UHGV virus genome: UHGV-0294613
Length of the DNA: 11,642 nt
Strand: one strand, 5' to 3'
DNA from: a virus
Shown here: in pieces, positions 1 to 11,642 of the stretch
Numbering within the stretch: position 1 is the stretch's first letter
Layout of the letters: each line of letters opens with the position of its first letter
The notes under the pieces: model-generated
What the model was told of the DNA's origin: nothing
What the model saw: the letters and a program-made list of their open reading frames with translations, nothing else
The model's database searches: none
Position numbers and translations under genes: made by a program

Positions 1-140
1 TTTTTTTATAAATTAAACATTGGTGCAGTACGGTAAACACGCTGGTGGTCGTGAATACTGACTGTTTATCTTGCTGGCTTTTTAGACAAGAGTTATTGGT
101 ATGTCATGTTAACCAGAAGGGAAAAAGACATGCTAAAACA
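1..140. repeat. Left arm of a perfect 140-bp inverted repeat (partner 458..597)
   Basis: Checked base by base: 1-140 is the exact reverse complement of 458-597 (p pairs with 598-p); 141 and 457 break the symmetry. The arm carries an RBS-like AGAAGGG and an ATG at 130 that opens a 13-codon ORF (130..171) on +. The window starts at base 1, so the repeat may extend further left. Confidence 0.9.
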
Positions 141-273
141 CTCTGGTAGGCTCACTCTGCTTTTGCGCTAAAGCAGTGGGCCGTGGTTCGCTTGTGACCA
201 GTAAGCATGAGCGAATGGCTGGCAGGTGCTACCAACACCCACCAGCCGCCCATTTTCACAAATTAAAAGCCCT

Positions 274-492
274 TCATTGCTGAAGGCGTCTGTAACAGCC
301 GAACTGGTAATCTGCCAGCCCCGCCATAACCAGCTGGGTCAGTATTAACTGACAGCGTTCGCGTGAAAGGTATGTGTTTTGTGCAATCTCCCCGACTGTT
401 GCCGGTTCGATGCTTAATTCATTAAAAACAACTTTCGCCGTTTCTGTCATATCTTGCTGTTTTAGCATGTCTTTTTCCCTTCTGGTTAACAT
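274..492 (-). CDS. Small HTH-like protein (72 aa from ATG 492; 64 aa if started at the RBS-preceded ATG 468)
   Basis: ORF in the track. The segment ATVGEIAQNTYLSRERCQLILTQLVMAGLA looks like a helix-turn-helix. The second ATG (468) is preceded by AGAAGGGAAAAAGAC; the stop TGA (274-276) sits inside hairpin 271-286, which is followed on the minus strand by GCTTTTAATTT. Family not recognised. Confidence 0.5.
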   Translation of the reverse strand: MLTRREKDMLKQQDMTETAKVVFNELSIEPATVGEIAQNTYLSRERCQLILTQLVMAGLADYQFGCYRRLQQ

Positions 493-597
493 GACATACC
501 AATAACTCTTGTCTAAAAAGCCAGCAAGATAAACAGTCAGTATTCACGACCACCAGCGTGTTTACCGTACTGCACCAATGTTTAATTTATAAAAAAA
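458..597. repeat. Right arm of the perfect 140-bp inverted repeat
   Basis: Exact reverse complement of 1-140. Contains the RBS-like sequence and both candidate start codons (492, 468) of the minus-strand ORF 274..492; its terminal A7 (591-597) doubles as the U-tract of the minus-strand terminator. Confidence 0.9.
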
Positions 598-611
598 CCG
601 CGAGAACGCGG
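591..611 (-). terminator. Rho-independent terminator downstream of the 176-aa gene
   Basis: Minus-strand reading CCGCG-TTCT-CGCGG (598-611) followed immediately by T7 (591-597), 38 nt after the stop at 650. Confidence 0.65.
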
Positions 612-649
612 TAAGTATTGTTAAAAAACCAACAGTAATTTCACTCAAC

Positions 650-1180
650 TTATTTAATACATTCTTTTGCTTGCGCATAATAAATTTTATGAGTATTAGC
701 AAGCTTAACGAAGTTATACTTAACTGCCCCTAACAGGGTTCCAACTCTTGTATGCCCTTCCATTAAATGGAGCCCTGTTGTATTACTTTTCAGCAAAGCT
801 CGATCTATAAAAAATGGTGGTTCGCACCATGTGCCAAAATTACACCAATGCGCTTTTATTTCATCATCCATAAATACATCACCTTTACGGGTCATGTAAT
901 CTTCAACGACCTCATGCAAAAAATCAGGGCAAGTAGCATTATCCCCGATAGTTAAAAAGTTTTTAGTGGGAAGTTCAATCAATTTCCATTCAATTTGGTC
1001 AATATCAAGATCCCCATAAAGCTTCTGAAATCTGTCATCGCCTACCAATCCATAATAAATCTCCTGAATTACAGGAGAGGGGGCAATGATAGAATATTGC
1101 TCACGAAGTATTCTTTCAGCCTCAGGAGCTTCAAATATGGTTCTTTCTGAGAAAATAGGCAGAAGATCTCGGTATAACAT
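650..1180 (-). CDS. Hypothetical protein, 176 aa; AT-rich cargo gene directly downstream of the late promoter/terminator
   Basis: Complete ORF with ATG at 1180 preceded by ACGGGGATATGG. Visibly lower GC than neighbours. It is the first gene after the PR'/tR'-like module, the position occupied by stx in Shiga-toxin phages. No family recognised. Confidence 0.65.
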   Translation of the reverse strand: MLYRDLLPIFSERTIFEAPEAERILREQYSIIAPSPVIQEIYYGLVGDDRFQKLYGDLDIDQIEWKLIELPTKNFLTIGDNATCPDFLHEVVEDYMTRKGDVFMDDEIKAHWCNFGTWCEPPFFIDRALLKSNTTGLHLMEGHTRVGTLLGAVKYNFVKLANTHKIYYAQAKECIK

Positions 1181-1209
1181 CCATATCCCCGTGTAAGAAA
1201 AAATAATTT

Positions 1210-1232
1210 AACCCGCTCGGCTGCGGTTTTTT
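1210..1232. terminator. tR'-like hairpin between the late promoter and the first late gene
   Basis: GC stem CCGC(1213-1216)/GCGG(1223-1226) with loop TCGGCT, followed by T6 (1227-1232) on +. On the minus strand the same hairpin is followed, after a short gap, by ATTATTTTTT. Canonical as a plus-strand terminator, plausible as the minus-strand tR'. Confidence 0.45.
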
Positions 1233-1274
1233 GGACTTATCAACGGTAGACATACAAAGCCCATCGTTGAGAAA

Positions 1275-1303
1275 ATCTTATCCATGTTTTTTGAAAAATG
1301 CAA
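1275..1303 (-). promoter_or_regulatory. PR'-like late promoter candidate
   Basis: Minus strand: -35 TTGCAT (1303..1298), 17-nt spacer, -10 TAAGAT (1280..1275). It lies just after the Q-like stop (1335) and about 40-60 nt upstream of the hairpin, matching a lambdoid PR'-tR' layout. Confidence 0.35.
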
Positions 1304-1334
1304 GCATCATGTCGCTATCTTTGGTGAAAATCAT

Positions 1335-2087
1335 TTATCTTGTCACTTTTCTCAATTGCGCTTCAGCATATGCTTCTTCCTGCCAGCACTTTGTAACCAG
1401 TTTATCAATGACGTCTGCATATCCTTTGTACCACTGATAATCCGTCAGGTCTGTTACCAGATTCTGGACATGATGCCGCGCCAGTGTGGTCGGTAAACGG
1501 CTAAACCGATTTCCATTGCAACGCCCACAAATCTTATAAACAGGCGTGCCATGAAGCCGGGTCCTTTTTTCATCCAGGACAATACCTTTACCCTTACACC
1601 CTCTGCACGCTGTGCTGACTTCTCCCTTACCATGACAATGCTGACATAGTTCCTTCACCCACTCTTCCTTGATAACAGATTCCCCGCTTCTGGAGTGTTT
1701 CACCACTTCGCGCAATACATTATGAAATCCAGTACCAGCACAATGCTCACAGCGAGCCTTACTTGCCGCAGACCTGGAATAATCAGCAAAGGCAAAATTC
1801 ACAAGGTAAGGAATAATCTGTAGCCGGGTTTCTTCACTCAATTTATTCAATGTCGGGTTATCCAGTGCCATCGCGTAATTGAGCAGACCTTCAATCGCAA
1901 ACTGAGGATCCTGAACACCAACTTTTGCCAGGAATAAGGCAAACCCAAGCGGTGCTTTCGACTGCACCATCCCCTGCGCAGCCATCACATCCGTAATTGT
2001 TAAACCACCAGAGCCTGTCGCCGGTGCGTCATCGCTCAATTTTGGAGATTTTGGGGAGTAATATTTCGGTAAGGCTTCAAGGTTCAT
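1335..2087 (-). CDS. Q-family late antiterminator (putative), 250 aa
   Basis: Last gene of the rightward-equivalent early operon, immediately followed by the promoter/terminator module. Zinc-finger-like Cys clusters (CEHCAGTG, CQHCHGKG, CRGCKGKG, CGRCNG). Start set at ATG 2087 (RBS GGAG 7 nt upstream) rather than the track start 2114, which would overlap the upstream stop. Confidence 0.55.
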   Translation of the reverse strand: MNLEALPKYYSPKSPKLSDDAPATGSGGLTITDVMAAQGMVQSKAPLGFALFLAKVGVQDPQFAIEGLLNYAMALDNPTLNKLSEETRLQIIPYLVNFAFADYSRSAASKARCEHCAGTGFHNVLREVVKHSRSGESVIKEEWVKELCQHCHGKGEVSTACRGCKGKGIVLDEKRTRLHGTPVYKICGRCNGNRFSRLPTTLARHHVQNLVTDLTDYQWYKGYADVIDKLVTKCWQEEAYAEAQLRKVTR

Positions 2088-2100
2088 GCTCGTTCTCCAC

Positions 2101-3096
2101 TTACGCCAGTACACCTATTGCCAGCGCACGATCGATAAAACGAAATATCAGCTCCAGCTGGGAGCCATACTTCTCTTCAAATGCCACGGTATCCGCATGC
2201 AGCTCGTCGTGATGCTTTCTGCACAAAGGCAACACAAAAAGGTCATGCGCTTTTGTTCCCATTCCACCCTGACCGTGACCTATCAGGTGGTGGGGATCAT
2301 CAGCGGGCTTTCCACAACATGCACACGGCTGTGTCTTAACCCAGCGCGTGTACTTTTCATTAACCCAGCGGCGACGTTTTGGGCGTAACATAAAAGACTC
2401 CGGCGACTCCGGATCCACTTTCAGCGCCAGCACCTTTTTCGCCTTATCCTGGATGATGCTGGTGGCAGGAACCGAAGGCACAAGGTCACTTTCCCGGGTG
2501 ACAGACGGCACAACAGGCTTCGGTAATCTCAGTGCCTTACGGGCTGCACTTTCCGGTAAGGCGTCCGCCAGGTCATTACGAATCAGCCACCAGCACAGTT
2601 CCGGCATTGTCACAACGTGACTGTCATCAAAACCGAGATCCCGACGCACAACAGACAACACCCAGCGGGCACAGTTATCCGTTGCCATTGATTCCAGCCG
2701 TTCCGTGAACTGATCGCGCAGCTGGTTATCGCAGTGCCAGCACAGACGGATTGCGCCCGGAGCGTGTCGCATTGTTGTCATGTTCTCGCTGTGCCAGTCG
2801 GAATGAAGCCACTGGCAGCCTTTTTCACGAAGTAACCAGCTTTCAAGACATTCCACGCCACCAGCACGACGGATCACTGCCTCATTGCGGAACACGGCCC
2901 GAACGGCAGGATCATCCGCCAGCGGTTGTGATGCCGCGGGAACGGCACCACTGGCGAAAGATGAATAACGTTCCGGCTCAGGCTCCAGCAGGACACGCCC
3001 CTGCATAAACAAGGGCATCAGCTCTGAACCTGGCCTGAACAATACGATCCCCATACGCGGGGCAATTTCAGGGGTCAGTAGTGCTCTCACGGTCAC
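2101..3096 (-). CDS. DUF968-like nin-region protein with C-terminal HNH-like Cys/His motif, 331 aa
   Basis: ORF in the track with GTG start at 3096. C-terminus CACCGKPADDPHHLIGHGQGGMGTKAHDLFVLPLCRKHHDELH resembles DUF968 proteins of lambdoid prophages (from memory). Confidence 0.5.
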   Translation of the reverse strand: MTVRALLTPEIAPRMGIVLFRPGSELMPLFMQGRVLLEPEPERYSSFASGAVPAASQPLADDPAVRAVFRNEAVIRRAGGVECLESWLLREKGCQWLHSDWHSENMTTMRHAPGAIRLCWHCDNQLRDQFTERLESMATDNCARWVLSVVRRDLGFDDSHVVTMPELCWWLIRNDLADALPESAARKALRLPKPVVPSVTRESDLVPSVPATSIIQDKAKKVLALKVDPESPESFMLRPKRRRWVNEKYTRWVKTQPCACCGKPADDPHHLIGHGQGGMGTKAHDLFVLPLCRKHHDELHADTVAFEEKYGSQLELIFRFIDRALAIGVLA

Positions 3097-3097
3097 C

Positions 3098-3907
3098 TCA
3101 ATGAACGGTATCGAGCAGCTTTAACAGCTCTGGGAATCGGGATTCGAAGAAATGCGGCTGCGTCTCGCGCGGATTTGCGGGACTGGTGATGTTCTTGCCG
3201 AACATGCAGCCTTTCGCCGTCAGCGACCAGAATTTTTTGATGTTGTTAATCGCTGTACGGCTGTATCGTTCGCGCTGTTCGACGATCCCCAGCTTCGCCA
3301 TCTGGTGATATGCCTGATTAGCCGTAAGGCGGATACCATACTGTTTCAGCAGTGCACTCAGCGACAGCGTAGGGCGACTTGAGCCATCAGGCGCGTCAGC
3401 AGGAGCATCAATGGCATAGCGCGGTGCCAGATTCGGTAAGCCAACAGCCTCCTGGAGTTTCTGACAGGCACCAAGCACAGATGAGTTAGACAGGTTTAAC
3501 TCCCGGCGCATAAAGTCCAGCAGAATCACGCCAGCCTGCATCTTGTCAGCAGCCTGTCCGGATAACTTTTCCGGCGCGCTGGTTACCATATCGAAAGTAC
3601 GGATCACCTTCAGATGGAATGACGGGCTGATCCACATTGCATAGGCATACACCAGTTCCTTACAGACATACGTTCCCCGTTCATTTCCCCCATGAATCAC
3701 ACTCACCGGGTCAACACCCAAATTCTGGGTGTTGGTTAATTCATGAACAAGCTCAACAGTTTGTTGGCTGGAAAGAAACTTTCCTGGCTCCTTGGTTCTG
3801 GCATTTGCACCAGATGCTACTGCTGCGCGATGCAGATCGTTCAGGCTGTAACGCCCATAAGCATCACGACGAACTTCAATACCATCAATGACCATCAGAT
3901 TATTCAT
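3098..3907 (-). CDS. KilA-N domain protein, 269 aa
   Basis: N-terminal segment MVIDGIEVRRDAYGRYSLNDLHRAA...GGNERGTYVCKELVYAYAMWISPSFHLKVIRTF matches the KilA-N pattern. ATG 3907 is preceded by AGGAG with a 9-nt spacer. Confidence 0.6.
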   Translation of the reverse strand: MNNLMVIDGIEVRRDAYGRYSLNDLHRAAVASGANARTKEPGKFLSSQQTVELVHELTNTQNLGVDPVSVIHGGNERGTYVCKELVYAYAMWISPSFHLKVIRTFDMVTSAPEKLSGQAADKMQAGVILLDFMRRELNLSNSSVLGACQKLQEAVGLPNLAPRYAIDAPADAPDGSSRPTLSLSALLKQYGIRLTANQAYHQMAKLGIVEQRERYSRTAINNIKKFWSLTAKGCMFGKNITSPANPRETQPHFFESRFPELLKLLDTVH

Positions 3908-3926
3908 ACTTCGTTTCTCCTCTTAA

Positions 3927-4316
3927 TCAGGCAGCTGCACCCGCCGTTTTCTCGTACTTACTGATAGTGATCTCGACCTTCCCTTCCGGGATAACCGGTC
4001 CCCACTCCACCAGCATTCTTTTCACCTGACTGTCGTCTTCCCACACCCCCGCGTGGGTCAGGGCGTCAAACAGCGCCTTGTTATAGTTGTCCAGATCGCG
4101 GATCCTGTTATCCGGAGGAAACAACACGATCTCCACTGAAGCAGGTGCCGACGTTGGTTTCGGCAGACGACGTAACTGCTCAACTATTGCTGCGCACGCC
4201 GCGCTCTGGAATTTTCGCCCCGCCGCGCTTATCAGGCTCTTACCAGCAAACGCCCCTTTGTTGGGGTGTCGCCAGTACGTGTTCACGCTGGGCGGAAAAG
4301 GCAGGATCAGCTTCAT
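3927..4316 (-). CDS. rusA: RusA-family Holliday junction resolvase, 129 aa
   Basis: N-terminal LPFPPSVNTYWR and central RDLDNYNKALFDALTHAGVWEDDSQV match the RusA signature (catalytic Asp cluster). ATGA start/stop overlap with the upstream gene at 4313-4316. Confidence 0.8.
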   Translation of the reverse strand: MKLILPFPPSVNTYWRHPNKGAFAGKSLISAAGRKFQSAACAAIVEQLRRLPKPTSAPASVEIVLFPPDNRIRDLDNYNKALFDALTHAGVWEDDSQVKRMLVEWGPVIPEGKVEITISKYEKTAGAAA

Positions 4317-4639
4317 ACTTTCAGGCCCCTCTCATGTAACCAGTGGGTTGCACGCAGCCTTGCGTTTTCCTCACCGGCAAGCAGTGAGCGGATAATCCCG
4401 ACCGCCTCGCTGTCGTCGTCCTTCACCGCGGTATGAAGCGTGATGCCCCGGGCCACGCCACGCTTTATCGTGATGACGCCTTTTTTCTCCAGTGCGCGAA
4501 GATGCTCCACCGCTGCATTCACTGAACGGTATCCCAGCATGGTTGCCACCTCCTGATTGGTTGGCGGGAAGCCACGTTCTTTCTGATAAGAAATCAGCAT
4601 ATCCAGCACCTGCTGCTGACACTGAGTTAACGTCGTCAT
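4313..4639 (-). CDS. Stand-alone LexA N-terminal DNA-binding-domain homologue (no peptidase domain), about 108 aa
   Basis: MTTLTQCQQQVLDMLISYQKERGFPPTNQEVATMLGYRSVNAAVEHLRALEKKGVITIKRGVARGI aligns closely by eye with the E. coli LexA N-terminus ([58 protein letters not shown]). The C-terminal ~40 residues have no Ser/Lys peptidase motifs. Start at 4639 forms a TAATG junction with the upstream gene; the track start 4672 is an alternative. Confidence 0.65.
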   Translation of the reverse strand: MTTLTQCQQQVLDMLISYQKERGFPPTNQEVATMLGYRSVNAAVEHLRALEKKGVITIKRGVARGITLHTAVKDDDSEAVGIIRSLLAGEENARLRATHWLHERGLKV

Positions 4640-5127
4640 TAAGCCCCCACGTAATTCCCTGACAGATACCATTCATCACCCGATACAGCGCGCTTGCTGC
4701 TTTTCCGTAAGCACCGCTCTCGACGCGCCAGAAAGTTGTTTCGTTCTGGCTGGGAGTGACTTTCACGGAATGCCGCCATCCACACCGTTGCAGCACGACG
4801 GTATAAGCCCCTGGACTCCAGCTCTTCAGCCTGGCGGGTCAGGCACAAAATCACCCGGGGATCGTTAGTGCCGACATAGAAATTGCGCACAGGTCTGGTT
4901 TCACGAACAGATTGTGGTTCCGGCTCCTGCGCTCTCTCAGTCAGGCGCGGGAAATGTCTGCGTGTATCTCCTTCACAACGGTGAGCCACACGCCCACTCT
5001 GACGTAACTTGCTTGCTGACTGCAGAACGCGCTGCCGTGAGTAACCAGCAAAAGCATCTGCAATGTCTCCGGAAGTACAGCCCGGATGGGCTTCAATGAA
5101 TTTCTGAACGTCATTCAAAAGACTCAT
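4639..5127 (-). CDS. Hypothetical protein, about 162 aa
   Basis: ORF in the track. ATG 5127 is preceded by AGGGGGTGATC; the track's GTG 5133 would overlap the upstream stop as GTGA. No family recognised. Confidence 0.55.
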   Translation of the reverse strand: MSLLNDVQKFIEAHPGCTSGDIADAFAGYSRQRVLQSASKLRQSGRVAHRCEGDTRRHFPRLTERAQEPEPQSVRETRPVRNFYVGTNDPRVILCLTRQAEELESRGLYRRAATVWMAAFRESHSQPERNNFLARRERCLRKSSKRAVSGDEWYLSGNYVGA

Positions 5128-5129
5128 GA

Positions 5130-6071
5130 TCACCCCCTGAATCCTGCCGGGATCTGGCTGTAGTCCACGTTGTCGTAACTGGCTTTGAAGTACGGGTCTT
5201 CACGTTTTTCTGTGTGCGTGCTGACGGACGGCGATAAGCGCAGGGAAAGCTCATCCCATTTTTCCCGCAACTTCGACGGGCTGAGCACGTTACGGCACCA
5301 GAACGGATCGCGGCTGACGCGGCTGTACATCTCGCAGATTTGTTTGTGAGTACGACCATCCTGCACACACATCAGGCGAATTTCGTTTGCCCATGCTGTC
5401 CAGTTCGGTTCTTTGGGACGAACCACCTCGCCGTCACATTCGGCGGCCTGCTCGTACAGGGCAATGATTTTTTTCCAGAGCCACTGTGCGCAGGTCAAAT
5501 CATCCTGCGTTCCCCACTGGCGCTTTTTAGGGCTGAATACAACCGCATCAGGATGGCGAGTTAAAAAATCCTGTTCAGCCGTCTGCGTGTCCGGTTGCGA
5601 AGCGTCCGGACGAGAAGGTTTTTTATCTGACGGATCATGTTTTGATTTTACTGACGGATCCCCGCCAGATTCTGACGGGTGAAAACCCGCTTTTTTGCCA
5701 GATTTCGACGCATCAAATTTTGACGGGTCAGATTTTGATACGTCAGATTTTGACGGGTCAGAATCTGACAGTTGAGAAAATGCCGCTGCCTGAAGCTTCG
5801 CAACGTTAAGCTGATAAACATTCGACGCATTGCGGTTACCCTGGCGACGCGCCTTACGCGTTAACCAGCCTTCTGCTTCCAGCCGTGCGATAGCCGTTCT
5901 GACGGTACTCATCCCCGCGCCAATCTGGCGGGCAATGGTTTCAATTGATGGCCAGCACACACCTTCGTCATTACTGAAATCAGCCAAGCGGGCCATAATT
6001 GCCACGCTGGATAATTTCATGCCTGACGCTGCGCAACCATCCCATACATAGCCGGTTAATTTAGTGCTCAT
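5130..6071 (-). CDS. Replication initiator (lambda O-like), 313 aa, with internal iterons
   Basis: N-terminal winged-helix-like region (SSVAIMARLADFSNDEGVCWPSIETIARQIGAGMSTVRTAIARLEAEGWL), a low-complexity repeat segment (DPSKSDVSKSDPSKFDASKS) encoded by DNA iterons, and a separate C-terminal domain. Gene order cro - CII-position gene - this gene matches lambdoid replication modules. Confidence 0.7.
   Translation of the reverse strand: MSTKLTGYVWDGCAASGMKLSSVAIMARLADFSNDEGVCWPSIETIARQIGAGMSTVRTAIARLEAEGWLTRKARRQGNRNASNVYQLNVAKLQAAAFSQLSDSDPSKSDVSKSDPSKFDASKSGKKAGFHPSESGGDPSVKSKHDPSDKKPSRPDASQPDTQTAEQDFLTRHPDAVVFSPKKRQWGTQDDLTCAQWLWKKIIALYEQAAECDGEVVRPKEPNWTAWANEIRLMCVQDGRTHKQICEMYSRVSRDPFWCRNVLSPSKLREKWDELSLRLSPSVSTHTEKREDPYFKASYDNVDYSQIPAGFRG
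5624..5773. repeat. Origin-type iteron array inside the initiator gene
   Basis: About eight copies of a ~15-bp unit with core TGACGG(A/G)TCA (e.g. GATTTTGACGGGTCA, GATTTTGATACGTCA, GAATCTGACAGTTGA), the last four in strict 15-bp tandem at 5714-5773. Confidence 0.75.
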
Positions 6072-6282
6072 GACCGACCTCTATTTCCCTGAATTTACGA
6101 CGAAACTGTTCGAGCGGGCTGAAGCACTCATGCTCATAGCCTTCACGGAGGTAGATAACCCGTTGTGTTTCCGGCTCCCAACGAATGACTCTGACGGGCA
6201 CTCCGTAGTGATCTTTGAACCAGCGGTTAACTTGTCGCAAAGGACTGCCTCCTTCTGCCGGTTGAAATCCCCCACAGCCCAC
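6061..6282 (-). CDS. Small phage protein segment (DUF4222-like from memory); 3' frame of a possibly frameshifted gene
   Basis: Globular-looking translation [53 protein letters not shown]. Its stop (6061-6063) overlaps the initiator start (6071) by 11 nt. No ATG: the track start is GTG 6282, and an internal TTG is preceded by GGAGG. Confidence 0.45.
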
Positions 6283-6419
6283 TCTGCAAAGCTGTGGGTT
6301 ACAATTTCCCTGTCACCTGGTACATTCACTGCATAGCAATACTCCACCTTCGCTTTTCCACCCGGTACAGGAAGCGCAATCAGTTGCGAGCGACGGTAGT
6401 GTGTTGTTAAACTGTTCAT
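6081..6419 (-). CDS. Hypothetical protein, 112 aa as an ORF; probably only the N-terminal ~50 codons are genuine (5' frame of the same gene)
   Basis: ATG 6419 overlaps the upstream stop as ATGA. After about codon 50 the translation turns Ser-rich and non-globular, while the -1 frame becomes protein-like. A G5 run (C5 at 6269-6273 on +) sits at the switch point. Confidence 0.4.
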
Positions 6420-6979
6420 GCGTTAGTTTCTCCACAGTCACGACACGCCACGGCGCCCGGAGCTGCACACTCGCGGGCGTCATTACTTTCTGAAATGCAA
6501 AAAATTTTGTAGACCAGTGCTGCATGCTCCTGCAGCTTCGAAATTGAGAGGTACAACTCGTCGTTAATTGCTGTCTTCTCATGCGGTTCCACTACACCGT
6601 CTTCAATTGCTGAACGAATCTGTTTTGAATAACTGCCGATCTGTTCAATGACCTCCAGCAGGCGTTGGTTGATATCGGCGTTGTCCACATCCTCGACGTC
6701 AGGAAGAGACACAAAGACGCCATTTGCAGACTGCGCCACAGCATCAGCAATGAAGTGAGTGCCACCAGCACGCTGTAAAACCATTGCCCATCCCAGCGGG
6801 AAAATCTGATCGCCATCTGCACGAAGGCGGTTGAATAAAGCGTTTTCTGTTACATCGAGCCAGTCAGCCGCTTCAGCGTAACCACCCGGCAACGCCGCGA
6901 TAGTTTTTCTGACAGCTTTCACGTACCACTCAGGCTGTTTTTCTATTTTCCAGTGATGCTTACCCACGATTAGCCTCAT
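6416..6979 (-). CDS. CII-position regulatory protein (possibly phage CII/CP76-like), 187 aa
   Basis: First gene downstream of cro in the PR-driven operon. The family assignment is from memory and unverified. ATG 6979 has no obvious RBS; in-frame GTG 6967 is preceded by GAGG. Confidence 0.4.
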
Positions 6980-7010
6980 CGTTCTGTGGTTAAAAATTGA
7001 AAGTGTTCTG

Positions 7011-7211
7011 CTAATCTTTCGGATAGATATCCGGTCTTAAGTCAGATTTCGTAATTGCACCTGACGTGCATTGCTCAAGTTTTTTAGCCAGCACAAAACT
7101 GGCTTTTTTATAGCCATTGAAAACCAGCCGTAAGTAGCCAGGTGTTGAGCCAACTTTTCCGGCCAACTCGCCCTGCTGTTCTTTGGTTAAAGAGTCCCAA
7201 TACGCTTTCAT
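7011..7211 (-). CDS. cro: Cro-like small HTH repressor, 66 aa
   Basis: Translation MKAYWDSLTKEQQGELAGKVGSTPGYLRLVFNGYKKASFVLAKKLEQCTSGAITKSDLRPDIYPKD. Divergent from the CI gene across a 90-bp operator region; RBS GGAGG lies 10 nt upstream of ATG 7211. The longer track ORF (to 7514) is an antisense extension over cI and the operators. Confidence 0.75.
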   Translation of the reverse strand: MKAYWDSLTKEQQGELAGKVGSTPGYLRLVFNGYKKASFVLAKKLEQCTSGAITKSDLRPDIYPKD

Positions 7212-7213
7212 AC

Positions 7214-7238
7214 AATATGTACCTCCGGTGTACATATT
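7214..7238. promoter_or_regulatory. Operator O1 (palindrome)
   Basis: AATATGTAC-CTCCGGT-GTACATATT: perfect 9-bp inverted arms around a 7-bp spacer, overlapping the PR -10, the transcription start and the cro RBS. Confidence 0.6.
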
Positions 7239-7262
7239 ACATGATTGAAATGAACCTTCAAG
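7234..7262 (-). promoter_or_regulatory. PR-like promoter for cro
   Basis: Minus strand: -35 TTGAAG (7262..7257), 17-nt spacer, -10 TAATAT (7239..7234). Confidence 0.45.
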
Positions 7263-7265
7263 ATA

Positions 7266-7286
7266 CTTGTACCTTAACGGTACAAG
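7266..7286. promoter_or_regulatory. Operator O2 (palindrome)
   Basis: CTTGTACC-TTAAC-GGTACAAG: perfect 8-bp inverted arms sharing the TGTAC core with O1. Confidence 0.6.
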
Positions 7287-7295
7287 GGTTTTAAT
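7267..7295 (+). promoter_or_regulatory. PRM-like promoter giving a leaderless cI transcript
   Basis: -35 TTGTAC (7267-7272, inside O2), 17-nt spacer, -10 TTTAAT (7290-7295). The predicted start is about 7302, the cI ATG itself, and no SD precedes it, as with lambda PRM. Confidence 0.35.
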
Positions 7296-7301
7296 TTCGT
7301 T

Positions 7302-7976
7302 ATGAAAACAATCCATGACATCCGGCGGTCTAACGCCAGAAAACTGAGAGATGGTGTTGGCGGGAATTCTTCCTTTGCCACTATGATTGATCGCGAGCCA
7401 ACCCAGACCAGCAGGTTTATGGGAGATGGTGCTACTAAAAATATCGGTGACAGCATGGCACGACACATCGAAAAATGTTTCGACCTGCCTGTCGGATGGC
7501 TCGATCAAGAACACCAGACAACGAACATCACAAAAAAACCTGATGTTTCAATCACTAATAAACAAATCACATTAGTCCCTGTCATATCATGGGTACAGGC
7601 CGGAGCATGGAAAGAAGTTGGATATTCTGAGGTTGATTTGAGCACAGCAGAAACGTATCCCTGCCCTGTACCCTGTGGGGAAATGACTTATATCTTGCGG
7701 GTGATAGGTGATTCAATGATTGATGAGTACCGCCCGGGAGACATGATTTTTGTCGATCCTGAAGTACCTGCCTGCCACGGTGACGACGTTATTGCATTGA
7801 TGCACGATACAGGTGAAACCACCTTCAAAAGGTTGATAGAAGATGGGACACAGCGTTATCTCAAAGCGTTAAACCCAAACTGGCCTGAGCCTTACATTAA
7901 GATCAACGGTAATTGCTCTATAATTGGTACAGTGATTTTCTCAGGAAAACCAAGAAGATACAAAATCAAAGCCTAA
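7302..7976 (+). CDS. cI: CI-type prophage repressor (N-terminal HTH plus C-terminal LexA-like S24 autopeptidase), 224 aa
   Basis: C-terminal domain carries the GDSM serine motif and a downstream KRL lysine; an Ala-Gly pair (VQAG/AW) is a candidate RecA-stimulated cleavage site. Divergent from cro across palindromic operators. Confidence 0.85.
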   Translation: MKTIHDIRRSNARKLRDGVGGNSSFATMIDREPTQTSRFMGDGATKNIGDSMARHIEKCFDLPVGWLDQEHQTTNITKKPDVSITNKQITLVPVISWVQAGAWKEVGYSEVDLSTAETYPCPVPCGEMTYILRVIGDSMIDEYRPGDMIFVDPEVPACHGDDVIALMHDTGETTFKRLIEDGTQRYLKALNPNWPEPYIKINGNCSIIGTVIFSGKPRRYKIKA

Positions 7977-7989
7977 TCAATGTTTATGA

Positions 7990-8011
7990 ACCTGCTTCGG
8001 CAGGTTTTTTT
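7990..8011 (+). terminator. Rho-independent terminator after cI
   Basis: ACCTGC-TTCG-GCAGGT stem with a UUCG-type tetraloop (7990-8005), followed by T7 (8005-8011), 14 nt after the cI stop. Confidence 0.75.
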
Positions 8012-8015
8012 ATAC

Positions 8016-8048
8016 TTGACAATGTACCTTTGAGATACATAATGTACC
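8016..8048 (+). promoter_or_regulatory. PL-like early promoter with operator half-sites
   Basis: -35 TTGACA (8016-8021), 16-nt spacer, -10 CATAAT (8038-8043). Overlapping AATGTACC (8021-8028), GATACAT (8033-8039) and AATGTACC (8041-8048) carry the same TGTAC core as O1/O2. Confidence 0.55.
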
Positions 8049-8132
8049 CAAGCGAAACAACGAACAGGCAGGACGCCCACGAAGTAGCCGCCTGGGGCAT
8101 ATGAAGTCCAGGATGATTCGTTAGCAACAAAA

Positions 8133-8166
8133 AAGCGCCCTACAGGACGCTTAGCTCTTTAACAAT
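8133..8166 (+). promoter_or_regulatory. nut-like element: boxB-like hairpin plus rrn-type boxA
   Basis: Hairpin AAGCG-CCCTACAGGA-CGCTT (8133-8152) followed by GCTCTTTAACAAT (8154-8166), which matches the rRNA-operon boxA consensus TGCTCTTTAACAA; about 100 nt downstream of the PL-like start. Confidence 0.45.
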
Positions 8167-8210
8167 CTGGTCCCCATCAACAAGTAACTGATAACTTGAG
8201 GAGATGTGAA

Positions 8211-8417
8211 ATGCACAAAACAGAACCCAAAATCGTCGCGCCTGGCTACACAGATGAGGAAATTTATGAGTGGATGACAAAGAAGCTGGCAGCTATAAAC
8301 CAGCTTCGTGAAGTGCTGTCTTATCGACAGGAAACAATAGACTCCTTAAAAAAACTGGATCAGGAAATCACGGTTTTATCACAGGATGTTACTTTAGATA
8401 TTGTGCAGACAAATTAG
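8211..8417 (+). CDS. Hypothetical small acidic protein, 68 aa (first gene of the PL-like operon)
   Basis: ATG 8211 is preceded by GAGGAG with a 7-nt spacer (the track's 8196 start is a TTG). AT-rich. Its 3' end overlaps the convergent 144-aa gene by 29 nt. No Arg-rich motif, so not N-like. Confidence 0.55.
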   Translation: MHKTEPKIVAPGYTDEEIYEWMTKKLAAINQLREVLSYRQETIDSLKKLDQEITVLSQDVTLDIVQTN

Positions 8418-8823
8418 GATCCCATTCATTTTCGTCAAAATCATCAAAGTGATGAATTTGTGATCTCCAGTCTCGATAATCTAAAAATTTCTGGGCGGTT
8501 ACGCTTATTTTATCAAGTGTGAGTTCATCCTGAATTGAAAGAAGAAGTTCATCAAATTTCATCTCATTAATCTGTTTTGGCATCCAGTGATGCTTCATCA
8601 GAATAAGGTGAACCAGAGCCTTTTTCCCATTCAACTGATTATAGGGAGTGCCGAATTTCTTCCGGTGCTCATGTAAGACAAGGTCCAAAAGAGTAAGTAA
8701 TGTTGCCCTTGATTCAACTTTGCTTATTTCGACTGATGACACTACCCCACTGATTTCAATGCCCCGATACTTTCCAACATTTTCACAGTGGGATTTGTAC
8801 AGCGTATAGATATTACCGGACAT
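8389..8823 (-). CDS. Hypothetical protein, 144 aa, AT-rich, antisense to the PL-like operon
   Basis: Complete ORF; ATG 8823 is preceded by AAGGAAAAG. Convergent with and overlapping the 68-aa gene. No family recognised. Confidence 0.6.
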   Translation of the reverse strand: MSGNIYTLYKSHCENVGKYRGIEISGVVSSVEISKVESRATLLTLLDLVLHEHRKKFGTPYNQLNGKKALVHLILMKHHWMPKQINEMKFDELLLSIQDELTLDKISVTAQKFLDYRDWRSQIHHFDDFDENEWDPNLSAQYLK

Positions 8824-8838
8824 TTCTTTTCCTTTTGC

Positions 8839-8887
8839 GTTGTTGGGGATAACCAGATTAACCGAATCCTTGTTGTTGGGGAATAAC
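8839..8887. repeat. Direct repeats GTTGTTGGGGATAAC / GTTGTTGGGGAATAAC upstream of the 144-aa gene
   Basis: Copies at 8839-8853 and 8872-8887, spaced 33 bp start to start, lying 16-65 bp upstream of the minus-strand ATG at 8823. Confidence 0.6.
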
Positions 8888-9107
8888 TAGGTCCACCTCG
8901 CCTGATGTGGCTAAAAGCAGGCACATAACAGCTAAGTATTTTCAACCAGAGAGAATCCTTAGCGTTGTGGTGAATGCGGCTCAGCGCACGCGGGTTAAGG
9001 TTGAGGCTGACAGTCGACCTTCTGTGGATACCCACCCGCCTGGTGTGCAACCTTCGCCAGGCACCGGGAGGCACCCGGCACCACAACTTTATGCTGTGTG
9101 TAGTCTT

Positions 9108-9154
9108 GGCGGTACCAGCTTGTACCCTTGCTTCCGGCTGGTACCGTCCTTTTT
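9108..9154 (+). terminator. Strong stem-loop with U-tract (plus-strand terminator candidate)
   Basis: 12-bp stem 9108-9119/9137-9148 (CGGTACCAGC pairs GCTGGTACCG, plus G-C and G-U closing pairs), 17-nt loop, then CTTTTT (9149-9154). No U-tract on the minus strand. Confidence 0.5.
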
Positions 9155-9156
9155 AC

Positions 9157-9241
9157 AAAACAGAGAAGAGCATCACCGGACGACGGGCTCATAACCCAAT
9201 CCATCCGGGCGGCTGCCACCGCAGGTGTTCTTCTCTGTTTT
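9157..9241. other. Long-range stem (13 bp perfect, about 18 bp with wobbles) enclosing a 49-nt substructured loop
   Basis: AAAACAGAGAAGA (9157-9169) pairs with TCTTCTCTGTTTT (9229-9241); inner stem CCGGA (9176-9180)/TCCGG (9204-9208). A-tract and T-tract flank the stem as in bidirectional terminators. Lies in a GC-rich stretch with no credible ORF. Confidence 0.45.
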
Positions 9242-9367
9242 GTGGAGAAACTAACCGCCCCTACGGGGGCATTTATGGAAATGTAATTGACTCAATAATC
9301 GCCGGACGGTGAGGGCTTCCTTTTACCGGAATTCAGCGCGGTGCAGCGCATATACGTGGAGAACAAA

Positions 9368-9904
9368 ATGTCATTTATTAAAACTTTTTCCGGGAAGCAT
9401 TTTTATTATGACAGGATAAATAAAGACGACATCGTTATTAACGATATCGCGGTTTCCCTTTCAAATATCTGTCGCTTTGCAGGACATCTTTCACACTTCT
9501 ACAGTGTCGCCCAACATGCGGTGCTTTGCAGCCAGCTGGTGCCGCAGGAATTTGCTTTTGAAGCTTTAATGCATGATGCAACAGAAGCATATTGCCAGGA
9601 CATCCCCGCACCACTGAAACGACTTCTTCCTGACTATAAACGGATGGAAGAAAAAATAGACGCCGTAATCCGTGAGAAATACGGGTTACCTCCTGTTATG
9701 AGCACGCCAGTGAAATATGCCGATCTCATTATGCTGGCAACCGAACGCCGCGATCTCGGGCTTGATGATGGCTCTTTCTGGCCTGTGCTGGAAGGTATCC
9801 CGGCAACAGAGATGTTCAACGTGATTCCACTGGCTCCAGGCCATGCCTACGGGATGTTTATGGAACGCTTTAACGAATTATCGGAGTTACGCAAATGCGC
9901 ATGA
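9368..9904 (+). CDS. HD-domain phosphohydrolase (YfbR-like small HD hydrolase), 178 aa
   Basis: His...His-Asp...Asp pattern (GHLSHFYSVAQHAV ... LMHDATEAY ... D). ATG 9368 is preceded by GGAG with a 6-nt spacer; the track's 9341 start is a GTG extension. Confidence 0.7.
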   Translation: MSFIKTFSGKHFYYDRINKDDIVINDIAVSLSNICRFAGHLSHFYSVAQHAVLCSQLVPQEFAFEALMHDATEAYCQDIPAPLKRLLPDYKRMEEKIDAVIREKYGLPPVMSTPVKYADLIMLATERRDLGLDDGSFWPVLEGIPATEMFNVIPLAPGHAYGMFMERFNELSELRKCA

Positions 9905-10137
9905 ATGTTTTCGAAATGGAAGGGTTTCTTCGTGGGAGATGTGTACCGCGAGATCTGAAAGTGAATGAAACGGATGCTGAATACCTGGTGCGTAAATTCG
10001 ATGCGCTTGAAGCTAAATGTGCAGCACAGGAAAACAAAGTAATACCAGTGTCAACTGAACTGCCACCAGCAAATGAAAGTGTTTTGTTATTCGATGCTAA
10101 CGGAGAAGGCTGGCTAATTGGCTGGCGTTCTCTCTGA
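9895..10137 (+). CDS. Small phage protein, 80 aa as an ORF (DUF551-like from memory); the frame stays open 40 codons past its TGA
   Basis: ATG 9895 overlaps the HD stop (ATGCGCATGA). After TGA 10135-10137 the same frame continues YTWGQKETGEWQWTFQVGDLENVNITHWAVMPKAPEAGA and ends in TAATG coupled to the next gene at 10257. Confidence 0.5.
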   Translation: MRMNVFEMEGFLRGRCVPRDLKVNETDAEYLVRKFDALEAKCAAQENKVIPVSTELPPANESVLLFDANGEGWLIGWRSL

Positions 10138-10256
10138 TACACCTGGGGACAAAAAGAAACCGGAGAATGGCAGTGGACATTTCAGGTCGGGGACCTTGAA
10201 AACGTCAATATCACTCACTGGGCAGTAATGCCAAAAGCACCGGAGGCTGGAGCATA

Positions 10257-10562
10257 ATGACCACTTTTACCGACAAAGAACTGATTAAAGAAATTAAAGA
10301 GCGTATCAGCAGCCTTGACGTGCGAGACGATATTGAGCGCCGTGCTTATGAAATCGCACTCCTATCTCTGGAAGTAGAACCAGATGAACGCGAAGCTTAT
10401 GAATTATTCATGGAAAAGCGTTTCGGTGACTTAGTAGATCGTCGGAGAGCAAAAAACGGCGATAACGAATACATGGCATGGGATATGACTCTCGGTTGGA
10501 TCGTCTGGCAGCAACGAGCTGGTATCCATTTTTCAACAATGTCACAACAAGAGGTGAAATAA
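10257..10562 (+). CDS. Hypothetical protein, 101 aa
   Basis: ATG 10257 is preceded by GGAGG; its stop TAA overlaps the xis ATG at 10562. No family recognised. Confidence 0.55.
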   Translation: MTTFTDKELIKEIKERISSLDVRDDIERRAYEIALLSLEVEPDEREAYELFMEKRFGDLVDRRRAKNGDNEYMAWDMTLGWIVWQQRAGIHFSTMSQQEVK

Positions 10563-10912
10563 TGGAGCCATACAGCCTCACACTCGATGAGGCCTGTCAT
10601 TTTCTCAAGATATCCAGACCGACTGCCATTAACTGGATACGCACAGGGCGTCTTCAGGCAACACGCAAAGATCCCACTAAGAATAAATCTCCTTACCTCA
10701 CAACACGACAAGCCTGCATTGCGGCTCTTCAGTCTCCGCTGCATACTGTCCAGGTGAGCGCGGGTGATGGCATAACAGAGGAAAGAAAATGTCACTCTTC
10801 CGCAGAGGTGAAATATGGTACGCCAGTTTCACATTGCCGAACGGTAAAAGATTTAAACAGTCTCTTGGAACAAAGGACAAAAGGCAGGCGACAGGACTCC
10901 ATGACAAGCTAA
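10562..10912 (+). CDS. xis: Excisionase, 116 aa
   Basis: HTH-like [26 protein letters not shown]; sits immediately upstream of int and overlaps it (10789-10912) in another frame. Size and arrangement match P22 Xis from memory. Confidence 0.7.
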
Positions 10913-11642
10913 AGGCTGAAGCATGGCGGGTCAGCAAACTTGGTGAAATACCTGATATAACGTTCGAGGAAGCTTGTGTCAGGTGGCTTGAAGAGAAAGC
11001 ACATAAAAAATCACTGGACGATGACAAAAGCCGGATCGGATTCTGGCTTCAACATTTCGCAGGAATGCAACTAAGAGACATTACTGAATCAAAAATTTAT
11101 TCAGCAATGCAGAAAATGACGAACCGGCGTCATGAGGAAAACTGGAAACTCAGGGCAGAAGCATGCAGAAAAAAAGGGAAACCTGTTCCAGAATACACGC
11201 CAAAACCAGCGTCCGTTGCAACGAAGGCTACGCATCTTTCATTTATAAAGGCCCTACTAAGAGCCGCAGAGCGTGAATGGAAAATGCTGGATAAGGCACC
11301 AATTATTAAAGTGCCTCAACCAAAGAATAAACGGATCCGCTGGCTGGAGCCCCATGAAGCACAAAGGCTGATTGATGAATGTCCGGAGCCATTAAAGTCT
11401 GTTGTTGAATTTGCACTGGCAACAGGCTTAAGACGCTCGAACATCATCAACCTTGAATGGCAACAAATAGATATGCAGCGCCGGGTGGCATGGATAAACC
11501 CGGAAGAGAGTAAATCAAACCGCGCAATTGGCGTTGCGCTGAATGATACTGCATGTCGCGTATTGAAAAAACAAATCGGGAATCATCACCGTTGGGTATT
11601 TGTGTACAAGGAAAGCTGTACCAAACCAGACGGAACGAAAGC
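10789..11642 (+). CDS. int: Tyrosine integrase, P22-type, N-terminal ~284 aa; 3' end truncated by the window
   Basis: Translation [34 protein letters not shown]... matches the P22-family integrase N-terminus as I recall it. RBS GAGGA upstream; the ORF runs off the window end, so the catalytic C-terminus and att site are not visible. Confidence 0.85.

What the first reader, a model, noticed from the sequence alone, without database searches (positions are those of the whole stretch)
650..1180. Low-GC 176-aa gene in the stx-equivalent slot downstream of the Q-like antiterminator
It is the first ORF after the PR'-like promoter and tR'-like hairpin that follow the Q-like gene, and it has its own terminator (591-611). 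In Stx phages this slot holds the toxin genes, and more generally cargo placed here is expressed only with Q-dependent late transcription. The gene is compositionally foreign to its neighbours and the protein is unrecognised; a toxin, effector or anti-defence function released at lysis is plausible but unproven.
Basis: partly seen in the sequence, partly recalled or inferred. Interest (0 to 1): 0.55.

Follow-up and report, generated by a model that had tools for sequence, protein, structure and literature searches.

The report
ParB/sulfiredoxin-like prophage cargo gene behind Q
This is a real, horizontally acquired prophage cargo gene encoding an unnamed protein with a divergent ParB/sulfiredoxin-type nucleotide-binding fold, and it is inserted into the terminator after the phage late promoter, so it is probably transcribed even in the dormant prophage and not only at lysis.

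Summary
The 176-aa ORF (1180→650, minus strand) is real. It is 37% GC against 48% for the window, no shuffle gave an ORF this long, and dN/dS is 0.33. It lies in the variable cargo slot between a ydfT-type Q gene and the lysis genes.

The promoter downstream of Q aligns in register with lambda PR', including the AACGATGGG pause element. The 618-bp cassette is inserted into tR'. The upstream hairpin has lost its T-tract (score −26 to −66, against +13 to +36 for intact tR'). The terminator after the gene (+22) carries the flank that follows tR' in prophages lacking the gene.

Citrobacter, Enterobacter and several viral-contig homologs keep a canonical tR' upstream. Function is inferred: an NTP-dependent conflict protein, not a secreted toxin.

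The parts
1335..2087 (-). Q-type antiterminator gene (ydfT/QuuQ-like, 250 aa as annotated in RefSeq; the mechanical ORF extends to 2114)
   Evidence: PF03589 Antiterm, E 4.3e-53; annotated ydfT / antitermination protein in complete genomes
1275..1303 (-). PR'-type late promoter: -35 TTGCAT (1303-1298), 17-nt spacer, -10 TAAGAT (1280-1275)
   Evidence: Invariant among five prophages with this Q type. Aligns in register with lambda TTGACT-17-TAAATT. Only 7 of 12 consensus matches, so the generic promoter scan did not list it.
1240..1270 (-). Initial transcribed region: the AACGAT(GGG) sigma70 pause-type element (1268-1263) inside a leader hairpin TCAACG...CGTTGA (1270-1240)
   Evidence: CTCAACGATGGG is identical to lambda at the same register. 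The hairpin is predicted by RNAfold. NCTC86 has CTAACG...CGTTAG at the same place, a change on both sides.
1210..1228 (-). Remnant of the tR' hairpin (AACCGC-AGCCGA-GCGGGTT) with no U-tract; upstream junction of the cargo cassette
   Evidence: Relatives without the gene have AACCCGC-loop-GCGGGTT followed by T4-T7. Similarity breaks right after the stem. dG -6.8 kcal/mol, z -0.75. Terminator score -55 to -66.
598..1209 (-). Single-gene cargo cassette (about 612-618 bp) present as one unit in 90 of 5426 complete E. coli genomes
   Evidence: All 90 hits cover 100% of 598-1215, in two alleles (7 at >=99%, 83 at about 96%). Junctions are defined.
1186..1190 (-). Shine-Dalgarno-like GGGGA, 5 nt upstream of the ATG
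   Evidence: Read directly from the sequence
650..1180 (-). 176-aa gene. The N-terminal half is helical. The C-terminal half (about residues 105-176) has a ParB/Srx-like fold: helix 106-115, loop GTWCEPP, strand, E141-G-H-T-R145, helix.
590..612 (-). Intrinsic terminator after the gene (ACCGCGTTCTCGCGGT + T7); positionally equivalent to tR' of prophages lacking the gene; downstream junction of the cassette
   Evidence: 6-bp stem, 5 GC pairs, T7. Score +22.4. Similarity of gene-less prophages ends at 599-604. Shares the flank CAGTACGGTAAACACGCTGGTGG with the NCTC86 tR'.
274..468 (-). Next gene: 64-aa winged-helix-like protein (PHROG 331). In complete genomes it is followed by a DNA methyltransferase and the holin. 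Not part of the cassette.
   Evidence: Homologous in Hafnia (51% identity) but not in Citrobacter or Enterobacter.

Best explanation
What it is (shown). A 618-bp single-gene cargo cassette encodes a 176-aa soluble protein. The protein belongs to a large unnamed family of about 300 clusters at 50% identity. Its close relatives are in Enterobacterales prophages; distant relatives are on mobile elements in many phyla. The C-terminal half is predicted with high confidence to adopt a divergent ParB/sulfiredoxin (ParB-CTPase) fold. It carries a near-invariant E-G-H-T-R element, which matches the GxxR phosphate-binding P motif of that fold.

How it is wired (anatomy shown, consequence inferred). The cassette is inserted exactly into the tR' terminator that follows the Q-linked late promoter PR'. 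The upstream hairpin copy kept its stem but lost its U-tract, and in this allele it also lost one stem base. The intact hairpin plus U-tract, with the original downstream flank, now follows the gene. PR'-type promoters are constitutive and are normally stopped at tR'. The gene should therefore be transcribed in the uninduced lysogen as a leader mRNA of about 680 nt (start near 1268, end near 590) without Q. After induction, Q-modified polymerase should also read it as the first late gene and continue into the methyltransferase and lysis genes.

What it does (inferred, low confidence). It is most likely an NTP-binding or NTP-hydrolysing protein, possibly with NTP-regulated nuclease activity like Osa or the GmrS/DUF262 domain. 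It would act on nucleic acid or on a protein partner in conflicts between the prophage and other mobile DNA, such as superinfection exclusion or defence. It is not a secreted toxin.

For: Wiring. The promoter is in register with lambda PR' and is invariant among prophages with this Q. Junctions fall at 1210 and 599-604. Terminator scores are -55 to -66 for the window's upstream hairpin, -26 to -50 for the APEC O18 allele, +22 after the gene, and +13 to +36 for intact tR'. PR' is constitutive in lambda and Stx phages (PMC7547250).

Conflict role. A DUF262 + HEPN nuclease pair occupies the same junction in strain BN01. Distant family members sit beside KAP NTPase/DUF4365, a Cap4 nuclease, Abi_C, ParDE, and integrases or transposases. 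A second lineage (Salmonella Gifsy-2-like, 1000 or more contigs) also has a decayed upstream hairpin, score -55.

Against: The promoter matches only 7 of 12 consensus positions and was not called by the generic scan. Its activity in lysogens is assumed by analogy. The APEC O18 allele keeps a 7-bp stem followed by an entirely A/U tail, which could still terminate partly. In Citrobacter, Enterobacter and loci L028, L037 and L038 a canonical terminator precedes the homolog, so for much of the family expression should depend on Q.

No expression data were available. PADLOC has no hit. The defence role rests only on neighbourhood association and analogy.
Confidence: 0.45

Rival explanations
1. Strictly Q-dependent first late gene. 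The hairpin remnant still terminates most PR' transcripts in lysogens, so the protein is made only after induction, together with the methyltransferase and lysis genes. It would act late, for example on progeny DNA or on the dying host.
For: Homologs in Citrobacter, Enterobacter and loci L028, L037 and L038 lie 25-30 nt downstream of a canonical tR'. The commoner E. coli allele keeps a 7-bp GC-rich stem followed by UUAAAUUAUUUUUU, an entirely A/U tail. Position directly after Q is conserved across unrelated Q families.
Against: Terminator scores are -26 to -66, against +13 to +36 for intact tR'. The window allele has only a 4-bp stem, no better than shuffles. The intact tR'-equivalent lies after the gene. 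Hafnia has no hairpin at all, and the Salmonella lineage has a decayed one.
Confidence: 0.3
2. Anti-defence or DNA-modification accessory factor. The ParB-fold protein would help the nearby N6/N4 DNA methyltransferase, or another DNA-modifying enzyme, to load on or act along phage DNA. Alternatively it would neutralise a host immune component.
For: In phages the ParB-CTPase fold is often fused to N6_N4 methyltransferases, and an anti-defence role has been suggested (PMC12704722). Some phage T-dioxygenases need a regulator protein, described in a paper whose title names ParB-dependent subclasses (PMC13229309 and its preprint; title and abstract only). A methyltransferase lies two genes downstream in E. 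coli and three in Hafnia.
Against: The 64-aa gene region that adjoins the methyltransferase matches in about 2300 E. coli genomes, but only 89-90 also carry the 176-aa gene. The Citrobacter and Enterobacter loci have no adjacent methyltransferase. A strong terminator separates the gene from the methyltransferase. No conserved partner was found.
Confidence: 0.17
3. Toxin or effector released at lysis, analogous to Shiga toxin.
For: Same genomic slot as stx; foreign base composition.
Against: The N-terminus (MLYRDLLPIFSERTIFEAPEAE) has no hydrophobic signal-like segment. The fold is that of a cytoplasmic NTP-binding domain. There is no B-subunit-like or immunity partner. Distant relatives occur in environmental bacteria on mobile elements, not in pathogen-specific contexts. 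Predicted constitutive transcription argues against a host-toxic product.
Confidence: 0.04
4. Decaying or functionless ORF carried along in a degenerating prophage.
For: The closest complete genome has an IS3 insertion and pseudogenes in the lysis region. Some cluster members are truncated.
Against: dN/dS is 0.33. The gene is full length in all 90 carrier genomes. The family-wide motif is invariant down to about 20% identity.
Confidence: 0.04

Closest known systems
Osa (IncW plasmid pSa fertility-inhibition protein; PDB 4ovb)
   Different: No detectable sequence similarity. The position of the Srx catalytic Cys is Met in Osa and His143 here. Osa is plasmid-borne, not phage-borne. No activity has been measured for this protein.
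ParB-CTPase fold / ParB N-terminal domain (PF02195), including orphan phage members
   Same: Predicted topology: helix, loop ending in Pro, strand, strand, GxxR, helix. The Arg is invariant. Like this family, orphan members are enriched on mobile elements and prophages (PMC12704722).
   Different: No match to PF02195 or any Pfam model. hhalign was negative. There is no HTH, no dimerisation domain and no ParA or parS. An extra N-terminal region of about 100 residues has its own invariant P34 and W65. The motif has an acidic residue before Gly (E-G-H-T-R), as in DGQQR/DGQHR families, and not the GERR of ParB.
Sulfiredoxin (PDB 1xw4, 1yzs, 6ky4)
   Different: The catalytic Cys of GCHR is replaced by His. 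Sulfiredoxin is a eukaryotic or cyanobacterial redox enzyme. hhalign found no relationship.
GmrS/DUF262 and DndB (DGQQR / DGQHR) NTPase domains of defence systems (BrxU, SspE)
   Different: Those domains are fused to, or paired with, nuclease effector domains. This protein has none. PADLOC found no match.
stx and other cargo between Q/PR'/tR' and the lysis cassette of lambdoid phages
   Same: Same slot, same strand, atypical GC, variable occupancy among phages that share the flanks.
   Different: stx lies downstream of a functional tR'. Here the functional terminator lies downstream of the gene.
PR'-tR' leader RNAs (lambda 6S RNA, StxS sRNA)
   Same: Transcript from constitutive PR' ending at the first intrinsic terminator (PMC7547250). 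The promoter and pause element are in register with lambda.
   Different: Those leaders are 74-258 nt and regarded as non-coding. Here the PR'-to-terminator interval is about 680 nt and holds a conserved protein-coding gene.

Membership tests
ParB/Srx (ParB-CTPase fold) superfamily | Characteristic alpha/beta fold, recognisable by structure comparison | tested here: met
ParB/Srx (ParB-CTPase fold) superfamily | Box II / P motif GxxR with essential Arg at the strand-to-helix junction | tested here: met
   G142 88/89 and R145 89/89, located between strand 137-141 and helix 143-155. Motif definition from PMC12704722.
ParB/Srx (ParB-CTPase fold) superfamily | Box I / C motif: helix plus loop (often ending in Pro) preceding the first core strand | tested here: inconclusive
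   Helix 106-115, loop GTWCEPP, strand 123-126, with W112 and W118 at 89/89 and P122 at 86/89. Assigned from the order of elements only; no superposition was available.
ParB/Srx (ParB-CTPase fold) superfamily | Detectable sequence or profile homology (PF02195 or related models) | tested here: not met
   No Pfam hit for the protein or any of 89 relatives. hhalign probability 0.1 against sulfiredoxin and 0.3 against a ParB_N profile of Neff 2.4. PDB profile search empty. The ParB_N profile was shallow, so this negative is weak.
ParB/Srx (ParB-CTPase fold) superfamily | NTP binding abolished by the Arg-to-Ala change in GxxR | not testable with these tools
   Needs purified protein (DRaCALA, as in PMC12704722).
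Canonical partition ParB | HTH DNA-binding domain, C-terminal dimerisation domain, ParA partner and parS | tested here: not met
   176 aa, with no HTH or dimerisation domain hit. No parA next to the gene in the nine Enterobacterales carrier loci whose genes were listed (L001-L006, L009, L011, L053).
Sulfiredoxin | Catalytic Cys in the F-G/S-G-C-H-R signature | tested here: not met
   The equivalent position is His143 (78/89; Arg in 7). Signature from PMC4619093.
Late-operon cargo (moron) of lambdoid phages, stx-type slot | Lies between Q/PR' and the holin, on the late strand, with variable occupancy among phages sharing the flanks and atypical composition | tested here: met
Late-operon cargo (moron) of lambdoid phages, stx-type slot | Located downstream of a functional tR', so expression requires Q | tested here: not met
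   In this window and in all 10 E. coli loci examined, the upstream hairpin lacks the U-tract (score -26 to -66), and the first canonical terminator follows the gene. Met in the Citrobacter and Enterobacter relatives. This is a prediction from sequence, not an expression measurement.
PR'-type late promoter | Sigma70 promoter just downstream of Q, with a -10-like pause element in the initial transcribed region, followed by an intrinsic terminator | tested here: met
   In-register alignment with lambda PR' (-35, -10, CTCAACGATGGG). Co-conserved with the Q gene (Q-linked similarity extends past Q in 2448 genomes). A canonical terminator follows about 55 nt downstream in gene-less relatives. That AACGAT is the lambda pause inducer is established knowledge recalled from memory, not read here.
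Known anti-phage defence systems (PADLOC models) | Match to a defence-protein profile | tested here: not met
   No PADLOC hit at E<=1.

The most novel reading that the evidence does not exclude
A lambdoid prophage has captured a protein-coding gene inside the constitutive PR'-tR' leader, the position of lambda 6S RNA and StxS. This would give a promoter-less cargo gene two expression modes: steady in lysogeny and amplified by Q at lysis. The product would found a new standalone class of ParB/Srx-fold NTP-dependent defence or exclusion proteins, missed by Pfam-seeded surveys of the fold, with about 300 sequence clusters on mobile elements across bacteria.
Probability: 0.2. Interest if true: 0.7.

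Novelty: new variant of a known kind. Interest (0 to 1): 0.45.

Why it matters
Three things follow if this holds.

1. It gives a fold and a testable active-site motif (R145 in E-G-H-T-R) to a sizeable family that every database calls 'hypothetical'. A Pfam-seeded survey of the ParB-CTPase fold would not have included it.

2. It suggests a simple way for a prophage to express cargo in lysogeny without a dedicated promoter: placing the gene between constitutive PR' and tR'. The conserved tR' hairpin appears to serve as the recombination joint for exchanging cargo between phages with unrelated Q proteins.

3. The gene is present in ExPEC/APEC lineages (IHE3034, PMV-1, APEC O18), and a relative is very common in Salmonella Enteritidis. 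A role in phage or plasmid exclusion would therefore affect gene flow in clinically relevant strains.

The function itself is still unknown. As it stands this is a well-characterised lead, not a discovery.

Tried and rejected
**Searches that found nothing**
- Pfam, NCBIfam and PADLOC scans of the protein.
- Pfam on all 89 aligned relatives, and on ten long-form relatives: nothing credible.
- PDB sequence and profile searches: no hits, apart from one chance match.
- hhalign of the family profile against human sulfiredoxin and against a ParB_N alignment built from relatives of the Enterobacter prophage ParB. Both were negative. The ParB_N profile was shallow because only 62-92% identical sequences were listed.

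**Structure work that fell short**
- The first AlphaFold run, with 10 sequences, was too weak (pLDDT 67.5) and was replaced.
- Foldseek against the PDB gave no significant hit.
- The afdb50 library was unavailable.

**Locus searches that failed**
- The search for related loci could not use the diverse alignment.
- The genome-contig scan found no relative.

**Ideas tested and dropped**
- A two-gene cassette with the downstream 64-aa gene: the partner is not conserved.
- Tandem paralogs, or a conserved upstream partner, in distant contexts: rejected.
- Obligate pairing with the methyltransferase: rejected on occurrence counts.
- The C-terminal extension of about 95 aa in the long forms is helical, has no known domain, and gave no clue.

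**Technical notes**
- My own terminator finder under-called hairpins whose stems extend into the T-tract. The sequences were read by eye and scored separately.
- No strain with usable expression data could be tied to the gene.

Full report
**1.

The ORF at 650-1180 on the minus strand (ATG, 176 aa, TAA) is present. Complete E. coli genomes annotate it as a hypothetical protein.

- Its GC content is 37.1%, against 47.0% for Q, 55.4% for the DUF968 gene and 48.4% for the window. Only 1.9% of windows of the same size are as low.
- No shuffle of the cassette (0 of 5000) gave a stop-free run of 176 codons.
- The two E. coli alleles differ with dN/dS 0.33.
- Homologs at 47-58% identity in Hafnia, Citrobacter, Enterobacter and Salmonella share the same start.

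So this is a real, selected, compositionally foreign gene. The gene immediately upstream is a Q antiterminator of the ydfT/QuuQ type (PF03589, E 4e-53).

**2. The slot is a genuine cargo position**

In complete genomes the order is: Q, the 176-aa gene, a 64-aa gene, a DNA methyltransferase, holin, YdfR, lysozyme.

Prophages with the same Q family carry other things there:
- cspF/cspB/ynfU in K-12 Qin;
- a 141-aa hypothetical gene in a horse isolate;
- a methylase remnant, three tRNAs, DUF6645 and holin in an O121 strain, which is the Stx-phage layout without stx.

The gene is in 90 of 5426 complete E. coli genomes, always single-copy and chromosomal. It always travels as the same 618-bp unit, in two alleles.

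In Hafnia, Citrobacter, Enterobacter and a Gifsy-2-like Salmonella prophage, the homolog is again the first gene after Q. The Q proteins listed in the first three belong to another Pfam family (PF06323). The Citrobacter Q, the one tested, shows no sequence similarity to the window's Q (BLASTP E 6.7). So the position just downstream of the late promoter is a property of this gene family.

**3. The protein**

Pfam, NCBIfam, PADLOC and PDB sequence searches find nothing. PHROG 8867 (unknown function) is the only match.

The word-indexed search found 14 close clusters. The exhaustive profile search found 297 cluster representatives at E<=1e-3 and 141 at E<=1e-10. Most are 165-185 aa.

With an 89-sequence alignment, AlphaFold2 gave a confident model (pLDDT 93.2, pTM 0.88).

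- pNOB8 ParB-N, 5.5
- plant sulfiredoxin, 5.5
- human sulfiredoxin, 5.2
- SbnI, 4.5
- BrxU/DUF262, 4.3
- KorB, 4.3
- serine kinase SerK, 4.3

Osa, Atu1540, SspE and Spo0J follow further down. The aligned stretches are 72-92 residues. Foldseek against viral models also lists ParB/Srx proteins first, but without significant E-values. The best Foldseek PDB hit is sulfiredoxin at E 0.18.

The family's most conserved element is E141 (87/89), G142 (88), H143 (78), T144 (75) and R145 (89/89). It sits at a strand-to-helix junction. It is preceded by a helix and a loop carrying W112 and W118 (both 89/89) and P122 (86/89). That matches the fold's Box II P motif GxxR, whose Arg is required for NTP binding. 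More loosely, it matches the Box I helix-loop (PMC12704722). The same site is DGQQR in GmrS/DUF262, DGQHR in DndB and GCHR in sulfiredoxin. In Osa it supports ATPase and DNase activity (PMC4619093). From the Pro-Pro to the Arg is 25 residues both here and in human sulfiredoxin, whose sequence I verified.

Against this, profile comparison with sulfiredoxin (probability 0.1) and with a shallow ParB_N profile (0.3) detected nothing.

I therefore call it a divergent ParB/Srx-fold family on structural and motif grounds. I do not call it a demonstrated homolog, and it is not a partition ParB: there is no HTH, no ParA and no parS.

**4.

*The promoter.* Downstream of Q, five prophages with this Q type share an invariant TTGCAT-17-TAAGAT followed by CTCAACGATGGGC. 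This aligns in register with lambda's TTGACT-17-TAAATT-TGACTCAACGATGGG, which lies between Q and tR'. So it is a PR'-type promoter with the -10-like pause element. The identity of AACGAT as the lambda pause inducer is from my own knowledge.

*The upstream junction.* In relatives without the gene, a canonical terminator follows about 55 nt downstream (AACCCGC-loop-GCGGGTT plus T4-T7). In the window and in APEC O18, similarity breaks exactly after the stem, and the T-tract is replaced by AAATTATTTTTT. The window allele has also lost a stem base, leaving 4 bp at -6.8 kcal/mol, no better than shuffles.

*The downstream junction.* Similarity to gene-less prophages resumes at 599-604, inside the terminator after the gene. 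In NCTC86, which lacks the gene, the flank following the Q-proximal tR' is CAGTACAGTAAACGCGCTGGTGG. That is the same flank that follows the gene's terminator in the window.

*Terminator scores* on a d'Aubenton-Carafa-type scale:
- intact tR' hairpins: +13 to +36
- terminator after the gene: +22
- upstream remnant, APEC O18 allele: -26 to -50
- upstream remnant, window allele: -55 to -66

*Consequence.* The cassette therefore sits inside tR'. The first predicted effective terminator after PR' comes after the gene. PR' is constitutively active in lambda and Stx lysogens and is normally stopped at tR' (PMC7547250). The predicted result is a Q-independent mRNA of about 680 nt in lysogens, plus Q-driven read-through after induction.

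*Limits.* This is inference from sequence.
- The promoter has only 7 of 12 consensus matches, and the generic scan missed it.
- An all-A/U tail might retain some termination.
- In Citrobacter, Enterobacter and loci L028, L037 and L038 a canonical terminator does precede the homolog.
- Hafnia has no hairpin.
- The abundant Salmonella lineage has a decayed stem, score -55.

**5. What it probably does**

There is no conserved partner. The 64-aa gene is shared only with Hafnia, and no neighbour belongs to the family. The region holding the 64-aa gene beside the methyltransferase matches in about 2300 genomes, of which only 89-90 carry this gene. An obligate methyltransferase accessory role is therefore unlikely.

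Distant members are single genes on mobile elements, beside KAP NTPase/DUF4365 and a relaxase, ParDE and an integrase, a Cap4 nuclease and transposases, and Abi_C and a terminase. In strain BN01 the same junction holds a DUF262 + HEPN nuclease pair.

Taken with the fold, the motif and the predicted lysogenic transcription, I favour an NTP-binding or NTP-hydrolysing protein, possibly an NTP-regulated nuclease like Osa, acting in prophage-versus-invader conflicts. Confidence in this is low.

An anti-defence or DNA-modification helper role is the main functional rival. A secreted toxin is unlikely: there is no signal-like N-terminus, the fold is cytoplasmic, and there is no immunity or B-subunit partner.

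**6. Novelty and score**

The fold superfamily and the cargo slot are both known. Two things are new:
- an unannotated, sizeable family within that fold, outside Pfam PF02195 and so outside the 2025 survey seeded on it;
- the placement of a coding gene between PR' and the functional tR'.

I rate it a new variant of a known kind, with interest 0.45. It is a solid, testable lead with function unproven.

Noticed in passing
window 1-140 versus 458-597: A perfect 140-nt inverted repeat sits at the left end of the window. It starts exactly at the T-tract of the terminator after the 176-aa gene. The closest complete genome (100% identical over 140-2300) matches only from position 140 on and has the methyltransferase gene to the left instead. 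The first 140 bases are therefore most likely a fold-back assembly artefact at a contig end, or a strain-specific rearrangement.
   Followed up: partly
window 1240-1270 (minus strand); L051 about 2985-3015: The PR' leader contains a hairpin TCAACG...CGTTGA directly overlapping the AACGAT pause element. NCTC86, which has a different Q protein, has CTAACG...CGTTAG at the same place. That is a change on both sides that keeps the pairing, so the stem may be functional as RNA or as a DNA inverted repeat.
   Followed up: no
window 1210-1228; L006 5949-5970; L009 5958-5975; L028, L038, L050, L051: Nearly the same tR' hairpin sequence ((A)ACCCGC-loop-GCGGG(T) plus a T-run) follows the late promoters of prophages whose Q proteins belong to different families (PF03589 and PF06323). 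Cargo junctions fall exactly on it. The terminator looks like a shared recombination joint for swapping cargo.
   Followed up: partly
L050 3077-4929 (E. coli BN01): A DUF262-domain protein plus a HEPN-like nuclease, on the opposite strand, occupies the same junction next to the 64-aa gene and methyltransferase. It looks like a two-gene defence system. DUF262 is itself a ParB/Srx-fold domain.
   Followed up: no
window 8389-8823 (minus strand): A second low-GC gene (about 36-39% GC, 144 aa) lies next to the immunity region. RefSeq annotates it as an 'ECs1072 family phage-associated protein'. It is another likely cargo gene.
   Followed up: no
window 5699-5762, inside the 313-aa replication-initiator-like gene (5130-6071, minus strand): Four to five tandem copies of a 15-nt unit (CAGATTTTGACGGGT). 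They resemble origin iterons embedded in an O-type replication gene, and they encode the repetitive SDPSKSD stretch of the protein.
   Followed up: partly
window 1335-2114 (Q protein residues about 155-202): The Q protein carries DnaJ-type CXXCXGXG zinc-finger repeats (PF00684, 30.9 bits, just under the 32.7 cut-off) ahead of the Antiterm domain.
   Followed up: no
L009 9003-10647 (Enterobacter prophage): A canonical PF02195 ParB_N protein is followed by a TAGT-family (PF20691) protein just upstream of the terminase genes, in the same prophage that carries a homolog of the 176-aa gene after Q.
   Followed up: no
long-form relatives P0021, P0242, P0059, P0060, P0105, P0110: About 30 family members of 250-360 aa share a C-terminal helical extension of about 95 aa (...W[RK]xVLxxExMPFLxWL...), with no Pfam match. 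It is an uncharacterised fused domain.
   Followed up: partly

Follow-up and report, generated by a model that had tools for sequence, protein, structure and literature searches.

How can a lambdoid prophage carry its early left transcript as far as xis and int, past strong stem-loops, when no N-like gene is visible? The question is raised by 34 bases, 8133-8166, in a stretch of 11,642 nt from the virus genome UHGV-0294613; this whole stretch is called the window here. The initial annotation, made from the sequence alone, read these bases as a ribosomal-type boxA with a boxB-like hairpin, and proposed that the PL transcript passes the stem-loops at 9108-9241 either with host Nus factors alone or by an RNA-based mechanism, as at the HK022 put sites. 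The reading that we favor, with slightly better than even confidence, is that the 34 bases form a two-strand junction module, in which the boxA would load Nus factors independently of N and protect against Rho, and that the intrinsic terminator downstream would be passed with the help of a separate leader RNA.

As a lambdoid prophage, the window is of the SfV/SfIV/e14 type. It is inserted at thrW beside proA, and 1.5 kb of it is 100% identical to E. coli CP016404. The PR operon is on the minus strand and extends as far as a Q-type antiterminator (PF03589, 1335-2114). The gene for this antiterminator is followed by a clean intrinsic terminator (597-612, minus strand; ACCGCGTTCTCGCGGT then T7), which sits where a late-operon tR'-type terminator would be. 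Within a replication-initiator-like gene (5130-6071, minus strand), 5-6 repeats of 15 nt (CAGATTTTGACGGGT) at 5651-5773 look like origin iterons and account for a spurious Rfam match to mir-5880. On the plus strand, PL is followed by the leader, an ORF of 68 aa and then some 950 nt in which no plus-strand gene is credible, before yfdR, xis and int are reached. The region where this operon starts has the following features.

7302-7976, plus strand: LexA-like cI repressor gene, ymfK-type, with Peptidase_S24 (Pfam)
7988-8012, plus strand: intrinsic terminator 3' of the cI-like gene, stem 7988-8007 and then a T run
8016-8043, plus strand: strong PL-type early leftward promoter, TTGACA-16-CATAAT, 11/12 match
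8023-8039, plus strand: operator palindrome TGTACCTTTGAGATACA within the PL spacer, of the form TGTACC-N5-GRTACA

The site equivalent to 7988-8012 carries a terminator annotation in SfV, and a promoter is found at the same post-cI position in 9 other phages. The TGTACC-N5-GRTACA palindrome occurs twice more in the cI-cro intergenic region, and the operator motif has 7 matches in the window against 0.07 expected. Since the palindrome of the PL spacer recurs between cI and the cro-type gene, PL would be under operator control, which supports its assignment as a repressor-controlled promoter. The boxA lies about 105 nt 3' of this operator-bearing promoter on the same strand, and the placement of the element downstream of PL in the initial annotation was thus correct.

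The 34 bases combine parts of two elements that face opposite strands.

8123-8152, minus strand: predicted intrinsic terminator of the convergent cargo gene, hairpin from 8152 to 8133 and then UUUUUUGUUG
8154-8166, plus strand: boxA GCUCUUUAACAAU of the rrn consensus, where NusB/NusE are predicted to load on the PL transcript, from the consensus match and the identity to rrnB

The boxA reads GCTCTTTAACAA at 8154-8165, followed by T at 8166, so that the full 13-mer is GCTCTTTAACAAT. The experimentally derived functional boxA consensus is GYTCTTTAANA (PMC5725501). Its sole match in the window is GCTCTTTAACA at 8154-8164, where shuffles expect 0.04. The leader of E. coli K-12 rrnB reads GCCGCUGAGAAAAAGCGAAGCGGC-ACU-GCUCUUUAACAAU. 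The 13-mer is therefore identical in the prophage and the rrnB leader (rrn form UGCUCUUUAACAA), and both have the same order of a hairpin, 3 nt and boxA. Lambda nutL reads CGCTCTTAAAAATTAA-GCCCTGAAGAAGGGC, a weaker boxA followed by boxB, and its boxA CGCTCTTAAAAA deviates from the consensus. With the rrnB identity on one side and the deviation of nutL on the other, the initial view that this boxA fits the ribosomal operon better than lambda nut is borne out. The Kd of NusB is 130 nM for the rrn boxA and 2200 nM for the nutL boxA, a difference of about 17-fold (PMC2800207); such tight binding by an rrn-type boxA is as expected for N-independent loading. In the predicted fold of the predicted transcript, the boxA at 8154-8166 is unpaired.

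Relatives of the element were gathered in three ways: from the boxA side, from the hairpin side, and with one genome per species. Variation in the boxA was scored only in the hairpin-side relatives, where the search pattern left the boxA free. The changes fall mainly on the preceding base (A, C or U) and on position 10 (C or A), which is the N of GYTCTTTAANA. The sole change in the boxA core is C2>A in one copy, and the bases past position 12 drift freely. A second boxA was not found on the PR side, the 2-mismatch match at 7184-7195 (minus strand) inside the cro-type gene being at chance level. The supplementary list for E. coli in Baniulyte 2017 contains a prophage cII-proximal boxA along with unnamed hypotheticals, without follow-up (PMC5725501). 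Neither N nor nut is a subject of the SfIV paper.

That a hairpin precedes the boxA, as first described, is clear at 8133-8152. It consists of GCGCCC-UACA-GGACGC at 8135-8150 with two A-U pairs extending it to 8133-8152, and it ends 3 nt 5' of the boxA. On the plus strand, where UUAGCUCUUU comes after it, it contains a C.A mismatch and its folding energy reaches only -7.5 kcal/mol. On the minus strand, the C.A becomes U.G, which gives 8 contiguous pairs and -12.1 kcal/mol, followed by U6; the sequence reads AAGCGUCC-UGUA-GGGCGCUU, then UUUUGUUGCU. The stem and the A6/U6 tract are constant across relatives, whereas the loop is almost free (UACA, CGUA, CGAU, CAAA, AUAA, UACU, CGCU, GAUU and others). 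A variable loop on a constant stem is the opposite of the pattern of an N-binding boxB. The term "boxB-like" in the initial annotation does not fit a hairpin whose loop is not conserved, which lies 5' of boxA and which folds better on the opposite strand. As to a lambda-type nut, no comparable hairpin was found 3' of the boxA, nor is there a conserved GNRA-like loop.

The minus strand also provides the transcript to be terminated. A minus-strand ORF has its stop 2-223 nt past the boxA in 33 of 36 distinct viral contexts among the matches listed, and in 24/24 enterobacterial species genomes. These antisense ORFs are at least 80 aa long, mostly 140-220 aa, and belong to at least 7 unrelated families; in the window, the stop codon of the cargo gene is 223 nt away. 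The better minus-strand fold, the U6 tract and the co-oriented gene upstream identify the hairpin as the probable cargo-gene terminator; it is, at the least, a predicted intrinsic terminator of convergent cargo genes inside the PL leader. The asymmetry of the modeled folds should halt minus-strand transcripts and not PL transcripts. As far as sequence can tell, the flagged feature is real, above chance and composite, with a minus-strand terminator and an rrn-type boxA as its parts.

The composite recurs as a module of about 45 nt, made up of A6, the hairpin, 2-3 nt, boxA and then usually UCUGG. Of 5,426 complete E. coli genomes, 747 carry it unannotated, and among the Enterobacterales it occurs in about 15 genera. 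Among the matches listed, its distance from a preceding cI-type gene on the same strand is 177-350 nt in every case. At least 5 different leader types precede it. Its place is always a PL leader, and what follows directly is a stretch that PL transcription has to cross without translation. SfV and e14 have the promoter and leader of the window without the module; the Klebsiella phage Kp4882-1 has only the module in common with the window. As judged by these comparisons, the module is a portable mosaic unit with boundaries of its own. In an unselected sample of leader-bearing loci, boxA is present in 12/68, and the first gene is antisense in 9 of the 12 loci with boxA versus 9 of the 56 without it (Fisher p = 1.4e-4), although the loci are related and many are near-identical prophages, so that neither the counts nor the p value represent independent events. 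Relatives such as SfV, e14 and ST64B have no boxA, yet a long untranslated leader or an antisense gene is still present in some of them, and so the boxA is not a requirement. In a comparison with related prophages of the kind that the initial annotation had proposed, the boxA looks genuine and conserved, with a fitting place and orientation.

Beyond the boxA, the PL transcript meets the following features.

8211-8417, plus strand: first ORF of the PL operon, 68 aa, PHROG 1744, acidic (pI 4.8) with 2 Arg
8389-8823, minus strand: convergent cargo gene of the ECs1072 family, PHROG 5286, 144 aa, which the PL transcript crosses antisense and untranslated
8934-9157, plus strand: STnc100-like prophage sRNA region, Rfam 43.4 bits, E = 8e-7, for a gathering score of 47
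9108-9155, plus strand: strong intrinsic terminator at the 3' end of the STnc100-like RNA, stem 9108-9148 and U5 9151-9155
9150-9250, no strand assigned: very long near-symmetric hairpin of 101 nt, -51 kcal/mol on the plus strand and -46 on the minus strand

The 68-aa ORF runs toward the ECs1072-family gene, with 29 nt common to both, and a pair with about 40% identity is found in the diverged relatives L035 and L248; the two may be a two-gene unit. More generally, 140-220-aa minus-strand genes occupy the cargo slot of the PL leader (8389-8900, minus strand). They come from at least 7 families without relation to one another; 2TM-like membrane proteins, a zinc-ribbon coiled-coil family and an LprI-like lipoprotein are among them. 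Searches of the cargo genes in Pfam and PADLOC gave nothing significant. The slot may be a prophage defense or exclusion hotspot. Its flanks are conserved: upstream, repeated CCCCAACAAC motifs at about 8832-8880 are common to different cargo genes, and the module lies downstream.

Then, does the boxA act on the PL transcript at all? The module could be just the 3' UTR and terminator of the cargo, kept by descent and used as a homology flank for cargo swaps, with a boxA that has no function on the PL transcript. The slot, with conserved sequence on both sides of widely varying cargo genes, is what such a history would leave; the hairpin is clearly optimized for the minus strand, the boxA is dispensable in SfV and e14, and descent as a recombination flank of the slot could conserve a module this short. 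What this explanation leaves out is the boxA itself. A 13-mer identical to rrn, in the PL sense and at the rrn spacing from a hairpin, is improbable by chance. Substitutions spare the core of the boxA; they strike the single base before the boxA, those that follow it, and the consensus N. Moreover, a terminator needs no specific 12-nt sequence 5' of its stem. We consider the absence of any boxA function unlikely.

If the two-strand junction module does act on the PL transcript, against what would it act? A stretch of about 950 nt (8418-9367) is untranslated on the plus strand, and its base composition shows no obvious C-rich, G-poor tract for Rho loading except at about 8700-8799. The stem-loops that the initial annotation placed at 9108-9241 were found, as the terminator 9108-9155 and as the 101-nt hairpin. 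The terminator has a 13-bp stem with -25.6 kcal/mol and z = -5. The arms of the long hairpin are ACAAAACAGAGAAGA and UCUUCUCUGUUUUGU, and its center is conserved in the otherwise unrelated lambdoid phages LLS, Flotzy, Eeyore, Klebsiella Kp4866-6 and Salmonella F1055. STnc100 has been linked to PasD sRNAs (preprint 10.64898/2026.05.13.724894). With a strong plus-strand terminator between PL and xis/int, some antitermination is needed.

Known systems with a boxA suggest which part of this task it could take on. The rrn leader site (boxB hairpin-boxA-boxC; NusB/E/A/G, SuhB, S4) resembles the prophage site in the 13-nt boxA, in the hairpin 3 nt upstream, in working without a phage protein and in the long untranslated RNA downstream. 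It differs in that the prophage site has no boxC-like UGUGUGGG afterwards and that the prophage hairpin has no sequence relation to that of rrn and also serves the opposite strand as a terminator. The prophage site also lies in an early operon, behind another structured RNA. The boxA of CRISPR arrays and of suhB is similar in being a stand-alone match to GYTCTTTAANA without N. At CRISPR arrays, it shields untranslated RNA from Rho free of N (Stringer 2020, PMC7665894), and in the suhB 5' UTR it modulates the downstream gene (Baniulyte 2017, PMC5725501). The prophage copy is instead in the PL operon, fused to the terminator of a convergent gene in a mobile mosaic module. By analogy with rRNA operons and CRISPR arrays, we infer that the boxA would block Rho on the PL transcript.

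The intrinsic terminator at 9108-9155 would then call for something else, and a candidate lies 12-100 nt upstream of the flagged coordinates.

8060-8121, plus strand: conserved structured leader RNA of 62 nt, candidate cis-acting antiterminator, from covariation

In this RNA, an enclosing helix P1 pairs 8060-8064 with 8117-8121, and an internal helix P2 pairs 8091-8095 with 8108-8112, with an AUGA junction at 8113-8116. The core of 25 nt (8066-8090) is near-invariant, a conservation that is partly imposed, as the scan demanded 22 of the 25 core bases; in the relatives found by BLAST or selected by boxA, the core has rare single changes only. Across the 120 distinct variants among the matches listed, 97.4% of cells are paired and 9/10 variable pairs have double changes. 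The covariation score is 0.60, whereas shuffles give 0.17 and slid controls no more than 0.13, and RNAalifold independently recovers P1 and P2. The RNA is found in phages of 7-8 genera (Escherichia, Shigella, Salmonella, Klebsiella, Citrobacter, Pantoea, Yersinia and Pectobacterium). Among 5,426 complete E. coli genomes, at least 1,492 (at least 27%) have it. It is always the first thing transcribed from the post-cI promoter and begins about 10 nt into the transcript. It is single-copy and confined to the PL side, no second copy having been found on the PR side. Rfam 15 does not contain it, the region 8000-8260 giving only weak minus-strand matches to the terminator hairpin, and a full-text literature search with the core sequence returned no paper. 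The family is so far undescribed in searchable sources.

Variants of the leader were seen at several other loci. E. coli K-12 e14 (L323 6110-6180, minus strand) has the same PL promoter and a leader variant with P2 CCCGGU/ACCGGG, directly upstream of ymfJ; this leader is unannotated and without the boxA module. At L243, about 1380-1470, the leader has diverged much further: its core is different, but the enclosing stem and the GGAGGAUUCGC 3' end are retained. It precedes a terminator-boxA module with UGCUCUUUAACAA. The L243 leader suggests that the family is broader than the exact-core scan shows. A second conserved sequence of the PL leader, AACG.GCG..AGGU..AAACGUUCCGCUGGCC.GCG, follows the leader RNA by about 70-130 nt in SEN34, mEp237 and SPN3UB (L009, L010, L011). 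In Kp4882-1-type phages, this second sequence follows the promoter on its own and immediately precedes the terminator-boxA module (L012 2440-2500; L248; L268).

The leader RNA occupies the position of HK022 putL and lambda nutL, and it shares with the put sites of HK022 and HK639 a size of 60-70 nt and a start within about 10 nt of the PL start. As with HK639 put, it occurs once, on the PL side only, in phages without N. In sequence and by covariance model, however, it has no similarity to putL or putR. The put sites consist of two side-by-side stem-loops with a triplex (cryo-EM, PMC9378689), whereas the leader RNA has an enclosing P1, an internal P2 and a 25-nt core. HK022 put works in cis through the beta' zinc-binding domain of RNA polymerase, so as to suppress pausing and termination. 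Homology with put was considered and rejected: the strings CGAAC.GG and CAGGAUGA are shared, but they are placed in different structural parts, in the top of stem I and the loop of stem II in put, and in P1 and the P2 arm with the junction here. A BLAST search with putL matches only the group of HK022, HK75, O276, phiEt88 and HK639 and not the leader-bearing phages, and the leader covariance model gives no score on HK022 or HK639 put. Rfam has no put family and is therefore uninformative on put.

The antiterminator reading of the leader comes from its position, its size, its restriction to the PL side, its N-less hosts and a core that is kept across host genera while the neighboring phage genes vary. 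The conservation of the core across host genera suggests a host target. The most economical hypothesis, to which we give a little less than even confidence, is that the leader RNA would be a put-like antiterminator directed at the host polymerase. The RNA-based mechanism of the initial annotation is hence plausible, although its candidate is at 8060-8121, outside the flagged bases, and is not a homolog of put.

The other route in that annotation has the boxA and host Nus factors alone as a processive antiterminator that carries polymerase through 9108-9241 to xis/int. A consensus boxA does lie between PL and the terminators, and N is absent. It is also true that antitermination is needed to pass 9108-9155, so that this part of the proposal stands. 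However, rrn-type complexes with Nus factors only act mainly against Rho-dependent termination and are poor at passing strong intrinsic terminators. A Nus-only complex is therefore unlikely to pass the terminator at 9108-9155. Furthermore, SfV and ST64B keep the leader RNA and the downstream terminator region without a boxA, and only about 12 of the 68 loci in the sample have a boxA behind the leader. Passage by Nus factors alone appears quite improbable to us, and by analogy the leader RNA is more likely than the boxA complex to be the processive antiterminator.

A regulatory role like that in suhB was also weighed, in which the Nus complex at the boxA would occlude the RBS of the 68-aa ORF 46 nt downstream and promote Rho termination as a form of attenuation. 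The distance of the boxA from the start codon is below 50 nt, the criterion used for such sites (PMC5725501), and the 68-aa ORF and the ECs1072-family gene co-occur convergently in L035 and L248. Elsewhere there is mostly no plus-strand ORF after the boxA, and the antisense stop is just 2-25 nt away. With most contexts lacking such an ORF, a role on the 68-aa ORF cannot explain the conservation of the module, and we regard this reading as highly improbable.

The initial annotation had seen no N-like gene in the window, and our searches agree. No N-like protein was found in the window by Pfam or PHROGs. The sole match in a six-frame scan of the window for Arg-rich motifs was a minus-strand ORF at 8742-9086. 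It was rejected as a hidden N: it has no codon periodicity (variable columns 30/26/26), it is antisense to the STnc100-like RNA, and its C-terminus shifts with the context. The first gene of the operon is, as described earlier, acidic and without an Arg-rich motif. Phages with the module or the leader have no Arg-rich ORF in common, and nothing of the kind is shared among 10 related phages. The site does resemble the nut sites of lambda and P22 in its PL-proximal leader position, in having a boxA and in the purpose of reaching the distal xis/int, but the order is reversed with the hairpin 5' of boxA, the loop is unconserved, no N gene is present, and the boxA is of the strong rrn type where that of lambda is a weak variant. 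N proteins are small and fast-diverging enough to be missed by a homology search, but a classical nut site with its hairpin bound by an unrecognized N-like protein is extremely improbable with a loop that differs among otherwise identical modules, a hairpin on the wrong side of boxA, no Arg-rich ORF common to the module- or leader-bearing phages, and neighboring genes that change from phage to phage.

The two-strand junction module would work as follows. On the minus strand, the hairpin and U6 would stop the transcript of the ECs1072-family cargo gene before it reaches PL and the cI region. On the plus strand, PL transcripts would pass the hairpin, because the C.A mismatch weakens the fold and no U tract follows, and would then expose the boxA 3 nt later. 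Without N, the boxA would bring NusB/NusE to RNA polymerase, and these would in turn recruit NusA, NusG and SuhB. Polymerase loaded in this way would be Rho-resistant over the 950 nt or so at 8418-9367, first where the transcript is antisense to the cargo gene and then in the sRNA region. Passing the terminator at 9108-9155 toward xis/int would more probably be the work of the leader RNA at 8060-8121.

A widespread family of lambdoid prophages, including e14 of K-12, thus has an unannotated covarying RNA at the place of nutL and putL. Through e14, the early antitermination of N-less lambdoid phages becomes directly testable in E. coli K-12. We put forward, as a tentative proposal, that the N-less lambdoid prophages of Enterobacterales may run their early left operon by two protein-independent RNA signals, one being the leader as a new class of antiterminator and the other a ribosomal boxA built into antisense cargo terminators, which would avert Rho polarity. 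If this is true, it would be the first phage boxA that works in the host way without N, and it would explain how prophages tolerate cargo and defense genes antisense in an essential early operon.

Follow-up and report, generated by a model that had tools for sequence, protein, structure and literature searches.

The window examined here, a stretch of 11,642 nucleotides of the UHGV virus genome UHGV-0294613, carries two genes that converge and overlap at their 3′ ends (Table 1). The plus-strand gene is preceded by the ribosome-binding site GAGGAG (8198-8203), 7 nt 5′ of its ATG at 8211. The minus-strand gene begins with an ATG at 8823-8821, has AAGGA (8834-8830) 6 nt upstream, and reads to a stop at 8389. 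RefSeq calls both coding sequences identically in a 100% identical Escherichia coli prophage. Judged from full-length matches to phrog_1744 (6e-35, residues 1-68 of 68) and phrog_5286 (1.5e-90, residues 1-144 of 144), and from the 76 clusters found for the larger one, both ORFs are real genes.

The first-pass annotation had described an AT-rich block at this place, with the two genes on these strands and coordinates, a 29-nt 3′ overlap, a ribosome-binding site for the 144-aa gene, and a position between a PL-like promoter and the xis/int operon. All of this is borne out by our ORF check and by the features in Table 1. The GC content is 0.39 in 8171-8852, compared to 0.45 in 7302-8170 and 0.54 in 8853-9340.

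Table 1. Coordinates of the convergent gene pair and of neighboring features in the window
Feature	Position	Strand	Remarks
cI-type (LexA/S24 family) repressor gene	7302..7976	+	Pfam Peptidase_S24, 1.5e-26; context, outside the cassette
Repressor intrinsic terminator	7988..8007	+	8-bp stem, then TTTTATACTT
PL-like early-left promoter	8016..8043	+	TTGACA-16-CATAAT; 11/12 consensus matches
Conserved left flank (PL leader)	8057..8170	+	Common to prophages with other cargo
Intrinsic-terminator-like hairpin	8133..8152	-	AAGCGTCCTGTAGGGCGCTT, then TTTTGTTGCT; predicted 3′ end of the 144-aa gene transcript
Variable cassette	8171..8852		Unit present or absent among e14/SfV-like prophages
YdfC-family gene, 68 aa	8211..8417	+	Protein predicted soluble, pI 4.8
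3′-3′ coding overlap, 29 nt	8389..8417	both	
ECs1072-family gene, 144 aa	8389..8823	-	Protein predicted soluble, all-alpha
CA-rich leader element, two copies	8839..8887	-	GTTAT(T)CCCCAACAAC; 8887-8872 and 8853-8839
Degenerate copy of cargo-gene promoter	8887..8922	-	GCCTG..TTTAGC..TCAGGCGAGGTGGACCTAG; in conserved right flank
STnc100/PasD-like structured RNA	8934..9157	+	Rfam RF02076, 43.4 bits (gathering score 47), E 7.8e-07
Excisionase-like gene	10478-10912	+	HTH

Genomic setting

The window covers the early region of an SfIV/SfV/e14-like lambdoid prophage at thrW. Positions 8000-9350 are 100% identical to a prophage of E. coli 210221272 that is inserted beside a tRNA-Thr gene, near proA, and the stretch from cI to the structured RNA is 98% identical in Shigella phage SfIV. 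The minus strand carries cro (with a YdaS-type HTH), a cII-like gene, replication genes, RusA, KilA-N, DUF968, and a Q-type antiterminator. On the plus strand, the S24-type repressor precedes an HD-domain 5′-deoxynucleotidase and the excisionase-like gene; the integrase lies just past the latter, as read in the identical E. coli prophage. With repressor and excisionase on one strand and cro, cII, replication genes, and Q on the other, the early-left (PL) direction is that of the plus strand.

The counterpart of the repressor gene in the identical prophage is annotated as ymfK/LexA family, and a terminator is annotated in SfV at the position equivalent to the one that follows the repressor here. 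Homology to phages of a different immunity region begins at 8057-8059, just 3′ of the PL-like promoter. At its other end, the cassette adjoins the STnc100/PasD-like RNA, which matches Rfam below the gathering score of its family, ends in a strong terminator hairpin, and is conserved in 65 phage records. At least part of this RNA region was found in 2819 of 5426 E. coli genomes, with a query that also spanned the PL flank. A role for this RNA like that of put in HK022 found no support, since no HK022 record was among the matches listed in a distant DNA search.

Two protein families and their predicted structures

The first-pass annotation had called both genes unrecognised, yet each belongs to a recognisable family. 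The smaller protein has full-length similarity to YdfC proteins. In tblastn searches, 97% of its length aligned with annotated YdfC genes at 39-41% identity, and a profile HMM of the partner genes described below retrieved YdfC of the K-12 Qin prophage at 6e-30. Family members are 65-100 aa long, and neither Pfam nor NCBIfam holds a model for them. The N terminus of the 68-aa protein has the motif EPxIxAxGxSxEExxxWMxxK, with conserved residues E5, P6, W21, and K25, followed by a coiled-coil-like helix whose PDB matches were coiled coils only.

The larger protein is a member of the ECs1072 family of phage-associated proteins, matching NCBIfam NF033230 over profile positions 2-142 of 142 with 157.8 bits, well above the curated cut-off of 70 bits. 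An exhaustive profile search retrieved 76 representative clusters of this family. Nearly all are 145-155 aa long, which indicates a stand-alone single-domain family. Residue W134 is invariant across the family, and L50, R54, L64, G66, A69, and H72 are nearly so. The 144-aa protein itself is identical in all six phage records that hold a full copy. An AlphaFold model, based on an alignment of 46 clusters, predicts an all-alpha protein (pLDDT 94.2, pTM 0.88).

Profile searches with both proteins and structure searches with the larger one, of the kind proposed as a check on the first-pass annotation, identified the families and returned no functional match for either protein and no fold relative for the 144-aa protein. 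Its model had no fold relative in the PDB or BFVD, and there was no toxin or defence fold among its structure matches. Neither protein had a Pfam match, a match at E <= 1 among the PADLOC-DB v2 defence models, or a functional match in Pfam, NCBIfam, PADLOC, or PDB sequences, whether searched as single sequences or as profiles. Both are hydrophilic and mildly acidic and have no membrane segment (maximum 19-residue Kyte-Doolittle means of 0.84 and 0.29). Profile-profile comparison detected no relationship between the two families. Our literature search found no paper giving either family a function and no functional study of ECs1072, WP_000016389, the upstream promoter motif, or the STMMW locus tags considered below. 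Both families already appear in catalogues as hypothetical proteins, and one homologue has been proposed before as an accessory locus; the orphan fold predicted for the ECs1072 protein appears to be undescribed in the searchable literature.

An exchangeable cargo slot beside the repressor

The idea that the pair occupies a cargo slot beside the repressor and PL is supported by related prophages, five of which have a different interior between conserved flanks. Blastn breakpoints fell at 8122-8170 in CFT073, strain 2015C-3121, SfV, e14, and OkiPb01715. The flanks, 8057-8170 and 8853-9268, are 95-98% identical across relatives (89-95% in e14). In the slot, CFT073 has one antisense gene for a 170-aa secreted-type protein, strain 2015C-3121 has an antisense gene for a 171-aa zinc-ribbon protein, SfV and OkiPb01715 have a sense gene of 91-98 aa, and e14 has ymfJ/ymfI, an unrelated convergent overlapping pair. 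Across the e14/SfV lineage, the exchanged segment includes the YdfC-like gene, which is not part of the conserved flank.

The segment 8171-8852 is therefore absent from close relatives that keep its flanks, it has a deviant base composition, and it has a terminator of its own in the minus-strand hairpin with its T-run. By sequence comparison, it is a conserved moron-type two-gene cassette that is horizontally exchanged. Prophages of Shigella, Salmonella, Klebsiella, and Serratia contain its relatives. When the query 8000-9350, which includes the cassette, was searched against 5426 complete E. coli genomes, 403 of them (~7%) matched over at least 80% of it.

Transcription signals around the pair

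At the end of the left flank, the minus-strand hairpin (read 8152 to 8133) is found 59 nt past the start codon of the 68-aa gene. Given this position, a transcript of the 144-aa gene that ended there would be complementary to the entire 68-aa gene, including its ribosome-binding site. The same hairpin stands directly 3′ of the alternative antisense cargo gene in CFT073. Terminator-like hairpins occur at a comparable place in three of the other loci that we compared (L009, L010, and L017), and a near-identical one lies further out (+250 nt) in a fourth (L018). The hairpin of ST64B and that of the Klebsiella phage fall inside the partner gene.

On the upstream side, many ECs1072 members share a conserved cargo-strand promoter, which we compared across 42 motif sites in IMG/VR plus four further loci (L008, L014, L017, and L018). 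It consists of a -35 element TTCACC or TTTACC, a 17-nt spacer, and an extended -10 element TGgTATCTT, with the start codon 49-56 nt after the start of the motif. In the window, the corresponding stretch (8922-8887) has the ancestral extended -10 mutated, with ACCTAG in its place, and CFT073, which has a different cargo, shares this stretch. We found no sigma-70 match of at least 9/12 for the 144-aa gene on the minus strand of the window. Given the degenerate promoter and this negative result, expression of the gene in the window's lineage is only presumed. No LexA box was found in the conserved promoter. The leader contains two copies of a CA-rich element, the second at the cassette edge, and the CFT073 breakpoint at 8853 falls between them. 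The conserved leader hairpin was not individually significant compared with shuffled sequences.

Conservation of the convergent pair

We scanned the surroundings of diverse ECs1072 members in six frames with an ECs1072 HMM and an HMM of the small convergent gene, accepting as a partner a YdfC-like ORF with HMM E < 1e-3. On the opposite strand, 19 of the 23 distinct ECs1072-like genes had such an ORF, convergent and with a 3′ overlap of 29-194 nt. The other four had overlapping convergent ORFs that were weaker or unclassifiable. Among the weaker partners were those of Sakai (1e-5 in a local search), L014 (1e-3), and L012/13 (by BLAST only), and the partner in L021 was just a coiled-coil ORF. 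Because 19 of 23 distinct loci show the overlap even though their proteins share only 25-55% identity, it exceeds what chance would give, and on this sequence evidence the convergent pairing of ECs1072-like and YdfC-like genes is conserved. The partner proteins have diverged as much as the ECs1072 proteins, and pairwise identities in one family track those in the other (Pearson 0.80, Spearman 0.38).

The pair was found in three operons. It lies in the PL operon, between repressor and int, in the window, SfIV, L005, L009, L017, and L018; in the PR operon behind cro/cII in L019, L012/13, and Sakai Sp4 (the original ECs1072, now ECs_5703); and between the Q antiterminator and the holin in L010/11, Salmonella ST64B, and Klebsiella KPP5665-2. 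The site between Q and holin is also where Stx phages carry stx. Polarity was constant at all loci, with the YdfC-like gene reading with the lytic operon and the ECs1072-like gene against it, as the first-pass annotation had proposed for the antisense 144-aa gene. In the searchable literature, we found no description of the obligatory-looking pairing with a YdfC-type gene or of its occurrence, with fixed polarity, at all three classical moron sites.

This pattern bears on whether the two genes are functionally coupled at all. The YdfC-like gene could be an ordinary early-lytic gene, and the spot 3′ of it a favored landing place for antisense morons, of which ECs1072 is merely the commonest, with the overlap reflecting tight packing. 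YdfC-like genes do occur without an ECs1072-like neighbor in K-12 Qin, vB_EcoS-689R5, and PPompW, and those in Qin-type prophages are followed by other antisense genes or by nothing. They also adjoin three other cargo types (L034, L044, and L053), so that the small gene may partly be backbone. Moreover, the unrelated contents of the slot in CFT073, SfV, and e14, including the convergent overlapping ymfJ/ymfI, would fit such a landing place. However, the three operons that contain the pair differ in their flanking genes and promoter types, and the YdfC-like gene is itself part of the exchanged segment in the e14/SfV lineage. A YdfC-like partner was also found with 19-23 of 23 ECs1072-like genes vs. 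5 of ~34 motif sites without ECs1072. We therefore consider it unlikely that the two genes are uncoupled.

Expression of homologues in lysogens

Transcription data are available for the homologous pair of prophage ST64B in S. Typhimurium D23580, which our HMMs recognise as ECs1072-like (5e-42) and YdfC-like (2e-21). We matched the ECs1072-like gene to STMMW_20121 by its 435-nt length, its 161-nt distance to the holin, and its 71-nt overlap with STMMW_20131 (= Sb50). According to Owen et al. 2020 (PMC7067206), a promoter of its own drives STMMW_20121 antisense to the lytic genes in nearly all of 17 conditions, and the gene was named there as a candidate accessory or regulatory locus. In Table S5 of that study, it reached 60-270 TPM in 16 of the 17 conditions and 4.9 TPM in late stationary phase. 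The holin remained at 0.3-7 TPM outside SPI2-medium and shock conditions and Q at 0.8-4.6 TPM (PMC7067206). In uninduced Sakai cultures, arrays detected ECs1072, which decreased 2.1-fold at a growth transition (PMC2241611). The earlier proposal that the large antisense gene is expressed in the lysogen thus finds support in published data on a homologue, while the promoter of the window's own copy is degenerate.

The accompanying switch logic, in which the lysogen expresses the large gene and the small one awaits induction, fared worse. STMMW_20131, the YdfC-like partner, was transcribed at 23-258 TPM in all conditions, similar to STMMW_20121, with its peak under peroxide and nitric-oxide shock, in which the ST64B lytic genes also rise (PMC7067206). 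That paper passes over this transcription without comment, and it does not remark on the pair relationship or the protein family of STMMW_20121. As the small gene is on in this lysogen, expression on induction only cannot be the general rule. STMMW_20131 lies shortly 3′ of Q, with one silent gene (STMMW_20141) between, and we infer that it is read from a constitutive PR′-type promoter.

These data also bear on two further readings of the pair. First, the ECs1072-type protein could be an anti-phage effector acting in superinfection exclusion or abortive infection, or a toxin, with the YdfC-like protein as an antidote that spares lytic growth. The slot beside the repressor and PL is where rexAB- and sieB-type cargo is found, the ECs1072-like gene occupies the stx-type moron site in three phages, and the antisense gene is expressed in the ST64B lysogen. 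Furthermore, ECs1072-like genes almost never occur without the partner while the partner can stand alone, as expected from the asymmetry of toxin and antidote. Yet the ST64B lysogen transcribes both genes, the layout is convergent rather than operonic, and neither the PADLOC search nor the literature search, which returned no phenotype report for either family, lends this reading support. Type II toxin-antitoxin systems have two co-transcribed adjacent genes and a known toxin fold, unlike this pair. Type I systems combine a small hydrophobic toxin with a non-coding antisense RNA, whereas here both partners are conserved, soluble, and protein-coding, so that the convergent 3′ overlap is the sole likeness. 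Similarly, the lack of transmembrane segments indicates that the 144-aa protein is not a membrane superinfection-exclusion protein of the SieA/SieB/RexB type. Overall, a defence or toxin function, which would fall within the working model given below, seems unlikely to us.

Second, the cassette could serve as a brake that maintains lysogeny. The convergent promoter and the long antisense RNA, whether or not the ECs1072 protein takes part, might damp leaky PL, PR, or PR′ transcription before it reaches toxic lytic genes, or might neutralise a host-toxic YdfC-like protein. The cassette is always promoter-proximal in the lytic operon and faces it, the predicted transcript spans the ribosome-binding site of the YdfC-like gene, and lambdoid antisense RNAs with exclusion or regulatory roles exist (OOP; STnc6030, PMC7067206). 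However, the conserved residues and confidently predicted fold of the ECs1072 protein show strong conservation at the protein level, which argues against a role of the RNA only. The sense transcript of the ST64B partner is also abundant despite the antisense one. We regard this possibility as very unlikely.

A working model of the cassette

On balance, we lean toward a self-contained, exchanged accessory cassette with a lysogen-made ECs1072 cargo, a dedicated YdfC partner, reciprocal antisense interference, and probable modulation at the protein level. In this model, the ECs1072-family gene would be the cargo, read against the lytic operon from its own promoter and therefore made in the lysogen, where its protein would act in the cytoplasm. 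Its transcript would run through the whole YdfC-like gene to the minus-strand terminator. The YdfC-family gene, as the first ORF behind PL in the window, would be made once the repressor is lost. With several hundred complementary bases between them, the two transcripts should damp each other, be it through collision, promoter occlusion, or duplex RNA. We further guess that the small coiled-coil protein may bind the ECs1072-type protein and modulate or neutralise it.

Comparison with known systems

One of the closest known systems, the ST64B pair STMMW_20121/STMMW_20131, is a homologous convergent pair with a longer overlap than in the window. It differs in lying between Q and holin rather than behind PL, in having only ~30% protein identity, and in transcribing the partner in the lysogen, contrary to the logic predicted for the window. 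ECs1072 of Sakai Sp4 belongs to the same family, NF033230, and is likewise antisense to an early operon, with an unannotated YdfC-like ORF converging on it. This, however, is the early-right (PR) operon, between the cII-like and replication genes, and the protein has 151 aa and ~55% identity, with a perfect TATAAT upstream of its gene. The third comparison is with ydfC of K-12 Qin, in the dicBF operon (ydfA-ydfB-ydfC-dicF-dicB). As in the window, a gene of this family lies in a repressor-controlled early-left operon, and it is followed by the sRNA dicF, for which the STnc100-like RNA is the window's counterpart. By contrast, an ECs1072-like gene is absent from Qin.

Classical lambdoid morons and lysogenic-conversion genes include bor, lom, and the genes at the stx site. 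The cassette resembles them in being extra DNA absent from relatives, with deviant GC content, its own terminator, and an orientation antisense to lytic transcription. Expression in the lysogen, which is typical of morons, is known here from the ST64B homologue. Classical morons are single genes, whereas the cassette consists of two convergent genes conserved as a pair and is found at three different moron sites. The moron concept itself goes back to Juhala et al. 2000, cited in PMC4104026 and PMC7067206.

The first-pass annotation had likened the pair to rexAB- or sieB-type cargo, and this likeness ends at the level of the proteins. In lambda and P22, rexAB and sieB are cargo beside the repressor and PL, with a proposed action in the lysogen. 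The Rex and Sie proteins are membrane-associated, and their genes are co-oriented with cI or PL. By contrast, the cassette encodes predicted soluble proteins from convergent genes, and these are unrelated to Rex and Sie in sequence and fold.

Taken further, the pair might represent a hitherto unrecognised two-component prophage system in which a cytoplasmic effector of orphan fold and a small coiled-coil antagonist, linked by obligatory convergent and overlapping transcription, protect the lysogen through exclusion, abortive infection, or control of induction. The cassette would then be one of many cargoes on a shared promoter-leader unit with which temperate phages of enterobacteria swap small genes expressed in the lysogen. 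We hold this broader proposal to be speculative and rather unlikely. Still, what had been two hypothetical proteins is now a defined, testable unit, a conserved pair whose orientation to lytic transcription is fixed. If it is an effector-antagonist system, prophage-encoded host protection would gain both a fold and a regulatory layout that are new. If it is not, it would still be a clean two-gene moron that moves between three classical moron sites.

Conserved promoter and leader of the cargo genes

The cargo genes in the window and related phage and prophage loci are preceded by a conserved promoter-plus-leader unit, with the consensus GCCTG-n-TTCACC-acc-TCAGGCGGCAGTGGTATCTT-GG..CTCACACA..CCAAGAAGG..ATG. 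Its 20-nt core occurs in IMG/VR at 42 exact sites on 41 contigs, and an ECs1072-like gene lies downstream at only 8 of these. The small ORFs behind the other core sites (48-163 aa) include at least 15 unrelated ones, and the core-to-ORF spacing is fixed at 49-56 nt at nearly all sites. One of these ORFs encodes a DUF1883 protein, one a zinc-ribbon-like protein, and one a protein with two hydrophobic segments; the others are unknown. The unit has the appearance of a common expression cassette into which different lysogen cargo can be swapped. It is covered by no Rfam family, and a literature search did not find the motif. In L017, a metagenomic prophage, a tRNA gene (4759-4832) within the early-left operon directly adjoins the conserved promoter.

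The leader can form a hairpin, whose arms vary among variants while complementarity is kept (TCTTGG/CCAAGA, TCCTCTT/AAGAGGA, CTCTGTT/AACAGAG, and ATCCTCT/GGAGGAT) and whose loop is CA-rich (CTCACACA or CCAACAAC). Individual stems were not significant compared to shuffled sequences. Because the 5' arm overlaps the -10 element, it would be missing from transcripts initiated at the cargo promoter, and this layout recalls fold-back protection against read-through translation. The window leader also contains two GGA motifs ~36 nt apart, ACAAGGAUU and AAAAGGAA, the latter at the Shine-Dalgarno sequence; this layout resembles that of a CsrA target, which is pure speculation.

Positions of features in the window and related loci
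Feature	Locus	Position	Strand	Remarks
Promoter-leader unit	Window	8887-8922	-	Also in L008, L014, L017, L018, and L027-L067
Hairpin-capable leader	Window	8839-8887		From -10 to Shine-Dalgarno
Hairpin-capable leader	L017	4958-4995		From -10 to Shine-Dalgarno
STnc100/PasD-like RNA	Window	8934-9157	+	Rfam 43.4 bits, just below gathering score of 47
Repeated, partly palindromic units	Window	5640-5830		Inside replication gene 5130-6071
Unannotated ECs1072-like gene	L015 (phage ST64B)	3281-3715		GenBank AY055382
Unannotated ECs1072-like gene	L016 (Klebsiella phage KPP5665-2)	About 3842-4291
ymfJ/ymfI, unrelated convergent pair	L003 (e14 of E. coli K-12)	2652-3239	+/-	63-nt overlap

Missing annotations and neighboring features

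Several family genes have escaped annotation. The ECs1072-like gene of ST64B is abundantly transcribed in S. Typhimurium D23580 despite its absence from the GenBank record, and the YdfC-like partner of ECs_5703 in E. coli O157:H7 Sakai is likewise unannotated. In one prophage (L005), the ECs1072-like gene has a CsrA-family gene (2-169) directly upstream, and the two are divergently oriented.

Elsewhere in the window, both reading frames across the repeats in the replication gene encode repeated QILT/QNLT-type peptides. These repeats most likely represent the iteron array of the phage replication origin within the O-like gene. A chance match to a microRNA model at 5696-5770 also falls among them.

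The STnc100/PasD-like structured RNA directly adjoins the cassette and ends in a strong terminator. The RefSeq annotation over it, a frameshifted “hypothetical protein” or ymfH, is probably spurious. In ST64B, the small RNA STnc1310 presumably sits at the rough place expected for the counterpart of this RNA. STnc1310 lies downstream of cI at a distance of ~330 nt, and peroxide and nitric oxide strongly induce it (PMC7067206).

In e14, ymfJ and ymfI occupy the same slot, with the repressor on one side and the STnc100-like RNA on the other. Pairs of convergent, overlapping genes may be a recurring design at this position.

Follow-up and report, generated by a model that had tools for sequence, protein, structure and literature searches.

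Prophages of Salmonella and E. coli encode the sRNA STnc100 in multiple copies. There are eleven in EDL933, one of which has been confirmed by Northern analysis (PMC5331693). The family has recently been tied to the Hfq-bound PasD sRNAs (bioRxiv 10.64898/2026.05.13.724894), and the published STnc100/PasD copies lie 3' to Q, to stx2 or to morons of the late region (PMC12370729; bioRxiv 10.64898/2026.05.13.724894). A second prophage sRNA, DicF, is encoded in the dicB operon of the K-12 prophage Qin. Two further systems are relevant to what follows: the put RNAs of phage HK022 (putL and putR), and the RNase P-processed tRNA-like RNAs C4 of P1/P7 and CI of P4 (RF01695).

The window, that is, the whole stretch of viral DNA analysed here (UHGV virus genome UHGV-0294613; 11,642 nt), contains a region at 8890-9340 that a preliminary description had singled out as GC-rich and non-coding, with tandem long stem-loops. 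With a probability of about 0.65, non-coding RNA modules are clustered here, encoded by the + strand in the early-left operon of a lambdoid prophage of the e14/SfV/ST64B type. About half of the cluster is a sub-threshold member of a known sRNA family (element E1), about a fifth is a second motif (element E2), and the remainder is intergenic remnant.

Setting of the RNA cluster

Positions 8800-9400 of the window (601 bases compared) are 100% identical to a lambdoid prophage of E. coli strain 210221272, whose integration site adjoins a tRNA-Thr gene beside proA. The + strand of the window corresponds to the early-left direction, and all parts of the cluster lie on this strand (Table 1). The early-left promoter, about 1.1 kb upstream of the cluster, is the sole strong + strand promoter detected upstream of 8890-9340. 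It is followed at 8050-8125 by a conserved promoter-proximal leader motif, which is also present on the same strand, 350-1485 nt upstream of E2, in 54 of the 101 loci with enough flank. A boxA is located at 8154-8165. On the 3' side of yfdR, the + strand carries two small genes, then an excisionase-like gene and then the integrase gene.

Base composition sets the region apart from its surroundings, with a GC content of 0.54-0.55 at 8851-9300 versus 0.37-0.45 in the flanks, and no Pfam match was obtained for its ORFs (112, 95, 52, 114 and 74 aa) or for two neighbouring small genes. Thus, the view of a GC-rich non-coding region is upheld. When the whole region is folded and compared with shuffled sequences, the + strand gives z = -5.5 and the - strand z = -3.0. 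This fold, together with the family match of E1 and the covariation of E2 presented below, bears out the earlier suggestion of a structured ncRNA.

Table 1. Positions of the elements and neighbouring features in the window
Feature	Position	Strand	Sequence, evidence or remark
Operators	7216-7238, 7265-7287		half-sites at 5-nt spacing, like those at 8023-8048; between ymfK and the cro-like gene
ymfK, cI-like repressor gene	7302-7976	+	
ymfK terminator	7988-8013		directly before the early-left promoter
Early-left (PL-type) promoter	8016-8043	+	TTGACA-16-CATAAT; promoter scan, 11/12 matches
Repressor half-sites ATGTACC	8023-8029, 8042-8048		overlap the early-left promoter; sequence and operator comparison
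Operator	8023-8048		half-sites at 5-nt spacing
Small ORF	8211-8417	+	
ECs1072-family protein gene	8389-8823	-	convergent
E1 5' hairpin	8931-8963	+	GCUAAG..CUUAGC; inverted repeat; folding z = -4.8
E1 closed domain, STnc100-like core	8964-9087	+	124 nt; Rfam match, consensus fold; z = -3.1
E1 inner hairpin	9037-9062	+	CCUGGUG..CGCCAGG
E1 inner hairpin	9064-9078	+	CCGGG-AGGCA-CCCGG
E1 linker, G/U-rich, single-stranded	9088-9107	+	UUUAUGCUGUGUGUAGUCUU, 20 nt; unpaired in consensus fold
T1, intrinsic terminator, 3' part of E1	9108-9154	+	folding -23 kcal/mol, z = -5.3
E2, three-way-junction RNA	9155-9243	+	folding -45.5 kcal/mol, z = -7.3
E2 P1 helix, 20 bp	9155-9174 with 9224-9243	+	encloses 49 nt folding into two hairpins
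E2 P2 arm	9176-9208	+	ends in GGG-CUCAUAA-CCC (9185-9197)
E2 P3 variable hairpin	9209-9222	+	
Conserved E2 3' flank	9244-9256	+	GGAGAAAC(U/C)AAC; kept in nearly all 67 distinct downstream variants
yfdQ-yfdR intergenic remnant	9257-9367	+	89% identity to K-12 CPS-53, yfdQ stop to yfdR start
Hairpin	9257-9270	+	GCCCC-UACG-GGGGC; z = -2.9
Hairpin	9336-9349	+	GCGC-GGUGCA-GCGC
Shine-Dalgarno sequence of yfdR	9358-9361	+	GGAG, before the ATG
yfdR, HD-domain 5'-deoxynucleotidase	ATG at 9368	+	

Element E1 and its terminator

E1 (8931-9154) has the same modules in the window as in the consensus fold of its relatives: a 5' hairpin, a 9-bp closing helix with four hairpins inside it, a 20-nt linker, and T1. 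The closing helix pairs GUUGUGGUG (8964-8972) with CACCACAAC (9079-9087). Two GC-rich hairpins that had already been listed (9037-9062 and 9064-9078) are confirmed as parts of this larger closed domain. The helices of E1 are kept with compensatory changes relative both to ST64B and to the dicF-dicB spacer of Qin. In ST64B (78% identity), pairs have changed on both sides in the 5' hairpin, which there reads GAUAAG..CUUAUC (C-G to A-U), in the CCUGGUG/CGCCAGG hairpin, and throughout T1. Within close relatives the E1 core hardly varies, and most of its pairs are uninformative for this reason. Upstream of E1 there is a conserved piece at 8895-8925; the promoter scan gave no consensus match for an E1 promoter of its own between 8824 and 8934.

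A covariance-model search, which the preliminary description had proposed, gave a divided answer. At the Rfam gathering thresholds there is no match in the window, but a permissive search finds STnc100 (RF02076) on the + strand at 8934-9157 with 43.4 bits (E = 5e-8), 3.6 bits short of the gathering cut-off of 47 bits, and covers the model from position 1 to position 206 of 206. The alignment contains few non-canonical pairs and includes the identical motifs UGGUGAAU and CACCGGGAGGCACCCGGCACCA. Judged by this significant full-length alignment, which keeps both helices and motifs, E1 is shown to be a homolog of the STnc100 family. Further features shared with STnc100 are closure by a long-range helix, an intrinsic terminator at the 3' end and the location in a prophage. 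Two differences remain: the terminator of E1 is of the DicF type and not that of the family consensus, and E1 is part of an early-left operon, with the repressor gene on one side and xis-int on the other, whereas the published copies are usually found elsewhere, in the late region.

T1 is composed of a 12-bp stem with one G.U pair (9108-9119/9137-9148), a 17-nt loop, C9149, and a tract of five U residues (9150-9154). Its stem and U-tract are present as first described. T1 escapes a simple terminator scan, whose limit on loop size is below 17 nt. Among 56 distinct upstream variants from phage contigs that share E2, 51 have a hairpin of 6-23 bp followed by a U-tract at this position, built from at least six different, unrelated stem sequences, and five pairs of T1 in the consensus fold have changed on both sides. 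A G+C-rich stem with a U-tract is thus retained in homologs, and T1 is a real, conserved intrinsic terminator on the early-left strand. The T1 loop includes TTGTACC (9120-9126), a half-site that stands alone, as no second one is found at the 5-nt distance seen in the operators. As an operator it is rejected on this ground and on the ground that homologs differ in the loop sequence (UUGUACAC, UUUUUUCC); DicF-type terminators in phages with other repressors share the GGTACC found in the stem. Coincidence, which had been allowed for from the outset, is the most likely explanation.

The dicB operon of Qin contains the same modules as the E1 locus, namely closing helix, linker and GGCGGUAYCAG terminator. 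As in the window, they are located downstream of the repressor gene on the early-left strand, in the order closed domain, linker, terminator. A closed domain of the E1 type lies directly upstream of dicF. DicF itself consists of the linker and the terminator (GGCGGUAUCAG..CCGCCCUUUUU), and its terminator hairpin, GGCGGUA(C/U)CAG..CCGCCCUUUUU, aligns with T1, to which it is homologous. The spacer between dicF and dicB holds a second closed domain, which carries the STnc100 motifs, scores 34.4 bits, and differs from the window by compensatory changes. Rfam reports DicF at this locus (76.7 bits), with the weak STnc100 match beside it.

Linker 9088-9107 aligns with the 5' part of DicF in Qin and stands where DicF has its 5' seed region. 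Because both the linker and T1 align with DicF in a shared layout, 9088-9154 is the positional equivalent of DicF, and it agrees with DicF in lying in an early-left operon downstream of a repressor gene and in ending at an intrinsic terminator. By score and linker sequence, however, it is not a member of the DicF family. The Rfam DicF model (RF00039), again in the permissive search, gives only 19.4 bits (E = 0.14; 9095-9149) against a cut-off of 48, and the linker reads UUUAUGCUGUGUGUAGUCUU where DicF has UUUCUGGUGACGUU. This sequence difference speaks against a seed for ftsZ or the other DicF targets. The linker sequence also differs between phage lineages. Since the linker of the window differs, the targets of DicF, ftsZ among them, are not to be taken for granted here. 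Qin differs further in having no E2 (covariance model R1).

Element E2 and its flanks

Directly downstream of T1 is E2. The preliminary description had seen its long-range stem, 13-18 bp at 9157-9241 around a structured 49-nt loop; the structured 49-nt interior is as described, but the stem extends to 20 bp and the element to 9155-9243. Folding prediction alone suggests that P1 can be lengthened by pairing of the T1 U-tract with GGAGA. P3 ranges from 4 to about 30 bp among copies. P2 ends in GGG-CUCAUAA-CCC, which is identical to the anticodon stem-loop of the E. coli initiator tRNA; GGGCUCAUAACCC of P2 equals positions 29-41 of tRNA-fMet, including the three G-C pairs typical of initiators. 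Neither this tRNA-like character nor the relationship of E1 to STnc100 and DicF was part of the preliminary description.

A BLAST match in a Klebsiella phage, directly after annotated tRNAs, was the first pointer to the inner loop of E2. A search with a pattern of the E2 core finds at least 120 viral contigs with 77 distinct variants. In species-representative genomes there are 26 with a match, of which 24 belong to the Enterobacterales, and the genera include Escherichia, Shigella, Citrobacter, Enterobacter, Kosakonia, Leclercia, Phytobacter, Raoultella, Klebsiella, Mixta and Erwinia. One match labelled Chryseobacterium is a complete copy of the enterobacterial type; another, in a Pirellulales MAG, is partial and was set aside as chance. 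Sequence matching 9150-9345, that is, E2 with downstream sequence, is present in 3044 of 5426 complete E. coli genomes. Because the pattern fixed 17 core bases, conservation of the core is partly imposed by the search. Its six degenerate positions are nevertheless nearly invariant, and so is the loop, three positions of which had been left free; the loop reads CUCAUUA in the ST64B lineage and UUAAUAA in e14.

An alignment of 50 distinct E2 sequences (A1) bears on whether the pairings are conserved in related phages, a comparison that had been proposed earlier. In A1, 93.5% of the cells are paired, compared to 41-53% after the partners have been shifted by 1-3 columns. Both sides have changed in 11 of 34 pairs (86 cells), and none of 500 shuffles reaches either the observed paired fraction or the covariation score. 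These results indicate that the pairings are indeed conserved, and the comparison shows E2 to be a separate RNA element under selection for structure. A U.G pair is kept in 45 of the 50 sequences, and other G.U pairs are present. These pairs would be mismatches on the other strand, and covariance model R1 scores the window at 106 bits on the + strand and 42 bits on the - strand (generally about 100 versus 40); E2 is therefore an RNA of the + strand. The G.U pairs, the U-tracts and the model scores thus speak against the proposal that the region is the 5' leader of the 144-aa gene, which lies on the other strand.

E2 is present once per phage or locus; a second, putR-like copy was found neither in the window (up to 3 mismatches) nor in 40 loci searched with R1. 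R1 also finds no E2 in HK022, and E2 is absent from K-12 CPS-53, where yfdR also occurs and where yfdP is a real first gene and not an RNA element. No Rfam family matches E2 at gathering thresholds or in the permissive search, and no paper was found when the literature, full text included, was searched for the cores of E1 and E2. Apparently, E2 has been undescribed so far.

In 110 of 112 leader-type copies, a tract of at least four U residues directly precedes P1, so that terminator and E2 form a unit. A different arrangement is seen at two loci, L134 and L087, where E2 begins about 20-30 nt after an early-left promoter with no terminator in between: in L134 the promoter ends 28 nt before E2, and in L087 the order is cI-like gene, terminator of this gene, operator-like palindromes, E2. 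A further version, found in Klebsiella-type phages downstream of Q, is about 72 nt long, with a 7-bp P1 and an R-CCA end. In 13 of 14 loci this tRNA-array version starts 5 nt after the last tRNA (its position is also given as 19-21 nt after the tRNA).

The 3' flank of E2, GGAGAAAC(U/C)AAC, is retained even in phages without T1, and no start codon follows it. In the canonical order, GGAGAAAC is followed by a hairpin (variable stem, U.G closing pair, UGCA loop), a Shine-Dalgarno sequence and the first gene, which is usually yfdP-like or sb37-like; it is xisE in e14 and sb37 in ST64B. The window lacks the UGCA-loop hairpin, yfdP and yfdQ, with a joint at about 9252-9256. Because yfdP-yfdQ are missing and sequence like that of CPS-53 begins at about 9257, the apparent link between E2 and the HD hydrolase gene is a deletion joint. 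A regulatory leader for that gene, as once considered, does not fit with this joint or with the unrelated genes (xisE, sb37, yfdP-like) that the same module precedes elsewhere. By this comparison, 9257-9367 is an ordinary intergenic remnant. The hairpin previously placed at 9258-9272 is real, but its coordinates shift to 9257-9270.

Competing readings and a proposed working of the locus

The RefSeq (PGAP) annotation has solely a 'frameshifted hypothetical protein' here, at 8967-9286, which would make the region a decayed ymfH-like protein-coding gene. It is in keeping with this label that ymfH is open and intact in K-12 e14 (103 aa) and that a 112-aa ORF is open in the window. However, the e14 ymfH frame is a patchwork of two window frames, one up to a 1-nt deletion and another after it, and the ORF from the same ATG varies from 7 to more than 146 aa even among near-identical copies. 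Length variants of E2 (+1, +2, +3, +21, +24 and +25 nt) are not all multiples of three, the ORFs have no RBS and no Pfam family, and ST64B has no annotated ORF across about 800 nt at the corresponding position. Substitutions are compensatory for RNA pairing, conserved G.U pairs included; no frame conserved among homologs and no protein-like pattern of substitution was found. The frame switches, variable ORF lengths, non-triplet indels and RNA covariation together argue against a protein, as the earlier verdict of no credible ORF had anticipated, and a decayed gene is very improbable. The annotated ORFs, both ymfH of e14 and the 'frameshifted' pseudogene, are probably spurious. Improbable too, to a lesser degree, is a mere terminator/insulator pair whose RNA product has no function. 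The conserved terminator T1 and the weak terminator-like hairpin at 9257-9270 would suit such a pair, and the first of the two long hairpins is indeed a terminator. The second, E2, is a conserved RNA element without a U-tract of its own, and its unpaired positions are conserved in sequence. The E1 core is likewise conserved and matches a known sRNA family, and a plain insulator would need neither a closed domain of 124 nt nor a near-invariant 7-nt loop.

For E2 itself, one rather unlikely reading is that it acts in cis on RNA polymerase as an analog of HK022 put, so that early-left transcription would resist downstream terminators. Like put, E2 is an early-operon leader RNA of lambdoid phages that have no N-like gene after it; its place in L134 and L087 is that of putL in HK022, and the end of the L087 repressor resembles that of HK022 cI. 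The operon contains hairpins and terminators, and the downstream genes vary, which implies that E2 serves the operon and not one gene. Against this, no similarity of sequence or structure to putL or putR is seen, and R1 finds no match in HK022. E2 has no putR-like partner, forms a three-way junction closed by a long helix, and is usually preceded by a terminator (110 of 112 copies) that lies beyond its reach; the variable P3 arm and the tRNA-array version with its CCA end fit poorly as well. A put-like look of the promoter-proximal leader at 8050-8125, seen by eye in shared ACGAAC and CAGGAUGA, was rejected, since its local alignment score of 18 is not above those of shuffles (17-18); the controls, putL versus putR and window versus ST64B, score far above shuffles. 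No better than a slim chance is given to a role in trans, in which E2 would imitate the anticodon arm of initiator tRNA and serve as decoy or ligand for a reader of this arm: the P site of 30S with IF3, MetRS, or a VapC-type PIN toxin that cleaves tRNA-fMet. The identity to tRNA-fMet and the almost invariant loop speak for it, and so does the Klebsiella-phage version, which is tRNA-sized, takes one of the places in a tRNA array and has CCA at its end. E2 also resembles C4 and CI in its long helix around two hairpins, one with a 7-nt anticodon-type loop. Yet ARAGORN detects no tRNA gene in the window, the Rfam tRNA model has no match at 8700-9450 with E up to 10, the C4 model misses E2 as well, and no cloverleaf and no D or T loops are detectable. 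In the window the 20-bp helix is followed by GGAGAAAC and not by CCA; an acceptor helix, 3' CCA and array slot are found solely in the Klebsiella-phage version. The loops CUCAUUA and UUAAUAA also depart from the initiator sequence. A possible target of the loop, UUAUGAG then UGGAU in the small ORF (about 8264-8276), was seen by eye and is treated as chance because the order of the segments is wrong for antiparallel pairing.

The leading guess, drawn from anatomy, is that E2 may be a processing and leader element from which a tRNA-like core would be released. This role is favoured because P1 resembles an RNase III substrate and the tRNA-array version a substrate for RNase P and 3' trimming. Against the processing model stands the near-invariance of the loop and of the junction bases, which points to a specific partner. 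A broader proposal, which we regard as unlikely, would see in E2 a new class of leader RNAs in phages. Its three-way junction would derive from a tRNA and present a copy of the initiator anticodon stem-loop; once freed from early-left transcripts or tRNA arrays, it would be a ligand or decoy for the P site of 30S with IF3, for MetRS, or for a VapC-type nuclease cleaving tRNA-fMet. Alternatively, it would act directly on the transcribing polymerase. The tight coupling to the upstream terminator would belong to the mechanism.

With E2 taken as a processing and leader element, the cluster might work as follows. On derepression, transcripts from the promoter at 8016-8043 would reach T1, where some would stop and some would read through. 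Stopped transcripts would yield a predicted E1 sRNA of about 220 nt with T1 as its 3' end. As with DicF, trimming may then leave a molecule of about 55-60 nt that uses the linker for pairing; this variable segment is where base-pairing probably occurs, as it does in DicF and other Hfq-type sRNAs. The genes for excision and integration are located 3' of T1, so part of the transcription has to continue past this terminator. Co-regulation of ymfH with xisE and intE in the YmfT iModulon of e14 (PMC12132413) fits with such passage. In transcripts that read through, the long P1 of leader-type E2 would serve as a processing helix cut by RNase III, and in the tRNA-array version RNase P and 3' trimming would take its place. 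Both routes would release the same conserved E2 core, which is like a tRNA anticodon arm. Cleavage at E2 would part the upstream sRNA from the downstream mRNA, and a small hairpin would stay at the new 5' end of the mRNA.

Taken at this strength, STnc100/PasD and DicF, which have been catalogued separately, appear as rearranged modules of one type of prophage RNA locus, and this type is now placed in a repressor-controlled early-left operon. E2 is a widespread RNA motif missing from Rfam, and its near-invariant, initiator-tRNA-like loop provides a testable handle. The comparison also suggests that ymfH of K-12 e14 and the 'frameshifted' pseudogene of the present prophage are RNA genes misread as proteins. 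This would matter for screens that use a ymfH clone, such as the one that picked out this type of clone as a retron-Sen2 toxin trigger (bioRxiv 10.1101/2020.06.22.160242).

The leader downstream of the early-left promoter

The RNA that would arise from the repressor-controlled early-left promoter begins with a leader that is conserved in the phage ST64B (alignment score 96, shuffles 20). One of its hairpins carries compensatory changes between the two, CCUGG/CCAGG vs CCGGU/ACCGG. Its likeness to HK022 put, the leader RNAs putL and putR, is not significant. About 105 nt downstream of the promoter start lies GCTCTTTAACAA, which agrees at 12 of 12 positions with the boxA consensus known from antitermination in ribosomal RNA operons. 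A hairpin precedes it. With up to 2 mismatches allowed, a boxA is found upstream of E2, the conserved three-way-junction RNA, in 20 of the 101 related loci.

Coordinates of the features discussed
Feature	Locus	Positions	Remark
Conserved leader	window	8050-8125
Conserved leader	ST64B (L003)	3665-3740
Hairpin	window	8133-8152	also readable as a minus-strand terminator
boxA-like sequence	window	8154-8165
Conserved segment before E1	window	8895-8925	CCACCNCGCCUGAUGUGGYUAAAAGCAGGC
Joint after E2	window	9252-9256
C4 antisense RNA and isrK	ST64B (L003)	1409-1597	Rfam
C4 antisense RNA and isrK	L014	5052-5240	Rfam
C4 antisense RNA and isrK	L012	2538-2726	Rfam
E1-position domain	L085	1800-1925	Rfam tRNA match
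dicF-dicB spacer	K-12 Qin (L128)	2933-3142
ymfH CDS	K-12 e14 (L002)	3820-4131

Borders of the E1-E2 module

The segment ahead of E1, the STnc100-like sRNA homolog, is kept in front of differing E1-type units and adjoins differing minus-strand genes; compared with the promoter consensus, it gave no match. On the other side, just past E2, the window has a joint left by deletion or recombination: it lacks the canonical hairpin with its UGCA loop as well as yfdP and yfdQ (DUF2303), and E2 is thus fused to the yfdQ-yfdR intergenic region.

Related RNAs in other phages

In phages with the E1-E2 module, C4 antisense RNA and isrK, each scoring above its Rfam cut-off, are found across the immunity region from it; the annotated CDS sb41 of ST64B contains both. 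The closed domain at the E1 position is variable, and some phages have tRNA-like pieces in it. The Rfam tRNA match in L085 (40 bits) is spread over 126 nt, and T-arm sequences of the GGGTTCGAGTCCC type occur upstream of E2 in L096, L102 and L124. ARAGORN called none of these as a tRNA.

Scoring 34.4 bits with Rfam, the dicF-dicB spacer of Qin is a closed domain similar to STnc100; its perfect 13-bp closing helix, GAAUUUUGUGAUG/CAUCACAAAAUUC, is located immediately 3' of the DicF terminator. We found no prior description of this domain.

An assembly labelled Chryseobacterium sp. 18061 (L136) has a full E2, together with its terminator and downstream hairpin, that is almost the same as those of Mixta and Erwinia, which suggests that the assembly is contaminated or mislabelled.

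The ymfH gene of e14

The annotated ymfH CDS spans the end of E1, its terminator T1 and E2, and probably does not encode a protein. A ymfH clone reportedly triggers the RcaT toxin of retron-Sen2 (bioRxiv 10.1101/2020.06.22.160242); the active agent of that clone could therefore be RNA.

Follow-up and report, generated by a model that had tools for sequence, protein, structure and literature searches.

The open reading frame (ORF) that begins at position 9895 of the DNA analysed here (UHGV virus genome UHGV-0294613, 11,642 nucleotides, hereafter the window) is very probably yfdS, the 120-aa DUF551 accessory gene of a lambdoid prophage related to CPS-53/KpLE1 and located at thrW/proA, in which a recent G-to-A change at position 10137 turns the Trp81 codon from TGG into TGA. 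We conclude that the window allele is a recent, rare loss-of-function nonsense allele and not a recoding signal. The appropriate annotation for the locus is a disrupted yfdS (W81*), not a gene of 80 aa with an unexplained gap behind it, and the locus does not belong in a list of recoding candidates.

Gene order and reading frame at the locus

The order yfdR-yfdS-yfdT upstream of the xis/int genes is present at the locus. The features of this region are as follows:

9368..9904, plus strand: yfdR homologue, HD-domain 5'-deoxynucleotidase, 178 aa (from the yfdR annotation in the closest genomes)
9895..10137, plus strand: truncated yfdS ORF, 80 codons and the premature TGA (from the ORF list; phrog_583 positions 1-80)
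10135..10137, plus strand: premature stop at codon 81 (TGA), with a derived A at 10137 where relatives have G (TGG, Trp)
10138..10257, plus strand: severed C-terminal part of yfdS, codons 82-120 and TAA, identical to the tail of intact alleles
10242..10252, plus strand: Shine-Dalgarno-like GGAGG (10242-10246) and GGAG (10249-10252) upstream of the yfdT ATG (read from the sequence)
10257..10562, plus strand: yfdT homologue, 101 aa, whose start overlaps the ancestral yfdS stop in TAATG (phrog_660 match)
10478..10912, plus strand: HTH_17 (excisionase-like) gene (Pfam PF12728, 34.2 bits; helix-turn-helix annotation in relatives)
10834..11642, plus strand: 5' part of a tyrosine integrase gene (coordinates transferred from NZ_CP016404)

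The yfdR homologue gives a weak Pfam match to YfbR-like/HD_3, and the start region of yfdS overlaps the TGA with which this homologue ends (ATGCGCATGA). At the other end of the region, the integrase frame has no stop in 269 codons and is open to the end of the window. The GGAGG and GGAG motifs upstream of yfdT are putative ribosome-binding sites. The 366-nt stretch between yfdR and yfdT is matched in 2588 of 5426 complete Escherichia coli genomes, where the matched 120-aa gene is annotated as "phage protein," "yfdS," or "DUF551 domain-containing protein."

The sequence bears out most of the reading frame described in the first-pass annotation. From the ATG at 9895, an ORF of 80 codons extends to TGA 10135-10137. 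Past this stop, the frame is again uninterrupted through a Trp-rich tail (W84, W92, W94, and W109), and it closes in a TAATG junction where TAA 10255-10257 shares a base with ATG 10257-10259 of the 101-aa ORF. The tail consists, however, of 39 sense codons (codons 82-120, 10138-10254) and not of the 40 that had been counted.

The best-known relative is YfdS of K-12 (YFDS_ECOLI, 120 aa, cryptic prophage CPS-53/KpLE1), which belongs to the same family and is encoded in the same yfdR-yfdS-yfdT order with overlapping stop/start junctions. The two genes are 95.4% identical in DNA over 366 nt and identical in their C-terminal 39 residues, but the K-12 gene is intact, with TGG at codon 81 where the window has TGA. 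The prophages also differ, given that the one in the window lies at thrW/proA and is without yfdP-yfdQ, whereas K-12 CPS-53 adjoins dsdC. Moreover, the closest complete relative of the window prophage is a lambdoid prophage of ~45 kb with a full structural module, unlike K-12 CPS-53.

Codon 81 in intact relatives

The first-pass annotation had left three readings of the open tail standing, namely, a nonsense mutation in a longer gene, readthrough, and chance, and had proposed a comparison with homologues. Codon 81 is a sense codon, TGG, in every intact homologue examined. These are the genes of strain 165, K-12, MFDS1016424, and strain 210221272, together with those in all 120 IMG/VR contigs retrieved and in the 5 species-representative genome contigs that match the flanks. 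The 39-codon tail is open to the same endpoint in 125/125 related contigs, which hold 24 distinct nucleotide alleles, and no homologue that ends at codon 81 and is followed by divergent sequence was found. With TGG in all intact homologues and the same frame running to the same TAATG junction, the comparison picks out the nonsense mutation.

The change itself is isolated. Over the 366-nt stretch, G-to-A at 10137 is the sole difference from strain 165. The alignment with NZ_CP016404 (E. coli strain 210221272, swine) contains 3 mismatches in 11,503 nt (99.97% identity). Besides G10137A, these comprise a synonymous substitution at 5987 and, where xis and int overlap, a missense one at 10895. The window therefore carries a derived, rare allele one step away from the common haplotype of strains 165 and 210221272. 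The tail is nucleotide-identical to that of intact alleles and displays no secondary decay downstream of the stop. Its openness has no other cause than that this part of the ancestral gene is still unchanged, the time since the mutation having been too short for decay.

The domain interrupted by the stop

With Trp81 restored, the protein matches phrog_583 over positions 1-120 of 120 (274.7 bits) and Pfam DUF551 (PF04448) over residues 50-117, the latter with 22.2 bits, barely above the cutoff of 22. The family profile is thus matched by the locus with Trp restored and not by the product as encoded, which covers phrog_583 profile positions 1-80 of 120 and for which the Pfam search returned no DUF551 match. 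The encoded product does not contain a complete DUF551 domain, since the invariant H108-W109, P113, and P116 all lie beyond the stop, and the severed tail encodes the second half of the domain. The interrupted residue belongs to the most conserved block of DUF551, and in an alignment that includes homologues with as little as ~50% identity, W81 is conserved to at least 90%. Profile matches and synteny together mark the locus as a YfdS/DUF551 family member that has been disrupted.

Searches beyond these profiles were uninformative. The PDB sequence search returned only noise at E>0.5, and NCBIfam gave no match for yfdS or yfdT. The AlphaFold2 model, built with 20 homologues, is poor (pLDDT of 58.8 and pTM of 0.35), and its placement of the stop inside the second of four predicted strands is, at this low confidence, a weak hint. 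That the stop would destroy the fold of the domain is argued from sequence conservation and not from structure.

DUF551, which YfdS also contains, has been described as a portable domain (PMC10834534). The same module forms the C-terminal domain of other proteins, such as the Ea22 variant V2 of Stx phages, where it is fused to Ead/Ea22-like N termini; in the window it is split by a stop, unlike in variant V2. To our knowledge, no biochemical function is known for the DUF551 domain.

Stop alleles at codon 81 and at other codons

The TGA allele is rare. A 61-mer centered on the TGA had 0 exact matches in the 2062 complete-genome records of E. coli that contain the segment, and exact-pattern scans for the allele retrieved none from IMG/VR contigs and none from JGI metagenomes. 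The exact 80-aa product was found on 13 contigs versus more than 1000 for the identical full-length protein. DNA was retrieved for ten places with the 80-aa product and revealed TGA in five, TAG in two, and a contig end in three. The five TGA contigs (L005, L006, L008, L009, and L010) come from three Logan runs and one ENA metagenome assembly (SRR22670989, ERR7570119, SRR21919737, and ERZ28659261, the last with two contigs), and the allele is seen with at least three flanking prophage haplotypes. TAG at codon 81 (L004:6241-6243 and L007:6241-6243) was found in GCA_002206765.1 and in Logan run ERR084477, with yfdP-yfdQ present; no complete genome carries this allele, and an exact-pattern scan of IMG/VR contigs found none. 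The TGA is associated with C at 10122 and the TAG with T (haplotypes 10122C and 10122T), and each is a single transition away from a TGG haplotype present in complete genomes. These separate haplotypes indicate at least two independent nonsense events at codon 81.

The three contig ends belong to short contigs from different samples that stop right after the T or TG of codon 81 (L011:4921, L012:2681, and L013:2141). They may mark a branch of the assembly graph at a within-sample G/A polymorphism, an explanation that serves no better than a bias of the exact-product look-up. In L005 (2403-7247), a metagenome contig, the place of yfdT after the TGA form of yfdS is taken by a 206-aa DUF551 protein, a 1275-aa protein with a SIR2_2 domain (defence-like), and a different integrase; the same sample also has the thrW/proA version, L009. 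Two frameshift "alleles" (P0057 and P0051) were considered as signs of recurrent decay and rejected, each coming from a single assembly. One of these assemblies has other fragmented genes and an A5-to-A6 change and probably contains a sequencing error.

As a control, exact look-ups were made for the products expected from stops at ten other transition-mutable codons. Truncation products were found for 10/10 of them, on 2 to 57 contigs each (W73, 9; W77, 12; W84, 57; Q86, 21; W92, 10; Q93, 8; W94, 2; Q97, 5; W109, 33; Q45, 3), counts that are rough in that true stops are mixed with partial products at contig ends. W81, with 13, is in the middle of this range.

The commonest truncation on record is the 83-aa product of W84, a codon (10144-10146) that lies in a Dcm site, CCTGG (10142-10146). 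Deamination of 5-methylcytosine at CCWGG is a classic mutational hotspot, and TGG to TAG is the change expected at W84. The 61-mer of this predicted amber allele (TGG to TAG at 10145) has exact matches in 9 complete genomes, including ET490, ET670, and ET979, which validates the exact-match test that gave zero for the W81 alleles. The W84 amber alleles resemble W81* in being rare single G-to-A changes at a Trp codon inside DUF551 with the downstream frame intact. They differ in the codon affected and in the methylation site, which W84 has and W81 has not. Indeed, the Dcm hotspot was rejected as the cause of the W81 stop, given that the context there is TCTGG and not CCWGG (CTCTGGTA).

Stop alleles thus appear to arise wherever they arise easily and to persist at well under 1%, the pattern of mutation pressure and weak purifying selection seen in a very large sample and not of a specific site. 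These population data, with low-frequency stops at every easily mutable codon, suggest weak constraint on yfdS.

The recurrence at codon 81 could also be read as selected loss or down-tuning of YfdS, with stops at Trp81 favored because the full-length protein is costly, for instance, by interfering with replication initiation together with YfdQ and YfdR. The two independent nonsense changes and the three flanking haplotypes of TGA are compatible with this, as is the inhibition of replication initiation by multicopy yfdQRS or yfdQRT, which needs yfdQ and yfdR plus either yfdS or yfdT (PMC4776307). Such selection is nevertheless improbable. The look-up was conditioned on codon 81, and counts are comparable or higher at W73, W77, W84, Q86, W92, and W109; the presence of the W84 amber in complete genomes is what mutation pressure and weak selection predict; and all nonsense alleles of yfdS are rare, under ~1%. 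Moreover, deletion of yfdS in K-12 is reported to increase sensitivity to H2O2 and thus to be harmful, not beneficial, under this stress (PMC3105296). A broader form of the same idea, in which stops at Trp codons (TGA or TAG at W81, TAG at W84, W109, and others) are a recurrent selected cut of the dosage of a costly YfdS to ~1%, is decidedly unlikely. There, the UGA alleles would be "soft" knock-downs because misreading by tRNA-Trp regenerates the exact wild-type protein.

Readthrough at codon 81

The frame is open to the ancestral stop, the ancestral residue at codon 81 is Trp, and UGA is the leakiest stop codon of E. coli; Trp-tRNA(Trp) infrequently misreads it, and the readthrough measured with K-12 reporter strains was ~2-4% (PMC10570021). 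These properties would suit programmed recoding, with UGA read as selenocysteine or efficiently as Trp and the 120-aa protein as the normal product. Other properties of the site make such recoding very improbable. The stop is not conserved among homologues, relatives having TGG, and no SECIS element or other stimulatory RNA structure was found just 3' of the stop. Rfam gave no match in the whole window at the gathering threshold and none in 9850-10350 even at E<=10, and the 66 nt that begin with the UGA are no more stably folded than their shuffled versions (minimum free energy [MFE] of -11.3 kcal/mol versus a mean of -13.1, z = +0.69). Position +4 is occupied by U, a context linked to the lowest readthrough (PMC5289835). 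The TAG found at codon 81 in another lineage is explained neither by selenocysteine nor by any UGA-specific mechanism, and yfdR, in the same operon, uses a genuine TGA stop. On these grounds, the readthrough alternative of the first-pass annotation was set aside.

The W81 TGA allele is probably still slightly leaky, at a low level, through basal UGA-to-Trp misreading. It shares with this basal process the UGA codon and a Trp insertion that coincides with the ancestral residue, but the U at +4, the lack of downstream structure, and the unconserved stop give no sign of enhancement. A simple terminator scan picked up a hairpin at 10109-10126, just before the stop. It was rejected because it falls within the repeat that codes for GWLIGW, its T-tract is poor, and every intact allele has it.

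Sequencing error and chance

The TGA is a single-base difference from the closest complete genome and is carried by no complete genome, as would be seen if the true base at 10137 were G and the source of the window contained a sequencing or assembly error. This is extremely unlikely, since at least five further contigs, which come from different runs and assemblies, have this TGA as well, and one of them (L006) matches the window at 7747/7748 bases; together, these observations argue against a one-off error.

The openness of the tail taken alone is not significant. The probability of 39 open codons is 0.10 to 0.15 by composition, in line with the ~15% first estimated, and when all six frames of the window are counted, 160 of 943 stops (17%) precede at least 39 open codons. 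Openness alone therefore proves nothing, and the question has to be decided by homology. A genuine 80-codon gene with a coincidentally open tail, for which the 10-17% probability by composition could be invoked, has next to no chance of being correct, as the tail equals, base for base, the coding 3' end of the intact 120-aa genes in relatives, the DUF551 residues with the highest conservation lie in it, and its TAATG endpoint is the same in 125/125 relatives; as far as the homologue comparison goes, this coincidence is already refuted.

Predicted consequences of the stop

The G-to-A change at 10137 converts Trp81 of yfdS from TGG to TGA, and RF2-type termination at codon 81 would then release an 80-residue product without the C-terminal half of DUF551. 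This fragment would retain the helical N-terminal region together with the initial third of DUF551 and is most likely inactive. Misreading of the UGA by Trp-tRNA(Trp) would restore the exact ancestral residue and supply, at most, a trace of wild-type protein, as a basal error and not as a programmed event.

Downstream, the TAATG coupling of yfdT to yfdS would be lost, and yfdT would keep its own predicted ribosome-binding site (GGAGG/GGAG). The 120-nt gap after the stop is G-rich and C-poor, a composition that disfavors Rho loading, and no strong polarity is anticipated. Since yfdP-yfdQ are absent from the prophage in the window, the module was already incomplete, which fits a relaxed constraint on yfdS. 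The allele has little importance beyond annotation and is nothing new in kind. It illustrates cleanly why a prophage frame that continues past a stop is, in most cases, the sign of a very young nonsense allele.

Further observations on the prophage and the DUF551 module

The prophage of NZ_CP016404 adjoins tRNA-Thr and proA. It is a lambdoid prophage of ~45 kb with Q, RusA, CI/Cro-like regulators, and complete head and tail modules, and it carries one IS3 insertion in the lysis region. Positions 1-139 of the window are unmatched in this otherwise 99.97%-identical prophage, which has a DNA methyltransferase gene there instead; this alignment places a mosaic junction at the window's left edge. 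At 10895, the window has G where NZ_CP016404 and L006 have A, which corresponds to N140D in the HTH_17/xis-like protein and to E21G in the integrase.

Upstream of yfdR, yfdP-yfdQ lie between the equivalents of window positions 9268 and 9257 in L004, L007, and L010, whereas the window is without both. The segment at ~8893-9340 is GC-rich; ORFs overlap there on the two strands, and the minus strand has a hairpin resembling a terminator at 9256-9271. A frameshifted hypothetical gene is annotated at ~8967-9286 in the closest genomes.

The C-terminal module from approximately NKVIPVS to PEAGA (window ~10030-10254) is nearly identical across unrelated N termini, which include Ead/Ea22-like PF13935 forms of 154-206 aa and also 192-aa forms, and up to 4 copies are present in some genomes. 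By these comparisons, the DUF551 module appears to behave as a portable, recombining domain.

Finally, several 89-aa database proteins (P0054, P0059, P0055, and P0061) have in-frame 31-codon deletions within yfdS (window 9997-10098, codons 35-68). The deletions join two "FDA" motifs (residues 35-37 and 66-68) and occur on window-type and K-12-type backgrounds alike, a distribution that suggests recurrent deletion between short direct repeats.
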